NCBI RefSeq assembly: GCF_054482525.1 | Contig: NZ_CM137006.1 | Direction: 5' to 3' (one strand) | Length of the DNA: 64,000 nucleotides | Shown here: positions 1-64,000 of the stretch, piece by piece | Layout of the letters: every line of letters begins with the position of its first letter | Position numbering within the stretch: the first letter of the stretch is position 1 | Made by a program: the position numbers and the translations under genes | Notes under the pieces: model-generated | Told to the model about the DNA's origin: nothing | What the model saw: only the letters and a program-made list of their open reading frames with translations | The model's database searches: none

Positions 1-13134: not shown

Positions 13135-13201
13135 GTACGCTCAGTCACTTTTCGGTTATATACCGTCACTTGCAAACTGCGAGTTCGCTGGCAGCGTCCT
13201 G

Positions 13202-14272
13202 CTACCGCAGAGTTCCGCTTTTGCCACCGTCCAGCAGCTCAAAACCAGCTGGGTATACAGATTCCAGGCGAGCGGCAATTCGCTGAGGAACTTGTCGCTG
13301 CACCGCCTGCACTGCCTGTTCAATCGCGACCGCAAAAGCTCGCTGATTGGCTGCACCATGACTTTTTATCACCGTGCCGCGCAATCCTAACAGACAGGCG
13401 CCGTTATACTGGTCGGGGTTGAGGTGACTGAATCGCCTCGTCAGGCTCTTTTGTAGCCAACGCTTTAATAACAGTAGCCACCACGACCGTTTTTTCCCTT
13501 CACCCTGAGATTTCAGCAGAGAAAGGAACATCCTGACAACACCTTCCATCGTCTTTAATGTGACATTTCCTGTAAAGCCGTCACAAACCAGCACATCTGT
13601 CTTGCCAGTTAACAACTCATTGGCTTCAAGATAGCCGATATAATTGATAGAAGGGATTGTTTTAAGCACCGCTGAGGCATCCCGAATACTGTCGAGACCC
13701 TTTACTTCTTCTTCACCAATATTGAGCAACGCCACGCGAGGATTGGGAATTTCCACCACCTCTTCAGCCAGGACTGAGCCCATAATGGCAAATTGCACCA
13801 ACATTGTGCTGTCACAATCGACGTTGGCCCCTAAATCGAGGACCACCGTTTTGCCCTTTTGCTGATGCGGTAATACCGTCACCAGCGCCGGACGCTCAAT
13901 CCCCTCCAGGGGCTTGAGTAATAATTTTGCCAGCCCCATCAGCGCCCCGGTATTACCGGCACTGACACAGGCTTGCGCTCGACCTTCTTTCACCAGCTCC
14001 AGGGCCACGCGCATTGAACTCCCACGACTGGCGCGGATAGCTTGCGAAGGCCGGGCATCACTGGCGATAACTGACTGCGCAGGAATAATCTGCAGACGCG
14101 AACGTTGTTCAAAGTCAGCTTTAGCAAGTAATGGCGTGATGGCGTCGGGATTGCCGACTAAAAGAAGAGTGAGTTGCGAATTAGAATTCAGTGCCTGCAA
14201 TGCTGCAGGCACTGTCACGGAAGGGCCAAAATCCCCTCCCATGACATCTAACGCCAGGGTTAGACGTGTCAA
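13202..14272 (-). CDS. plsX: Phosphate acyltransferase
   Basis: ORF track 356 aa; position upstream of fabH; exact start uncertain. Confidence 0.9.
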
Positions 14273-14352
14273 GGTATCGTCGCCGCCCGGTTTGGTCTTT
14301 CCCCAGTTGCCTGGGGAAAATCCTCACTAAGCTTCATCACGCAGACGCGTGA

Positions 14353-14538
<186 letters not shown>

Positions 14539-14577
14539 TCAATTACGGTTTATCCCCGATCCAACGGGGAGCACCAA

Positions 14578-15111
<534 letters not shown>

Positions 15112-15135
15112 TTAACTTTGTAACGTCATAGAGTC

Positions 15136-15300
15136 AAAGAAAAAGGCAGCCTGTGGTTGCCTTTTGCCAATAATTCGCACACATTGCGGGTTACTGCTTT
15201 ATTTTCGTTCAGTGCTGATAACGAACATCAACCTGCAAAACGAAGCGCATAGTTTAAAATGGCTATCATCAATACGCTATATCTGATGGAAAAAAATATG
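15136..15300 (-). ncRNA. sraB: Candidate small RNA SraB (boundaries approximate)
   Basis: Intrinsic terminator (GGCAACC-ACA-GGCUGCC then UUUUUCUUU on minus strand, + coords about 15134..15161) sits about 36 nt upstream of yceD start; SraB reported in the yceF-yceD intergenic region (recalled); 5' end not determined. Confidence 0.4.
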
Positions 15301-15882
15301 CCTAAACTTATTTTAGCCTCCACCTCGCCCTGGCGTCGCGCTCTTCTGGAAAAACTGCAAATCTCTTTTGAATGTGCAGCACCCGAGGTCGACGAAACTC
15401 CACACAGCGACGAATCACCGCGACAGTTGGTGCTTCGACTGGCACAAGAAAAAGCGCAATCTCTGGCGTCACGTTATCCGGATCATTTAATTATTGGTTC
15501 AGACCAGGTATGTGTTCTTGATGGCGAAATCACCGGTAAACCGTTAACGGAAGAAAATGCCCGTCTGCAATTACGCAAAGCCAGCGGCAATATCGTCACC
15601 TTCTATACTGGACTGGCGTTGTTTAATTCGGCGAATGGGCATCTGCAAACAGAAGTGGAGCCTTTTGACGTCCATTTCCGTCACCTGAGCGAGGCGGAGA
15701 TTGATAATTACGTGCGTAAAGAGCATCCCCTGCACTGCGCGGGTAGCTTTAAGAGTGAAGGATTTGGCATTACGCTGTTTGAGCGTTTAGAGGGGCGTGA
15801 TCCTAACACGCTGGTTGGTTTACCGCTAATCGCGCTGTGTCAGATGTTACGTCGGGAAGGGAAAAACCCGCTGATGGGATAG
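15298..15882 (+). CDS. yceF: Maf-like nucleoside triphosphate pyrophosphatase
   Basis: ORF track 207 aa; start moved to [14 protein letters not shown] (194 aa). Confidence 0.88.
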
Positions 15883-15888
15883 TTGTTT

Positions 15889-15962
15889 GCGCCGGATGCG
15901 TTTACGTCGCATCCGGCAATCGGTGCTGGCGGCCTGATGCGGCGTAAACGCCTTATCAGGCC
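15889..15962. repeat. REP/BIME cluster (two palindromic units)
   Basis: GCGCCGGATGCG...CGCATCCGGC and GCCTGATGCGGCGTAAACGCCTTATCAGGCC read between convergent yceF and rluC. Confidence 0.7.
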
Positions 15963-15993
15963 AACCGTCCATTATCATGCTTATATGCTTGTA

Positions 15994-16953
15994 TTAGCGC
16001 GCGTTACGCAGCTTTTGCAAACAACGCTTCAAACCTTCATCCATCGGCGCTTCGATACGCATCACCTCACCGGTCCCCGGATGAGTAAACTTCAACGCTG
16101 CAGCGTGCAGGAACAGGCGATTTAATCCCGTGCCTGCTTCAGTGAGCTGTCTGTCAAATTCACGGTCACCGTAGCGATCGTCAAAGGCAATCGGATGACC
16201 CGCATACTGTGTATGCACACGGATCTGATGAGTACGCCCTGTTACCGGGCTACAACGCACCAGGGTGGCAAAAGCATAGCGTTCTTCCACTTTAAAGCGT
16301 GTTTCCGACGGTTTGCCTTCCTGACTGACACGCACGATACGCTCGCCGCTTTGCAGAATATTTTTCAATAACGGCGCTTGAACGCTCTTCACATGCGACT
16401 GCCACTGACCGCGCACCAGCGCCAGGTAATCTTTTTGCATCCCTTTTTCACGTAATTGCTCATGCAGAGAACGCAACGCCGAGCGTTTTTTCGCTACCAG
16501 CAACACACCTGAAGTGTCCCGGTCGAGACGATGAACCAGTTCAAGGAACCGCGCTTCCGGGCGCAACGCCCGCAAACCTTCGATAACGCCGAAGCTTAAA
16601 CCACTGCCGCCATGTACCGCCGTACCGGAAGGTTTATTCAGCACCAGGATATGGTCATCTTCATATAAGATGACGTCCGCCAGCGCCGCCACCTTTTGCA
16701 GATGTGGCGAAACCGCCTCTTCTTCCCGTTCAGCAACGCGAACCGGTGGGATACGCACCTCATCACCCGCTTCGAGTTTATATTCAGGCTTAATACGTTT
16801 TTTGTTCACCCGCACTTCGCCTTTACGCAAAATACGGTAAATCATACTTTTTGGTACGCCTTTCAATTGGGTACGCAAAAAGTTATCGATACGTTGCCCC
16901 GCTTCGTCAGCGGTGATAGCAACAATTTTTACGGATGGAGTCTCTGTTTTCAT
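15994..16953 (-). CDS. rluC: 23S rRNA pseudouridine synthase C
   Basis: ORF track 319 aa; S4 domain plus RluA-family catalytic region. Confidence 0.93.
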   Translation of the reverse strand: MKTETPSVKIVAITADEAGQRIDNFLRTQLKGVPKSMIYRILRKGEVRVNKKRIKPEYKLEAGDEVRIPPVRVAEREEEAVSPHLQKVAALADVILYEDDHILVLNKPSGTAVHGGSGLSFGVIEGLRALRPEARFLELVHRLDRDTSGVLLVAKKRSALRSLHEQLREKGMQKDYLALVRGQWQSHVKSVQAPLLKNILQSGERIVRVSQEGKPSETRFKVEERYAFATLVRCSPVTGRTHQIRVHTQYAGHPIAFDDRYGDREFDRQLTEAGTGLNRLFLHAAALKFTHPGTGEVMRIEAPMDEGLKRCLQKLRNAR

Positions 16954-17164
16954 GGTGGGCGATTCTAATTAGCCAACAGGATTCGCGCCACTCATTTTTC
17001 TATGCTTATATTTAGTTTTGCACCTTATTACTTCACTACGTGATCACTTTATTGATGGTTATTAAACCAATCACCAGCAAGAAGTGAAAAAACTGTGAGT
17101 AAGCGGGTGATAAATGGTAAAAGTCATCTTGCTATAACAAGGCTTGCAGTGGAATAATGAGGCC

Positions 17165-17525
17165 GTTTCCGTGTCCATCCTTGTTAAAACAAGAAATTTT
17201 ACGGAATAACCCATTTTGCCCGACCGATCATCCACGCAGCAATGGCGTAAGACGTATTGATCTTTCAGGCAGTTAGCGGGCTGCGGGTTGCAGTCCTTAC
17301 CGGTAGATGGAAATATTTCTGGAGAGTAATACCCAGTCTGTTTCTTTGATAATTGCGCTGTTTTTCCGCATGAAAAACGGGCAACCGACACTCTGCGCCT
17401 CTTTGAGCTGACGATAACCGTGAGGTTGGCGACGCGACTAGACACGAGGCCATCGGTTCACACCCGGAAAGGCGTTACTTTGCCCGCAGCTTAGTCGTCA
17501 ATGTAAGAATAATGAGTAAGTTACG
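17165..17525 (+). promoter_or_regulatory. rne long structured 5' leader (RNase E autoregulation); 5' boundary approximate
   Basis: 572-bp non-coding gap upstream of rne; the roughly 360-nt autoregulatory leader is established knowledge; TSS not determined from sequence. Confidence 0.5.
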
Positions 17526-20500
17526 ATGAAAAGAATGTTAATCAACGCAACTCAGCAGGAAGAGTTGCGCGTTGCCCTTGTAGATGGGCAGCGTCTGTAT
17601 GACCTGGATATCGAAAGTCCAGGGCACGAGCAGAAAAAGGCAAACATCTACAAAGGTAAAATCACCCGCATTGAACCGAGTCTGGAAGCTGCTTTTGTTG
17701 ATTACGGCGCTGAACGTCACGGTTTCCTCCCACTAAAAGAAATTGCCCGCGAATATTTCCCTGCTAACTACAGTGCTCATGGTCGTCCCAACATTAAAGA
17801 TGTGTTGCGTGAAGGTCAGGAAGTCATTGTTCAGATCGATAAAGAAGAGCGCGGCAACAAAGGCGCGGCATTAACCACCTTTATCAGTCTGGCGGGTAGC
17901 TATCTGGTTCTGATGCCGAACAACCCGCGCGCGGGTGGCATTTCTCGTCGTATCGAAGGCGACGACCGTACCGAATTAAAAGAAGCACTGGCAAGCCTTG
18001 AACTGCCGGAAGGCATGGGGCTTATCGTGCGCACCGCTGGCGTCGGCAAATCTGCTGAGGCGCTGCAATGGGATTTAAGCTTCCGTCTGAAACACTGGGA
18101 AGCCATCAAAAAAGCCGCTGAAAGCCGCCCAGCTCCGTTCCTGATTCATCAGGAGAGCAACGTCATCGTTCGCGCATTCCGCGATTACTTACGTCAGGAC
18201 ATCGGCGAAATCCTTATCGATAACCCGAAAGTGCTCGAACTGGCACGCCAGCATATCGCTGCATTAGGTCGCCCGGATTTCAGCAGCAAAATCAAACTGT
18301 ACACCGGCGAGATCCCGCTGTTCAGCCACTACCAGATCGAGTCACAGATTGAGTCCGCCTTCCAGCGTGAAGTTCGTCTGCCATCCGGTGGTTCCATTGT
18401 TATCGACAGCACCGAAGCGTTAACCGCCATCGACATCAACTCCGCACGCGCGACCCGCGGCGGCGATATCGAAGAAACCGCGTTTAACACCAACCTCGAA
18501 GCTGCCGATGAGATTGCTCGTCAGCTGCGCCTGCGTGACCTCGGCGGCCTGATTGTTATCGACTTCATCGACATGACGCCAGTACGCCACCAGCGTGCGG
18601 TAGAAAACCGTCTGCGTGAAGCGGTGCGTCAGGACCGTGCGCGTATTCAAATCAGCCATATTTCTCGCTTTGGCCTGCTGGAAATGTCCCGTCAGCGCCT
18701 GAGCCCATCACTGGGTGAATCCAGCCATCACGTCTGCCCGCGCTGCTCCGGTACCGGTACCGTGCGTGACAACGAATCGCTGTCGCTCTCTATTCTGCGT
18801 CTGATCGAAGAAGAAGCGCTGAAAGAGAACACCCAGGAAGTTCACGCCATTGTTCCTGTGCCAATCGCATCTTACCTGCTGAATGAAAAACGTTCTGCAG
18901 TGAATGCGATTGAGACTCGTCAGGACGGTGTGCGCTGTGTGATTGTGCCAAACGATCAGATGGAAACCCCGCACTACCATGTGCTGCGCGTGCGCAAAGG
19001 GGAAGAAACCCCAACCTTAAGCTACATGCTGCCGAAGCTGCATGAAGAAGCGATGGCGCTGCCGTCTGAAGAAGAGTTCGCTGAACGTAAGCGTCCGGAA
19101 CAACCTGCGCTGGCTACCTTTGCCATGCCGGATGTGCCGCCAGCACCAACCCCAGCTGAACCTGCCGCGCCTGTTGTAGCCCCAGCACCTAAAGCTGCAA
19201 CGGCAACACCAGCATCTCCTGCACAACCAGGGTTGTTGAGCCGCTTCTTCGGCGCACTGAAAGCGCTGTTCAGCGGTGGTGAAGAAACCAAACCGACCGA
19301 GCAACCAGCACCGAAAGCAGAAGCGAAACCGGAACGTCAACAGGATCGTCGCAAGCCTCGTCAGAACAACCGCCGTGACCGTAATGAGCGCCGCGATACC
19401 CGTAGTGAACGTACTGAAGGCAGCGATAATCGCGAAGAAAACCGTCGTAATCGTCGCCAGGCTCAGCAGCAAACTGCCGAGACGCGTGAGAGCCGTCAGC
19501 AGGCTGAGGTAACGGAAAAAGCGCGTACCACCGACGAGCAGCAAGCGCCGCGTCGTGAACGTAGCCGCCGCCGTAACGATGATAAACGTCAGGCGCAACA
19601 AGAAGCGAAGGCGCTGAATGTTGAAGAGCAATCTGTTCAGGAAACCGAACAGGAAGAACGTGTACGTCCGGTTCAGCCGCGTCGTAAACAGCGTCAGCTC
19701 AATCAGAAAGTGCGTTACGAGCAAAGCGTAGCCGAAGAAGCGGTAGTCGCACCGGTGGTTGAAGAAACTGTCGCTGCCGAACCAATTGTTCAGGAAGCGC
19801 CAGCTCCACGCACAGAACTGGTGAAAGTCCCGCTGCCAGTCGTAGCGCAAGCTGCACCAGAACAGCAAGAAGAGAACAATGCCGATAACCGTGACAACGG
19901 TGGCATGCCGCGTCGTTCTCGCCGCTCGCCTCGTCACCTGCGCGTGAGTGGTCAGCGTCGTCGTCGCTATCGTGACGAGCGTTATCCAACCCAATCGCCA
20001 ATGCCGTTGACCGTAGCGTGCGCATCTCCGGAACTGGCCTCTGGCAAAGTCTGGATCCGCTATCCAATTGTACGTCCGCAAGATGTAAAGGTCGAAGAGC
20101 AGCGCGAACAGGAAGAAGTACAAGTGCAGCCGATGGTGACTGAGGTCCCTGTCGCCGCCGCTGTCGAACCTGTTGTTAGCGCACCGGTTGTTGAAGAAGT
20201 GGCTGAAGTTGTAGAAGCCCCTGTTCAGGTTGCCGAACCGCAACCGGAAGTGGTTGAAACGACGCATCCTGAAGTAATTGCCGCCGCGGTAACTGAACAG
20301 CCGCAGGTGATTACCGAGTCTGATGTTGCCGTAGCCCAGGAAGTTGCAGAACACGCAGAACCGGTGGTTGAACCGCAGGAAGAGACGGCTGATATTGAAG
20401 AAGTTGCCGAAACTGCTGAGGTTGTGGTTGCTGAACCTGAAGTCGTTGCTCAACCTGCCGCGCCAGTCGTCGCTGAAGTCGCAGCAGAAGTTGAAACGGT

Positions 20501-20711
20501 AGCCGCGGTTAAACCTGAGGTCACCGTTGAGCATAACCACGCTACCGCGCCAATGACGCGCGCTCCGGCACCGGAATATGTTCCGGAGGCACCGCGTCAC
20601 AGTGACTGGCAGCGCCCTACTTTTGCCTTCGAAGGTAAAGGTGCTGCAGGTGGTCATACGGCAACGCATCATGCCTCTGCCGCTCCTGCGCGTCCGCAAC
20701 CTGTTGAGTAA
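17526..20711 (+). CDS. rne: Ribonuclease E
   Basis: ORF track 1061 aa; N-terminal S1/catalytic domain, Arg-rich RNA-binding segment, acidic low-complexity C-terminal scaffold. Confidence 0.98.
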
Positions 20712-20730
20712 TAATTAGCTCAAGTAATCA

Positions 20731-20760
20731 AGCCCTGGTAACTGCCAGGGCTTTTTTATT
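20731..20760 (+). terminator. rne intrinsic terminator
   Basis: AGCCCTGG-TAACTGCC-AGGGCT hairpin followed by TTTTTT. Confidence 0.75.
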
Positions 20761-20828
20761 TCATGTTTGAATCAACATATTAAAATTCATCAAATGGCAT
20801 CCTTGCTAACCAACAATGCAAAATAGGC

Positions 20829-20866
20829 AAAAAAAATGCCCGCCCCGGCGATCCCAGAGCGGGCAG
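20829..20866 (-). terminator. flgL intrinsic terminator
   Basis: GC-rich hairpin (GCCCGC...GCGGGC) followed by U8 on the minus strand. Confidence 0.65.
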
Positions 20867-20906
20867 ACAAAACATACCCAGTTTCATGATATGTTTTAAA
20901 GCGAGC

Positions 20907-21860
20907 TTATTTGTTGAGCTGGAAGAGCGACAATCCCTGCATATCGGTAAATGCTTTATACGATGCCTGCAATGCCGTTTGCTGCATGATGTAAGATGAA
21001 ATAGTTGCATTCCAGTCCACATCAACCAGATCGCTCATCTGCTGCGTTTGCCCTAAAGCGCGATCGCTACCTAATGAATCCAGCGACTCCAGTTCGTTCA
21101 GCTGCGTGCCTAATTCCGCGCGAACAGTCAGCACATTGTTCAGCGAGTTTTTCAGTCCGCGGTTGGTTTTATCCAGTGCCGCAGCGGCGGTTTCTTTATC
21201 CGCTTCGCTATCCGCGACCGGCGTTTTCAGGGCTGCGATGGCGCTATCCAGCATGGCAAAAAGATTTGTTTCAGAAGCGCTACCGTCTGGTTCCGCTACC
21301 GCGTTGCTGGTAATACTGTCGAAAATTTTGTCACCCGTGTGCCCTATCACCATCGAACGCGAAGCATCGACCTGTTGTTTAATACTTTCTGCTCCACCGA
21401 CGTATTTCCCTTTCTCTTCGCTAAACGGCGCAGTCTCTGTTTTATAACCGGCAAAAATGTAGCGCCCGTTACCGTCAGTGGTGTTCGCCAGATTCAGCAA
21501 CTGGTCACGAAGCCCCTGAATATCCGTAGCCAGCGAGGCCCGGTCATCGTCACTCAAGGTGCCATTGCTGGCGTAGACAATTTTTTCCTGAGCATTCTGG
21601 ATAGCAGTGGTGACCTGGCTAAGTACACTCTCTTCCAGTGACACTTTTTGAGTGGCGAAAGTACGCGCCAGCGTGTACTGGCTGTTTTGCGCCTGTGCCT
21701 GGGAGAGAACAACAGCTTGTGATGCAGCAATGGGATCATCTGAAGGGTTAACGACTCGCTTACCCGTCGACATCTGTTCGCCGTACTTCATCCATTCTGC
21801 CTGAGAGTTGGTGATGCCGCGCATGTTTTGCTGGTACATCATCTGGGTACTGAAACGCAT
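20907..21860 (-). CDS. flgL: Flagellar hook-filament junction protein 2
   Basis: ORF track 317 aa; flagellin-like N/C termini. Confidence 0.93.
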   Translation of the reverse strand: MRFSTQMMYQQNMRGITNSQAEWMKYGEQMSTGKRVVNPSDDPIAASQAVVLSQAQAQNSQYTLARTFATQKVSLEESVLSQVTTAIQNAQEKIVYASNGTLSDDDRASLATDIQGLRDQLLNLANTTDGNGRYIFAGYKTETAPFSEEKGKYVGGAESIKQQVDASRSMVIGHTGDKIFDSITSNAVAEPDGSASETNLFAMLDSAIAALKTPVADSEADKETAAAALDKTNRGLKNSLNNVLTVRAELGTQLNELESLDSLGSDRALGQTQQMSDLVDVDWNATISSYIMQQTALQASYKAFTDMQGLSLFQLNK

Positions 21861-21871
21861 TTTATCTCCCC

Positions 21872-23515
21872 TTAGCGAATGTTAATCAGCGCATCAAAAA
21901 TCGCGTTTGCCGTCTGCAGAACCTGCGCATTCGCGAGGTAATACTGCTGAAAACGTTGCAGATTTCCGTACTCCTCATCGAGATTGACACCGGAAATCGA
22001 CTGCTGCTGATTGGAAAGCTGCGTCACCACATTACCTTGCGTGGTGCTACTGGTTTTCAACGTCGCGGTTTTATTACCGATATCACTCACTAACGAGGCA
22101 TAAGCGTCGTTAAAGGATTTCGCACCGCCCACCGTTTTACTGTTGCTTTGCAGATCGAGCAGGGCCTGACCGTTGCGGTTGTCGCTATCACCCGCATCTT
22201 CTGCGCTCGCCATGGCGATTTTCGCTTCGTCGGTGATTAATACATCCATGTTGACGATGGCGTCACTTACCGGTTTCAGTGTGAAGCTGTCGTTAACGGC
22301 AGGCGTTCCTGTAAACGTCAACTCCAGACCATCAAATGCCACTTTACCGTTGGCATCCGGCGTCACCGTAAAAGTGGTATTACTGGCAAGGCGGGTGACC
22401 TGCCACTGATTATTATCGAACGAGATTTTGTAATCTGTCGCCAGTACCGCGGAGGCATCAGTTACCGTTGCACCGATCGCAACGTCACCTTTGTTTTTCG
22501 TGTTTTGCAGAACCGCGGGCTTACCGATAGCAAAGAAATCTTCACCGGCATCGCCGTTAGCATCAAATCCGGCTTTGTGTTGGGTGTTGAAAGCCTCGGC
22601 AAATGCCAGCGCCAGTTGTCCAAGCGTATTACGCGTCTGGTCAAGATCCTGAGAACGGAATGTCAGAATGCCGCCCAGCGACCCGGTATTCAGTAATTTC
22701 TCCGGGATCTCAATATTGCCTGCCGTCCCATCAACATAAGCGACAGTCGTACGAGAAGGGTCGGCGCTGGAAGGAACTGCCGCAAGTTGCCGCGCCGTAC
22801 TTCCCTGAACCAGTGAGTAGCCATTGGCCATCGTGATGTTATAAGTGCCACCATCCTGAACGCTGACTTCTACGCCAACAATCTGGTTTAATTCGCTCAC
22901 CAGTTGATCGCGTTGATCCAGCAGATTGTTAGGTGACGCCCCTGCCCCCACGCCTGTCAGGCGGGAGATCTGATCGTTCAGGCTGGCGATTTGTTTAGCG
23001 TAATTGTTGATCTGATCAACGCTGGCACCTATCGCGATATTGACCTGTTTGTCCTGGTCGCGCAGATATTGATCGGTGGTTTTAAACTGATTCACCAATC
23101 CTTCTGATTTCCCAATCAGCGCCTGGCGCGCTGCCGGATCTTCCGCGTTACTCACCAGCGTTTGCAGGCTGGTGAAGAAATCCTGCATCTGTGTTGCCAG
23201 CGAAGAGGTACTGGTGGAGAGCATATTGTCGATTTTCGACATCTGCTCATAGCGGGCGGTCAGGCCGCTACTTTGCGTCTGCGCAGCACGTAACTGGTTG
23301 GTAATAAACGCATCATACTCACGCTGCACACCAGAAACGTAGACGCCATTGCCAACCCAGCCGCCAGCGCCCAACGTGCTATTGGCCTGCGCCATAATAG
23401 TGGTTTGGCGGGTATATCCGGCAACGTTATAGCTGGAGATATTATTACTTGCCGTATTTAACGCCGCCTGGGCCGCGTTCAGTCCGCTCATGGCGTTATT
23501 GATCAAGCTGGACAT
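21872..23515 (-). CDS. flgK: Flagellar hook-associated protein 1
   Basis: ORF track 547 aa. Confidence 0.93.
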   Translation of the reverse strand: MSSLINNAMSGLNAAQAALNTASNNISSYNVAGYTRQTTIMAQANSTLGAGGWVGNGVYVSGVQREYDAFITNQLRAAQTQSSGLTARYEQMSKIDNMLSTSTSSLATQMQDFFTSLQTLVSNAEDPAARQALIGKSEGLVNQFKTTDQYLRDQDKQVNIAIGASVDQINNYAKQIASLNDQISRLTGVGAGASPNNLLDQRDQLVSELNQIVGVEVSVQDGGTYNITMANGYSLVQGSTARQLAAVPSSADPSRTTVAYVDGTAGNIEIPEKLLNTGSLGGILTFRSQDLDQTRNTLGQLALAFAEAFNTQHKAGFDANGDAGEDFFAIGKPAVLQNTKNKGDVAIGATVTDASAVLATDYKISFDNNQWQVTRLASNTTFTVTPDANGKVAFDGLELTFTGTPAVNDSFTLKPVSDAIVNMDVLITDEAKIAMASAEDAGDSDNRNGQALLDLQSNSKTVGGAKSFNDAYASLVSDIGNKTATLKTSSTTQGNVVTQLSNQQQSISGVNLDEEYGNLQRFQQYYLANAQVLQTANAIFDALINIR

Positions 23516-23548
23516 GGAGGTTCCTTATAAGCCTTCAATTACAGAGTA

Positions 23549-23575
23549 TTATCGGCAGCGCCCCGCCGGACTTGA
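23549..23575 (-). promoter_or_regulatory. Candidate sigma28 (FliA) class 3 promoter for flgKL
   Basis: Minus-strand reading TCAAGTCC-N11-GCCGATAA in flgJ-flgK gap; -10 is an exact sigma28 consensus, -35 partial. Confidence 0.6.
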
Positions 23576-23580
23576 GTTAT

Positions 23581-24522
23581 TCAGAACAGATTATCAATGT
23601 TCATGCTGTAGGTTTTGCTCACCTTGTCGCTTATCGATTTCATCTGCTGAATCATGTTGGTGAGTTTGCGGGCATAGTGAGGATCGGTGGCATAGCCCGC
23701 GTCCTGTAGGGCCTGCGCCCCCTGCTCCGCACTCGCGGCGGTCGTCACGGCGGCGTAGCGCGGGTTACGCGTTAACAGCCCAACGTAATCCGACAATGCT
23801 TCCAGATACGAGCTGTAGACCCGAAACTTCGCTTTTACTTTCTTCGCTTCGCCATTTTCATATTCAGTCGTGGTGATTTCAGTGACTGGCCCTTTCCAGT
23901 TGCCAGAGGCTTTGACGCCAAACAGGTTATAGCTCGGCTCGCCGTTTTCACGGCGGATTTGCCGTTGTCCCCAGCCAGATTCCAGCGCCGCCTGAGCGAG
24001 GATCAAATGATGTGGCACACCGCTTTGCTGGCTTGCCAGTTGGGCGGGCAACGAGAGTTGCGCGAGGAATGCTTTACTGTCACCCGGCAGCGAATCATCG
24101 TAGTTACGTGGTACGGCCTTTTGCACCAGCTGCGAAAGCGTCTGATTTTGATAACGCACCACGGTTTCGAGCGGGAATTTCATCGGTGCTGCTGCCGTGG
24201 GCTCCTCTGGCAATGGTTGTTCTGGCGTCATCTGTTTAACCATCATCTCTGCCAGCCCCAGACCTTTGCCCGCCGTCATCTGTTGGGCAATCTGCTGGTC
24301 ATACATACTGGTATACAGGCGAGTGTGCTCGCTGCTGAACAGGCCATCTTTTGGTAAAGCGTCGCGCATGCTTTTCAACATCATCTGCACGAACATCCCT
24401 TCCACCTGGCGGGCCACCGGACGGATATTTGCCGCCGGATCTTCGCCCGCTTTCGCCTTAAGTTCGTTGAGCGATTGTGCATCCCAGGCCGCACTTGCCA
24501 GTAGTTTGCTGTCGCTGATCAT
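23581..24522 (-). CDS. flgJ: Flagellar rod assembly protein / peptidoglycan hydrolase
   Basis: ORF track 323 aa; start moved to [16 protein letters not shown] (313 aa), overlapping flgI stop by 1 nt. Confidence 0.9.
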   Translation of the reverse strand: MISDSKLLASAAWDAQSLNELKAKAGEDPAANIRPVARQVEGMFVQMMLKSMRDALPKDGLFSSEHTRLYTSMYDQQIAQQMTAGKGLGLAEMMVKQMTPEQPLPEEPTAAAPMKFPLETVVRYQNQTLSQLVQKAVPRNYDDSLPGDSKAFLAQLSLPAQLASQQSGVPHHLILAQAALESGWGQRQIRRENGEPSYNLFGVKASGNWKGPVTEITTTEYENGEAKKVKAKFRVYSSYLEALSDYVGLLTRNPRYAAVTTAASAEQGAQALQDAGYATDPHYARKLTNMIQQMKSISDKVSKTYSMNIDNLF

Positions 24523-25619
24523 CAGATGATTTCCAGTTTTGCCCGCAGACATCCCGCACTTTGCATTGATTGCAGTATGGACATCAGATCCATCGGCGTA
24601 GCGCCCAGCGCATTGAGCGCACGCACCACGTTATTGAGGCTGGCGCTGGAACGTACGCTTTGCAGCGAACCGCCGCTCTGGCGTAAATCGATCTGCGTTT
24701 GTGGAGTAACCACAGTCTGCCCACCACCAAACGGTGTATCTGGCTGGCTGACATTGGCCTGACGATTAACTGTAACTGAGAGATTCCCCTGCGCTACCGC
24801 GCAGCTGTCGAGGGTCACTTCGCGATTCATCACCACCGAACCAGTGCGCGAGTTAATCACTACTTTAGCGTCCTGCGGGGTAACATTAACCTGCATATTC
24901 TGGATATCGGCAAGGAAACGGACCTGGGAACTGTTGCCACTCGGTACGCGCACCTGAATAGTCCGCGCATCTAACGCGGTGGCGCTGCCATATCCACGCA
25001 CACGGTTGATGGTGTCAGCGATTTGCTGCGCCATACTGAAATCTTCGTCGTTAAGTTGCAAATTAAGGGTATTCCCGACGCCAAACTGGCTGGGCAATTC
25101 ACGTTCAATAACCGCACCATTGGTGATCCGTCCACCGTTCAGTTGGTTCACCTGAACACTGCTACCGCCAGCGGAGGCTCCTGCGCCGCCAACCAGAATA
25201 TTGCCCTGCGCCAGCGCATACACCTGACTGTCAACGCCCTTAAGCGGTGTCATCAACAACGTACCTCCACGCAAGCTTTTGGCATTACCCATGGAAGAAA
25301 CCACCACATCGATGGTTTGCCCCTGACGTCCAAACGGTGGAAGTGACGCCGTCACCATTACCGCAGCGACGTTTTTTAGCTGCATATTGGTGCCCGTCGG
25401 AACGGTAATTCCCAGCTGTGAGAGCATGTTATTAAGCGTTTGTGTGGTAAACGGCGTCTGAGTTGTCTGGTCACCTGTACCATCAAGCCCCACCACCAGG
25501 CCATAGCCAATCAGTGAGTTTTGCCTTACCCCCTGAACACTAGTGAGATCGCGAATACGCTCCGCCTGAGCCACCGTGGTAACCAGTAGAAGAATTAATG
25601 CAGAGAGAAATTTAATCAC
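24522..25619 (-). CDS. flgI: Flagellar P-ring protein
   Basis: ORF track 366 aa; probable GTG start giving [12 protein letters not shown] (365 aa); signal peptide. Confidence 0.9.
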
Positions 25620-25630
25620 CACAGCCTCAC

Positions 25631-26329
25631 TTACATTGGCGACAGGTTAAGGAAGAAACGCTGCAACCAGCCCATATTTTGCGCTTCGTTAATGTAGCCA
25701 TTGCCTACGTATTCAATGCGCGCATCCGCCACCTGAGTAGACGGTACGGTATTGCTGCCGCTGATAGTGCGTGGATTAACCACGCCAGAGAAGCGAATAA
25801 ATTCGGTACCCTGATTAATGGCGATCTGTTTTTCACCCACCACATGCAGGTTGCCGTTGACCAGTACCTGGTCAACCGTCACCGTCAACGTGCCGCTAAA
25901 GGTATTGCTGGCATTGGCCCCGCCTTTTCCGTTAAACGTGTTACCACCGGAGGCTTCGACATCGGCACGAGCGTTACCAAACAGCCCCTGCAAATAGCGC
26001 GGCACAGTATCAAAGCCAAAATTAGTTTTACCGTCACGGCTGGCATTCGCAGAGGAGCTTTTGCTGGCGCTGACGTTCTCCTGCAACACGATGGTCAGCG
26101 TATCGCCAATATTGCGTGGTCGACGATCTTCAAACAGCGGTTGATAGCCATAGTTAATCGGCTGAGCAGACTGGAAAATAGAACCGTTGGCGACGGGCGT
26201 CGGACCGGGAACCGGTTGTGCACTGGTCGCCCCCTGCACCAGCGGCGTGGAGGGTATCCAGGCGCAGCCGGTTAGTGAAAGCACCAACAAGCTGGAAATG
26301 GCATAAGTATGCGCAGCGTTTTTTTGCAT
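25631..26329 (-). CDS. flgH: Flagellar L-ring lipoprotein
   Basis: ORF track 237 aa; start moved to [22 protein letters not shown] (232 aa, lipobox). Confidence 0.9.
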
Positions 26330-26381
26330 GGCTATCATCTTCAAAAATCAATAAACCGGTGAACCTGCCACCGGGTATGCC

Positions 26382-27182
<801 letters not shown>

Positions 27183-27300
27183 TTAGTGACAAGCAGAGCA
27201 GAAGCACGCGACGGTGCGAATTTCCCCTCACCCTAACCTCTCCCAAAATGGGCGAGAGAATAGTCCGCGCGCTTTTATTGCAATGTCATCAATCGTTTAA

Positions 27301-28056
27301 TTAACTCATCGACAGCAGTTGGTTGGCACGGCCTGCGTTATCATCGACGCTGCTGATCACCTTCATCTGCATTTCAAAACGCCGCGCGCTGGCAATCATG
27401 TCGCTCATTGCCGCAACGGCATTGACGTTACTGCCTTCCAGAACACCCGACATCACACGCAAGGTTGGATCTGCCTGCAGTACCGGCCCACGCGTGGTCT
27501 GGGTTTCTGCGCTTAAACGAAAAATGCCGTCGTCACCGCGCTGCACTTCGCTGCCCGTGGCTTTCACCAGCTTCAGACGCCCCACTGGCGCAACCGTATT
27601 TGCCGGATCGCCCGGATTGAGCACCGAGATTGTGCCATCGGCAGCAATCGTGATTTCCGCCCCTTCCGGCACAGCAATTGGCCCCGCCTCGCCTATCACC
27701 GGATGCCCCTGAATTGTCAGTTGCCCGGTGGGATCAACCTGAATGCTGCCATTACGCGTATACCCTTCGCTGCCGTCAGCGGTCTGCACGGCCAGCCAGC
27801 CATCCTGCTGCAACGCAACGTCCAGCGGGCGCGAGGTGTAATCCATCTTGCCGGGCGTCATGTCTGCACCCGGCGTTGACGCCGTTACCAGCGTGCGCGT
27901 GGGCAGTGAAAGCCCTTCCACCGGCACTGCGCGCAAGGCGTTTAACTGCGCGCGAAAACCGGGCGTAGAGGCATTGGCCAGATTACTGGCGGTTACCGCC
28001 TGTTGATTCAGCGTCTGGCTGGCTGCTCCCATCGCGGTATAAATTGCGTGATCCAT
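27301..28056 (-). CDS. flgF: Flagellar proximal rod protein
   Basis: ORF track 251 aa. Confidence 0.93.
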   Translation of the reverse strand: MDHAIYTAMGAASQTLNQQAVTASNLANASTPGFRAQLNALRAVPVEGLSLPTRTLVTASTPGADMTPGKMDYTSRPLDVALQQDGWLAVQTADGSEGYTRNGSIQVDPTGQLTIQGHPVIGEAGPIAVPEGAEITIAADGTISVLNPGDPANTVAPVGRLKLVKATGSEVQRGDDGIFRLSAETQTTRGPVLQADPTLRVMSGVLEGSNVNAVAAMSDMIASARRFEMQMKVISSVDDNAGRANQLLSMS

Positions 28057-28075
28057 TGAGCTATCCCGTCAGCGA

Positions 28076-29281
28076 TTAGCGTAAGTTAACTAGCGTGTTG
28101 AGGATCTGGTCCTGGGTTTTGATGGTCTGGGCGTTAGACTGATAGTTACGCTGGGCAACGATCATATTGACCAGTTCTTTACTGAGATCGACGTTGGACG
28201 CTTCCAGCGCACCGTTGGTCAGGGTGCCAAAGTTGCCCGTCCCGGCTGTCCCTAACAGCGCCACGCCAGAAGATTGCGTCGCAGACCAGACGTTGTCGCC
28301 TTCGGATGCCAGACCTTCGTTGTTGGCAAAGTTCGCCAGTACAATCTGCCCCAGCAGTTGGGTTTGTTCGTTGGAATAGTTGCCGACAACCGTACCGTCA
28401 TCATTGATTTGATAACTCACCAGATCGCCCGGTTTGTAGCCGTTCTGGGTGGTTGCCACAATGTTGTTAGCGCCGGTATTTTGCTGCATGGAGTTGAGGA
28501 AGCTCAGGCTAAACGTGGCGGGATCTGCGCCGTTAATTGCGCCAGTAGTAATATTCTCTGTTGGATTTGAAGTCAGAACGCCATTGGCATTAAACACCAG
28601 CGTCATTGCATGGTCAGCTGTGCCTGTTGGATCACTGCTATCCTGGGTGTAGACCTGCCAGTTATTATCCCCGGTCTTCACAAAATACACGCTCATGTCA
28701 TGAGCATTACCCTGACTGTCGAAAACAGTCACCGAACCTTTTTTGTTATAGCTATCCGCATTGCTGGCATCAAATGCGTTTACAGAGGGAAGCGGATCAC
28801 TGGAATTCAGGTTGATCTGCATCGACGCCGTGGTGGTAGCTTTCGCTGCCATCAGGGTATTCGGGATCGAAATATTGGTCGGATTCGCCCCTTGCTGAAT
28901 AGTCGGCGGCGTACCGGTTGCCGGGTAACCCGTCAGCTGTAAACCTTGCATATTCACCAGGTTACGGTTTTCATCCAGCTTAAATTGTCCGTTACGGCTG
29001 TAGAACACCGAACCGTTGCTGTCCACCAGACGGAAAAAACCGTTCTGGCTGATAGCAACGTCCAGACCACGCCCGGTGTTGGTGGTCGTGCCATCGGTAA
29101 AGTCCTGGGTGATACCGGCAACTTTTACCCCCAGTCCCACTTTCGAACCGGCAAACATATCGGCAAAAGAGGCCGTGCCTGATTTAAAGCCGTAGGTGGC
29201 GGAGTTGGCGATATTGTTGCCAATAACATCGAGGTTGGTGGCGGCAGCGTTTAATCCGCTAACCGCTTGAGAAAAGGCCAT
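28076..29281 (-). CDS. flgE: Flagellar hook protein
   Basis: ORF track 401 aa; conserved termini MAFSQAVSGLNAA ... ILNTLVNLR. Confidence 0.93.
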   Translation of the reverse strand: MAFSQAVSGLNAAATNLDVIGNNIANSATYGFKSGTASFADMFAGSKVGLGVKVAGITQDFTDGTTTNTGRGLDVAISQNGFFRLVDSNGSVFYSRNGQFKLDENRNLVNMQGLQLTGYPATGTPPTIQQGANPTNISIPNTLMAAKATTTASMQINLNSSDPLPSVNAFDASNADSYNKKGSVTVFDSQGNAHDMSVYFVKTGDNNWQVYTQDSSDPTGTADHAMTLVFNANGVLTSNPTENITTGAINGADPATFSLSFLNSMQQNTGANNIVATTQNGYKPGDLVSYQINDDGTVVGNYSNEQTQLLGQIVLANFANNEGLASEGDNVWSATQSSGVALLGTAGTGNFGTLTNGALEASNVDLSKELVNMIVAQRNYQSNAQTIKTQDQILNTLVNLR

Positions 29282-29305
29282 GACTGACTCCTGAAATGTG
29301 AAGGC

Positions 29306-30001
29306 TTAAATTATCTGCCGTACTTCGTCGAGGGTGGTGGTGCCGTAAGTGCCGAGATCCAGCGTATTACCGTTGTTGCCGCGGATCACACCCTGCACCA
29401 GAGCAAACTGCAGCGGCTGGGCAACCAGTTGTGTACCACCGTTACTGGCGCTAATCGCTACGTTGTAAGAACCGTTCGGCGCAGTGCTGCCGTCAGTCAA
29501 CGTACCGTCCCAGGTGAAACTGTGGACTCCGGCGGTCAGTTCACCGATATCAATGGTACGGACAACCGCACCGTTTTTATCGGTGATGGTGGCCGTAACT
29601 TTGTCTGCCGCCTGTTGCAGCTCAACACCAAACGGCGTGGTCGTGGTCACAGCCCCTTCTTCACTGCCTGTTCCCGCAAGAACAGTGGTGCCGGGGATCA
29701 TCACGCCGTGACCGATCAGGTTACTGGCCTGTAACGACTGGCTGTTATCAATCTGTCCGGAAATAGATCCGAGCGTGGTATTGAGTTTTTCAATCCCGCT
29801 GACCGTGCTGATTTGTGCCAGTTGCGACGTCAGCTCGTTGTTTTCCATTGGATTGGTCGGGTCCTGGTTTTTCAGCTGCGCCACCAACAAAGTCAGAAAA
29901 CTGCTTTGTAAATCTGCGGCGTTGCTGCCCGTGAGCGAACTACTACTGGTGGTGCTGACGCCGGTATTTGTCGGATCGGTGGTGGTTACCGCAATGGACA
30001 T
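29306..30001 (-). CDS. flgD: Flagellar hook capping/scaffold protein
   Basis: ORF track 231 aa. Confidence 0.92.
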   Translation of the reverse strand: MSIAVTTTDPTNTGVSTTSSSSLTGSNAADLQSSFLTLLVAQLKNQDPTNPMENNELTSQLAQISTVSGIEKLNTTLGSISGQIDNSQSLQASNLIGHGVMIPGTTVLAGTGSEEGAVTTTTPFGVELQQAADKVTATITDKNGAVVRTIDIGELTAGVHSFTWDGTLTDGSTAPNGSYNVAISASNGGTQLVAQPLQFALVQGVIRGNNGNTLDLGTYGTTTLDEVRQII

Positions 30002-30012
30002 AGCTTTCTCCT

Positions 30013-30417
30013 TTATTGACCGAGCGTAAGGGTTTTCAGCATCATGCTTTTCACCGTGTTGAGCACTTCAACATTGGCCTGATAGCTGCGTGATGCCGAC
30101 ATGGTGTTAACCATCTCCCCGACGACATCAACGTTTGGCATTTTCACGTAGCCCTTTGCATCCGCCAGCGGATTACCCGGTTCATAAACCAGTTTGTCCG
30201 GGGCCTGACTTTCTATAACATCGGCCACCTTTACGCCGCCTGTCGCAGCACCTGGTGCAGCGTTAACCTGAAATACCACCTGTTTTGCCCGATATGGCTG
30301 TCCATCGGGACCGGTCACGCTATCAGCATTCGCCAGATTACTGGCCGCCACGTTCAGGCGCTGGGACTGGGCAGTTAACGCCGAACCGGCGATATCAAAA
30401 ATATTCAGCAGTGCCAT
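30013..30417 (-). CDS. flgC: Flagellar proximal rod protein
   Basis: ORF track 134 aa. Confidence 0.95.
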
Positions 30418-30420
30418 CCG

Positions 30421-30837
30421 TTAATTTCCACTCTGTAAAACGTTCATCATGCCTTTGATTTGCCCGCTCAACGCGCTAAGGCTCATCTGGTATTGCAGGC
30501 TGTTATCGGCAAACTGGGTGCGTTCGCGATCCATATCGACGGTATTACCGTCAAGCGAAGGCTGGTCCGGAATACGGTATTGCAGTTCTGCGGTAGGAGG
30601 CGTCAGCGCCTGCGCCGGAATGTGTTGCGTTGAGGTCATCGTCAGTGCAACCACGCTTGTTGCATCCCGTCCACGTTGCATGACTTTTTTAAGTTCACTG
30701 GCAAAATCGATATCGCGAGCCTGATAACCAGGGGTATCGGCATTGGCGATGTTTGCTGCCAGCACTTCCTGACGCTGGGCGCGCAGATTGAGCGCCTCTT
30801 GTTGAAAACGTAAGGCGGCGTCGAGCTTATCGAGCAT
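30421..30837 (-). CDS. flgB: Flagellar proximal rod protein
   Basis: ORF track 138 aa. Confidence 0.95.
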
Positions 30838-30992
30838 ATCTCCTCCGCAGGTATCAAAATTCTGCCATCAGCTTAAATGCCTTTACGCGCGCGTTATCGG
30901 CGGAATAAACGCAAAATGGGTCGCTATTTATGCCGTTGATAGTCATTGCGGACAGGTACAATTCACGTTGTAGAAATGGCTGGGGGGCGAAA
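30838..30992. promoter_or_regulatory. Divergent flgB / flgA class 2 (FlhDC-dependent) promoter region
   Basis: 155-bp gap between divergent flgB and flgA starts; role from established flagellar regulon knowledge; binding sites not resolved here. Confidence 0.5.
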
Positions 30993-31652
30993 ATGCTGGC
31001 AATAAAACGTAGCGTGGCGATCATCGCGATACTGTTCAGTCCGTTAAGTGCGGCGAGCAATCTCACATCGCAATTGCACACCTTTTTTAGCGCCCAGCTC
31101 GCGGGGGTAAGTGATGAGGTTCGTGTTTCTATTCGTACAGCGCCCAATCTACTACCGCCGTGCGAGCAGCCATTGCTTTCGATGAGCAATAATTCCCGCC
31201 TGTGGGGCAATGTGAATGTGTTGGCACGCTGCGGTAACGACAAACGATATTTACAGGTTAATGTGCAGGCCACAGGAAATTATGTGGTTGCCGCAATGCC
31301 CATTGTGCGGGGAGGAAAGCTGGAAGCTGGCAATGTCAAACTGAAACGCGGACGGCTGGACACCTTGCCACCGCGTACGGTGCTGGATATCAATCAACTT
31401 GTTGATGCCGTTAGCCTGCGCGATCTATCACCCGATCAACCTATCCAGTTAACCCAGTTTCGCCAGGCATGGCGGGTAAAAGCGGGACAACGCGTCAACG
31501 TGATCGCCAGCGGTGATGGGTTTAGCGCCAACGCAGAAGGTCAGGCGCTGAACAATGCTGCCGTCGCACAGAATGCGCGGGTGCGCATGGTATCGGGACA
31601 AGTGGTCAGCGGCGTTGTTGATGCAGATGGGAATATTCTTATAAACCTGTAA
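30993..31652 (+). CDS. flgA: Flagellar P-ring assembly chaperone
   Basis: ORF track 240 aa; start moved to MLAIKRSVAIIAILFSPLSAA (219 aa, signal peptide). Confidence 0.88.
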   Translation: MLAIKRSVAIIAILFSPLSAASNLTSQLHTFFSAQLAGVSDEVRVSIRTAPNLLPPCEQPLLSMSNNSRLWGNVNVLARCGNDKRYLQVNVQATGNYVVAAMPIVRGGKLEAGNVKLKRGRLDTLPPRTVLDINQLVDAVSLRDLSPDQPIQLTQFRQAWRVKAGQRVNVIASGDGFSANAEGQALNNAAVAQNARVRMVSGQVVSGVVDADGNILINL

Positions 31653-31657
31653 GCTGT

Positions 31658-31684
31658 TAAAGATTACCCGTCCCTTGCCGATAA
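31658..31684 (+). promoter_or_regulatory. sigma28 (FliA) class 3 promoter for flgMN
   Basis: TAAAGATT-N11-GCCGATAA read directly, 44 nt upstream of flgM start; near-perfect match to sigma28 consensus TAAAGTTT-N11-GCCGATAA. Confidence 0.8.
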
Positions 31685-31727
31685 ATAAGCAACACATGAT
31701 AAAAGCGCCCTCAATGAGGAATAAACC

Positions 31728-32021
31728 ATGAGTATTGATCGCACTTCGCCTCTGAAGCCCGTAAGCACCGTTCAACCGCGCGAAACCACTGACGCGCCGG
31801 TAACGAACACCCGGGCGGCAAAAACAACCGCCTCCACCAGCACCAGTGTGACGTTAAGCGACGCGCAAGCAAAACTGATGCAACCCGGCAGCAGTGATAT
31901 CAATCTTGAACGTGTCGAAGCGTTAAAACTGGCGATTCGTAACGGTGAACTAAAAATGGACACCGGCAAAATTGCCGATGCGCTGATCAACGAAGCGCAG
32001 CAAGACTTGCAGAGTAACTGA
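31728..32021 (+). CDS. flgM: Anti-sigma-28 factor
   Basis: ORF track 97 aa. Confidence 0.93.
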
Positions 32022-32025
32022 TCGT

Positions 32026-32442
32026 ATGACACGTCTTGCAGAGATCCTCGACCAGATGTCCGCTGTGCTTAACGATCTCAAAACGGTAATGGATCAAGAG
32101 CAGCAACATCTCTCTATGGGGCAGATCAACGGCAGCCAGTTGCAATGGATTACAGAACAAAAAAGCTCACTGCTGGCGACGCTGGATTACCTCGAACAGT
32201 TACGCAGGAAAGAACCCAATTCAGCAAATAGCGTTGATATTAGTCAACGCTGGCAGGATATTACTGTGAAAACGCAGCAACTACGCCAAATGAATCAACA
32301 TAACGGCTGGTTACTGGAAGGACAGATTGAGCGCAATCAACAGGCGCTGGAAATGTTGAAACCGCATCAGGAACCGACGCTATATGGAGCGAACGGTCAG
32401 ACCTCAACAACTCATCGCGGCAGTAAAAAGATTTCGATCTGA
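32026..32442 (+). CDS. flgN: Flagellar export chaperone for FlgK/FlgL
   Basis: ORF track 138 aa. Confidence 0.92.
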   Translation: MTRLAEILDQMSAVLNDLKTVMDQEQQHLSMGQINGSQLQWITEQKSSLLATLDYLEQLRRKEPNSANSVDISQRWQDITVKTQQLRQMNQHNGWLLEGQIERNQQALEMLKPHQEPTLYGANGQTSTTHRGSKKISI

Positions 32443-32481
32443 AGATTATCTCCGGCCTGCACTGCAGGCCGGAATACATTG

Positions 32482-34104
<1,623 letters not shown>

Positions 34105-34126
34105 CTACCGCCAGATGTTACAGGGT

Positions 34127-35050
34127 TTATTCACTCATCGCATCGCGCCAGATCTTGTCAACGATACGTTGCGCCAGCACTGCCTGTTCGCCGGCGGTTT
34201 GCGGAACTGTCTGATTTTGCACACATTCAATGAAGTGCCGCGCACAGCCGACAAATCCACGTTGCTCAAGCGTACTCTGCCAACCAGGAATCGGTTTATG
34301 CACTACGCCCTGCCCGCGCTCCTCACGCCATTCGCGCATATCTGTAATGTCGATGAGCGCACCGTCAGTCACGGCCTGCACGGTTTCACGCTGACTTCCG
34401 GCACGGCGATGCATACAGGTGGTGATCTGCAAAGGACCGACCGAAAAATGGTGCTCGGCAAACAGCATTTCGCCAGCGTCATTAGTCAGTAGCGTACCGC
34501 CATCCAGAGAGGCTTTACCGCCCGACAACCACAGCGCGGTATCCACCACATGCAGATAATCATCCAGCAACGTGAAATAAAGATCGTGTGGCCCGACGCT
34601 ATTGCTACGATGTTTATCCATTCTTAGCGAGGCTGCGGTGGCGAGTTGCGTTTTTAACTCACCGTAGAGTGGTGCGAAACGACGGTTAAAACCGACCATC
34701 AACGTCAGTTTTTTCCGCGCCGCAAGTTCCACCAGCCGTTCAGCATCGCGCAGATTTTCTGCCAGCGGTTTATCGACACAGACATGTACCCCCGCATTGA
34801 GTAACGTACTGACCACGTCAAAGTGGCTGGCGGTGCTGGAATGCACAAAAACCGCATCGCAACTGGCGGCAAGGCTGGATAACGAATCGGCATAAGGAAT
34901 GCGCCAGCTGTCACAAATTGGCAAGGCTTTCGCGCGCGTAGGCGACCACGCACCTTGTAACGTCCAGTCAGACGCTGCCGCCAGCACCGGTAACCACGCC
35001 TTTTGCGCGATGCCGCCTAACCCCACTACGCCGATACGTAATTTTTTCAC
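34127..35050 (-). CDS. yceM: Gfo/Idh/MocA-family oxidoreductase
   Basis: ORF track 318 aa; probable GTG start giving MKKLRIGVVGLGGIAQ (307 aa). Confidence 0.85.
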   Translation of the reverse strand: MKKLRIGVVGLGGIAQKAWLPVLAAASDWTLQGAWSPTRAKALPICDSWRIPYADSLSSLAASCDAVFVHSSTASHFDVVSTLLNAGVHVCVDKPLAENLRDAERLVELAARKKLTLMVGFNRRFAPLYGELKTQLATAASLRMDKHRSNSVGPHDLYFTLLDDYLHVVDTALWLSGGKASLDGGTLLTNDAGEMLFAEHHFSVGPLQITTCMHRRAGSQRETVQAVTDGALIDITDMREWREERGQGVVHKPIPGWQSTLEQRGFVGCARHFIECVQNQTVPQTAGEQAVLAQRIVDKIWRDAMSE

Positions 35051-35051
35051 T

Positions 35052-36294
<1,243 letters not shown>

Positions 36295-36529
36295 TCTATA
36301 CCTACTCCTTCCCGTAACGTCTTTAATACGCTGTAAGTATTACTATACCTGCGCAACCAGACCCTGTGAAAAGTCCAGAATGCCATTTTCTGCATTATTC
36401 ACATATTTGATAAAAACTCTCTATCAAAGCGACGTTTTGATAAAAAAATATTGTCCCCGAAGTGATGGGAAAAGTCTTAGCGGCAATGCAGAATAGAAAG
36501 TGCTCATCTTTTATTTCCCGGGAGGGGAA

Positions 36530-37738
36530 ATGTCCCGCGTGTCGCAGGCCAGGAACCTGGGTAAATATTTCCTGCTCATCGATAATATGCTGGTCGTGCT
36601 GGGGTTCTTTGTTGTCTTCCCGCTGATCTCTATCCGCTTCGTTGATCAAATGGGCTGGGCCGCCGTCATGGTCGGTATTGCCCTCGGCCTACGCCAGTTT
36701 ATTCAGCAAGGTCTAGGTATTTTCGGCGGAGCAATTGCCGACCGCTTTGGTGCCAAACCGATGATTGTTACCGGTATGCTGATGCGTGCCGCCGGATTCG
36801 CCACAATGGGTATCGCCCACGAACCGTGGCTACTGTGGTTTTCATGCCTGCTTTCGGGACTCGGCGGCACGTTGTTTGATCCTCCGCGTTCGGCGCTGGT
36901 GGTGAAATTAATCCGTCCACAGCAGCGTGGTCGTTTTTTCTCGCTGTTGATGATGCAGGACAGTGCCGGTGCGGTCATTGGCGCATTGTTGGGGAGCTGG
37001 CTGTTGCAATACGACTTTCGCCTGGTCTGCGCCACAGGGGCAGTTTTGTTTGTGCTGTGTGCAGCGTTCAATGCGTGGTTGTTACCGGCATGGAAACTCT
37101 CCACTGTACGCACGCCCGTTCGCGAAGGCATGACCCGCGTGATGCGTGACAAGCGTTTTGTCACCTATGTCCTGACGCTGGCGGGTTACTACATGCTGGC
37201 TGTACAAGTGATGCTGATGCTGCCAATTATGGTCAACGACGTGGCGGGCGCGCCCTCTGCCGTTAAATGGATGTATGCCATTGAAGCGTGTCTGTCGTTA
37301 ACGTTGCTCTATCCTATCGCCCGCTGGAGTGAAAAGCATTTTCGTCTGGAACACCGGTTGATGGCTGGGCTGTTGATAATGTCATTAAGCATGATGCCGG
37401 TGGGCATGGTCAGCGGCCTGCAACAACTTTTCACCCTGATTTGTCTGTTTTATATCGGGTCGATCATTGCCGAGCCTGCGCGTGAAACCTTAAGTGCTTC
37501 GCTGGCGGACGCAAGAGCTCGCGGCAGTTATATGGGGTTTAGCCGTCTGGGTCTGGCGATTGGCGGCGCTATTGGTTATATCGGTGGCGGCTGGCTGTTT
37601 GACCTGGGCAAATCGGCGCACCAGCCAGAGCTTCCGTGGATGATGCTGGGCATTATTGGCATCTTCACTTTCCTTGCGCTGGGTTGGCAGTTTAGCCAGA
37701 AACGCGCCGCGCGTCGTTTGCTGGAACGCGACGCCTGA
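36530..37738 (+). CDS. mdtH: MFS multidrug efflux transporter
   Basis: ORF track 412 aa; start moved to [19 protein letters not shown] (402 aa). Confidence 0.9.
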
Positions 37739-37801
37739 TTTGATACTCCCCCCTGACTCCTCCATACTGAAAGTGAACTGACAGCCAAATGGAGGAGTCA
37801 C

Positions 37802-38449
37802 GTGAAGCTATACATTTACGATCACTGCCCTTACTGCCTCAAAGCCCGCATGATTTTCGGCCTGAAAAATATCCCCGTCGAATTACATGTTCTGCTCAAC
37901 GACGACGCAGAAACACCCACCCGGATGGTCGGTCAAAAACAGGTTCCCATTCTGCAAAAAGAAGACAGCCGCTATATGCCAGAAAGCATGGACATCGTTC
38001 ACTACGTCGATAAACTCGACGGCAAACCGTTACTGACCGGCAAACGTTCCCCTGCCATTGAAGAGTGGTTGCGCAAGGTCAATGGCTACGCCAACAAACT
38101 GCTGTTGCCGCGTTTTGCCAAATCGGCATTTGATGAGTTTTCTACTCCCGCCGCGCGCAAATATTTCGTCGACAAGAAAGAGGCCAGCGCGGGTAATTTT
38201 GCCGACCTGCTGGCCCACTCTGACGGTCTGATTAAGAATATCAGCGATGATTTACGTGCACTGGACAAACTGATCGTCAAACCGAACGCCGTGAATGGCG
38301 AACTTTCGGAAGATGATATTCAGCTTTTTCCGCTACTGCGTAATCTGACGCTGGTAGCCGGAATCAACTGGCCAAGCCGCGTTGCTGATTACCGCGATAA
38401 TATGGCGAAACAGACACAAATCAATTTGTTATCATCAATGGCGATTTAA
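37802..38449 (+). CDS. grxB: Glutaredoxin 2
   Basis: ORF track 215 aa; CPYC active site near N-terminus. Confidence 0.94.
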   Translation: MKLYIYDHCPYCLKARMIFGLKNIPVELHVLLNDDAETPTRMVGQKQVPILQKEDSRYMPESMDIVHYVDKLDGKPLLTGKRSPAIEEWLRKVNGYANKLLLPRFAKSAFDEFSTPAARKYFVDKKEASAGNFADLLAHSDGLIKNISDDLRALDKLIVKPNAVNGELSEDDIQLFPLLRNLTLVAGINWPSRVADYRDNMAKQTQINLLSSMAI

Positions 38450-38582
38450 TCCTGACCCGCCGCGGCAGCCTGTATTCGCGGGTTGCCGCCGTTTTCAGTT
38501 TTTTCTGCTGGCGCGTTTATCGCTGGTGACACATGCTGCGTTGTGTCAGGATATTGACGCAGATTTCATGTCGAGGACTACC

Positions 38583-39143
38583 ATGAACAAGTTTTTATTT
38601 GCCGCTGCATTGATCGTCAGTGGCCTGCTCGTTGGCTGTAATCAACTCACCCAATACACCATCACCGAACAAGAAATTAACCAGTCGCTTGCGAAACATA
38701 ATAATTTCTCAAAAGATATCGGTTTACCCGGCGTGGCTGACGCCCATATTGTTCTGACAAACCTGACCAGCCAAATTGGTCGCGAAGAGCCGAATAAGGT
38801 TACCCTAACCGGAGACGCCAATCTGGACATGAACTCCCTGTTCGGTAGCCAGAAAGCGACCATGAAACTGAAGCTGAAAGCGCTGCCCGTGTTTGATAAA
38901 GAAAAAGGTGCGATCTTCCTGAAAGAGATGGAAGTGGTCGGTGCGACGGTACAACCGGAAAAAATGCAAACGGTGATGCAAACGTTGCTCCCCTATTTGA
39001 ACCAGGCATTACGCAATTACTTTAACCAGCAACCAGCTTACGTCCTGCGCGAAGATGGCAGCCAGGGCGAAGCAATGGCGAAGAAACTGGCGAAAGGCAT
39101 TGAAGTGAAGCCAGGCGAAATTGTCATTCCGTTTACTGATTAA
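38583..39143 (+). CDS. yceB: DUF1439 lipoprotein
   Basis: ORF track 253 aa; start moved to MNKFLFAAALIVSGLLVGC (186 aa, lipobox). Confidence 0.85.
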   Translation: MNKFLFAAALIVSGLLVGCNQLTQYTITEQEINQSLAKHNNFSKDIGLPGVADAHIVLTNLTSQIGREEPNKVTLTGDANLDMNSLFGSQKATMKLKLKALPVFDKEKGAIFLKEMEVVGATVQPEKMQTVMQTLLPYLNQALRNYFNQQPAYVLREDGSQGEAMAKKLAKGIEVKPGEIVIPFTD

Positions 39144-39248
39144 TCACGAGGGCGCATTCGCGCCCTTTATTTTTCGTGCAAAGGAAAACGTTTCCGCTTA
39201 TCCTTTGTGTCCGGCAAAAACATCCCTTCAGCCGGAGCATAGAGATTA

Positions 39249-40295
39249 ATGACTGCACCATCCCAGGTATTAAAGATCCGCCGCCCAGACGACTGGCACC
39301 TTCACCTCCGCGATGGCGACATGTTAAAAACTGTCGTGCCGTATACCAGCGAAATTTATGGACGGGCTATCGTAATGCCCAATCTGGCTCCGCCCGTGAC
39401 CAGCGTTGGGGCCGCCGTGGCGTATCGCCAGCGTATTCTTGACGCCGTACCTGCCGGGCACGATTTCACCCCGCTGATGACCTGTTATTTGACAGATTCA
39501 CTAGACCCTAATGAGCTAGAGCGCGGATTTAACGAAGGCGTGTTCACCGCTGCAAAACTTTACCCGGCAAACGCAACTACTAACTCAAGTCACGGCGTGA
39601 CGTCAGTTGACGCAATCATGCCGGTACTTGAGCGCATGGAAAAAATCGGTATGCCGTTACTGGTGCATGGTGAAGTGACACATGCAGATATCGACATTTT
39701 TGATCGTGAAGCACGCTTTATAGAAAGCGTGATGGAACCGCTGCGCCAGCGCCTGACTGCGCTGAAAGTCGTTTTTGAGCACATCACCACCAAAGATGCT
39801 GCCGACTATGTCCGTAACGGAAATGAACGGCTGGCTGCCACCATCACTCCGCAGCATCTGATGTTTAACCGCAACCATATGCTGGTTGGTGGCGTGCGTC
39901 CACATCTGTATTGTCTACCCATCCTCAAACGCAATATTCACCAACAGGCATTGCGTGAACTGGTCGCCAGCGGTTTTAATCGCGTATTCCTCGGTACGGA
40001 TTCTGCGCCGCATGCACGTCATCGCAAAGAGAGCAGCTGCGGCTGCGCGGGCTGCTTCAACGCCCCAACCGCGCTGGGCAGTTACGCTACCGTCTTTGAA
40101 GAGATGAATGCTCTGCAGCACTTTGAAGCATTCTGTTCTGTAAACGGCCCGCAGTTCTATGGCTTGCCGGTCAACGACACATTCATCGAACTGGTCCGCG
40201 AAGAACAACAGGTTGCTGCAAGCATCGCACTGACTGATGACACACTGGTGCCATTCCTCGCCGGGGAAACGGTACGCTGGTCCGTTAAACAATAA
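39249..40295 (+). CDS. pyrC: Dihydroorotase
   Basis: ORF track 348 aa; HxH metal-binding motif (DWHLHLRD). Confidence 0.95.
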
Positions 40296-40329
40296 AAATC
40301 GTAGCTTCCTGTTGTCATTAGGTTATTTT

Positions 40330-40349
40330 ACCTGTATAAATAACCAGTA
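40330..40349 (+). promoter_or_regulatory. LexA (SOS) box of dinI
   Basis: ACCTGTATAAATAACCAGTA read directly about 20 nt upstream of dinI start; CTGT-N8-ACAG-like palindrome matching LexA consensus. Confidence 0.8.
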
Positions 40350-40368
40350 TATTCAACAGGGGGCTATT

Positions 40369-40614
40369 ATGCGAATTGAAGTCACCATAGCGAAAACTTC
40401 TCCATTGCCAGCTGGGGCTATTGACGCCCTGGCTGGCGAACTTTCCCGCCGTATTCAGTATGCGTTTCCTGATAATGAAGGCCACGTATCGGTACGTTAT
40501 GCCGCAGCGAATAATTTATCGGTTATTGGCGCAACAAAAGAAGATAAACAGCGCATTAGCGAAATTCTCCAGGAAACGTGGGAAAGCGCCGATGACTGGT
40601 TTGTCAGCGAATAA
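40369..40614 (+). CDS. dinI: DNA damage-inducible protein I
   Basis: ORF track 125 aa; start moved to MRIEVTIAKTSPLPAGAI (81 aa). Confidence 0.9.
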   Translation: MRIEVTIAKTSPLPAGAIDALAGELSRRIQYAFPDNEGHVSVRYAAANNLSVIGATKEDKQRISEILQETWESADDWFVSE

Positions 40615-40903
40615 TATGCAGTGATTTTTGTTTTTGCCGGGTCGCCCCGGCTTTTTTATTTTACTTACAAATTTTGAGTACAAAATTTCTACACTTCCTC
40701 AAAATAATTGCACAATATGCTAAAAAAATATGAATGACATGCTGTTTTATTGTTCATATAAATCTTAAAAGCAAAAATTTATCTGTTCCCCCCTTTAAAA
40801 ATTCGGTGAATACCCTTACTTATTGGTATACTGAAGTTGCTTCAGATAAAAACGCATTGAACCTCGAATAACGTTGTCTAGTAACACGAATTAGGGGGCC
40901 ATG

Positions 40904-41158
40904 ATGGAAAAAAATAATGAAGTCATTCAGACTCATCCGCTCGTAGGGTGGGACATCAGCACCGTTGATAGTTATGATGCGCTGATGTTGCGTTTGCACT
41001 ACCAGACCCCAAATAAGTCCGAGCAGGAAGGGACTGAAGTTGGTCAGACGCTCTGGTTAACCACTGATGTTGCCAGACAATTTATTTCGATATTAGAAGC
41101 AGGAATCGCCAAAATTGAATCCGGTGATTTCCCGGTAAACGAGTATCGGCGTCATTAA
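40904..41158 (+). CDS. bssS: Biofilm regulator BssS
   Basis: ORF track 85 aa; start at second Met (MEKNNEVIQTHPL, 84 aa). Confidence 0.88.
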   Translation: MEKNNEVIQTHPLVGWDISTVDSYDALMLRLHYQTPNKSEQEGTEVGQTLWLTTDVARQFISILEAGIAKIESGDFPVNEYRRH

Positions 41159-41272
41159 CATGACATGACCATCCACCCAAAAGGCACCTCACCGGTGCCT
41201 TTACCATTTCTGGGTTGTATATCTGCATTCAGTTAATTACTCTGCTTAAACCATGAGAGCAGAGAGAAAAAA

Positions 41273-42391
41273 ATGAAATACGATCTCATCATTATTGGCA
41301 GCGGTTCCGTAGGCGCTGCCGCCGGGTATTATGCAACCCGTGCCGGTTTAAACGTGCTAATGACCGACGCCCATATGCCACCACATCAACACGGCAGCCA
41401 CCACGGCGATACGCGATTAATTCGCCATGCTTATGGTGAAGGCGAAAAGTATGTCCCGCTGGTTCTTCGCGCGCAAACGCTGTGGGATGAACTCTCCCGC
41501 CACAACGAAGAAGATCCCATTTTTGTACGCTCTGGCGTCATTAACCTTGGCCCGGCTGATTCCACATTTCTCGCCAACGTCGCCCACAGCGCCGAACAAT
41601 GGCAACTCAACGTTGAAAAGCTCGATGCGCAAGGGATTATGGCCCGCTGGCCGGAAATACGCGTCCCGGACAACTACATCGGCTTATTTGAGACTGATTC
41701 CGGTTTTTTGCGCAGCGAACTGGCGATTAAAACCTGGATCCAACTGGCGAAGGAAGCGGGCTGTGCGCAGCTGTTCAACTGCCCGGTCACCGCAATTCGT
41801 CATGACGATGATGGCGTAACTATTGAAACGGCTGACGGTGAGTATCAGGCGAAAAAAGCGATTGTCTGCGCGGGAACATGGGTAAAAGACCTGCTCCCGG
41901 AGTTGCCTGTCCAGCCCGTACGCAAAGTATTTGCCTGGTATCAGGCCGATGGGCGCTATAGCGTGAAGAATAAATTCCCGGCGTTTACCGGTGAACTGCC
42001 CAATGGCGATCAATATTATGGTTTTCCGGCAGAAAACGACGCGTTGAAGATTGGCAAACATAACGGAGGCCAGATTATCCATTCAGCGGATGAACGTGTT
42101 CCGTTTGCGGAAGTGGTCAGCGATGGTTCGGAAGCCTTCCCGTTCTTGCGCAATGTCTTGCCGGGTATCGGTTGCTGCCTGTACGGCGCTGCCTGCACCT
42201 ATGATAATTCGCCTGACGAAGATTTTATTATCGATACTCTACCCGGCCACGATAATACACTGCTCATTACCGGCCTGAGCGGGCACGGTTTTAAATTTGC
42301 GTCAGTTTTAGGGGAAATAGCTGCCGATTTTGCGCAAGACAAAAAAAGCGATTTTGATTTGACGCCATTCAGGCTTTCCCGCTTCCAATAA
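41273..42391 (+). CDS. solA: N-methyl-L-tryptophan oxidase
   Basis: ORF track 372 aa; FAD-binding [12 protein letters not shown] motif. Confidence 0.93.
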
Positions 42392-42438
42392 TCATCATTA
42401 CGGCCTCCAGAATGAGGCCGTTTTTACAGGAGTATTTA

Positions 42439-42552
42439 ATGCGTCGGCTGTTGCACTATCTCATCAATAATATTCGCGAGCATCTGATGCTTTATCTTTT
42501 TCTCTGGGGATTGTTGGCAATTATGGATCTGATCTATGTGTTTTATTTTTAG
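42439..42552 (+). CDS. yceO: Small hydrophobic protein
   Basis: Hand-translated small [40 protein letters not shown]; conserved position after solA; below ORF-track cutoff. Confidence 0.5.
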
Positions 42553-42812
42553 TTTTCCGCACTGACATAAACTGACAAATATTTAATCTCCCTTTCATTT
42601 AGCGTGAAAAATTGAATGAGATTATTCCTGCTTCTACAGTACTCACCAGACATCTCTGATGCTGAACCCACTAAACTTATGAAGATTCTTTCATTATTAA
42701 TTCAAAATTATTGAAATAAAAATAAATATCATTCAATTTGTTTTTTTTGTGTTGCAATTCACTCTCCGACACGCCATTTTCTTTCTCTCGCAAATTCGTT
42801 TTGGATGCACTT

Positions 42813-43379
42813 ATGTCATTCACAAATACCCCTGAACGCTATGGTGTTATATCTGCGGCCTTCCATTGGCTAAGCGCAATTATTGTCTACGGCATGTTTG
42901 CTTTAGGTCTGTGGATGGTCACGCTCAGTTATTACGATGGCTGGTATCACAAAGCACCCGAACTGCATAAAAGCATCGGTATTTTGTTAATGATGGGGCT
43001 GGTTATTCGCGTTCTGTGGCGCGTCATATCTCCACCGCCGGGTCCGCTGCAGAGTTATTCGCCCATGACTCGTCTTGGCGCAAAGGCTGGACATCTCGCA
43101 TTGTACTTATTGCTGTTCGCCATCGGCATCAGCGGCTATCTGATCTCAACTGCCGATGGTAAACCGATCAGCGTTTTTGGCTGGTTTGACGTCCCCGCGA
43201 CCCTCGCCGACGCTGGCGCACAGGCTGACTTTGCCGGTGCCCTGCATTTTTGGCTCGCGTGGAGCGTCGTAGTACTGTCCGTTATGCACGGATTTATGGC
43301 CCTGAAGCATCATTTCATCGATAAAGACGACACTCTGAAGCGCATGCTGGGAAAGTCGTCATCTGACTATGGAGTATAA
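42813..43379 (+). CDS. yceJ: Cytochrome b561 family protein
   Basis: ORF track 213 aa; start moved to MSFTNTPERYGVISAAFHWL (188 aa). Confidence 0.85.
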   Translation: MSFTNTPERYGVISAAFHWLSAIIVYGMFALGLWMVTLSYYDGWYHKAPELHKSIGILLMMGLVIRVLWRVISPPPGPLQSYSPMTRLGAKAGHLALYLLLFAIGISGYLISTADGKPISVFGWFDVPATLADAGAQADFAGALHFWLAWSVVVLSVMHGFMALKHHFIDKDDTLKRMLGKSSSDYGV

Positions 43380-43382
43380 AAA

Positions 43383-43958
43383 ATGAAAAAAAGCCTGCTT
43401 GGTTTAACCTTCGCTTCCCTGATGTTCTCTGCCGGTTCAGCGGTTGCCGCCGATTACAAAATTGACAAAGAAGGTCAGCACGCCTTTGTTAACTTCCGCA
43501 TACAGCACCTTGGCTATAGCTGGTTATACGGCACCTTTAAAGATTTCGACGGTACTTTTACCTTTGATGAAAAAAATCCAGCTGCCGATAAAGTGAATGT
43601 GACAATTAACACCACCAGCGTCGATACTAACCACGCCGAACGCGATAAACATCTTCGCAGTGCGGATTTTCTCAATACCGCAAAATATCCACAGGCAACA
43701 TTCACCTCCACCAGCGTGAAGAAAGACGGTGACGACCTGGATATTACCGGCGATCTGACGCTGAATGGCGTAACCAAACCCGTCACGCTGGAAGCGAAAT
43801 TAATTGGTCAGGGCGACGACCCGTGGGGCGGTAAACGTGCAGGCTTCGATGCCGAAGGCAAAATTAAGCTCAAGGACTTCAATATCAAAACAGATTTAGG
43901 TCCAGCTTCTCAGGAAGTGGATCTGATTATTTCAGTGGAAGGCGTACAGCAGAAGTAA
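43383..43958 (+). CDS. yceI: Periplasmic YceI-family protein
   Basis: ORF track 191 aa; signal peptide. Confidence 0.9.
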
Positions 43959-43999
43959 GCGTGAAATGTTGCCGGATGGCACGCATCCGGCAATGATAT

Positions 44000-45052
44000 T
44001 TATTCTGTTGGATCAGGAATGCCCAGTGTTGTATTCAGACGTCCACGAGACTTATTAAAGATCTTATTGCCATTTTCACGTCCTGCCCGACGGCGTCGCT
44101 GTTCTTCAGGCGGTAACGCGCTTTCTTCGCAGCAAATCTCACTACAACAACCTTTGTATTTTTCCGCACATACTGGACACTGAATAAAAAGCAGGTGGCA
44201 GCCATCATTTTTACAGTTGGTATGGCTGTCGCACGGCGCACCGCACTGGTGGCAATGCGCGATAATCTCATCAGAGATACGTTCGCCCATCCGCTCGTCA
44301 AAAACAAAATTTTTGCCAATAAAACGCACCGGCAAGCCCTGCTCGCGCGCCTTACGGGCGTATTCAATAATTCCGCCCTCGATATGCCAGACTTTGTTGA
44401 ATCCGTTATGTTTCATCCAGGCACTGGCTTTTTCACAACGAATGCCGCCGGTGCAGTACATGACGATTTTTTTATCTTTATGTGCCTGCATCATCTCGAC
44501 TGCTTTTGGCAGCTGCTCACGGAAGGTATCTGCCGGAATTTCCAGCGCGTTTTCAAAGTGCCCCACTTCATACTCATAGTGGTTACGCATGTCGATAAAC
44601 AATGCATCGGGATCGTCAAGCATGGCGTTCACTTCCGCCGCTTGCAGATACTCACCCACATTGCTGGCATCAAAGTGAGGATCGTCAATACCGTCGGCAA
44701 CGATACGATCGCGGACCTTCATGCGCAGTACCCAGAAGGATTTCCCGTCATCATCCAACGCGATATTCAGGCGTAAGCCCTCTAAAGCCGGGTCGAAGGC
44801 ATAAAGCTGCGCGCGAAATGTTTCAACATTGCTCGCAGGTACGCTGATTTGCGCGTTAATGCCCTCATGCGCCAGATACACTCGCCCAAAAACATCCAGC
44901 GCGGTAAACAGCTGATATAAAGCGTCACGGGTCGCCTTAGGATCGGCGATGTGGAAATACTTATAAAACGAAATGGTGGTTCGCGGTTCGCTCTCAGCCA
45001 ACATTTTGGCTTTTAACGCGTCGTTGGAAATGCGGTTGTGTAACACTGGCAT
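44000..45052 (-). CDS. trhO: tRNA uridine(34) hydroxylase (rhodanese-domain)
   Basis: ORF track 368 aa; start moved to [20 protein letters not shown] (350 aa). Confidence 0.88.
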
Positions 45053-45276
45053 GGTGTACGGTTCCTGCGAGATGGGAAAGTAAAAATCCGCGGCATGATA
45101 TAGCAATTATCGATAATTAACATCCACACATTTTACGCTACATTTGCGCATTAAAAATTATTTGTTATTTACAAGCGCGGCAATTTCGCCCAGTCTTCAG
45201 TCACAAATTTTGGTTGCGGGCGAAAAAATGCGACAATACATACAATTGCCCGTATAGGTTGAAAAACAGGATTGAT

Positions 45277-46197
45277 ATGACGAATCTACCCAAGTTCTCC
45301 ACCGCACTGCTTCATCCGCGTTATTGGTTAACCTGGTTGGGTATTGGCGTACTTTGGTTAGTCGTGCAATTGCCCTACCCGGTTATCTACCGCCTCGGTT
45401 GTGGATTAGGAAAACTTGCGTTACGTTTTATGAAACGACGCGCAAAAATTGTGCATCGCAACCTGGAACTGTGCTTCCCGGAAATGAGCGAACAAGAACG
45501 CCGTAAAATGGTGGTGAAGAATTTCGAATCCGTTGGCATGGGACTGATGGAAACTGGCATGGCGTGGTTCTGGCCGGACCGCAGAATCGCCCGCTGGACG
45601 GAAGTGATCGGCATGGAACACATTCGTGACGTGCAGGCGCAAAAACGCGGCATCCTGTTAGTTGGCATCCATTTTCTGACCCTGGAGCTGGGTGCGCGGC
45701 AGTTTGGTATGCAGGAGCCGGGCATTGGCGTTTACCGCCCGAACGATAATCCACTGATTGACTGGCTACAAACCTGGGGCCGTTTGCGCTCAAATAAATC
45801 GATGCTCGACCGCAAAGATTTAAAAGGCATGATTAAAGCCCTGAAAAAAGGCGAAGTGGTCTGGTACGCACCGGATCATGATTACGGCCCGCGCTCAAGC
45901 GTTTTCGTCCCGTTGTTTGCCGTTGAGCAGGCTGCGACCACAACCGGAACCTGGATGCTGGCACGGATGTCCGGCGCATGTCTGGTGCCCTTCGTTCCAC
46001 GCCGTAAGCCAGATGGCAAAGGGTATCAGTTGATTATGCTGCCGCCAGAGTGTTCTCCGCCGCTGGATGATGCCGAAACCACCGCCGCGTGGATGAACAA
46101 AGTGGTCGAAAAATGCATCATGATGGCACCAGAGCAGTATATGTGGTTACACCGTCGCTTTAAAACACGTCCAGAAGGCGTTCCTTCACGCTATTAA
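45277..46197 (+). CDS. lpxL: Lipid A lauroyl acyltransferase
   Basis: ORF track 327 aa; start moved to [20 protein letters not shown] (306 aa). Confidence 0.93.
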
Positions 46198-46368
46198 ATC
46201 TCCCAAGCCGGATGCTTGAGAATGGCATCCGGCATTCCCACAGCAAATCCCCCTGATTTAGCGATAAAAGCTCTCTGGATTGCGCCCCCTGGAAGTCGGG
46301 CGCATAATTAGTGTGCTTATCTTTTCTTCTTATGTTCACCGCGCCTGGCGCACCAACAGCGGATTGCT

Positions 46369-47595
46369 ATGTCACCCTGTGAAAATGACACCCCTATAAA
46401 CTGGAAACGAAACCTGATCGTCGCCTGGCTAGGCTGTTTTCTTACGGGTGCCGCCTTCAGCCTGGTAATGCCCTTCTTACCCCTCTACGTTGAGCAGCTT
46501 GGCGTTACGGGCCACTCCGCCTTGAATATGTGGTCCGGTATTGTCTTCAGCATTACATTTTTATTTTCGGCCATCGCCTCACCGTTTTGGGGTGGACTCG
46601 CCGACCGTAAAGGCCGAAAACTCATGCTATTACGCTCTGCCCTCGGCATGGGCATCGTGATGGTGTTGATGGGGCTGGCACAAAATATCTGGCAGTTTTT
46701 GATCCTGCGGGCGCTTCTTGGGTTACTTGGCGGATTTGTCCCCAACGCTAATGCTCTTATCGCCACACAAGTACCGCGTAATAAAAGCGGCTGGGCGCTG
46801 GGGACGCTTTCCACAGGCGGCGTTAGCGGTGCGTTGCTCGGCCCAATGGCTGGCGGCCTGCTCGCCGATAGCTACGGCTTACGTCCGGTATTCTTTATTA
46901 CCGCCAGTGTGCTCATACTCTGCTTTTTCGTCACCCTGTTTTGCATCAGAGAAAAATTCCAGCCGGTCAGCAAAAAAGAGATGCTGCACATGCGTGAAGT
47001 GGTGACATCACTTAAAAACCCGAAACTGGTACTCAGCCTGTTTGTCACCACGTTAATCATCCAGGTGGCAACGGGCTCAATTGCCCCCATTCTGACGCTG
47101 TATGTCCGCGAACTGGCGGGTAACGTCAGTAACGTCGCCTTTATCAGTGGCATGATCGCCTCGGTGCCAGGCGTAGCTGCTCTGCTGAGTGCACCACGAC
47201 TCGGCAAACTTGGCGATCGAATCGGCCCCGAAAAGATCCTGATTACGGCGCTGATCTTTTCTGTACTGCTGTTGATCCCAATGTCTTACGTTCAGACGCC
47301 ATTGCAACTTGGGATTTTACGTTTTTTGCTCGGTGCCGCTGATGGTGCACTACTCCCCGCCGTACAGACACTGTTAGTTTATAACTCGAGCAACCAGATC
47401 GCCGGGCGTATCTTCAGCTATAACCAGTCGTTTCGTGATATTGGCAACGTTACCGGACCATTGATGGGAGCAGCGATTTCAGCGAACTACGGTTTCAGAG
47501 CGGTATTTCTCGTCACCGCTGGCGTAGTATTATTCAACGCAGTCTATTCATGGAACAGTCTACGTCGTCGTCGAATACCCCAGGTATCGAACTGA
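46369..47595 (+). CDS. mdtG: MFS multidrug efflux transporter
   Basis: ORF track 408 aa. Confidence 0.9.
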
Positions 47596-47677
47596 TTTTT
47601 CGCCTTTCATACTTGCAAAAGCGGAGAATCAGCTATCCTTTTCCCTGAAACCTCATCAACACAAAGGGAGAATCGTG

Positions 47678-48052
47678 ATGACCATGTACGCAACGCTTGA
47701 AGAAGCCATTGACGCTGCACGCGAAGAATTTCTTGCAGACAACCCCGGCATCGACGCCGAAGACGCGAATGTGCAACAGTTCAATGCCCAAAAATACGTT
47801 TTGCAGGACGGCGACATCATGTGGCAAGTTGAGTTTTTTGCCGACGAAGGGGAAGAAGGTGAATGTTTACCTATGCTTAGCGGTGAAGCCGCGCAAAGTG
47901 TCTTTGACGGCGACTATGATGAGATAGAGATCCGCCAGGAGTGGCAAGAAGAGAATACATTACATGAATGGGACGAGGGGGAATTTCAGCTTGAGCCACC
48001 GCTGGATACCGAGGAAGGACGCGCAGCAGCTGATGAGTGGGATGAACGTTAA
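47678..48052 (+). CDS. msyB: Acidic protein MsyB
   Basis: ORF track 125 aa; start at ATG giving MTMYATLEEAIDAAREEF (124 aa); highly acidic. Confidence 0.88.
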   Translation: MTMYATLEEAIDAAREEFLADNPGIDAEDANVQQFNAQKYVLQDGDIMWQVEFFADEGEEGECLPMLSGEAAQSVFDGDYDEIEIRQEWQEENTLHEWDEGEFQLEPPLDTEEGRAAADEWDER

Positions 48053-48280
48053 TCACTCATACGGGCCATGATGAATGTCGATCGGCAGCAGTAAAGTATC
48101 AAAAACCAGGGAGAATGGCAGATCAAGGATCGTGACATAACGCCAGGCGGAGTCACGCACATCCCATTGCACACCGGGATAATATTGGTTGCCATGCCCC
48201 TGCCCCGGTATAGTGCGACTAATAATGCTGCCACAGCCACTCAGCAAGGTCACCATGATGCTCACCACAATTAAACGCAT
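48053..48280 (-). CDS. yceK: Small lipoprotein
   Basis: ORF track 75 aa; lipobox LLSGC. Confidence 0.8.
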   Translation of the reverse strand: MRLIVVSIMVTLLSGCGSIISRTIPGQGHGNQYYPGVQWDVRDSAWRYVTILDLPFSLVFDTLLLPIDIHHGPYE

Positions 48281-48344
48281 TTGATACCTCTTCCGTAAAA
48301 AAATACCGGCATAACGCCGGTATTTTTATTGGCTCGTTGTTTTT

Positions 48345-48442
48345 GCCAGATGTGGCGTGAACGCCTTATCCGACCTACAAAATCTTGCAAAATCAACACA
48401 TTGCAGGAGCGATGTAGGCCTGATAAGCGTAGCGCATCAGGC
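48345..48442. repeat. REP/BIME cluster (two REP units)
   Basis: GCCAGATGTGGCGTGAACGCCTTATCCGACCTAC and GTAGGCCTGATAAGCGTAGCGCATCAGGC read between yceK and opgH. Confidence 0.75.
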
Positions 48443-48452
48443 AACTACGTTT

Positions 48453-52635
<4,183 letters not shown>

Positions 52636-52917
52636 TCAGCACGCTGGCTCATGGATTAAGCACCTGATTGCAACCGTTTTCACTTTCCGTGCTTCTCCTA
52701 AAGACAGAAGCATCGACTTCGTGTAGGGTTTGCCAGCAAATTTATTTATCAACCGTCTTACAGACGCTTCCATTCTGGTTAGTGGTAGCGATGATGCTAT
52801 GCATAAAAACCTTGAAGCCTGCGCCTGGCGCGGTCAGGTCGGTGTCGCTATGGCAACAAGCCTAAAGGCATAACCCGACAGGGATAAGACGAAAAATCCG
52901 AGATTAGTTAACCATAT

Positions 52918-54075
52918 ATGAATCCAGTACCCGCGCAACGTGAATATTTCCTCGACTCCATCCGCGCCTGGCTGATGTTGTTAGGGATCCCTTTTCATAT
53001 TTCTTTAATCTATTCGAGCCATACATGGCATGTGAATAGCGCCGAACCGTCATTGTGGCTGACCCTTTTTAATGACTTCATCCACTCGTTCCGCATGCAG
53101 GTATTTTTCGTTATATCCGGGTACTTTTCCTACATGCTTTTTTTACGCTATCCCTTGAAAAAATGGTGGAAAGTACGTGTCGAACGTGTAGGTATCCCGA
53201 TGTTAACAGCCATCCCCCTACTGACATTACCGCAATTTATTATGCTGCAATACGTCAAAGGGAAAGCGGAAAGTTGGCCTGGACTGTCATTGTATGACAA
53301 ATATAATACGTTGGCCTGGGAATTAATATCACACCTGTGGTTTTTACTGGTGTTAGTGGTCATGACGACGCTGTGCGTCTGGATATTCAAACGTATCAGA
53401 AATAATTTAGAAAATTCTGATAAAACGAATAAAAAATTCTCGATGGTAAAACTATCGGTGATTTTTTTGTGCCTCGGCATCGGTTATGCGGTAATAAGAA
53501 GAACAATTTTTATTGTGTATCCGCCCATTCTGAGTAACGGCATGTTCAATTTTATTGTCATGCAAACGCTATTTTATTTGCCGTTCTTTATCCTCGGCGC
53601 ACTGGCTTTCATTTTCCCTCATCTTAAAGCCTTGTTTACCACGCCGTCTCGTGGCTGTACCTTCGCAGCAGCATTGGCATTTGTCGCTTACTTACTCAAC
53701 CAGCGCTATGGCAGTGGCGATGCCTGGATGTACGAAACCGAGTCTGTGATCACCATGGTCCTCGGTCTGTGGATGGTGAATGTGGTCTTCTCCTTCGGCC
53801 ACCGTTTGCTTAACTTCCAGTCAGCGCGGGTGACTTACTTTGTTAATGCATCGCTGTTTATCTATCTGGTTCACCACCCGTTAACGCTGTTTTTCGGCGC
53901 GTACATTACACCGCACATCACCTCCAACTGGCTTGGTTTTCTCTGTGGCCTGATATTCGTAGTAGGGATTGCGATAATTCTGTATGAAATTCATTTACGC
54001 ATCCCGTTACTGAAGTTTTTGTTCTCTGGTAAACCGGTTGTTAAGCGTGAGAACGATAAAGCACCAGCCCGTTAA
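52918..54075 (+). CDS. opgC: OPG succinyltransferase (acyltransferase-3 family membrane protein)
   Basis: ORF track 385 aa; divergent from opgGH. Confidence 0.88.
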
Positions 54076-54082
54076 GCCGCGT

Positions 54083-55513
54083 TTACAATAACCATTCCAC
54101 AGGCAATATCGACGCCAGTCTGACCATAACCCGCTTCCAGAAACTGGTGGCGGGTTCTTTTTTGAGAACAATCTCTTTCTTTGCATGACGATCAACCCAG
54201 TTGATCCGTCCCCACCTGTCCAGACGGAGCTGCCAGGCCGCATCATACTGGCTCTGAATAAAGCGTTTATCAATTAACTGTGCCAGCGTTTCGCTCTCTA
54301 TCACGAAACCCATTTCAGTATTGAGCAATGTTGAACGCGGATCGAAATTGAAAGAGCCGATAAACACCGTTTTACCATCGATGCTAAAGGTTTTAGCATG
54401 CAGGCTGGCACCGGAATTACCGGTTATGCCGCGATCGTGTAACGTACTACTTTGTTCACGCGTCGGCTTGAGTTCATATAATTCCACGCCGTAGCGGAGC
54501 AATTTTTTGCGCCAGCGCGCGTATCCGGCATGGACGACAGCAACATCGTTAGCGGCAAGAGAATTGGTTAGGATCGCAATCTTTACCCCTTTTCTCACCA
54601 TCCGTAAGAGTTGCGCCACACCTGCGCGTGTCGGTACAAAATAGGAAGAGATAATATCGATGCGTTCACTGGGTAAGCCCATGATATCGAACAGGCGCTG
54701 CGGTAACAGTGAATGCCGTTTTGCCTTGCCCTCCCCTTTCGCCGGATCATCACTTAATAAACGTGTTTTCGCCCAGATAAGCGGCAACGTTCCATCAACC
54801 AGATGATTTATAAACGGGCTGGATTCCATTTTGCGTAAATAACGATGCGTCATGGCATCGTTGTGCCAGGATGCTGGTAACTCGATGCGATCCGCCATTT
54901 CACCTTCCGGGACATCCAGCACCTGCTGTAAGGGTGAAACCGATTTGCAATACCAGTAGCGGGCGAAATCATCGGCAACGTCCTCTACAACTGGTCCTAT
55001 TGCCATGACATCTAAATCCGAAAAAAGTGGCTCTTCCCCTGCCCCAAAATAGGCATCACCAATATTTCGTCCTCCCACCAGGGTAACCACGCCATCAACA
55101 GTGAAACTTTTATTGTGCATACGGCGATTGAGACGGGAAAAGTCGGTGATATAACCAAGCGGACGTAGCAAGCGAAACGAGAAAGGATTAAAAAGCCGGA
55201 CTTCAATGCGGGGATGACTGTCAAGCAAGCGTAAAATGTCGTCAAGTCCGGGTGTATTGTTGTCGTCCAGCAACAAACGGACGCGAACGCCACGCTTTGC
55301 TGCGGCTAACAGGGCGGAAAACAGTAACCGACCCGACATATCGTCCTGCCAGATGTAATACTGAACATCCAGCGTATGCTCTGCCATTTCGGCCAGACGA
55401 TACCGGGCGGCAAACGCATCCAGACTTTTCTCCAGAGGGAAAAGGCCACACTGACCGGGATGTTGCGAACACAGTGGCAGCACCGCGCTCGCCAGCCGGG
55501 GCAAATCATTCAT
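54083..55513 (-). CDS. clsC: Cardiolipin synthase C (PLD family)
   Basis: ORF track 496 aa; start set to first in-frame Met after ymdB stop ([11 protein letters not shown]); exact start uncertain. Confidence 0.85.
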
Positions 55514-56039
55514 CTCCTTGTTGGGTAAGGAGTCTTTCGTAGAGGTGGGTGTTTTCTTCATCATAACAGACAAAGTATACCTGTTCGGGTAAAGCGTGAC
55601 GGGTAATAAATTCTGAAACGGTTTTTACTGCGATTTCAGCCGCTGCCGCACGAGGGTAACCATAAACCCCAGTACTGATTGCAGGAAATGCCACTGACGT
55701 ATAGCTGTTTGCCGCCACCAGTCGCAGACTATTGAGATAGGCATCCTGCAAAAGCTGGTCTTCGTTTTGTTCACCACCACGCCAGACTGGCCCGACGGTG
55801 TGCACTACGGCTTTAGCGGGAAGATCGCCTGCAAGCGTAATAACGGCATGCCCCGTAGGGCAATCGCCCTGCTGTTGCCTGACTTTTAAACAGGCATCCA
55901 GCAGAGCCGGACCCGCTGCGCGATGAATGGCCCCATCGACGCCGCCGCCTCCCATTAATGACGGATTAGCCGCATTCACAATCACATCAACGGCCAGTTT
56001 GGTAATATCACCCTGCACAACATGAATACGCGTTTTCAT
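55506..56039 (-). CDS. ymdB: Macrodomain O-acetyl-ADP-ribose deacetylase
   Basis: ORF track 177 aa. Confidence 0.9.
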
Positions 56040-56133
56040 AACGCCTCCTTACACCTTCTTGTTTCTTAAGTGTACAGCAGGCTTTTTGGTTAAATCGCAT
56101 TTTTCTGCTCAGCAAGGTGAGTTGTTCAGAAAC

Positions 56134-56513
<380 letters not shown>

Positions 56514-56514
56514 C

Positions 56515-56600
<86 letters not shown>

Positions 56601-64000: not shown

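Follow-up and report, generated by a model that had tools for sequence, protein, structure and literature searches.

The two palindromes in the gap between yceF and rluC are, judged by sequence and position, REP101, a catalogued and already known repeat of E. coli K-12. In our best explanation, to which we give a probability of about 0.85, this REP101 BIME is a two-way 3'-end hairpin that acts as a leaky, Rho-backed terminator and as an exonuclease barrier, and it is probably an immobile relic.

The locus lies in a stretch of 64,000 nucleotides (the window), whose neighbourhood is that of the E. coli chromosome, plsX-rpmF-yceD-yceF / rluC / rne. We found yceF (+) and rluC (-) to be convergent with a gap of 111 bp, and both the stop codons and the RefSeq annotation under the match, from which the names are taken, confirm the flanks given in the original prediction. 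The gap of MG1655 is likewise 111 bp, and MG1655 coordinates were projected as window position = 15883 + (1146010 - MG1655 position). The published MG1655 list holds the entry REP101, 'Convergent', 1146003-1145929, yceF, rluC (supplement, bioRxiv 10.64898/2026.03.23.713779), and window positions 15890-15964 are identical to this repeat at 73 of 75 bases, with two SNPs. The RefSeq feature table of MG1655 has no REP entry at the yceF-rluC gap, which is uninformative because REP325 is missing from the same table too. The features of the locus are as follows.

15810-15843 (-): Rho-binding peak, projected from MG1655 1146050-1146083 (Supplementary Table 15)
15880-15882 (+): yceF stop codon TAG; the REP1 stem starts 8 nt downstream
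15890-15964: whole BIME, counterpart of MG1655 REP101 (1145929-1146003), placed by the naRNA4 match at 15890-15962 and the REP101 coordinates
15891-15917 (+): REP1, a y unit whose GTAG side faces yceF; stem of 10 bp without a mismatch, loop of 7 nt
15918-15930: 13-nt linker AATCGGTGCTGGC, homologous to the linker within the naRNA4 unit (AAcGGUGCCGACU)
15924-15967: overlap of the yceF and rluC transcript 3' ends, projected from MG1655 1145926-1145969 (Supplementary Table 16, entry 86)
15931-15962 (-): REP2, as long as a y unit but with the foot of a z unit (T:A pair)
15972-15980 (+): possible remnant of another REP tail; direct repeat, TTATCATGC here and TTATCAGGC in most strains, resembling CTTATCAGGC
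15994-15996 (-): stop codon of rluC; 31 nt lie between it and REP2

Hairpin structure and REP family

Both palindromic REP-like units of the original prediction are present where it had placed them, and their folding and motif content exceed chance. REP1 consists of the arms GCCGGATGCG (15891-15900) and CGCATCCGGC (15908-15917) around the loop TTTACGT; the GC at 15889-15890, which had been quoted as part of the unit, is unpaired. In the naRNA4 alignment, REP1 has a 3-nt deletion relative to the Y consensus (AAG of GGAUAAGGCG), and the stem bulge is gone. REP2 has its arms at 15931-15945 and 15948-15962, which read GGCCTGATGCGGCGT-AA-ACGCCTTATCAGGCC and are 87% complementary, and it keeps the AA/GC bulge (a GC/TT mismatch, typical of REPs). 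Neither unit carries GTAG: REP1 is preceded by TTTG(C) where GTAG is expected, and the tetranucleotide of REP2 on the - strand is GTTG (GGCCAACC on the + strand). Positions 15898-15917 and 15932-15951 form a 20-nt inverted repeat of 90% identity, with 14 nt as the spacing between its arms (15917 to 15932). Hence, REP1 and REP2 are inverted copies of each other.

On both strands, each unit folded by itself reaches -20.5 to -23.8 kcal/mol (z of -4.8 to -5.4), and 0 of 200 shuffles folded as well; the values for REP1 are -20.9 and -20.5 kcal/mol. For the whole gap, z is -3.2 (+ strand) and -4.9 (- strand). With the common T allele, which MG1655 has at 15899 (L001 1975-2005 aligned to window 15889-15919), the yceF-sense RNA has a G.U pair and folds at -19.3 kcal/mol, and the rluC-sense RNA has an A.C mismatch and folds at -15.5 kcal/mol. 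This allele hints, if weakly, that the constraint is on the yceF-sense hairpin.

The REP motifs are strongly enriched. GCCKGATGCG occurs seven times in the 64-kb window relative to 0.44 expected (about 16-fold over shuffles), with three of the seven copies in this element, and CTTATCMGGCC occurs twice relative to 0.05 expected (about 40-fold over shuffles), with one copy here. REP2 has exact copies of both motifs (GCCKGATGCG and CTTATCMGGC), and REP1 has the head motif on both arms. The GCCKGATGCG 10-mers at 6886 and 12398 have no partner arm and appear to be isolated matches rather than REPs.

The original prediction would have fallen had a formal search found no match to REP families. We found that Rfam naRNA4 (RF02564) matches 15890-15962 over its full length (model positions 1-77 of 77) with 57.5 bits and an E-value of 1.6e-7 for the full window. 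This score, from the + strand, is 2 bits under the gathering threshold of 59.5 bits, and the - strand scores 53.6 bits. naRNA4 is one 77-nt unit of REP325, in which a short linker joins a Y palindrome to a Z2 palindrome (PMC4550694). A weak Rfam match to the plant microRNA family MIR4359 (18.9 bits, E-value of 0.29) was rejected as a chance match to the palindrome.

E. coli REPs are imperfect palindromes of 30 to 40 nt with GTAG 5' of the foot and a two-base bulge, and a BIME consists of two inverted REPs and a linker; BIME-1 has a long linker that contains an IHF site, and BIME-2 a short one (PMC3333891, PMC8266576). REPs are extragenic, lie mostly at gene 3' ends and are present in many copies per genome. 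The element sits between two stop codons, as an extragenic repeat at 3' ends does, and the inverted repeat and the naRNA4 alignment give it the make-up of a BIME. Its linker reads AAUCGGUGCUGGCG in the alignment where the model has AAcGGUGCCGACU, and inspection of the 13 nt found no IHF consensus WATCAANNNNTTR, which rules out the BIME-1 subtype. BIME-2 combines y and z2 units across a short linker and is usually found as tandem copies with s/l/r motifs at the flanks. Here the homologous short linker and the y unit are seen, but there is a single copy only, and the z unit has y length. On account of its orientation, short linker and motifs, the element fits a single BIME-2-like unit with the GTAG sides outwards.

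Loss of the GTAG bears on mobility. The REP transposase of E. coli no longer bound or cleaved its target after any substitution in GTAG, and it needed the bulge too (PMC3333891, PMC8266576). Neither REP1 nor REP2 combines GTAG with a bulge, as a substrate of TnpA-REP (RAYT) would. Since GTAG is lost on both units and the bulge is lost in REP1, and since the transposase needs both, the pair is probably an immobile, decayed descendant of a mobile REP pair.

The window holds other repeats and RNA elements. A second BIME, of the canonical type 1, lies at 48346-48443: its y unit carries a CTAC tail, its 35-nt linker contains the IHF-like site AATCAACACATTG, and its z unit is short and keeps GTAG. 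In the same element, Rfam ES036 (CssrF) matches 48379-48421 above the gathering score. At 43971-43993 there is a short REP-like hairpin, TGCCGGATGGCACGCATCCGGCA, whose - strand carries the REP head motif. The Rfam search also gave, all above gathering, the SraB sRNA at 15136-15304 (-), which overlaps the yceF 5' end on the other strand, the RNase E 5' UTR element at 17165-17501 (+), the PyrC leader at 39199-39248 (+) and the ES056 sRNA at 59293-59384 (+).

Transcript ends and termination in the gap

The MG1655 element is one of 306 listed bidirectional terminators (bioRxiv 10.64898/2026.03.23.713779). In entry 86 of that list, the overlap of the two transcript 3' ends is centred on REP2, extends a few bases past it in both directions, and is reported for stationary phase only; its flanks hold just one A and two U (bioRxiv 10.64898/2026.03.23.713779). 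The MG1655 Rho peak is on the rluC strand, antisense to the yceF 3' end and 47 nt beyond REP101, and it is inside a bicyclomycin-sensitive (i.e. Rho-dependent) readthrough region at 1145912-1146487 (bioRxiv 10.64898/2026.03.23.713779). For the strain of the window, the transcript ends, the Rho site and the bicyclomycin-sensitive region are all projections from MG1655, whose gap differs by SNPs. The role as terminator or mRNA stabiliser that had been suggested from the sequence agrees with these published tables for REP101.

A promoter and terminator scan of the yceF-rluC gap returned no prediction. No T run follows the hairpins on either strand, which places the element outside the definition of an intrinsic terminator. 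Given that a U-tract is lacking, we infer a leaky hairpin that pauses or terminates the polymerase and forms a barrier to exonucleases, with Rho ending the transcripts that escape. The role of the element is thus most likely that of a two-way 3'-end hairpin, both an exonuclease barrier and a Rho-backed leaky terminator, and termination at the element is probably weak and Rho-assisted.

As we envisage it, both mRNAs would bear 3'-terminal hairpins, with REP1 and REP2 on the yceF mRNA and REP2 only on the rluC mRNA. These hairpins would pause or partly stop the polymerase and would block 3'-to-5' exonucleases. Transcripts that escape would be terminated by Rho further downstream and then trimmed back to the hairpin. 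As the outcome, each gene would be shielded from antisense transcription that reads through from its neighbour, and the 3' ends of the two mRNAs would be stabilised.

Published work on other REPs points in part the same way. REP325 has been found experimentally to cause partly Rho-dependent transcription attenuation and to stabilise the upstream mRNA, and convergent pairs with a REP between them have higher expression (bioRxiv 10.64898/2026.03.23.713779). However, genes bearing REPs show no general difference in mRNA half-life, and REP fragments of 2-4 hairpins were insensitive to bicyclomycin (bioRxiv 10.64898/2026.03.23.713779). That one 3'-end hairpin may serve both genes of a convergent pair is by now a textbook-level view, and the significance of the locus is mainly its correct annotation. 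Natural alleles without parts of the element may provide a small natural test case of REP function.

Variation in E. coli and turnover between species

We searched 5426 complete E. coli genomes with a 141-bp query and found matches in 5424; at least 80% of the query is covered in 5417 of the 5426. Hence, the element is near fixation in E. coli and is not a presence/absence polymorphism. The claim that it marks a strain-variable site holds in part: presence is nearly fixed in E. coli (at least 5417 of 5426 genomes), and the variation consists of SNPs, an 11-nt deletion and, rarely, an insertion of IS1397. Presence/absence and turnover at the yceF-rluC gap were seen only between species and genera.

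The gap is typically 95.7% identical among E. coli genomes relative to 98.4% for the flanks. The exact allele of the window is rare, with at least 99% identity over the 141-bp query in only three genomes. In an alignment of eight E. coli alleles, SNPs cluster in two places, the upper stem and loop of REP1 and the 31-nt stretch that separates REP2 from rluC. GTAG is missing from both units in all eight. The O157 strain 644-PT8 (L003) has an 11-nt deletion, corresponding to window 15958-15968, that takes out the 3' foot of REP2, so the full REP2 stem is dispensable. This sequence was drawn from the band of 90-95% identity, which comprises 487 genomes; with one sequence inspected, other genomes in the band probably carry the deletion too.

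Two genomes have IS1397 in the loop of REP2: O78 strain 3 (L002 3078-4515) and E. coli 042 (L090, about 2251-3684). The insertion sites, at about 15944-15949 of the window, are 2 nt apart and the target duplications differ (GTAA in O78 strain 3 and AAAC in 042), so the two insertions are independent. IS1397 reportedly has REPs as its specific insertion targets (PMC1525189). On that basis, the two insertions are separate evidence that REP2 is a true palindromic unit. In PCN033, the strain nearest to the window, seven other genomic places match the IS1397-end/REP query. The locus is an example of a decayed REP pair that is an implausible transposase substrate and yet stays fixed at a convergent gap, and IS1397 still recognises the relic.

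For comparison between species, we used 78 Enterobacteriaceae loci with both genes, of which 57 have a gap of 1-250 nt. Species-type palindromes with a GTAG/CTAC foot are found in 30 of these 57 short gaps (Salmonella, Citrobacter, Leclercia and others). Several others (L034, L054, L052 and L087) contain plain bidirectional terminators of the A-tract/hairpin/T-tract type, and Enterobacter has other repeats in the gap, several together with such an A-tract/hairpin/T-tract terminator. In 18 of the 78 loci the gap is longer, at 465-1505 nt, with additional sequence exceeding 250 nt (L027, L033, L035, L037, L039 and others, from Kosakonia, Phytobacter and Raoultella), and these gaps presumably hold an extra gene. 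Because other genera carry non-homologous REPs or plain bidirectional terminators in the short gaps, what recurs there is a strong hairpin and no particular sequence. Hence, the gap is also an example of one site that various enterobacteria occupy with non-homologous REPs or plain bidirectional terminators.

Closer to E. coli, E. albertii (L057 2586-2654) has one REP only, a perfect palindrome that has no bulge, keeps CTAC intact and aligns with REP2, relative to which it has a compensatory swap of T:A to A:T. It begins 8 nt past the yceF stop codon, as REP1 does in E. coli. A locus labelled E. coli SCPM-O-B-8794 (L010 2586-2692) is from a divergent Escherichia lineage, with nucleotide identities of 94.5% in yceF and 90% in rluC. 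Here, the inner 48 nt, i.e. loop 1, the inner arms, the linker and loop 2, are inverted: they match E. coli at 45 of 48 positions as the reverse complement and at 33 of 48 in the forward direction, and the linker matches at 13 of 14 as the reverse complement and at 5 of 14 forward. The outer right arm is altered too, giving perfect pairing with its new partner. Among the 5426 complete E. coli genomes, none matches this allele with at least 80% coverage.

Alternative readings and comparison with known systems

A different role for the element would be translation-coupled down-regulation of yceF, in which REP1 hinders ribosomes from reaching the stop codon and thereby causes stalling, mRNA cleavage and less YceF. 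This mechanism for REPs near stop codons reportedly stems from Liang, Rudd and Deutscher in 2015. The yceF stop codon ends at 15882 and the REP1 stem starts at 15891, and these 8 nt are inside the under-16-nt rule given in PMC12306157. The stretch from the stop codon to REP1 is free of indels in all eight aligned E. coli alleles, and the single REP of E. albertii lies at the same distance; against this, the stalling rule rests on few reporters, REP1 is atypical in having a shorter, perfect stem, and the distance of the hairpin from the stop codon differs widely in other genera. We lean against this reading while treating it as a tentative possibility, and it is plausible that stalling on yceF adds to the 3'-end role rather than replaces it. 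Its stronger form, in which REP1 throttles YceF, an m7GTP pyrophosphatase, in a translation-coupled way and rearrangements of the BIME in place retune yceF and rluC between lineages, seems to us rather unlikely. If it were true, the E. albertii single REP, the 48-nt inversion, the 11-nt deletion and the IS1397 insertions would all change the hairpin at the stop codon.

The element could also act as DNA, as a site of gyrase binding and cleavage (BIME-2 type), as a cruciform or as a nucleoid contact through HU and naRNA, relieving positive supercoils between the convergent genes. Its architecture is BIME-2-like, gyrase binds BIMEs with higher affinity for BIME-2 (PMC1475751), and condensation by HU and naRNA4 has been proposed (PMC4550694). 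We consider this improbable: there is one unit here and no tandem BIME-2 array, and the 2026 preprint, which puts the nucleoid role in dispute, reports no chromosome compaction by REP325/naRNA4 and no long-range REP-REP contacts (bioRxiv 10.64898/2026.03.23.713779). Still more doubtful is that the pair is an active mobile REPIN or BIME that the REP transposase continues to move and that has no host function. The family was spread by TnpA-REP (PMC3333891, PMC8266576), and both the turnover between species at the locus and the inversion of the inner 48 nt in the divergent Escherichia lineage could be taken as signs of movement, but both GTAG motifs are mutated and the REP1 bulge is missing, which the E. 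coli enzyme does not tolerate, and at least 5417 of 5426 genomes have the element at an unchanged place and of unchanged length. We give practically no credence to chance palindromes or to a plain intrinsic terminator unrelated to REPs. Hairpin terminators are frequent in convergent gaps and some genera have one exactly here; this reading is refuted, however, by the exact REP head and tail motifs, the full-length naRNA4 match and the published REP101 annotation, and the missing U-tract and the targeting by IS1397 stand against it as well. The two-way 3'-end hairpin of REP101 is the reading that we prefer.

Placed beside known systems, this REP101 hairpin pair shares with the bidirectional intrinsic terminators of convergent pairs the use of one palindromic hairpin for both strands, whereas it is flanked by neither an A-tract nor a U-tract. 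The BIME-1 type, e.g. at 48346-48443 of the window, also has two inverted REPs in an intergenic gap; in contrast to its 35-nt linker and retained GTAG/CTAC, the linker here is 13 nt without an IHF consensus. The naRNA4/BIME-2 unit of REP325 has a Y hairpin, a short linker and a Z hairpin in the identical order and orientation. REP325, however, is a tandem array of six units and there is one unit here; in addition, REP1 has lost its bulge through the 3-nt deletion, the upper stem of REP2 is of y length and not the longer z2, and GTAG/CTAC is absent. The closest counterpart is REP101 of MG1655 itself (EcoCyc/EcoGene annotation). Its two SNPs relative to the window are both in REP1, a T/G difference in the loop and, at 15899, a C in the window that pairs G-C where the T of MG1655 pairs G.U; the locus, the length, the two units and the linker are all alike.

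Follow-up and report, generated by a model that had tools for sequence, protein, structure and literature searches.

The window, a stretch of 64,000 nucleotides, is Escherichia coli DNA in which rluC, encoding a 23S rRNA pseudouridine synthase, and rne, encoding RNase E, are divergently oriented around a spacer at 16954..17525. An earlier note on this DNA had placed the two genes 572 bp apart, and the coordinates of both coding sequences agree (Table 1). The spacer is 100% identical to that of the O157:H7 strain PV15-279, 99.5% identical to that of a K-12 derivative, and present at 95% identity or more in 5,425 of 5,426 complete E. coli genomes. For comparison across species, 120 loci were collected from one-genome-per-species collections with the hp2 motif GCAATGGCGTAAGACG. 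About 90 species of Enterobacterales have the two genes in divergent orientation, separated by 552-600 bp. An ERIC insert is carried by Citrobacter braakii and Kluyvera.

The P1 leader of rne takes up 361 of the 572 bp, and the remaining 211 bp (16954..17164) consist of promoter and upstream DNA. On the opposite strand, an ORF of 124 codons runs across the leader, as the earlier note had described and as the ORF list confirms; its last 94 nt fall over the upstream part, outside the P1 leader. There is no PGAP annotation within the interval in the sampled RefSeq genomes.

Table 1. Features of the rluC-rne locus, in window positions
Feature	Position	Strand	Basis
rluC CDS, 23S rRNA pseudouridine synthase, left neighbour	15994..16953	-	319-aa ORF; Pfam PseudoU_synth_2 and S4; RefSeq
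Conserved block adjoining rluC	16954..17013		conservation, 78 species
124-aa antisense ORF, judged spurious	17071..17445	-	ORF list; coding tests negative
Double DnaA box TTATCACCCgcTTACTCACA	17094..17113	-	exact match to DnaA ChIP-seq site
rne P1 promoter, extended -10	17129..17158	+	promoter scan; conservation
rne 5' untranslated leader, 361 nt, cis-acting sensor of RNase E feedback	17165..17525	+	Rfam RF00040; covariation; literature
hp1, 5'-terminal stem-loop	17167..17206	+	Rfam consensus structure projected onto E. coli
hp2	17216..17272	+	Rfam structure; conservation; covariation (helices 4-5)
hp3 multibranch domain	17278..17492	+	RNAalifold; covariation
rne ribosome-binding region and ATG	17494..17528	+	close to invariant across Enterobacterales
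rne CDS, RNase E, 1061 aa	17526..20711	+	ORF; Pfam RNase_E_G, S1 and PNPase_C; RefSeq

Promoter and leader of rne

The P1 promoter consists of the -35 element TTGCTA (17129-17134), an 18-nt spacer carrying TG at 17150-17151, and the -10 element AATAAT (17153-17158). It is the sole sigma-70-like site detected between 16800 and 17700 by a strict scan, which also missed the rluC promoter that must exist. The block containing P1 (17120-17160) shows almost no variation across 78 species. The match to the Rfam leader family begins at position 17165, 7 nt past the end of the -10 element, which gives the leader a length of 361 nt, the value published for rne P1.

Upstream of P1, the conserved block next to rluC has a mean conservation of 0.62-0.79 across 78 species, and the next 40 bp have 0.28-0.35. 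From its sequence conservation, this block probably holds the rluC promoter or 5' UTR together with upstream rne promoters. It contains the motif TATATT at 17007..17012, which would fit as a candidate -10 element of rne p2, judging by its conservation and by the position of p2, which we take to be near 17020 (p2 and p3 presumably being the upstream promoters of Ow et al. 2002). The double DnaA box lies 52-71 bp upstream of the P1 start and coincides with a DnaA ChIP-seq site at K-12 position 1,144,772, entered as '(yceQ) rne' (PMC11317965).

The leader is a full-length member of the Rfam family RF00040 (rne5). The match spans 17165..17501 on the plus strand and takes in all 333 model positions, with a score of 260.1 bits and an E value of 1.8e-81, which is far above chance level; the gathering score of the family is 180 bits. 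It lies directly 5' of the rne ATG at 17526, on the same strand and downstream of the end of the P1 -10 element at 17158. The element scores above threshold, end to end, in 17 of 18 diverse Enterobacterales loci. The earlier note had read the region between the genes as the long structured 5' UTR used for rne autoregulation. That element is present, as both RF00040 and covariation attest, but it accounts for the 361-nt leader and not for the whole 572 bp.

The leader folds into the stem-loops hp1 and hp2 and a multibranch domain, hp3, which is closed by an 11-bp long-range helix between 17278-17288 and 17482-17492. Within hp2, the 22-nt block ACGCAGCAATGGCGTAAGACGT (17234..17255) is at least 90% conserved throughout and mostly at least 95% conserved across 78 species; an alignment of 40 genera shows no variation at position 17236 or at positions 17239-17255. 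The leader also contains small plus-strand ORFs, including one of 34 aa at 17307..17411. This ORF was considered as a uORF and rejected: its ATG is missing in Salmonella arizonae, and the leader is least conserved where it lies.

Structure prediction, which the earlier note had proposed as a check on the leader, does not discriminate when it relies on folding energy. The single-sequence minimum free energy (MFE) fold of the E. coli leader recovers hp1, hp2, and hp3, with a z-score of only -0.62, and 27 of 100 shuffled sequences fold equally well. Since folding energy therefore provides no evidence, covariation was used, and it does discriminate. Of the 51 pairs that RNAalifold predicts from a plain MAFFT alignment covering 40 genera, 19 have compensatory changes, and the prediction includes hp2, the 11-bp closing helix of hp3, and the hp3 sub-hairpins. 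The consensus structure of the Rfam family, derived independently of the MAFFT alignment, was also projected onto the 40-genus alignment. In this projection 87.8% of cells are paired, compared with 32-45% when the partners are slid by 1-3 columns, and both sides change in 42 of 84 pairs versus 23-29 in the slid controls. The covariation score of the projected structure is equalled by none of 500 shuffles. In helices 1-3, which form hp1, 10 of 11 pairs have changed on both sides, and the closing helix of hp3 is 98% paired across the 40 genera with four pairs that change on both sides. The secondary structure of the leader is conserved, with strong covariation support.

RNase E-dependent feedback on rne mRNA stability has been established experimentally for the E. 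coli leader. The stem-loop hp2 is reportedly the sensor to which RNase E binds (Diwa et al. 2000; Schuck et al. 2009), and the rne5 element as such is reported to have been described by Diwa et al. (2000, Genes Dev 14:1249). In the proposed mechanism, RNA polymerase would start at P1 (near 17165) and produce the 361-nt leader, which would then fold into hp1, hp2, and the multibranch domain of hp3. Whenever there is more RNase E activity than its substrates demand, the enzyme would recognize the leader and bind or cleave it, chiefly through hp2, and this would accelerate decay of the rne mRNA and hold RNase E at a steady level.

The antisense reading frame

The 124-aa ORF starts with GTG at 17445. 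The earlier note had equated it with the questionable yceQ annotation, which is correct as to position but not as to length. The K-12 gene yceQ (b1085, NP_415603.2, 'DUF2655 domain-containing protein'), annotated in NC_000913.3, encodes 106 aa rather than 124 and maps to 17071..17391 on the minus strand. It is a sub-ORF in the same frame that begins at an internal GTG, so that the 124-aa version is longer by 18 codons at its upstream end. At 6 nt upstream of the K-12 GTG at 17391 lies AAGAGG, a passable Shine-Dalgarno sequence. Shuffling the region yields an ORF of at least 124 aa in 1.3% of cases and of at least 106 aa in 4%. The 64-kb window contains another 21 'shadow' ORFs that reach 124 aa or more and overlap longer ORFs, and one of them, of 560 aa, is antisense to rne itself. 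The ORF is within chance at genome scale and mildly unusual locally.

Conservation of the frame was followed by frame tracking on an alignment, which replaced a longest-ORF survey that was confounded because its 300-nt flanks included rluC. Among close relatives in the alignment, the full 124-aa frame is intact only in Escherichia, where every sequence examined keeps 106-124 codons open. In the species-representative collection, the terminal TGA has become CGA in the Escherichia lineages SCPM-O-B-8794 and E69, which thereby lose the stop. In Salmonella, a +1 indel precedes the K-12 start, so anchoring the frame at the start of the 124-aa ORF made it look more damaged there than it is. Salmonella has codons 19-99 open, followed by TAA; codon 100, which is AAG in E. 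coli, is TAA in all five Citrobacter and in Salmonella arizonae. Citrobacter werkmanii and C. youngae ATCC each carry two +1 insertions, and Enterobacter, Klebsiella, Kosakonia, Cedecea, and other Enterobacteriaceae carry 3-9 frameshifting indels. An 81-82-codon version is still open in Salmonella and some Citrobacter. With the same number of substitutions placed at random, codons 19-99 would stay open in Salmonella and Citrobacter in about 17-24% of cases without selection.

Substitution rates were estimated by the Nei-Gojobori method between E. coli and Citrobacter or Salmonella. The yceQ frame has an omega of 0.67-1.24, inside the spread of five control frames (0.49-2.2), and a 'dS' of just 0.08-0.14. 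For the first 125 codons of rne and rluC in the same genome pairs, omega is 0-0.05 and dS is 0.5-1.4. Within Escherichia, omega is 0.37-0.85 from nine substitutions or fewer, which are too few to exclude weak, recent selection. Variable columns are distributed over codon positions 1, 2, and 3 in the ratio 28:16:25. Synonymous sites are thus constrained like non-synonymous ones, the signature of constraint at the nucleotide level. The dN/dS comparison that the earlier note had called for therefore reveals no purifying selection on the ORF, whose omega resembles that of the control frames.

Codon usage and homology give the same picture. Codon log-odds were trained on 26 long ORFs in the window, and by this measure the antisense ORF scores -0.21 bits per codon, compared with +0.31 ± 0.09 (minimum 0.10) for real genes and -0.25 ± 0.16 for off-frame sequence. 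Its cysteine content is 6.5% versus 1.0% in real genes. A Pfam-A search finds no match to the ORF at E values up to 0.1, and an NCBIfam search finds none at E values up to 1, even though the K-12 annotation names DUF2655. A search of 5.8 billion protein clusters yields 30 related ones, exclusively from Enterobacteriaceae; they are 61-156 aa long with partial coverage, and they include the 81-82-aa versions called in Salmonella and Citrobacter amalonaticus. None of the 30 carries a precomputed Pfam domain. All 30 are antisense to rne upstream regions, and no YceQ homologue occurs among them away from the rne leader. The minus-strand ORF behaves as non-coding in every test run, a result that upholds the earlier view that its composition and position argue against a real protein.

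Experimental evidence and competing readings

Published experiments bear directly on yceQ. Ribosome profiling, named in the earlier note as a check, has already been published: Price et al. found no reads on YceQ in three conditions and recovered transposon insertions in yceQ only in the orientation that drives rne, concluding that no protein is encoded (10.1101/038851). Goodall et al. likewise found by TraDIS that insertions are tolerated in one orientation only, and both they and Rousset et al., using CRISPRi, ascribed the Keio 'essentiality' of yceQ to the rne promoter and leader. The strand effect in CRISPRi fits a block of rne transcription. In addition, codon 8 of yceQ is mutated to a stop in a viable strain with a reduced genome (PMC10249474).

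Natural insertions also occur in the interval. E. coli strain 164 carries an IS1 at 17004-17012 together with a 9-bp duplication that flanks it. In an O121 clinical isolate, an ISEc11 at 17088-17090 interrupts the ORF within its final six codons, at a distance of 75-77 bp upstream from the start of P1. P1 and the leader are both intact in the two strains. These genomes fit P1 and the leader as the indispensable part of the interval.

Genome recoding projects handled yceQ as a protein gene in AGG replacement and met unexplained failures at serine codons, with three yceQ codons refractory to synonymous replacement. The TCA/TCG codons of yceQ lie in functional elements of the opposite strand: codon 2 is in the ACCGA:UCGGU helix (17386-17388), codon 7 is in the hairpin at 17354-17382, codon 57 is in the lower hp2 stem, and codon 78 straddles the downstream edge of the P1 -10 hexamer. 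Serine recoding therefore fails because the changes strike leader helices or the P1 -10 region, where the identity of the nucleotide counts and that of the amino acid does not. Codons 2, 7, and 15 are probably the refractory ones, since they are spaced by 15 and 24 nt and the three reported positions by 14 and 24 nt. Both the 'essentiality' of yceQ and its resistance to recoding are damage to the rne promoter and leader.

It is extremely improbable that yceQ is a real protein gene, restricted to Escherichia or to enteric bacteria and translated opposite the rne leader. Its annotation in K-12 and a frame open throughout the Escherichia examined are set against an omega near 1, equal to that of control frames, and against truncation or shifting of the frame in every non-Escherichia genus examined. 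The length of the ORF is rare among shuffles of the region (1.3-4%), but the codon usage is off-frame-like and rich in cysteine. Versions of 81-82 aa are called in Salmonella and C. amalonaticus, but the lengths of such 'homologues' are erratic, none lies off this locus, and no current Pfam or NCBIfam model matches. The Shine-Dalgarno sequence before GTG 17391 is plausible, but the frame lacks ribosome footprints in profiling data that cover few growth conditions, tolerates a nonsense mutation at codon 8, and is disrupted at its 3' end by a natural insertion sequence.

An untranslated cis-antisense RNA over the rne leader, arising from a putative minus-strand promoter in or beyond the leader, is very unlikely. 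Such an RNA would modulate rne expression as an excludon does, either through transcriptional interference or through a duplex that RNase III cleaves. ExcludonFinder lists rne-yceQ among RNA-seq-supported divergent overlaps, although this listing may just reflect the rne 5' UTR running over the annotated yceQ. An RpoS genomic-SELEX peak in the spacer, near 17045, and the tightly kept spacer length across the order would suit a minus-strand transcript, but no minus-strand sigma-70-like promoter was detected in 16800-17700 by the strict scan that also misses the rluC promoter. Nor does any Rfam family match the minus strand: a permissive search of both strands returned, besides rne5, only a chance-level match to mir-316 (E 0.56). 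Transposon insertions in yceQ that would interrupt the transcript are viable if rne is still driven. The covarying helices of the sense strand account fully for the conservation, but this does not separate the two readings because an antisense RNA would covary equally. The chance that the opposite strand is expressed in Escherichia in either form, as a young de novo 'proto-' gene or as a cis-antisense RNA, is very slight. In the first variant, RNA-structure constraint would have frozen an open frame; in the second, the RNA would couple transcription on the rluC side to rne autoregulation. If the opposite strand is expressed, the main RNA-decay enzyme of the cell is under a second layer of control that the 'dubious' annotation conceals.

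The interval is almost certainly the P1 promoter and autoregulatory leader of rne, and the yceQ ORF on the opposite strand is not a gene. The Rfam match, covariation, promoter conservation, and absence of a protein-level signal were computed here, and RNase E feedback, hp2 binding, DnaA binding, and the absence of ribosome footprints are taken from the literature. Selection acts strongly at the nucleotide level on the RNA structure, the promoter, and the DnaA-binding site. Because the sense strand is under such strong selection, its complement is frozen with it, and in Escherichia this frozen complement happens to run for 124 codons without a stop.

Significance and comparable systems

The rne P1 promoter, the rne5 leader, and the dubious status of yceQ are all already known, and only small side observations are new. 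The value of the locus for discovery is accordingly small, with the leader a textbook case and yceQ dismissed in several published studies. Its practical value lies in annotation and genome engineering, as yceQ persists in the K-12 record and in lists of 'essential genes'. It also serves as a worked example of how constraint on an RNA preserves an antisense ORF and of how dN/dS measured against control frames exposes it.

The element in the window is the same as RF00040 rne5, with a match to the full model, a position upstream of rne, a covarying structure, and no material difference; the family was defined on this E. coli sequence. The ORF at 17071..17391 on the minus strand is likewise the same as K-12 yceQ, for which PGAP RefSeq annotation, current Pfam, and NCBIfam give no support. 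False essentiality through a neighbouring essential gene has also been described for sroG/ribB and psrO/pnp (Rousset et al. 2018) and for rnc/era (Goodall et al. 2018). In these cases, as for yceQ, transposon and CRISPRi effects depend on strand or orientation. However, yceQ is an antisense protein ORF, whereas sroG, psrO, and rnc are same-strand small RNAs or upstream operon genes. Negative feedback in which a nuclease cleaves or destabilizes its own mRNA by way of the 5' region is also found with the class II rne leaders of Caulobacter (alpha-proteobacteria), with RNase Y, and with the rnc leader of RNase III, although these have other architectures and no sequence homology to the leader in the window. 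In the gamma-proteobacterial class I leader, the type found in the window, the single-stranded stretch separating hp1 from hp2 is larger, and the cleavage site lies within it.

The rluC-rne spacer

The spacer between rluC and rne (16954-17525) maintains a near-constant length of 552-600 bp in about 80 species, as seen by comparison with its counterparts at loci L003-L122 fetched from other genomes. These species belong to the Enterobacteriaceae, Erwiniaceae, Yersiniaceae, Pectobacteriaceae, Hafniaceae, and Morganellaceae. Despite this near-constant length, sequence conservation at 17014-17053 is poor (0.28-0.35). Erwinia persicina and E. rhapontici carry about 115 bp extra in total, which is scattered closer to the 5' end of the leader and includes its largest single blocks at approximately -313 (80 nt) and -357 (36 nt).

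A DnaA site named '(yceQ) rne' has been defined by ChIP-seq (PMC11317965), and the window contains an identical double DnaA box. The box precedes the start of rne P1 by 52-71 bp and falls in the 3' portion of the yceQ ORF; it is only moderately conserved across Enterobacterales (~0.55).

In two other E. coli strains, the spacer carries a natural insertion sequence (IS) insertion. ISEc11 precedes the P1 start by 75-77 bp, in the final codons of the yceQ ORF and adjoining the DnaA box. IS1 is located about 155 bp upstream of P1. In both strains, the insertion moves any upstream rne promoters away, by 0.8-1.4 kb.

Features in and around the rluC-rne locus (window positions unless a fetched locus, L-number, is named)
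Feature	Position	Strand	Remarks
Double DnaA box, TTATCACCCgcTTACTCACA	17094-17113	-	Exact match to ChIP-seq-defined site
ISEc11 (IS110-like) insertion	17088-17090		L124, E. coli O121 strain 201805972
IS1 insertion	17004-17012		L123, E. coli strain 164; 9-bp target duplication
Antisense ORF, 560 aa	19017-20699	-	Antisense to C-terminal half of rne
SraB small RNA	15136-15304	-	Rfam RF00077, 209.8 bits, E 8.5e-45
FlgO small RNA (b4826)	~20830-20907	-	K-12 reference annotation
Leader insert	L114 3545-4007		Citrobacter braakii; further loci L038, L075, L111, L031, L076, L042, L079

Antisense reading frames and neighboring small RNAs

In two divergent Escherichia lineages (L054 and L095, from genomes designated E. 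coli SCPM-O-B-8794 and E69), the yceQ stop codon at 17071-17073 is changed from TGA to CGA. This substitution extends the yceQ frame; in the SCPM-O-B-8794 spacer, the longest ORF on the antisense strand grows to 127 aa. The stop loss is a further sign that the ends of the yceQ ORF are not under selection. The 560-aa ORF antisense to rne is a shadow ORF opposite the low-complexity Arg/Glu/Pro-rich scaffold region and shows the length that spurious ORFs can reach in the rne region.

SraB is found upstream of yceF and has an equivalent relative placement in two Citrobacter loci, L004 and L114. In K-12, FlgO is annotated at the flgL 3' end, in the stretch separating that gene from the stop codon of rne. 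At this position in the window, Rfam returns no match above the gathering score, and the exact 78-nt K-12 FlgO sequence is absent from the window's strain.

An insert within the rne leader of other genera

The rne 5' leader contains an extra insert in Citrobacter braakii, C. youngae CCUG, Citrobacter sp. Cu233, Kluyvera, Pseudocitrobacter, and Enterobacteriaceae RIT691. It is positioned about 210-222 nt upstream of the rne ATG, equivalent to window position ~17305-17315, and falls in the hp3-domain hairpin of lowest conservation. Spacer length gives an insert size of approximately 105-125 nt; the contiguous block is fully delimited in C. braakii only, where it measures 125 nt. The Rfam rne5 match remains end to end despite the insert.

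The predicted fold of the C. braakii insert is a long hairpin (-54 kcal/mol), and the insert resembles the ERIC primer sequences (15/18 and 16/18). In E. coli its sequence occurs as a dispersed repeat, at 9,292 places across 4,371 genomes. ERIC elements are reported to influence RNase E-dependent mRNA decay, and the presence of an ERIC-like element within the autoregulatory leader of RNase E itself is a curious arrangement that might merit closer examination.

Follow-up and report, generated by a model that had tools for sequence, protein, structure and literature searches.

Analysis of the window, a 64,000-nucleotide stretch of DNA, indicates that the long minus-strand open reading frame opposite the 3' half of rne is almost certainly a 'shadow' of that gene, a by-product of its composition that would encode no protein. 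The ORF (19017..20699, minus strand; 560 aa, 1,683 nt including the stop codon) starts with TTG at 20699 and ends with TAA at 19019-19017, within a stop-to-stop open frame that extends from 20714 down to 19020. A preliminary description of this DNA had called the ORF spurious, and its coordinates and sizes, like those of rne (17526..20711), are exact. The window has 36 ORFs of 250 aa or more, and all but three of them match annotated genes. The antisense ORF of rne is the longest of the three exceptions, as had been claimed, the other two being antisense to ptsG (374 aa) and to fabD/fabH (293 aa).

The plus-strand gene is identified by its sequence as rne, encoding ribonuclease E (17526..20711, plus strand; 1061 aa), on the basis of the ORF list and of Pfam. 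Matches above curated cut-offs include S1 (PF00575, residues 36-117), RNase_E_G (PF10150, residues 121-391, E = 1.1e-98) and RNase_E_G_Thio (PF20833, residues 403-488), and the C terminus matches PNPase_C (PF12111, residues 1022-1058, E = 1.9e-17). Residues 404-411 (CPRCSGTG) fit the Zn-link motif CPxCxGxG, which lies between the catalytic and small domains of RNase E. The translation has a long, low-complexity, non-catalytic C-terminal extension (residues 499-1061) with the PNPase-binding microdomain at its end, a feature that sets RNase E apart from RNase G. The gene is 100% identical to the annotated rne of E. coli PCN033 and has 97.7% DNA identity with K-12 b1084, at equal length (1061 aa); rne is annotated in PCN033, K-12 and 18 other E. 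coli genomes. The synteny is as in E. coli, with rluC/yceQ on one side, flgL on the other and the rne5 5' UTR element upstream. In an Rfam scan of positions 16800-21200, the rne5 leader (17165-17501, 260 bits) was the sole match, with none at FlgO. Near-identity to the characterised K-12 protein suggests endoribonuclease activity and a role in degradosome assembly.

The C-terminal half of RNase E is strongly biased in composition, with the entropy of 40-aa windows falling to 2.4-3.0 bits as compared to 3.5-3.9 bits in the N-terminal half. Codons 565-582 (19218..19271, plus strand), known in E. coli RNase E as the membrane-anchor segment, hold four of the 15 Leu codons of this half (570, 571, 578 and 581). 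An Arg-rich segment of net positive charge (residues ~601-720; 19326..19685, plus strand; +5, +3 and +1 per 40 aa), where the AT skew reaches +0.47, precedes an acidic Glu/Val/Ala/Pro segment (residues 881-1000; 20166..20525, plus strand; -9, -12 and -7 per 40 aa, entropy 2.4-3.0 bits). The PNPase-binding microdomain (residues 1022-1058; 20589..20699, plus strand; PF12111) is a conserved sense domain located beneath the 5' end of the antisense ORF. The entropy and net-charge windows agree with the earlier view of a low-complexity half that is Arg-rich and then strongly acidic, and the peptides quoted there, including EPQPEVVE, are present in the rne translation. The word 'repetitive' applies to the composition but not to tandem repeats, since Tandem Repeats Finder detected none in the region, and only short dispersed repeats of 12-33 nt are found. 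This half also evolves fast, with 89% amino-acid identity to E. albertii and 51-70% to other Enterobacteriaceae with many indels, whereas the catalytic half is 96-100% identical over the same comparisons.

The antisense ORF is in codon-for-codon register with rne codons 498-1058, position 20699 being an rne codon position 3 and position 19017 a position 1. Due to this register, antisense stops are possible only at the sense codons TTA (Leu), CTA (Leu) and TCA (Ser). The globular catalytic half of rne (codons 1-498; 17526..19019, plus strand; Leu 10.0%, Ser 6.6%) contains 11 such codons, the last of which, TTA of Leu498 (19017-19019), closes the antisense ORF. The low-complexity scaffold half (codons 499-1061; 19020..20708, plus strand) contains none. 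Upstream of the ORF, the first in-frame stop (TAA, 20715..20717, minus strand) is two codons beyond the rne stop, and the antisense frame thus closes at once where the coding constraint of rne ends.

The composition of the C-terminal half (A 14.7%, E 14.6%, V 11.9%, P 11.2%, R 9.9%) leaves only 2.7% Leu and 3.7% Ser, or 15 Leu and 21 Ser in total; taken together, Leu and Ser drop from 16.6% in the N-terminal half to 6.4% here. Relative to window-wide usage, TTA, CTA and TCA are depleted in rne as a whole (11 codons versus 19.1 expected) and in its C-terminal half (0 versus 5.4). With the rne protein fixed, composition-preserving nulls give a median longest open run of 233-296 codons compared to 563 observed, and the probability of a run of at least 563 codons is 0.004 with the codon usage of the window and 0.03 with that of rne itself. 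The length of the antisense ORF is far beyond that of random sequence. Protein sequence and codon usage reproduce it largely, though not fully, and the remaining tail would come down to luck. The opening had been ascribed to biased codon usage, which does contribute, but amino-acid composition is the chief cause, with codon choice and luck making up the rest. Elsewhere, ptsG, with its 374-aa antisense ORF, has one such codon versus 11.9 expected, and in the rne genes of high-GC Pseudomonas the antisense frame is open across all 1055-1099 codons. The C-terminal half of RNase E is a low-complexity scaffold in which Ala, Glu, Val, Pro, Arg and Gln predominate, and in this strain its few Leu and Ser residues are encoded by codons other than TTA, CTA and TCA. 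The antisense frame therefore remains open between the TTA of Leu498 and a point two codons beyond the stop of rne.

Coding potential clearly separates the two strands. The score per codon is +0.33 for the rne sense frame (real genes: 0.27 +/- 0.09) and -0.215 for the antisense ORF (antisense frames of real genes: -0.12 +/- 0.13). This comparison had been set beforehand as the refuting test of the preliminary description, and it favours rne (+0.33 versus -0.22 per codon), with no refutation. The antisense product has no Pfam domain, and its composition (R 15%, F 13%, L 12%, C 4%, W 3%, K 0.4%) looks implausible for a protein.

The two frames also differ in their substitution patterns, with pN/pS values within E. 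coli of 0.17 (sense) and 0.85 (antisense), and dN/dS values relative to E. albertii of 0.09 and 0.91. In control species pairs with 10-18 stops in the antisense frame, the antisense ratios range from 0.61 to 1.49, which includes the observed 0.85-0.91. Synonymous divergence of the sense frame is not reduced in the overlap, neither within E. coli (pS of 0.054 in the overlap and 0.057 outside) nor relative to E. albertii (dS of 0.595 and 0.418, respectively). A comparison of substitutions at codon positions 1 and 2 with nine flanking genes, which stood in for an OLGenie-style site-class test, gave ratios of 43:19 and 94:44 (Fisher p = 1.0). The antisense dN/dS is indistinguishable from that of non-ORF controls, and these comparisons reveal no purifying selection on the antisense frame. 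An apparent signal of such selection was obtained in a uniform-acceptance simulation, in which the observed antisense dN/dS between E. coli and E. albertii was below 300 of 300 replicates. It was rejected as the outcome of an unrealistic null on account of the BLOSUM-weighted null, the broken-frame species-pair controls and the flanking-gene ratios. This calls for methodological caution, as a sense-only simulation that accepts amino-acid changes uniformly generates a false antisense selection signal, which is gone against empirical controls.

Conservation among species and strains does not exceed neutral expectation. E. albertii has five antisense stops, where neutral simulation expects 5.3-5.5, and other Enterobacteriaceae have 2-11 at scattered positions. 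The E. albertii sequence as query gave about 85.7% identity with every E. coli genome and brought up no intermediate Escherichia taxa. Within E. coli, synonymous alleles that create a stop occur in four of 20 sampled genomes, all of them within the membrane-anchor segment. Exact 99-mer counts of the three truncating alleles, CTA570, TTA571 and CTA581, give a minimum of 229 carriers (119 + 37 + 73) among 5,426 E. coli genomes, ATCC 8739 included. With the exception of one strain that has an in-frame deletion, every one of the 20 E. coli sampled keeps the frame open opposite codons 582-1058. Maintenance of the antisense ORF beyond neutral expectation was found neither in E. albertii and other Enterobacteriaceae nor in the E. 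coli alleles, and its persistence in most E. coli would reflect shared ancestry and the few sites where a stop could arise rather than selection. Of 80 orthologous loci, 78 yielded an rne ORF, and in these the sense frame runs on from the catalytic domain without a break. The verdict of a spurious ORF is upheld, as coding potential, selection, conservation and Pfam all speak against a gene.

A terminator-like hairpin with a T-run is located directly after the rne stop codon (20730..20753, plus strand). A strong terminator-like hairpin (20837..20865, minus strand; 12 bp, 9 GC, T8) is found at the 3' end of flgL/FlgO and precedes the antisense ORF on the same strand, flgO being annotated at the equivalent K-12 position; this hairpin would be expected to block flgKL read-through into the ORF. 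A consensus scan, which is weak evidence either way, found no promoter-like site between this terminator (20865-20837) and the ORF, and one weak promoter-like site at chance level (20095-20067). A Shine-Dalgarno-like AGGAG (20687-20683, in the feature 20670..20687, minus strand) is found 10 nt before an ATG at 20672, the start of the database entry P0002 (which begins MMRCRM), and appears to arise by chance where the sense strand encodes Ala-Pro-Ala, as the reverse complement of those codons. Literature searches turned up neither a transcript nor a product antisense to rne, the string 'rne' in two papers proving to be part of longer words, and the text of a paper on overlapping genes of E. coli O157:H7 (PMC9927249) makes no mention of rne. 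From the sequence, neither a transcript nor a protein would be expected from the antisense ORF, although pervasive translation at a low level may occur.

The preliminary description had warned of an annotation pitfall, and public databases bear this out. RefSeq calls rne alone at the locus in 20 of 20 E. coli genomes examined. Antisense fragments have been deposited as predicted proteins, in clusters of 268, 23, 1 and 1 member sequences. Gene-calling software has repeatedly taken the antisense ORF for a gene. In a homology search, the antisense product matched nothing but antisense translations of rne, and such matches say nothing about function. Another entry, P0004 ('ribonuclease E, partial'), is a fold-back chimera composed of rne nt 1-1728 forward followed by nt 2218-1652 reversed, with a 13-nt overlap at a perfect 13-nt inverted repeat (left arm CCGCTTCTTCGGC, 19241..19253, at the chimera junction; right arm GCCGAAGAAGCGG, 19731..19743). 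It is because the antisense frame is open that this assembly chimera was translated and deposited under that name. The strain with the in-frame deletion, GN4738, has naturally lost 203 rne codons and its rne is annotated at 858 aa; the junction has a 13-nt overlap, and the ends of the deletion correspond to copies 1 and 3 of a direct repeat (CGCACCGGTGGTTGAAGAA, 19748..19766, left end; AGAACCGGTGGTTGAACCG, 20357..20375, right end; both plus strand).

Three other explanations of the minus-strand ORF were considered. That it is the real gene, the annotated 3' half of rne being a mis-extension, has nothing but its length in its favour and no credible chance of being correct. This reading is refuted by the PNPase-binding domain at the extreme sense C terminus (PF12111, E = 1.9e-17), by purifying selection on the sense frame (dN/dS 0.09-0.17) and by the coding score of this frame, which moreover follows on unbroken from the catalytic domain wherever an rne ORF was recovered (78 of 80 loci). 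Alternatively, the ORF might be a young, E. coli-restricted antisense overlapping gene or proto-gene translated at some level, similar to olg1/olg2 of Pseudomonas aeruginosa. Its length, an outlier at 0.4-3% under the composition-preserving nulls, the stretch opposite codons 582-1058 that is open in sampled E. coli, the AGGAG 10 nt before ATG 20672, and the precedent of translated frame -1 antisense ORFs of 957 and 1536-1728 nt (PMC8850804) are compatible with such a gene. Against it are the negative coding potential and implausible product composition, sense synonymous rates that are not lowered in the overlap, an antisense dN/dS like that of non-ORF controls, stops arising at the neutral rate in E. 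albertii and truncating alleles in at least 229 of 5,426 genomes. The terminator upstream, a promoter signal no better than chance, the silence on rne in the text of PMC9927249 and database homologues that are only antisense translations of rne point the same way. We consider such a gene highly improbable, and give an equally slim chance to the narrower proposal that the stretch opposite codons 582-1058 could be a species-restricted proto-gene, occasionally transcribed and translated. If true, this would be a proto-gene of ~1.4-1.7 kb, among the longest bacterial antisense overlapping genes, inside an essential and intensively studied gene.

The open antisense frame might also be a side effect of sense-strand selection against the rare or slow codons TTA, CTA and TCA in the 3' half of rne, acting on translation or mRNA stability. 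The deficit of these codons in the gene (11 versus 19.1) and in its C-terminal half (0 versus 5.4), and the same kind of depletion in ptsG (1 versus 11.9), would fit such an avoidance. However, nine of the 50 Leu codons in the N-terminal half of this mRNA are TTA or CTA, so that there is no strong bias in the gene. In addition, E. albertii accommodates five codons of this set in the corresponding region, E. coli lineages have retained CTA and TTA alleles, and P is just 0.03 with rne's own codon usage. Codon avoidance seems very unlikely as the explanation, and a shadow of rne composition is the reading that we retain.

Long antisense non-stop frames resulting from sense codon usage were reportedly described by Merino et al. 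in 1994 and by Silke in 1997. The rne antisense ORF resembles frame -1 shadow ORFs in its codon-for-codon register, in being open since sense TTA, CTA and TCA are absent, in having no independent coding signal, and in a length that tracks codon and amino-acid bias, as seen for ptsG in the window and for the whole-gene opening in high-GC Pseudomonas rne. It differs from them in that its driver is the extreme composition of a disordered segment (Leu+Ser 6.4%) rather than high expression or high GC, and in that its length falls in the upper tail of the composition prediction (P = 0.004-0.03). The C-terminal scaffold of RNase E is the non-catalytic half that assembles the degradosome, and the one encoded here, with its membrane anchor, Arg-rich segments, acidic region and PNPase-binding C terminus, shows no difference of substance from that of E. 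coli; it is the same domain, of strain PCN033. Frame -1 'shadow' ORFs have been presented as long antisense non-stop frames arising from sense codon usage (Mir et al. 2012, PMC3454372). For olg1/olg2 of P. aeruginosa, transcription, ribosome-profiling and mass-spectrometry support and signs of purifying selection have been reported (PMC8850804), as have transcription, ribosome-profiling support and signs of purifying selection for antisense overlapping genes of E. coli O157:H7 (PMC9927249). Like olg1/olg2, the rne antisense ORF is long and lies inside an annotated 'mother' gene, olg1 also being in frame -1 and the 1,683 nt being close to the 1536-1728 nt of olg2. Unlike these and the O157:H7 genes, it is negative in all sequence-based tests (selection, conservation and coding potential).

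Taken together, this is an ordinary finding of a kind already known. The rne gene with its disordered C-terminal scaffold is textbook knowledge, and descriptions of long frame -1 antisense ORFs that result from sense-strand bias go back to the 1990s. The finding carries little biological weight, and its practical value lies in annotation quality control, the locus offering a clear-cut and well-controlled case of a shadow ORF that has demonstrably leaked into public protein collections.

Opposite the C-terminal half of rne (17526..20711, plus strand, 1061 aa), a minus-strand reading frame with a TTG start stays open over 19017..20699 (560 aa, 1683 nt including the stop), matching the coordinates and size of the preliminary description. 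The window contains 36 ORFs of 250 aa or longer, all except three of which correspond to annotated genes of the reference record, and the frame opposite rne is indeed the longest non-genic ORF, ahead of those opposite ptsG (374 aa) and fabD/fabH (293 aa). Within rne codons, 20699 falls on a third and 19017 on a first position; the two frames are therefore antisense codon for codon, and antisense stops can arise only from sense TTA, CTA or TCA codons. There are 11 of these in rne codons 1-498 and none in codons 499-1061. The ORF is terminated by the last of the 11, the TTA of Leu498, and upstream the frame is closed at 20717-20715, two codons past the rne stop, so that it exactly matches the low-complexity half of the gene.

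The rne region is 100% identical to that of E. coli PCN033 and was found in 5,425 of 5,426 complete E. coli genomes; in 20 of 20 genomes examined, rne is the sole RefSeq annotation across the interval. The single genome labelled E. coli without a megablast match to rne is probably mis-assigned or an aberrant assembly, and the occurrence of rne on five records labelled as plasmids in the E. coli collection probably reflects replicon mislabelling. The plus-strand product shows the Pfam domains S1 and RNase_E_G, the thioredoxin-like small domain and the PNPase-binding C terminus. Its C-terminal half has a local entropy of 2.4-3.0 bits versus 3.5-3.9 bits in the N-terminal half, with an Arg-rich, net-positive stretch at residues 601-720 or thereabouts and, downstream, a strongly acidic Glu/Val/Ala/Pro segment at residues 881-1000 (net charge -7 to -12 per 40 residues). 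Both peptides quoted earlier, EPQPEVVE and a 14-residue one, are present in the translation. Repeats in the DNA of the region are short and dispersed only, and Tandem Repeats Finder detected no tandem repeats there. In the clinical urine isolate E. coli GN4738, 203 rne codons (about 743-949) are naturally lost in frame, leaving a protein of 858 aa. This deletion, equivalent to window ~19751-20359, is flanked by two short direct-repeat copies sharing ACCGGTGGTTGAA, and presumably removes the second Arg-rich RNA-binding segment and the enolase-binding site of RNase E.

Comparison with the RefSeq PCN033 record reveals an IS1 copy (56788-57554) disrupting csgC, with InsA and InsB ORFs, 23-bp terminal inverted repeats and a 10-bp target duplication, CTCTGCATAG. 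It is missing from that record, which elsewhere is 99.9-100% identical to the window; the window thus represents a derivative or a slightly altered version of the PCN033 genome. Within window 1-40896, the two sequences also differ in 4 gap positions. In the yceH region (35100-36500), a 4-nt offset in ORF coordinates sets in between yceM and mdtH, where RefSeq flags yceH as frameshifted.

The preliminary description had attributed the open frame to biased codon usage. The frame does lack stops, but amino-acid composition counts for more than codon bias alone. Across the region's 69 other annotated genes, TTA, CTA and TCA make up 2.8% of codons, so that about 16 would be expected in a typical stretch of 563 codons; the composition of the rne C-terminal half reduces this to 5.4. 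Leu and Ser (15 and 21 residues) represent 6.4% of this half, compared with 16.6% of the catalytic half, and none of these residues uses a stop-generating codon. When the protein sequence was fixed and synonymous codons were redrawn, the longest open run had a median of 233 codons under window usage and 296 under the usage of rne itself, and the observed 563 was attained in 0.44% and 3.0% of replicates, respectively. Most of the ORF length is therefore accounted for by composition, with a modest tail event supplying the remainder. The effect recurs in other genes: the entire rne (1055-1099 codons) of high-GC Pseudomonas species is antisense-open. A second shadow ORF, an open frame arising from sense-strand bias, is the plus-strand ORF codon-aligned with ptsG (2595-3719), where the driver is codon bias and not composition: ptsG has 1 stop-generating codon versus 11.9 expected. 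The third unannotated ORF lies antisense across the fabD/fabH junction (11650-12531, plus strand). A 124-aa minus-strand ORF (17071-17445) over the structured rne5 leader, an Rfam element upstream of rne (17165-17501, rne 5' UTR), may be another shadow ORF; its K-12 counterpart is yceQ (DUF2655, 106 aa), omitted in the PCN033 RefSeq annotation.

With a codon model trained on 69 neighbouring genes, the rne frame scores +0.33 log2-odds per codon (real genes 0.27 +/- 0.09) and the antisense ORF -0.215 (aligned antisense frames of real genes -0.12 +/- 0.13); coding potential, the test on which the spurious reading had been staked, thus favours rne. The predicted antisense product contains 15% Arg, 13% Phe, 12% Leu, 4% Cys, 3% Trp and 0.4% Lys, and a Pfam search with it returned no domain. 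Upstream of the ORF, a strong terminator-like hairpin on the minus strand (20865-20837, 12 bp plus T8) closes the flgL/FlgO transcript. The flgL 3' UTR (~20830-20907, minus strand) is the counterpart of the K-12 small RNA gene flgO (b4826), and Rfam gave no match for that region. Over 18800-21100, promoter-like sites are no more frequent than chance predicts (1 site against 0.9 expected), with none between the hairpin and the ORF. An SD-like AGGAG 10 nt upstream of the ATG at 20672 is the complement of Ala-Pro-Ala codons and is regarded as coincidental. Literature searches yielded no report of an antisense product from rne.

A rival reading takes the frame for a young proto-gene specific to E. 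coli. The rne ORF was recovered in 78 of 80 orthologous loci. In E. albertii, the closest species, the C-terminal half carries five antisense stops, each one nucleotide away from the E. coli codon, and the longest run is 242 codons; neutral evolution of the E. coli sequence to the same divergence gained 5.3-5.5 stops in simulation. Relatives in Citrobacter, Enterobacter, Klebsiella and Superficieibacter have 2-11, at scattered, mostly species-specific positions. Within E. coli, synonymous Leu changes create antisense stops in 4 of 20 sampled genomes: CTA581 in two, TTA571 in one, and CTA570 with TTA571 in one. Exact 99-mer counts place these haplotypes in at least 119, at least 37 and at least 73 of 5,426 genomes, ATCC 8739 among them. 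Strain 405, which also has the CTA581 allele, carries a TacA antitoxin/GNAT-family toxin module (locus L092 of that strain, 3545-4329) in the rne-flgL spacer, window ~20712-20906.

Comparison among E. coli genomes gives a sense pN/pS of 0.00 for the catalytic and 0.17 for the C-terminal half, and a ratio of 0.85 for the antisense frame; sense synonymous diversity is the same in and out of the overlap (0.054 vs 0.057). Relative to E. albertii, dN/dS is 0.09 for the sense and 0.91 for the antisense frame, and dS is higher within the overlap (0.595) than outside (0.418). A simple sense-only simulation gave antisense ratios of about 1.5-1.6, the observed 0.91 lying under all 300 replicates, as purifying selection on the antisense frame would predict. 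That explanation is rejected: BLOSUM62-weighted acceptance lowers the expected ratio to 1.1-1.2, and control species pairs, whose antisense frames cannot be a gene since the rne C-terminal half holds 10-18 antisense stops, range from 0.61 to 1.49. First- versus second-position changes number 43:19, a ratio equal to the 94:44 of nine flanking genes at the same divergence (Fisher p = 1.0). The apparent signal is a null-model defect, and nothing points to constraint on the antisense frame. A young proto-gene specific to E. coli is extremely improbable.

The annotation pitfall anticipated earlier is already realised in public data. Among 5.8 billion predicted proteins, the antisense product matched five entries. 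Two of them, P0001 (416 aa, with 268 members) and P0003 (343 aa, with 23), are gene-call fragments from metagenome assemblies. P0002 (391 aa) derives from a genome at NCBI whose frame-hopping rne is broken by 11 indels, a disruption that led the gene caller to pick the antisense ORF. P0005 (407 aa, 38% identity) lies on a metagenome contig; the full-length rne homologue there extends past the end of the contig, and two antisense ORFs were called instead. P0004, a 760-aa entry with 7 member sequences that NCBI and UniRef list as 'ribonuclease E, partial', joins RNase E residues 1-576 to antisense-frame translation. Its source (L095, 6001-8282; GCA_001621075.1, contig LVRK01000076.1) is at a contig end, and the fold-back point is a perfect 13-nt inverted repeat in rne (19241-19253 / 19731-19743). 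P0004 is a fold-back assembly chimera, which the open antisense frame allows to be translated without a stop.

Long frame -1 antisense ORFs, arising mainly from codon usage, were reportedly described by Merino et al. in 1994 and Silke in 1997. Such ORFs have since been modelled by Mir et al. (2012; PMC3454372). The ORF opposite rne shares with these shadow ORFs the codon-for-codon antisense register, closure at the gene boundary and the lack of a coding signal or selection of its own, and most of its length follows from the sense sequence. What sets it apart is its driver, the amino-acid make-up of a disordered stretch of the protein. Long antisense genes with experimental support are known from P. 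aeruginosa, namely olg1 and olg2 (957 and 1536-1728 nt; PMC8850804). In contrast to these, the ORF opposite rne fails the sequence-based tests of selection, conservation and coding potential; rne goes unmentioned in the text of the overlapping-gene paper on E. coli O157:H7. Taken together, the observation of the antisense ORF is confirmed and its interpretation as spurious supported, with two refinements, the role of composition and a pitfall that has already materialised; the ORF itself is ordinary, of an already known kind.

Follow-up and report, generated by a model that had tools for sequence, protein, structure and literature searches.

The window, by which we mean the whole 64-kb stretch of DNA that was analysed, is E. 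coli chromosome and carries around the site of interest the standard gene order murJ / flgNMA / flgBCDEFGHIJKL / rne. On the minus strand, flgJ ends with the stop codon TGA at 23583-23581 and flgK starts with the ATG at 23515-23513, leaving between the two genes a gap of 65 bp (23580-23516, from the minus-strand reading of 23400-23760). The two genes were named after NCBIfam equivalog models and after the RefSeq annotation of E. coli genomes that are 100% identical; a 501-bp query around the site showed 100% identity to many complete E. coli chromosomes and matched 5425 of 5426 E. coli genomes, with flgJ and flgK annotated every time. The initial annotation had placed a sigma-28 promoter motif in this gap, and reading the minus strand gave exactly the same coordinates and sequence: TCAAGTCC-N11-GCCGATAA at 23575-23549, with its end 33 nt upstream of the ATG of flgK, whose strand it shares. 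The full pattern occurs as a single copy within the 64-kb window. The features of the promoter and of the transcription unit are the following:

23581..24522, minus strand: flgJ coding sequence (NCBIfam TIGR02541, 436.9 bits, cutoff 193), last gene of the class 2 flgB-J operon
23568..23575, minus strand: -35 element TCAAGTCC, non-consensus, with 3 mismatches to TAAAGTTT; the same 8-mer stands in the published FliA ChIP-seq motif
23557..23567, minus strand: 11-nt spacer GGCGGGGCGCT, fixed in length and variable in sequence
23549..23556, minus strand: -10 element GCCGATAA, exact match to the sigma-28 consensus
23540..23543, minus strand: predicted transcription start in TGTA, probably G23542 or A23540, from the 18-22 bp rule
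23521..23526, minus strand: flgK Shine-Dalgarno sequence AAGGAA, 5 nt before the ATG, with the AGGA core ending 6 nt before the ATG
21872..23515, minus strand: flgK coding sequence, hook-filament junction protein 1, 547 aa (ORF list; NCBIfam TIGR02492, 340.4 bits, cutoff 170.75; RefSeq), first gene of the class 3 unit
20907..21860, minus strand: flgL coding sequence, 317 aa (ORF list; NCBIfam TIGR02550, 354 bits, cutoff 127.2; annotation), second gene of the class 3 unit
20828..20906, minus strand: flgL 3'UTR with an intrinsic terminator (terminator scan: stem 20865-20837, then a T-run)

The position of the transcription start was predicted from the geometry of other FliA promoters. According to the Fitzgerald 2017 preprint, at well-characterised flagellar FliA promoters transcription starts 18-22 bp downstream of the centre of the 28-nt motif; at the flgK site this centre falls at 23561.5, and the rule leads to a predicted start at 23543-23540. 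The 5'UTR of the transcript from the flgK promoter (flgKp) would measure about 25-28 nt and would contain the AAGGAA at 23526-23521. In the literature searched we found no directly mapped start site for E. coli flgKp. In an alignment of 10 sequences, described below, G23542 and T23541 are invariant, as are 10 of the 11 columns running from the Shine-Dalgarno sequence to the flgK ATG (23526-23516).

Strength of the Sigma-28 Motif and Chance Expectation

The canonical sigma-28 consensus is TAAAGTTT-N11-GCCGATAA, and the flgK site matches it at 13 of 16 positions with the correct spacing. It shares with the consensus the exact -10, the 11-nt spacer and the T directly 5' of GCCGATAA, and it differs in the -35, where a C replaces the A at position 2 and CC replaces TT at positions 7-8. 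Since the zero expectation obtained for the exact 16-base pattern is trivial, a weight matrix was used as a more honest test. This FliA matrix was built from 23 FliA ChIP-seq sites with FAT>4 (Fitzgerald 2014, Table 2, PMC4183435), leaving out of the training the 2 sites located in the window; it reproduces the consensus -10 exactly, and the -35 as TAAAGATT, one base off TAAAGTTT.

On this matrix the flgK site scores 15.8 bits, where the known sites range from 9.2 to 28.3 bits, and it ranks fourth in the window when both strands are considered. The two halves contribute very unequally, as the initial annotation had noticed by describing an exact -10 and a weaker -35: the -10 half reaches 14.8 bits, against a median of 11.3 in the 23 training sites, and the -35 half only 2.5 bits, against a median of 6.1, with 8 of the 23 known sites being weaker still.

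The score has to be read against its chance level. Random Markov-1 windows of 64 kb contain on average 0.285 sites of at least 15.8 bits, and 49 of 200 such windows contained at least one; in other words, a sigma-28 match this good turns up by chance about once per three or four 64-kb windows, and the motif is therefore not significant window-wide. In the 65-nt gap and on the correct strand, instead, the expectation of such a score is ~1.4e-4, and it is only because of this position between flgJ and flgK that the score from sequence alone becomes convincing. In a blind scan the flgK site would not justify a promoter call; the inference of a promoter rests on position and conservation, and the motif score is not what carries it.

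The best sigma-28 match in the window, at 27.3 bits, is flgMp, the class 3 promoter of flgMN, found as TAAAGATTACCCGTCCCTTGCCGATAA at 31658-31684 on the plus strand, upstream of flgM and a short way past the end of flgA; its motif is identical to an entry of Fitzgerald 2014 Table 2 with a FAT of 48 (PMC4183435). Two further sites score above the flgK site. One of them, CAAAGTTACGGCCACCATCACCGATAAA (17.6 bits), lies in sense orientation inside flgD at 29576-29603 on the minus strand and is absent from the 52 FliA ChIP-seq sites that have been published; chance, occlusion of the site or binding below the threshold may explain this. The other, TACAGAATTGTCGCATAATGCCGTTAAC (17.7 bits), lies at 7978-8005 on the plus strand, antisense in pabC (ORF 7784-8593, minus strand), with no published FliA site. 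Here GCCGTTAA takes the place of GCCGATAA, and the A replaced is near-invariant, being present in 22 of the 23 known sites; this site illustrates how frequent good-looking chance matches to sigma-28 are.

The -10 octamer was also considered by itself. The window contains 12 copies of GCCGATAA, against 2.47 expected from dinucleotide shuffles. We rejected this excess as a sigma-28 signal: the octamer ranks only 101st of 48,173 8-mers, others reaching up to 23 copies, and for this reason the excess is attributed to ordinary coding-sequence composition, which dinucleotide shuffles do not keep. Class 2 flagellar promoters are known to bear sigma-28-like -10 sequences. An exact GCCGATAA is present on the flgB strand in the divergent flgA-flgB intergenic region (30893-30920, minus strand), with no -35 match and a score of 10.9 bits. 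No FliA peak has been published for this region, which is an FlhDC-bound class 2 control region with an FlhDC peak at 1130152 (Fitzgerald 2014, Table 1, PMC4183435).

Conservation of the Two Elements

The set used for conservation was collected by scanning species-representative genomes with a degenerate pattern placed in the N-terminal coding sequence of FlgK and not in the promoter. The scan gave 9 loci, from E. albertii, E. whittamii, another Escherichia species, 2 divergent E. coli and 4 Citrobacter, which make 10 sequences together with the window; Salmonella and genera further away were not recovered with the coding-sequence anchor, whose pattern was probably too strict.

Among these 10 Escherichia and Citrobacter sequences all 8 columns of the -35 element and all 8 columns of the -10 element are invariant. 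The spacer has 4 invariant columns out of 11, and its length is 11 nt in 10/10 sequences. Around the two elements, none of the 5 columns between the flgJ stop and the -35 is invariant, 9 of 22 are invariant from the -10 to the Shine-Dalgarno sequence, and 50 of 85 in the 3' coding region of flgJ. Taking the other non-coding columns as a neutral rate (13/38), the probability of finding 16 of 16 columns invariant is ~3.5e-8. Two invariant 8-mers held at a fixed distance by a variable spacer are the footprint expected of a bipartite sigma-factor site.

Published Evidence for flgKp

The promoter is already known in E. coli from mapping with ChIP-seq, SELEX and in vitro transcription. At 1137565 there is a FliA ChIP-seq peak with a FAT of 47; it contains the motif TCAAGTCCGGCGGGTCGCTGCCGATAAT, centred at 1137556, and was assigned to flgKL (Fitzgerald 2014, Table 2, PMC4183435). 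With the RpoF holoenzyme, genomic SELEX yielded a high peak (27.2) within the flgJ>flgK spacer; the same study cites in vitro transcription under direct RpoF control (Shimada 2017, PMC5493296). In the reconstituted (purified) PURE system, sigma-28 strongly activated a flgK promoter construct (bioRxiv 10.1101/024604), and according to that preprint and to PMC5493296 the K-12 promoter is also annotated in EcoCyc/RegulonDB. Where the Fitzgerald 2017 preprint names the promoters that failed in lacZ fusions, flgK is not among them.

On the expression side, when fliA is overexpressed in an flhD deletion, flgK expression returns to at least the wild-type level, and RT-PCR over the flgJ-flgK boundary places flgKL also in the FlhDC-dependent flgB operon (PMC4183435). 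In a fliA deletion the flgK RNA decreased from 318 to 138 (~2.3-fold), a change not flagged as significant (Fitzgerald 2014, PMC4183435), and the authors concluded that, under the conditions used, the dual-regulated genes are mostly transcribed from class 2 promoters (PMC4183435). In Salmonella, the flgKL and fliDST promoters of class 3 are required for swarming and for the rapid repair of sheared filaments, as summarised from Wozniak 2010 in PMC4183435.

The proposal of the initial annotation that flgKL is a late (class 3) unit thus finds support in the FliA ChIP-seq, RpoF SELEX and in vitro sigma-28 activation published for the E. coli site, and its further suggestion of an added read-through from flgB agrees with the published RT-PCR and with the gap, in which no terminator was found. 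The earlier reading, made from the letters of the sequence, was correct, and the promoter itself is textbook biology. To our knowledge, no FlhDC binding site or ChIP peak has been described upstream of flgK in E. coli.

The alignment of the window with K-12 MG1655 showed that the 65-bp gap is identical but for one base of the spacer. Compared with K-12 flgKp, the site has the same locus, strand relation, 65-bp gap, -35, -10, spacer length and downstream sequence to the flgK ATG; the one difference is position 23561, which is G in the window and T in K-12. The spacer sequence varies between species, and this change is therefore not expected to alter function. The binding of FliA holoenzyme in vivo and in vitro at the K-12 site, the activation of a flgK promoter construct and the read-through were established by published experiments, and by near-identity they should hold for the site in the window.

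How much flgKL mRNA comes from this promoter is a different matter. It could be argued that FliA holoenzyme does bind the site while flgKp works as a physiologically minor back-up, producing little flgKL mRNA in normal growth, and that the conservation reflects a niche use, for instance in repairing filaments, in swarming or in supplying FlgO. The weak -35 half speaks for such a reading; nevertheless, both elements are strictly conserved and the small RNA FlgO is markedly lost in a fliA deletion, which points to a real flux from the promoter under some conditions. We regard a merely minor role as possible, if rather unlikely, and it would refine the identification of the site as flgKp without contradicting it. 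The promoter is real, and its quantitative role depends on conditions.

Read-Through, Structure of the Gap and FlgO

The terminator scan found no terminator-like site on either strand of 23300-23900, and no sigma-70-like site was found in the flgJ-flgK gap. The gap region has a minimum free energy of -17.2 kcal/mol, against a mean of -21.1 for shuffled sequences (z = +1.27), hence it folds no better than shuffled sequence. Because the gap contains no terminator-like site and folds no better than the shuffles, read-through from flgJ is expected.

These data also bear on whether the conserved blocks could be constrained as RNA within the long flgB-L transcript, acting as a processing site or in the control of flgK translation, with no promoter involved. 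The gap is indeed transcribed within the polycistronic mRNA, and a small 6-bp hairpin, CGGCGG...CUGCCG, is possible over the spacer and the first part of the -10 element. However, an account of the conservation based on RNA structure is unsupported, because the gap folds no better than shuffled sequence; in addition, no Rfam family matched in 20000-32500, two invariant 8-mers at a fixed distance of 11 nt with a variable spacer describe a sigma-28 element and not a helix, and direct FliA binding data exist. We consider this possibility very improbable, and an RNA structure, a terminator or a processing element in the gap was rejected on the grounds of the absence of a terminator-like site, the z of +1.27 and the lack of an Rfam family.

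At the other end of the unit, the terminator scan placed after flgL a strong intrinsic terminator, whose stem at 20865-20837 has 12 pairs, 9 of which are G-C, and precedes T8. The sRNA FlgO, which binds Hfq and measures ~75 nt, is processed from the flgL 3'UTR and is sharply reduced in a fliA deletion (PMC10578931); Rfam contains no family for it. In position and size the ~80-nt flgL 3'UTR at 20828-20906 would correspond to FlgO, and flgKp would represent its sigma-28-dependent input.

The region between flgL and rne differs among E. coli. Some of them, e.g. CFSAN061763 (11895-12905 of the comparison locus), carry there an inserted pair formed by a GNAT toxin and a TacA antitoxin, and the insertion point is just beyond the flgL 3'UTR / FlgO region. 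The window, like K-12, is without the pair: with the rne stop ending at 20711 and the flgL stop at 20907, the convergent intergenic region spans 20712-20906.

A further gap of the operon was inspected, namely that between flgF and flgG (27165-27300, minus strand), which, at 136 bp, is unusually long for this operon. A weak RpoF SELEX peak of 6.7 has been reported between these two genes (Shimada 2017, PMC5493296). No sigma-28 motif that could explain it was found in this gap, the best score on the FliA matrix being -2.8 bits.

Comparison with Other FliA Promoters

Within the window, flgKp can be compared with flgMp, the other FliA promoter of the flg region. Both are nested in a class 2 unit (flgAMN in the case of flgMp), both are under dual control, and their FAT values are similar (47 for flgKp and 48 for flgMp). 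Unlike flgKp, with its 15.8 bits, flgMp has the near-consensus -35 TAAAGATT and reaches 27.3 bits. At the level of architecture the site also resembles the class 3 promoter of flgK in Salmonella enterica, where flgKL transcripts have two sources, the class 2 flgB promoter and a FliA-dependent promoter belonging to flgKL itself (Kutsukake and Ide 1995; Wozniak et al. 2010; both as cited in PMC4183435).

Discussion

Several lines of evidence lead us to identify the site in the flgJ-flgK gap as flgKp, the class 3 FliA (sigma-28) promoter of E. coli, and to place flgKL under dual class 2 and class 3 control; the probability that we attach to this reading is about 97%. Those traits of a class 3 promoter that sequences can show are present, namely a bipartite element with the right spacing, located upstream of flgK and on its strand, and with the conservation pattern described above; so is that of a dual unit, as no terminator separates the class 2 operon from the internal class 3 promoter. 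The same absence of a terminator and the ~2.3-fold decrease of flgK RNA in the fliA deletion would also suit a chance match, with read-through from the class 2 flgB promoter as the sole source of flgKL expression, as would the 0.285 equally good sites per random 64-kb window and the two higher-scoring sites at 7978-8005(+) and 29576-29603(-), which are not reported FliA peaks, but a FAT 47 peak at exactly the flgK motif, the SELEX peak of 27.2, the sigma-28 activation of the construct in vitro, the rescue of flgK by fliA overexpression in the flhD deletion, the invariance of both 8-mers in Escherichia and Citrobacter where spacer and flanks vary, and the ~1.4e-4 expectation in the 65-nt gap make this hardly credible, and it was rejected on position, conservation and the published binding and activation data.

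With the site taken as flgKp, the following mechanism can be proposed. RNA polymerase carrying FliA recognises the bipartite TCAAGTCC-N11-GCCGATAA in the flgJ-flgK gap and would begin to transcribe some 7-10 nt downstream of the -10, the exact start being a prediction. The resulting flgK-flgL mRNA would end at the intrinsic terminator after flgL, and its 3'UTR would be processed into the sRNA FlgO, of which flgKp presumably supplies a share. As there is no terminator after flgJ, flgK and flgL are also read through from the FlhDC-activated, sigma-70-dependent flgB promoter; two promoters feed flgKL, which is therefore under dual class 2 and class 3 control. FlgM keeps FliA inactive until the hook-basal body is complete, and thus flgKp would permit a late supply of the hook-filament junction proteins. 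In particular, with an internal promoter the cell could make these proteins at a late stage of assembly, or afterwards to repair filaments, and would not have to re-express the whole of flgB-J. This physiological role is suggested by analogy with the work on Salmonella.

The -35 element deserves a separate comment. That a non-consensus TCAAGTCC is invariant in Escherichia and Citrobacter might mean that a sub-optimal strength has been selected, or that the element has a second, unrecognised function; we mention this as an improbable, speculative idea. In the former case the -35 may tune, for example, the ratio of class 3 to class 2 transcription of flgKL, or the supply of FlgO; in the latter, a regulator may, for example, bind there, or the bases may act as a signal within the flgB-L mRNA made by read-through. 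If either were true, it would go modestly beyond the view of flgKp as merely a weaker class 3 promoter.

As for the biology of the flagellar system, flgKp belongs to a canonical set of six or seven class 3 flagellar promoters, and a flgKp unit ending in FlgO would link this promoter to the recent work on post-transcriptional flagellar control.

Follow-up and report, generated by a model that had tools for sequence, protein, structure and literature searches.

The class 3 sigma-28 promoter of the flgMN operon in the flgA-flgM gap of an Escherichia coli chromosome

Gene neighbourhood and the sigma-28 motif

The DNA analysed here, a stretch of 64 kb that is referred to as the window throughout, belongs to the flg chromosomal region of Escherichia coli; a query of 701 nt around the site of interest matched 5,425 of 5,426 complete E. 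coli genomes (annotated flgA, flgM, and flgN). The motif TAAAGATT-N11-GCCGATAA was read directly on the plus strand at 31658-31684, within the 75 nt that separate flgA from flgM; past the flgA stop codon, the plus strand runs gctgt TAAAGATT ACCCGTCCCTT GCCGATAA ataagc AACACATGATAAAAGCGCCCTCAATGAGGAATAAACC ATG (Table 1). The last base of the -10 element (31684) is 44 positions ahead of the A of the flgM ATG (31728), with 43 bases lying between them. A sequence-only reading had placed a near-consensus sigma-28 promoter in this gap, 44 nt from the flgM start, and its coordinates, strand, and distance proved exact on direct reading. The motif is on the same strand as the downstream genes flgM and flgN and at a short distance from them, as is expected of a class 3 promoter.

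Table 1 Features of the flg region and other annotated elements in the window
Feature	Position	Strand	Basis or remark
SraB sRNA	15136-15304	-	Rfam gathering score
rne 5' UTR element	17165-17501	+	Rfam gathering score
Known flgKL class 3 promoter, TCAAGTCC-N11-GCCGATAA	23548-23575	-	17.6 bits
flgB	30421-30837	-	Transferred from identical record and ORF list
flgB-flgA divergent intergenic region (155 bp), FlhDC-dependent class 2 promoters	30838-30992	.	Converted FlhDC ChIP-seq peak
flgA, first gene of the class 2 flgAMN operon	30993-31652	+	Annotation; stop TAA at 31650-31652
-35 element TAAAGATT of the flgMN class 3 (sigma-28/FliA) promoter	31658-31665	+	Direct reading; starts 5 nt past the flgA stop
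11-nt spacer ACCCGTCCCTT	31666-31676	+	Direct reading; length constant and sequence variable among 78 loci
-10 element GCCGATAA, full consensus match	31677-31684	+	Direct reading; consensus in PMC2859248
Probable sigma-28 transcription start, most likely 31691 (A)	31689-31692	+	Published 5' UTR primers; aer promoter register
flgM class 3 5' UTR (ca. 37 nt)	31691-31727	+	Shine-Dalgarno GAGG at 31716-31719
flgM, anti-sigma-28 factor, 97 aa	31728-32021	+	ORF; RefSeq annotation of identical DNA
flgN, export chaperone, transcribed together with flgM	32026-32442	+	ORF and annotation; flgMN operon listed in PMC4183435
murJ	32482-34017	-	Transferred from identical record and ORF list
PyrC leader	39199-39248	+	Rfam gathering score
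ES036 (CssrF) sRNA	48379-48421	+	Rfam gathering score
ES056 sRNA	59293-59384	+	Rfam gathering score

Both strands of the window were scanned for the sigma-28 consensus TAAAGTTT-n11-GCCGATAA (Hollands et al. 2009, PMC2859248) with up to three mismatches. The site at 31658-31684 was the only one with a single mismatch, and two others carried three mismatches, one of them being the known flgKL promoter; ca. 0.55 matches with three or fewer mismatches are expected in the window by chance. A 28-column weight matrix was built from 50 FliA ChIP-seq sites (PMC4183435, Table 2), the two sites within this window being left out. When the window was scanned with this matrix, a check that the sequence-only reading had itself suggested, the flgM site scored 24.25 bits, the top score across both strands, and would come second in the full list of 52 published FliA sites. 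The maxima of 40 random 64-kb windows generated by a first-order Markov model averaged 14.42 bits (standard deviation, 1.50), with a highest value of 18.49 bits, and the flgKL promoter, which served as a positive control, was recovered by the same matrix at 17.6 bits. The two elements of a sigma-28 promoter are thus present 11 bp apart at 31658-31684, and the match is far beyond chance. The sequence-only reading had also described a difference from the consensus at one -35 position. An A does stand in place of T at position 6; however, A and T are equally common there in the 50 other bound sites (22 each) and swapping them leaves the score unchanged, so that this is no real deviation.

Like the flgM promoter, the flgKL promoter is a sigma-28 promoter that follows a class 2 operon (flgB-J) within a short gap and gives dual class 2 and class 3 input, and it starts exactly 5 nt past the flgJ stop codon, as the flgM promoter does past that of flgA. 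Its match is, however, weaker than that of the flgM promoter, and one spacer base is unlike that of MG1655 (G for T). Two further sigma-28-like matches, one antisense to pabC (7978-8005, plus strand, 17.95 bits) and one inside flgD in the sense direction (29576-29603, minus strand, 15.9 bits), were rejected because random sequence reaches such scores and the published FliA ChIP-seq list (PMC4183435) contains neither. The five Rfam matches in the window, namely the rne 5' UTR, SraB, PyrC leader, ES056, and ES036, are what this part of the E. coli chromosome should contain, and all lie away from the flgM promoter.

Conservation and identity with the published flgMN promoter

A scan for relatives of FlgM, with one genome taken per species, yielded 80 loci from Escherichia, Salmonella, Citrobacter, Enterobacter, Buttiauxella, Lelliottia, Cedecea, Kosakonia, Phytobacter, Atlantibacter, Leclercia, Yokenella, Trabulsiella, and other genera. 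Seventy-eight of these had enough upstream sequence, and the 200 nt ahead of flgM were scanned with the FliA matrix. In all 78 loci, the best upstream match was TAAAG[A/G][A/T]N-N11-GCCGAT (18.4 to 25.9 bits); TAAAG, GCCGAT, and the spacer length of 11 nt were invariant, and the spacer sequence varied. Position 6 of the -35 element was A in 70 loci, G in 8, and T in none. For the 71 full-length loci, the median best score upstream of flgM was 22.6 bits, as against 4.9 and 7.1 bits for control segments taken from within flgA and from flgN in these loci and scanned on both strands. When the loci were anchored on the motif, the mean column information was 1.81 bits in the -35 element and 1.82 bits in the -10 element, compared with 0.94 in the spacer, 0.78 in the upstream flank, and 0.70 in the downstream flank, a contrast that the anchoring partly forces; the matrix scan, which is not forced in this way, gave the same invariance. 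The constraint among the orthologues is thus above chance and specific to the promoter elements. Since the -35 element starts 5 or 6 nt past the flgA stop codon in 63 of 79 loci, the conservation is not due to coding constraint. Within the species, the 91 nt at 31645-31735 are at least 99% identical in 4,908 of 5,425 complete E. coli genomes. Well-characterised flagellar FliA promoters, except that of fliL, have been reported to be conserved at the sequence level (Fitzgerald et al. 2017, bioRxiv 10.1101/188474).

The 28-mer TAAAGATTACCCGTCCCTTGCCGATAAA is identical letter for letter to the FliA ChIP-seq site of flgMN in the E. coli K-12 list (PMC4183435, Table 2), so that in vivo occupancy of this sequence by FliA:RNAP has already been published for K-12. 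The K-12 site was reported with a peak centre at 1129384 and a motif centre at 1129409 (NC_000913.2) and a fold-above-threshold (FAT) value of 48 (Fitzgerald et al. 2014, PMC4183435). NC_000913 positions were converted to window positions through the flgM coordinates in both genome versions, which places the peak centre at ca. 31695 and the motif centre at ca. 31670. The peak is therefore displaced downstream from the motif centre by ca. 25 nt, a pattern that these authors describe for holoenzyme-bound promoters. flgMN is one of eight well-characterised sigma-28 promoters of K-12, and the Salmonella flgM promoter served for the mutational dissection of the sigma-28 consensus elements (PMC2859248). 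No difference was detectable between the present site and flgMp of E. coli K-12 (NC_000913.2), which has the same 28 nt, the same placement between flgA and flgM, and the same neighbours. The flgM class 3 promoter of Salmonella enterica (Gillen & Hughes 1993 and Wozniak & Hughes 2008, as cited in PMC2859248 and PMC4183435) shares TAAAGATT-N11-GCCGAT just past the flgA stop codon and the dual class 2 and class 3 expression of flgM. In the two S. enterica subspecies loci fetched, however, the -10 element reads GCCGATGA and the spacer is different, and the -10 element sits 59 nt ahead of the ATG, as against 43 nt in Escherichia. We identify the motif, with a probability of about 0.97, as flgMp, from which sigma-28 directs class 3 transcription of the E. 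coli flgMN operon. This promoter is already known and belongs to textbook biology; K-12 carries the same flgMp, and the class 3 promoter of flgM in Salmonella is its orthologue.

Transcription start and leader of the class 3 transcript

In a study that built flgM fusions 'from +1', three 5' UTR primers begin at AACACATGATAAAAGC (Romilly et al. 2020, PMC7549644). The flgM 5' UTR used experimentally thus begins at AACACATG, which is window position 31691, 7 nt past the last base of the -10 element. In the mapped sigma-28 promoter of aer, CGA occupies -11 to -9 (PMC2859248), and the same register applied to the flgM site gives a start at 31690. From these two lines, we infer that sigma-28-dependent transcription starts at 31689-31692, most likely at 31691, in agreement with the distance of ca. 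7 nt past the -10 element that had been predicted from the sequence. No entry at the expected start, in the coordinates of either NC_000913 version, was found in the portions searched of the Cappable-seq (PMC4782308) and SMRT-Cappable-seq (PMC6131387) supplements.

Within the leader, CCTC-NNN-GAGG is found on the plus strand at 31709-31719, its GAGG (31716-31719) being the flgM Shine-Dalgarno sequence. The same arrangement was present in all 60 distinct upstream segments from 79 Enterobacteriaceae flgM loci, 7 to 10 nt ahead of the ATG. CCTC and GAGG could form a 4-bp hairpin that masks the ribosome-binding site, a pairing that is invariant and hence gives no covariation evidence. A structured RNA element spanning the whole class 3 leader was rejected, as the minimum free energy of -8.3 kcal/mol was not significantly stable (z = 0.19), and no Rfam family overlaps the flgA-flgM gap. 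A second box, CAACAnATGAT, lies on the plus strand at 31690-31700, at or just past the inferred start, and is well conserved across genera, unlike the flanking leader. The distance from the -10 element to the flgM ATG was 43 nt in four other Escherichia loci, 43 to 45 nt in four Buttiauxella loci, and 57 to 66 nt in other genera, and the alignment has a leader gap of ca. 17 nt in the rows of Escherichia and B. izardii. A short ORF of 11 codons at 31696-31731 (plus strand) begins 5 nt past the inferred start and its TGA overlaps the flgM ATG (ATGA). It was set aside as a candidate since its length, frame, and presence are not conserved, and it is probably fortuitous. The CAACAnATGAT box and the CCUC-NNN-GAGG mini-hairpin might together form a class 3-specific translational control element, possibly the cis target of FlgN-dependent flgM translation, which Escherichia would have remodelled by losing ca. 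17 nt between the boxes; judged from sequence comparison, this idea is very doubtful.

Class 2 and class 3 input to flgM

The dual input to flgMN that had been expected, by class 2 read-through from flgA and from the class 3 promoter, is supported by the overlapping operons, the FlhDC peak, and the rescue of flgM by fliA reported for E. coli. ChIP-seq and RNA-seq back overlapping flgAMN (FlhDC, class 2) and flgMN (FliA, class 3) operons, and the FlhDC ChIP-seq peak for flgAMN/flgBCDEFGHIJ is centred at 1130152 in NC_000913.2 (PMC4183435), which converts to window position ca. 30927, within the flgB-flgA intergenic region. When fliA was overexpressed in an flhD deletion, flgM returned to the wild-type level or higher and flgA was not rescued (PMC4183435). 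Since flgM, but not flgA, was rescued by fliA, these results locate a FliA-dependent promoter between the flgA probe and flgM, where the motif sits. No terminator-like site was found on the plus strand in the 75-nt gap scanned between flgA and flgM, and this gap is compatible with read-through into flgM.

On this basis, FliA-carrying RNA polymerase binds the -35 element TAAAGATT and the -10 element GCCGATAA, 11 bp apart, and transcription would begin ca. 7 nt past the latter, near 31691, giving an flgMN mRNA with a leader of ca. 37 nt. The FlhDC-activated, sigma-70-dependent class 2 promoter upstream of flgA also feeds flgM by read-through. Following the established model of the flagellar cascade, FlgM would first be made alongside the hook-basal-body genes and would keep FliA inactive until the hook-basal body exports FlgM. 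The freed FliA would then transcribe flgMN, which closes a negative feedback loop on FliA activity and also furnishes FlgN for late assembly.

Other explanations of the motif and of transcription in the gap were weighed against flgMp. Sigma-28 consensus matches do arise randomly, as is illustrated by the chance-level matches scoring 15 to 18 bits at other places in the window, and the motif might be such a match without function. This reading is ruled out for practical purposes by the score of 24.25 bits against a random maximum of 18.5, by the retention of the motif in 78 of 78 orthologous loci, and by the published FliA occupancy of the identical sequence (PMC4183435). A different objection comes from the TSS atlas of Kim et al. 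2012 (PMC3415461), whose table lacks the sigma-28 start, an absence that counts against the promoter reading. The only flgM-associated 5' end in that atlas is 1129417 on the minus strand of NC_000913.2, with 14 reads and a UTR of 66 nt; it converts to window position 31662, which is the G in the TAAAG of the sigma-28 -35 element. This end may reflect weak sigma-70 initiation 7 nt past TAAGCT (31650-31655, a hexamer that contains the stop codon of flgA) or processing of the flgAMN mRNA, and in neither case conflicts with the sigma-28 promoter. It is unlikely that the relevant 5' end of the gap is such a FliA-independent one, whether a start, which would overlap the -35 element and might compete with it, or a processing site. 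Very few reads support it, neither TAAGCT nor the -35 candidates TGGGAA and ATGGGA make a good hexamer, and a sigma-70 consensus scan gave no promoter-like site on the plus strand in the gap. The FliA ChIP occupancy and the FliA-driven expression of flgM (PMC4183435) would also be left unexplained, and such an end, even if real, can coexist with the sigma-28 promoter.

How much the promoter contributes is a separate matter, and it is possible, though we hold this only tentatively, that a genuine FliA site is largely idle, nearly all flgM mRNA arising by class 2 read-through and the class 3 promoter mattering in filament repair, in swarming, or when free FliA is high. In exponential-phase motile MG1655, the flgM RNA value was 451 in the wild type and 318 in a fliA deletion, a difference that was not significant, and the authors assign FliA little contribution to dual-regulated transcripts under the conditions used (PMC4183435). 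Under other conditions, however, arrays recorded a 6.9-fold drop of flgM in a fliA deletion, as well as a 2.0-fold rise on FliA induction (Zhao et al. 2007, PMC1935009). The return of flgM to at least the wild-type level on fliA overexpression in the flhD deletion also speaks against an idle promoter, and the strict retention of both elements in 78 of 78 loci from many genera argues for selection on promoter function. An idle flgMp would in any case qualify the main explanation rather than give the motif another identity. In exponential-phase motile MG1655, the share of the class 3 promoter is modest and class 2 input is dominant for flgM; for the strain analysed here, the relative contribution of the class 3 promoter is something that we infer.

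The FlgM/FliA checkpoint, a textbook circuit, ties expression of the late flagellar genes to completion of the hook-basal body, and the flgM promoter makes up half of it. The E. coli strain analysed here carries the standard, fully conserved flgMN promoter, which adds nothing new to that circuit, and the case of flgM shows that sigma-28 promoters are recognisable from raw sequence. The features of the leader, namely the box at the start site, CCTC-N3-GAGG, and the shorter leader of Escherichia, might relate to class 3-specific translational control of flgM.

Follow-up and report, generated by a model that had tools for sequence, protein, structure and literature searches.

Does the short palindrome in front of the dinI gene act as its LexA operator, and is it the only element of the pyrC-dinI junction that might bind the synthesis of DinI to the SOS response? 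The first part of this question can be answered with confidence: we put at about 0.96 the probability that positions 40330-40349 serve chromosomal dinI of E. coli as its LexA operator. This assignment is already established and not new, being textbook knowledge of the SOS regulon, and the box itself changes nothing in that picture; its confirmation mainly shows that real operators are recognisable from sequence alone. The new observation is confined to a conserved hairpin around the operator, and it is this structure that makes the second part of the question worth asking.

The window, i.e. the whole stretch of 64,000 nucleotides that was analysed (contig NZ_CM137006.1 of RefSeq assembly GCF_054482525.1), carries the following elements at this locus:

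39249-40295, + strand: pyrC (dihydroorotase), co-directional with dinI and upstream of it
40369-40614, + strand: dinI coding sequence, ATG at 40369, 81 amino acids plus stop (open reading frame, Pfam match and RefSeq annotation)
40636-40661, + strand: intrinsic terminator of dinI found by the terminator scan, GCCGGG-TCGC-CCCGGC followed by TTTTTTATTT

The sequence-only reading had named the gene downstream of the palindrome dinI, and this identification was correct. Its product matches the Pfam DinI profile PF06183 over positions 1-63 of 63 with 102.1 bits (E=2.1e-29), above the curated cut-off of 24.2 for membership of the family, and the gene is annotated as dinI in identical E. coli genomes. 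The genes of the neighbourhood follow the order pyrC-dinI-bssS-solA. A 501-bp segment around the box matches many E. coli chromosomes at 100% identity, with pyrC and dinI as the annotated genes, and the region is present in 5425 of the 5426 complete E. coli genomes; judged by identity, annotation and presence together, we are dealing with the dinI locus of the E. coli chromosome. The terminator scan found no terminator-like site between the end of pyrC and dinI (40295-40369).

Elsewhere in the window, a copy of IS1 occupies positions 56788-57555 (InsA at 56842-57117, with the InsB frame running to 57539) and interrupts csgC, the curli chaperone gene. The insertion is flanked by direct repeats, CTCTGCATAG, whose distance of 777 bp fits a target-site duplication, and it is missing from the otherwise colinear strain 1190. 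There are also five Rfam matches, none of them surprising in this part of the E. coli chromosome, each at the gathering score:

39199-39248: pyrC leader (RF02372)
17165-17501: rne 5' UTR element
15136-15304, - strand: SraB sRNA
59293-59384: ES056 sRNA
48379-48421: ES036 (CssrF) sRNA

The palindrome was evaluated by its exact sequence, its heterology index, window shuffles and conservation:

40330-40349, no strand assigned: LexA (SOS) box, the dinI operator, 20-mer ACCTGTATAAATAACCAGTA

Both the sequence and the coordinates of the box had been given exactly by the sequence-only reading, and its estimate that the box lies about 20 nt upstream of the dinI start agrees with the measured gap of 19 nt (box end at 40349, ATG at 40369). 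As is typical of LexA operators, ACCTGTATAAATAACCAGTA is a 20-bp imperfect palindrome with an AT-rich centre. The core had been described as CTGT-N8-ACAG-like with an AT-rich centre; the left half and the centre are indeed so, but the right half is CCAG and not ACAG, which makes the core CTGT-N8-CCAG.

The loose core itself is of little help in judging the site. With at most one mismatch, CTGT-N8-ACAG occurs 16 times in the window versus 19.4 +/- 4.5 expected matches, i.e. at chance frequency, and therefore it cannot carry a statistical argument. A scan of the window with the 20-nt LexA consensus at up to 3 mismatches returned no match, because the dinI site has 4.

The Berg-von Hippel heterology index (HI) was used instead, with a count matrix built from 17 published E. 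coli boxes, dinI being left out of the full set of 18 (PMC3009722, Table 4, which lists LexA boxes upstream of UV-induced E. coli genes). In this leave-one-out scoring the dinI box has an HI of 4.95 (6.81 with a symmetrised matrix), which ranks it 6th to 7th among the 18 known boxes and makes it the best-scoring site of the 64 kb on either strand. When the window was shuffled 1000 times with its dinucleotides preserved, an HI of 4.95 or lower was reached just once, and the analytic expectation at this value is 0.0016 sites per window, or 0.12 per 4.9-Mb genome. The penalties are due mainly to C at position 2 (2.2 units), followed by the A residues at positions 1 (1.1) and 10 (0.94); the C at position 15, which turns the right half into CCAG and is shared with 7 of the 17 training boxes, costs only 0.57 units.

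Published lists of LexA sites use HI cut-offs of about 14-15, and the dinI box falls within the range of LexA-binding sites so defined. The same 20-mer is listed for dinI among the boxes found by MEME upstream of UV-induced genes (PMC3009722, Table 4), and the published index for dinI is 4.8 (Courcelle 2001, quoted in PMC11228462). The formal scoring that had been suggested alongside the first reading, with a high index as the result that would speak against it, thus yields a low index in both hands, and at these values the site ranks among the stronger SOS boxes by HI.

The next independent LexA-like sites in the window were considered and rejected. They start at 52910 (HI 10.87) and 6590 (HI 11.18), and an HI of 10.87 or lower was reached by 338 of the 1000 shuffles. 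The former (52910-52929, AACCATATATGAATCCAGTA) overlaps the start codon of mdoC/opgC (52918) and is missing the left CTG, whereas the latter (6590-6609) lies inside tmk; both are at chance level, with about 0.7 such sites expected per window.

Within the species, the 52-nt segment from the operator to the ATG is identical in 4626 of the 5426 complete E. coli genomes. About 770 of the 5426 carry 1-2 base differences in this segment. In the one variant inspected, strain EC476, the change is T40348C at box position 19, which gives CAGCA, as in other functional boxes, among them those of lexA, ruvA and cho.

Conservation beyond E. coli was followed in 80 dinI loci from different Enterobacteriaceae species, collected in one scan of representative genomes (73-99% protein identity), in every one of which the C-terminus of PyrC is encoded upstream. 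All 80 have a box with an HI of 0.9-5.8 upstream of dinI. The distance from box to ATG is 18-21 nt in 76 species and exactly 19 nt in 65, and the four apparent exceptions (two Trabulsiella and two Buttiauxella) retain a box that has been moved by insertions. The information content of the alignment columns averages 1.73 bits in the box, 1.65 in the ribosome binding site (RBS) and 1.48 in the -35 element, versus 0.38 in the spacer between -35 and box. The operator, its distance to the ATG and the -35 (consensus TTGTAA or TTGTCA) are thus held fixed across the 80 species while the intervening spacer drifts.

The insertions deserve a separate remark. In Buttiauxella gaviniae and B. brennerae, about 125 nt separate the LexA box from the dinI Shine-Dalgarno sequence (SD), and the inserted segment of about 120 nt resembles an ERIC-type enterobacterial repeat (…GAGCTTACATAGGTAAGTGA…GTGAGTGAACGCAGCCAAC…CTTGAAGTATGACGGGT…). 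In the two Trabulsiella loci, GGGGG is set apart from the ATG by an insertion of about 40 nt. All four loci have kept the LexA box as well as both arms of the hairpin described below.

Two further features of the orthologous boxes were noted. The Escherichia box is among the weakest of them (HI 4.95 versus a median of 2.61), with C at position 2 accounting for 2.2 units. Moreover, box position 10 is an A in nearly every orthologue, giving TATAAA and not the TATATA of the LexA consensus; this base improves the match to a -10 element at a cost of 0.94 HI units. Such near-universal use of TATAAA, despite the HI cost, fits a double constraint, and the alignment suggests that the central bases serve both as operator and as -10.

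The paralogues of phages were compared as well. Eight phage genes of the DinI family, with 35-47% identity, were sampled; in six of them a box of HI 1.5-5.4 lies 13-45 nt upstream, and the remaining two directly follow another short ORF. The dinI paralogues of phage mEp460 and of a Stx2c-converting phage carry two tandem LexA boxes each (HI 2.7-5.8), 13 and 41 nt from the ATG; chromosomal dinI has a single box.

How the box is placed relative to the promoter depends on the following predicted signals:

40312-40317, + strand: predicted -35 element TTGTCA, the best sigma-70 match in the intergenic region in a relaxed scan
40335-40340, + strand: predicted -10 element TATAAA, inside the LexA box (box positions 6-11)
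40347 (40346-40348), + strand: approximate transcription start site (TSS) predicted from the -10 spacing, giving a 5' UTR of about 22 nt
40359-40363, + strand: dinI SD, GGGGG, 5 nt before the ATG and outside the box

The standard promoter scan found no + strand promoter at dinI, because it demanded T at the sixth position of the -10, and TTGTCA-17 nt-TATAAA was recovered as the best predicted promoter, with 10 of 12 matches, in a relaxed rescan. The mapped start is elsewhere: in the TSS-seq data of Kim et al. 2012, obtained from undamaged cells, 13 reads give dinI a 38-nt 5' UTR, which corresponds to 40331, the second base of the box and 16 nt upstream of the predicted start. A good -10 is missing in front of 40331, and conservation is lowest in just the segment that would have to contain it (0.38 bits). 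We take the start at 40331 to be a minor one or one used in the LexA-repressed state, but it could also be a processed 5' end. As it disagrees with the predicted start, the assignment of TTGTCA and TATAAA as the promoter remains a prediction and is not settled. Both starts, however, lie within the LexA box.

The same holds for Klebsiella dinI, where the LexA box overlaps a TSS mapped by dRNA-seq and primer extension (PMC10907235). The predicted -10, the start mapped in E. coli and that of Klebsiella are thus all inside the box, the position expected of an operator, and LexA bound over the -10 should keep RNA polymerase out. The sequence-only reading had let the box overlap the promoter and RBS; this stands for the predicted -10 and TSS, but not for the RBS, which starts 10 nt past the end of the box.

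The mode of action of the operator would be as follows. A LexA dimer would bind the CTG and CAG half-sites of 40330-40349, and, with the -10 and the transcription start contained in the box, bound LexA would exclude RNA polymerase from the dinI promoter, presumably by steric occlusion. Upon DNA damage, the RecA-stimulated self-cleavage of LexA would free the promoter, and the resulting short-leader dinI mRNA would give rise to DinI, which modulates RecA filaments. In this scheme the exact -10, the TSS and repression by steric occlusion are inferred by us; damage induction, lexA dependence and the LexA occupancy of the Klebsiella orthologue are taken from the literature.

That literature is consistent. 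The dinI gene was induced 49-fold by AZT and reduced 39-fold in lexA3 (PMC11228462), its induction by UV ranks with the most prominent ones (PMC3009722), and it has been listed with the genes having a known SOS box (PMC6590174). At the dinI promoter of Klebsiella the LexA ChIP signal drops after mitomycin C (PMC10907235). The claim that dinI is under SOS control is hence well borne out by the low HI, the presence of the box in 80 of 80 species and the published lexA-dependent induction, and the absence of SOS induction, which would have spoken against it, is contradicted by the published responses to both AZT and UV. It is very improbable that the box is a chance AT-rich promoter sequence conserved through its -10 element only and without LexA binding: the loose core motif does occur at chance frequency in the window and the central TATAAA is a plausible -10 that would be conserved anyway, but CTG and CAG, which lie outside the -10 hexamer, are among the invariant columns, a full-site HI of 4.95 is expected just 0.0016 times per window, the response is 39-fold dependent on lexA3 (PMC11228462), LexA ChIP is positive at the Klebsiella orthologue (PMC10907235), and phage paralogues with unrelated promoters also carry LexA boxes.

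We now turn to the sequences on both sides of the operator, which are predicted to pair in RNA:

40301-40314, + strand: left arm of the hairpin (RNA fold), GTAGCTTCCTGTTG, starting 6 nt past the pyrC stop and overlapping the first bases of the -35
40354-40367, + strand: right arm of the hairpin (RNA fold), CAACAGGGGGCTAT, containing the dinI SD and ending 2 nt before the ATG

The arms form a predicted 14-bp stem, with an inner stem between 40321-40328 and 40338-40345. RNA folding of positions 40280-40368 gave -26.7 kcal/mol (z=-4.59), a stability attained by 0 of 200 shuffles. The -10, the operator and both candidate TSSs are in the loop of about 39 nt, and consequently both arms would be present together only in RNA arriving from pyrC. 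No Rfam family covers 40296-40368, and no description of the hairpin or of the pyrC-dinI junction was found in the searchable literature.

One reading of this arrangement is that the hairpin formed in read-through RNA buries the dinI SD, so that dinI would be translated only from transcripts of the LexA-controlled promoter and would be insulated from pyrC transcription. This would be an additional layer of control, not exclusive of the operator explanation. We consider it possible and put it forward tentatively, on the basis of the stability of the predicted fold, the appearance of a comparable stem in the individual minimum free energy folds of nearly all 79 distinct orthologous sequences, and the position of pyrC, which lies upstream in 80 of 80 loci and is separated from dinI by a gap with no predicted terminator. 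The GC-rich GCCCCC located just upstream of the -35 also speaks for it, being unexplained by promoter function.

Modelling of the SD points in the same direction. In E. coli, the unpaired probability of the SD is predicted to be 0.002 in the read-through RNA versus 0.30 and 0.48 in transcripts starting at 40331 and 40347, respectively; over 76 species the corresponding means are 0.09 versus 0.38 and 0.43, with the difference in the same direction in 72 of the 76. Certain features argue against the proposed insulation, i.e. an internal mismatch of the stem in many Citrobacter and Escherichia sequences, as well as the pattern of variation in the arms, which is considered next.

The complementarity of the arms might also be coincidental, if the -35 region with the block upstream of it and the G-rich SD were constrained independently of each other. 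The arms do coincide with the two conserved blocks flanking the operator (consensus GCCCCCTGT ... ACAGGGGGC), and their core columns barely vary, so that the pairing signal is mostly one of conservation: the core pairs are conserved and not covarying, and the covariation score in the fixed register, reached by 12 of 500 shuffles, is no more than suggestive. In a structure-free alignment, 72.5% of the cells were paired in the E. coli register versus 70.5% in shuffled data, a value reached by 0 of 500 shuffles, and RNAalifold, run on this unbiased alignment, found no consensus structure. The conserved core and the RNAalifold result weigh against insulation and in favour of coincidence, as does, for the latter, the behaviour of the phage paralogues, in which the complementarity between arm and SD is not shared (p of about 0.02-0.03 in two of six, the others not); their lack of the feature assigns it to the pyrC-dinI junction.

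The outer 3-5 pairs of the stem, on the other hand, vary by lineage and yet remain complementary (TAGC/GCTA, TGGCC/GGCCA, AATGC/GCATT, ATTGC/GCAAT, AACG/CGTT, GGTT/AACC and, in CwR94, GCCTC/GGAGGC), which is not what coincidence would predict. The duplex of cognate arms has a mean energy of -19.7 kcal/mol versus -8.2 for shuffled left arms. When the arms of 20 haplotypes of the spacer between SD and ATG were mixed and matched, cognate combinations averaged -19.41 versus -17.90 +/- 0.37 for swapped ones, and only 2 of 20000 permutations matched the cognate value; as the haplotype groups are phylogenetically non-independent, this is suggestive of insulation, and speaks against coincidence, without being proof. 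Finally, owing to G.U pairs the + strand forms the more stable stem in 52 of 77 species, and the C-to-T changes in the left arm keep G.U pairing on the + strand only. Taking both sides together, coincidence appears rather unlikely to us, and we lean towards the view that the hairpin is a selected RNA structure.

A selected structure could, instead or in addition, serve the pyrC mRNA, as a 3'-end structure acting as an atypical terminator or as a barrier to 3' exonucleases. The hairpin begins 6 nt past the pyrC stop codon and is preceded by an A-rich run, and no other strong structure lies ahead of dinI. It is also retained in Trabulsiella, where the insertion of about 40 nt between GGGGG and ATG has moved it from the start codon; that the arms are kept there points to a role beyond the SD alone, and so counts against insulation. 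However, the stem is not followed by a U-tract (CUAUUAUGCG), its loop of about 39 nt has a promoter inside, and no mapped 3' end was found, the 3'-end tables of Adams 2021 and the supplements of Conway 2014 being uninformative for the end of pyrC. We therefore regard a role at the pyrC 3' end as improbable. An intrinsic (Rho-independent) terminator of pyrC was considered separately and rejected, as the scan of 40295-40369 gave no match and the stem, with its loop of about 39 nt, is followed by CUAUUAUG.

With regard to known systems, the operator is that of E. coli K-12 dinI (Lewis 1994, Fernandez de Henestrosa 2000 and Courcelle 2001; cited in PMC6590174 and PMC11228462). The 20-mer, the gene and the neighbourhood are identical, with no difference in the box, and the window represents another E. 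coli strain with the same locus.

The dinI gene of Salmonella enterica and the dinI copies of its prophages Gifsy-1/2/3 are similar in having a single strong box with an HI of about 4 to 5.3, located 19 nt from the ATG, and in being strongly induced by DNA damage, in this case by nalidixic acid (PMC8072944). When the Gifsy-2 box was rescored with our matrix, it gave an HI of 1.75 with the same 19-nt gap. Salmonella dinI differs by a second, very weak box (HI 17.6) located 42 nt from the ATG (PMC8072944); a second LexA box of this kind was sought in the window, and nothing better than HI 19.15 was present at the corresponding position. The Gifsy copies differ in protein sequence (about 47% identity) and in genomic context.

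In Klebsiella pneumoniae, the box in front of dinI (TACTGTATAAATAACCAGTA) shares 18 of 20 bases with that of E. coli, and the gene order pyrC-dinI-bssS-solA is the same (PMC10907235). Klebsiella differs by a lineage-specific insert in the dinI 3' UTR, which gives rise to the Hfq-dependent sRNA DinR, with a seed region reported to be Klebsiella-specific (PMC10907235). In E. coli dinI, the terminator stem starts 21 nt after the stop codon.

For the hairpin, the closest parallel in architecture is found in a mobile element. In IS10, as Davis, Simons and Kleckner are said to have reported in 1985, translation of the transposase is subject to fold-back inhibition in transcripts that enter from outside. 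The likeness of the dinI region is one of layout: the gene's own promoter is enclosed by an inverted repeat whose 5' arm lies upstream of it and whose 3' arm extends over the SD, which leaves read-through RNA as the only RNA able to form the occluding hairpin. By analogy, the SOS dependence of DinI might be enforced at two levels, by LexA at the promoter and by an IS10-style block of translation through fold-back, a possibility which we likewise raise only tentatively. Unlike IS10, this would concern a chromosomal SOS gene placed after a housekeeping gene, with a function inferred from predicted folds, and it is a matter of resemblance and not of membership. If true, such insulation would be a clean chromosomal example of a dosage-sensitive SOS gene shielded from a housekeeping neighbour that has no terminator.

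A second parallel lies in the same gene pair, at the other end of pyrC. Translation from the pyrC leader is set by whether the 5' end of the transcript includes a segment that pairs with the SD, and nucleotide pools decide which of several closely spaced start sites, a few nucleotides from one another, is used. What the dinI hairpin would share with it, by analogy, is the occlusion of the SD in dependence on the transcription start; in contrast to the pyrC leader, the hairpin would discriminate between the transcripts of two different promoters.

Follow-up and report, generated by a model that had tools for sequence, protein, structure and literature searches.

The window, by which we mean the whole stretch of 64,000 nucleotides (64 kb) analyzed here, carries msyB (47675-48052, plus strand), yceK (48053-48280, minus strand) and opgH, also called mdoH (48453-51026, minus strand; stop codon 48453-48455), with opgG preceding opgH. 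The spacer between yceK and opgH spans 172 bp (48281-48452) and, read along the minus strand, follows opgH and precedes yceK. On the other side of yceK, the yceK-msyB arrangement has been described as a convergent overlapping pair (PMC12288877). The DNA is E. coli chromosome, reversed relative to K-12, and a window coordinate equals 1161859 minus the K-12 coordinate; over 648 bp the locus is 100% identical to that of strain 19KM1831 and 98.3% identical to that of K-12. A 57-aa open reading frame running across the repeats of the spacer (48271-48444, minus strand) was treated as an artefact of the mechanical ORF list. The K-12 RefSeq feature table (NC_000913.3) holds no repeat features at the locus or in the surrounding 49 kb, so the missing REP annotation at the locus is uninformative.

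A first-pass annotation of the same DNA had placed two REP units in opposite orientation at 48345-48442, downstream of opgH and between opgH and yceK. Both strings were recovered there, correct to the base, and GCCAGATGTGGCGTGAACGCCTTATCCGACCTAC and GTAGGCCTGATAAGCGTAGCGCATCAGGC each have one exact occurrence in the window. The first, a y-type REP (48345-48378), reads GCCAGATGTGGCGTGAACGCCTTATCCGACCTAC on the plus strand and GTAGGTCGGATAAGGCGTTCACGCCACATCTGGC on the minus strand, with GTAG at the 5' end of the latter. The second, a z1-type REP (48414-48442), reads GTAGGCCTGATAAGCGTAGCGCATCAGGC on the plus strand, with GTAG at its 5' end, and GCCTGATGCGCTACGCTTATCAGGCCTAC on the opgH-sense (minus) strand. 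Both units have the GTAG foot (CTAC on the complement), and the opposite orientation is borne out by the tetranucleotides: CTAC at 48375-48378 closes the y unit and GTAG at 48414-48417 opens z1, both facing the stretch between the REPs. That stretch is a 35-nt L linker, AAAATCTTGCAAAATCAACACATTGCAGGAGCGAT (48379-48413, strand not assigned), recognized by an Rfam match and by alignment with its family, and containing the small palindrome TGCAA...TTGCA. Together the three parts make an element of 98 bp.

According to Ton-Hoang et al. (PMC3333891), E. coli REPs share a conserved GTAG at the foot and are divided into the types y, z1 and z2. BIME-1 elements combine z1 with y, occur as single copies and have a long conserved L linker, frequently with an IHF site, and BIME-2 elements combine z2 with y, have short linkers and form tandem arrays. 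The element in the window consists of one y and one z1 unit in inverse orientation around a long, well-conserved L linker, and it is extragenic. It follows the opgH stop and precedes the yceK start, and its place inside the 160-nt opgH 3' UTR puts it at the 3' end of a transcription unit. Each REP type is present once in the opgH-yceK intergenic region, which makes the element a single unit and not a tandem array; the BIME-2 combination of y and z2 with a short S linker in tandem copies is not what is found here. The 'REP/BIME cluster' of the first-pass annotation therefore stands as to REP/BIME identity, and the loose term 'cluster' gives way to one BIME-1 unit composed of y, L with an IHF core, and z1. 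The element is a non-coding, non-autonomous member of the E. coli REP repeat family. With other BIME-1 elements of E. coli it shares the inverted y and z1 units, the ~35-nt L linker with its IHF core, and the single, extragenic occurrence at the 3' end of a unit, and there is no structural difference from them; the window copy has three y substitutions and a perfect predicted IHF core, where the family consensus is one base off. It is an ordinary copy of an already known class, and K-12 itself has one at the same locus. Descriptions of these elements date back to the early 1990s, and RIB ('reiterative ihf BIME') and RIP ('repetitive IHF-binding palindromic element') are synonyms of BIME-1.

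The y REP module is shared with BIME-2 and with REP325/naRNA4 (RF02564), and the naRNA4 model gives a weak match of 34.7 bits over the y REP and the nearby hairpin, below its gathering score of 59.5. BIME-2, the gyrase-cleaved class (PMC6379681), is built of y and z2 with short S linkers in tandem arrays, whereas the element in the window has z1, an L linker and a single unit. In K-12 MG1655 (locus L001, ~1113480) the y REP of the same BIME has GTGG where the complement of window positions 48375-48378 reads GTAG. With GTAG mutated, the REP-associated transposase TnpA-REP reportedly neither binds nor cleaves (PMC3333891); the K-12 copy may be immobile, and the window allele has kept its GTAG intact.

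As expected of REPs, which are imperfect palindromes of 30-40 nt capable of stem-loop formation, each unit folds better than its shuffles, with z between -2.2 and -4.6 depending on the strand. For the y REP the folding energy is -13.6 kcal/mol on the minus and -9.0 on the plus strand, and for the z1 hairpin it is -13.2 kcal/mol on the minus strand (z -4.6); on the opgH-sense strand none of 200 shuffles folded as well as either unit. The whole spacer, folded as opgH-sense RNA, reaches -61.3 kcal/mol (z -5.4). Two of the three substitutions that separate the y copy from the consensus fall at stem positions, where they give G.U pairs on the opgH-sense strand and A-C mismatches on the other, and the orthologue in Escherichia sp. 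E1V33 shows a double change in the y stem, from T-A to C-G, that keeps the pair. These changes would fit selection on the sense-strand RNA without proving it. Across 86 copies the three palindromes showed no significant covariation, with 90.2% of cells paired versus 89.8% in shuffles, so that the pairing follows from the sequence conservation of a young repeat, without demonstrated selection on structure. In a repeat so young and so highly conserved, the covariation result is uninformative and speaks neither for nor against a structural role of the palindromes.

A separate hairpin closer to yceK had also been reported, at about 48302-48324, and its core, ATACCGGC-ATAAC-GCCGGTAT, was found at 48303-48323. 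The 8-bp core (48303-48310 paired with 48316-48323) has five G-C pairs and a 5-nt loop and is extended by A/T pairs to 12 bp, giving a hairpin at 48299-48327 that reads as a terminator on both strands, the minus (opgH-sense) strand having a U7 tail and the plus strand a U5 tail. Its folding energy is -16.4 kcal/mol on the former and -16.9 on the latter (z -4.6 and -5.4, respectively), and K-12 carries exactly the same hairpin sequence. On the minus strand it is a GC-rich stem-loop followed by a U-tract, as expected of an intrinsic terminator. A simple terminator scan of the window did not report this hairpin, likely due to the extension of the stem into the T-run, which leaves too few T's in the tail window. 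What the scan did report, a weak plus-strand hairpin at 48316-48333, is at chance level (1 found versus 1.3 expected) and was given no weight.

Published 3' ends agree with the anatomy of the hairpin. The supplements of PMC10687069 report 3' termini of E. coli from Term-seq and RNAtag-seq, and the entries for this locus comprise an 'opgH Primary' 3' terminus at K-12 positions 1113560 and 1113565 (plus strand of K-12), with a 12-bp hairpin of -16.4 kcal/mol and U7, as well as a minus-strand 3' terminus at K-12 1113530 in the yceK-opgH spacer; Supplementary Data 4 of the same source gives the opgH 3' UTR as 160 nt. The ends were mapped in K-12 and are carried over to the window strain by way of the identical hairpin. 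In window coordinates they fall at ~48299/48294 on the minus strand and at ~48329 on the plus strand, the two feet of the hairpin. A search by gene name gave no other opgH terminus among the matches listed in the PMC10687069 tables, the TERMITe supplements had no 3'-end data for the locus, and the bioRxiv supplements of Adams (2020) had only a bicyclomycin-sensitive end antisense to msyB (K-12 1114048, plus strand). Mapping of the 3' end of the opgGH transcript, which had been put forward as a check on the original reading, thus has a published answer in K-12, where the ends lie in the hairpin U-tract. Mapped ends at both feet, together with the identical sequence, make the hairpin an intrinsic terminator that works in both directions and place the whole BIME-1 inside the opgGH 3' UTR (48294-48452, minus strand, ~160 nt), which ends at the terminator. 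The element is transcribed as part of this 3' UTR and is not the end of the transcript.

The same data bear on a reading in which the BIME is itself the functional end of the opgGH transcript, by REP attenuation, by Rho-dependent termination or as a processed stable 3' end, and in which the downstream hairpin would instead serve the regulation of yceK or msyB. A link between BIMEs and transcription attenuation is on record (Espeli, Moulin and Boccard 2001, as cited in PMC12306157), REP stem-loops appear as classic barriers to 3' exonucleases in the reference list of PMC12306157, and both REPs here fold stably on the opgH-sense strand. However, the primary opgH 3' terminus recorded in the PMC10687069 supplements is in the hairpin U-tract, beyond the BIME, and it is the hairpin that has the full anatomy of an intrinsic terminator. 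Moreover, in Citrobacter the hairpin follows directly after the opgH stop codon without any REP. We consider this reading as a whole very unlikely.

The hairpin shares with bidirectional intrinsic terminators between convergent units the A-tract, the GC-rich stem, the T-tract and the 3' ends on both sides. Unlike such terminators, it has a gene beyond it in the opgH direction, the yceK start codon lying 16 nt past the U-tract, and the promoter scan found no sigma-70-like promoter between opgH and yceK. Expression of yceK from behind the terminator therefore requires some read-through or an unrecognized promoter; candidate routes are read-through, a promoter inside opgH and a promoter overlapping the hairpin. 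Some transcription does cross yceK, as the bicyclomycin-sensitive end antisense to msyB shows. On the other strand, the plus-strand 3' end fits transcripts that come from msyB through antisense yceK.

The history of the site was reconstructed from orthologous loci, which were recovered via YceK homologues and then compared. The stem AAAAATACCGGC...GCCGGTATTTTT is invariant in eight taxa of four genera (E. coli, Escherichia sp. E1V33, E. marmotae, E. albertii, S. enterica, S. bongori, Citrobacter and Kluyvera), and the loops vary among them (GTTAT, GTAAT, CTGGC, CTGGA, ATAAA and CATCAA). The stretch between the opgH stop codon and the hairpin is far less uniform. It holds the full y-L-z1 element in E. 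coli, in Escherichia sp. E1V33 and at locus L084, a decayed version of the BIME-1 in E. albertii, and L and y only in E. marmotae, where z1 has been lost between two CCTG repeats. One degenerate z-like REP is present in S. enterica and S. bongori, Kluyvera has an unrelated REP pair of the GTAG type, and in Citrobacter 13 nt without a REP separate stop codon and hairpin. An invariant stem combined with differing REP content indicates that the terminator is ancestral and that the BIME-1 arrived later, as a lineage-specific addition to a REP-prone site. We conclude that 48345-48442 is very probably a single BIME-1, acquired by the Escherichia lineage through insertion downstream of the opgH stop codon and ahead of a conserved terminator hairpin that was already in place. 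The site between the opgH stop and this deeply conserved terminator amounts to a small natural experiment on the effect of a BIME on a 3' UTR.

The linker deserves separate consideration, as it carries both a predicted protein-binding site and a match to an annotated RNA family. A regex scan located an IHF core, AATCAACACATTG (48391-48403, plus strand), in the loop of the linker palindrome, and this core is a perfect match to the consensus WATCAANNNNTTR; the same expression has eight matches in the 64 kb on both strands, the linker one included. The core of the family consensus, AATTCAA, differs from the strict IHF consensus at one base, and only 4 of 105 copies are perfect, among them the window copy, in which a T-to-A change produces the perfect core. 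Judged by sequence, the perfect predicted match in this copy may be fortuitous. The supplements of PMC8407004, consulted for IHF occupancy, had no entry for the locus.

The linker also matches the Rfam family RF02751, ES036 (CssrF), scoring 45.7 bits where the gathering score is 37.6 (E 4e-6 for the window as a whole). The match runs from 48379 to 48421, aligns model positions 1-43 end to end, and takes in the linker and 8 nt at the start of z1. It invites the view that the stretch between the REPs is an sRNA gene of its own (ES036/CssrF, plus strand, 48379-48421) with the REPs as incidental flanks, a view favored by the score and by the ability of the window copy to form the model's small hairpin, TGCAA/TTGCA. 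Against it, ES036 matches at the gathering score the linkers of eight unrelated BIME-1 copies at other loci and in several species (loci L007, L008, L021, L046, L052, L064, L078 and L081), and across 86 copies only the five central pairs of the hairpin are invariant, the three outer pairs being mostly unpaired. Neither a sigma-70-like promoter nor a plus-strand terminator flanks the linker, the opposite strand is already transcribed here as opgH 3' UTR, and the literature search for ES036 found no relevant paper. An sRNA gene at this position is thus highly improbable. RF02751 is typed as an sRNA gene, whereas the sequence in the window is a dispersed-repeat module that lies antisense to the opgH 3' UTR and shows no promoter of its own. 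As ES036 matches so many unrelated BIME-1 linkers, RF02751 in effect models the repeat module, and its matches are best read as BIME-1 copies, not sRNA genes, unless further evidence is at hand.

Membership of the repeat family was assessed in two ways. In the window, consensus sequences for y (up to 3 mismatches allowed) and z1 (0 mismatches) were compared with 100 dinucleotide-preserving shuffles. The y unit has three mismatches and z1 none, they are the sole matches in the 64 kb, and the 100 shuffles gave no match. Beyond the window, one genome from each of 100,044 species was scanned with a pattern composed only of linker bases and GTAGGCC. This yielded 86 stretches. Apart from one Methylobacterium contig, they all came from Escherichia (coli, albertii, whittamii and unnamed species) or Pseudocitrobacter. 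From these sources 105 copies were extracted, with the consensus TGCCGGATGCGGCGTGAACGCCTTATCCGGCCTAC - AAAATCnTGCAAATTCAATATATTGCAGAAAnCnT - GTAGGCCTGATAAGCGTAGCGCATCAGGCA. A y REP (at least 28/35) was present in 103 of the 105 although it lies outside the search pattern, and the linker measured 35 nt, as in the window copy, in 90. Measured against this empirical consensus the window copy scores 32/35 for y and 30/30 for z1, and it aligns with the other y-L-z1 copies without difficulty, as a BIME-1 should. The consensus scan and the formal family search, both of which the first-pass annotation had proposed as tests of its REP assignment, hence came out in its favor, the former with matches at this position only, the latter through the Rfam linker match and the agreement with the 105-copy consensus. 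In E. coli the family is abundant, with at least 117,093 matching places over 5,425 genomes and a median of 15-17 places per genome among the matches listed, which extend to at most 40 in any one genome. That the palindromes could be chance inverted repeats, such as occur in every GC-rich intergenic region, or a regulatory structure particular to the locus and outside the REP family has nothing further in its favor and is excluded, to a negligible residual probability, by the shuffles, by the match to the family consensus and by the species-wide abundance of the element.

Two observations from the family scan concern copies elsewhere. The Methylobacterium contig (L035, NZ_BPQJ01000238.1, 261 bp, from a Methylobacterium frigidaeris assembly) carries a perfect enterobacterial BIME-1 together with a naRNA4-like REP pair (85 bits), and most likely reflects contamination of the assembly with E. 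coli DNA. In Escherichia sp. MOD1-EC7003, BIME-1-type units (y, L and z1) occur in tandem arrays: seven copies with a 107-bp period at L052 2719-3395, an array that reaches the Rfam gathering score for naRNA4, five copies with a 162-bp period at L055 13953-14635, and 4-5 copies at both L063 388-997 and L054 7894-8503. These arrays depart from the textbook rule that BIME-1 occurs as a single copy.

At the opgH-yceK locus the element is almost fixed in E. coli. It is kept in 5361 of 5426 complete genomes (~99%) at 96-100% identity, where retention was scored as coverage of at least 80% of a 372-bp query. A rare allele is found in E. coli strain YPE3 (NZ_CP041452.1, L095 190-380), whose spacer is 81.8% identical. 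It has kept z1, its linker is shortened and lacks the IHF core, its y-like REP has diverged, and its hairpin has the loop GTGGG and is preceded by extra bases. The lack of the linker core in this allele, with no obvious consequence known, argues against an essential role.

How the element may act can be considered at the level of both DNA and RNA. At the DNA level, the linker could be bound and bent by IHF between two cruciform-prone palindromes, and an IHF-bound BIME-1 might mark the end of the transcription unit as a nucleoid or topological landmark. At the RNA level, the two REP stem-loops, with a predicted ~-13 kcal/mol each on the opgH-sense strand, would give the 3' UTR further stable structure and could slow 3'-to-5' exonucleolytic decay of the opgGH mRNA. 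The position of z1 suggests a further effect. Its stem begins 10 nt past the opgH stop codon, and REPs at most 15 nt from a stop codon stall ribosomes and lower expression of the upstream gene, according to the summary of Liang et al. (2015) in PMC12306157; z1 therefore belongs to the class reported to stall terminating ribosomes. A bolder proposal is that z1 stalls ribosomes and throttles OpgH synthesis while linker-bound IHF and the REP RNA set the leak of the terminator into yceK. Were this so, an Escherichia-specific insertion would have changed OpgH and YceK dosage in comparison with Salmonella and Citrobacter; we regard it as unlikely. The literature consulted yielded no locus-specific functional data, including opgGH mRNA half-life or OpgH protein with versus without the BIME. 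The net effect of the BIME-1 at the locus is probably modest, because relatives manage with no REP (Citrobacter), a degenerate REP (Salmonella) or a different REP type (Kluyvera). The finding matters little beyond correct annotation: the opgH-yceK spacer holds a standard BIME-1, and the opgGH transcript is ended by the nearby hairpin, not by the REPs.

The window holds a few other features of related kinds. A second REP pair, GCCGGATGCGTTTACGTCGCATCCGGC and GCCTGATGCGGCGTAAACGCCTTATCAGGCCAAC, lies at 15890-15965, with a short spacer and no L-type linker. It shares its region with SraB (15136-15304) and is upstream of the rne leader (17165-17501). Apart from ES036, the Rfam matches that reached the gathering score were the ES056 sRNA (59293-59384), the PyrC leader (39199-39248), the RNase E 5' UTR element (17165-17501) and SraB (15136-15304), all of them expected for this part of the E. 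coli chromosome.
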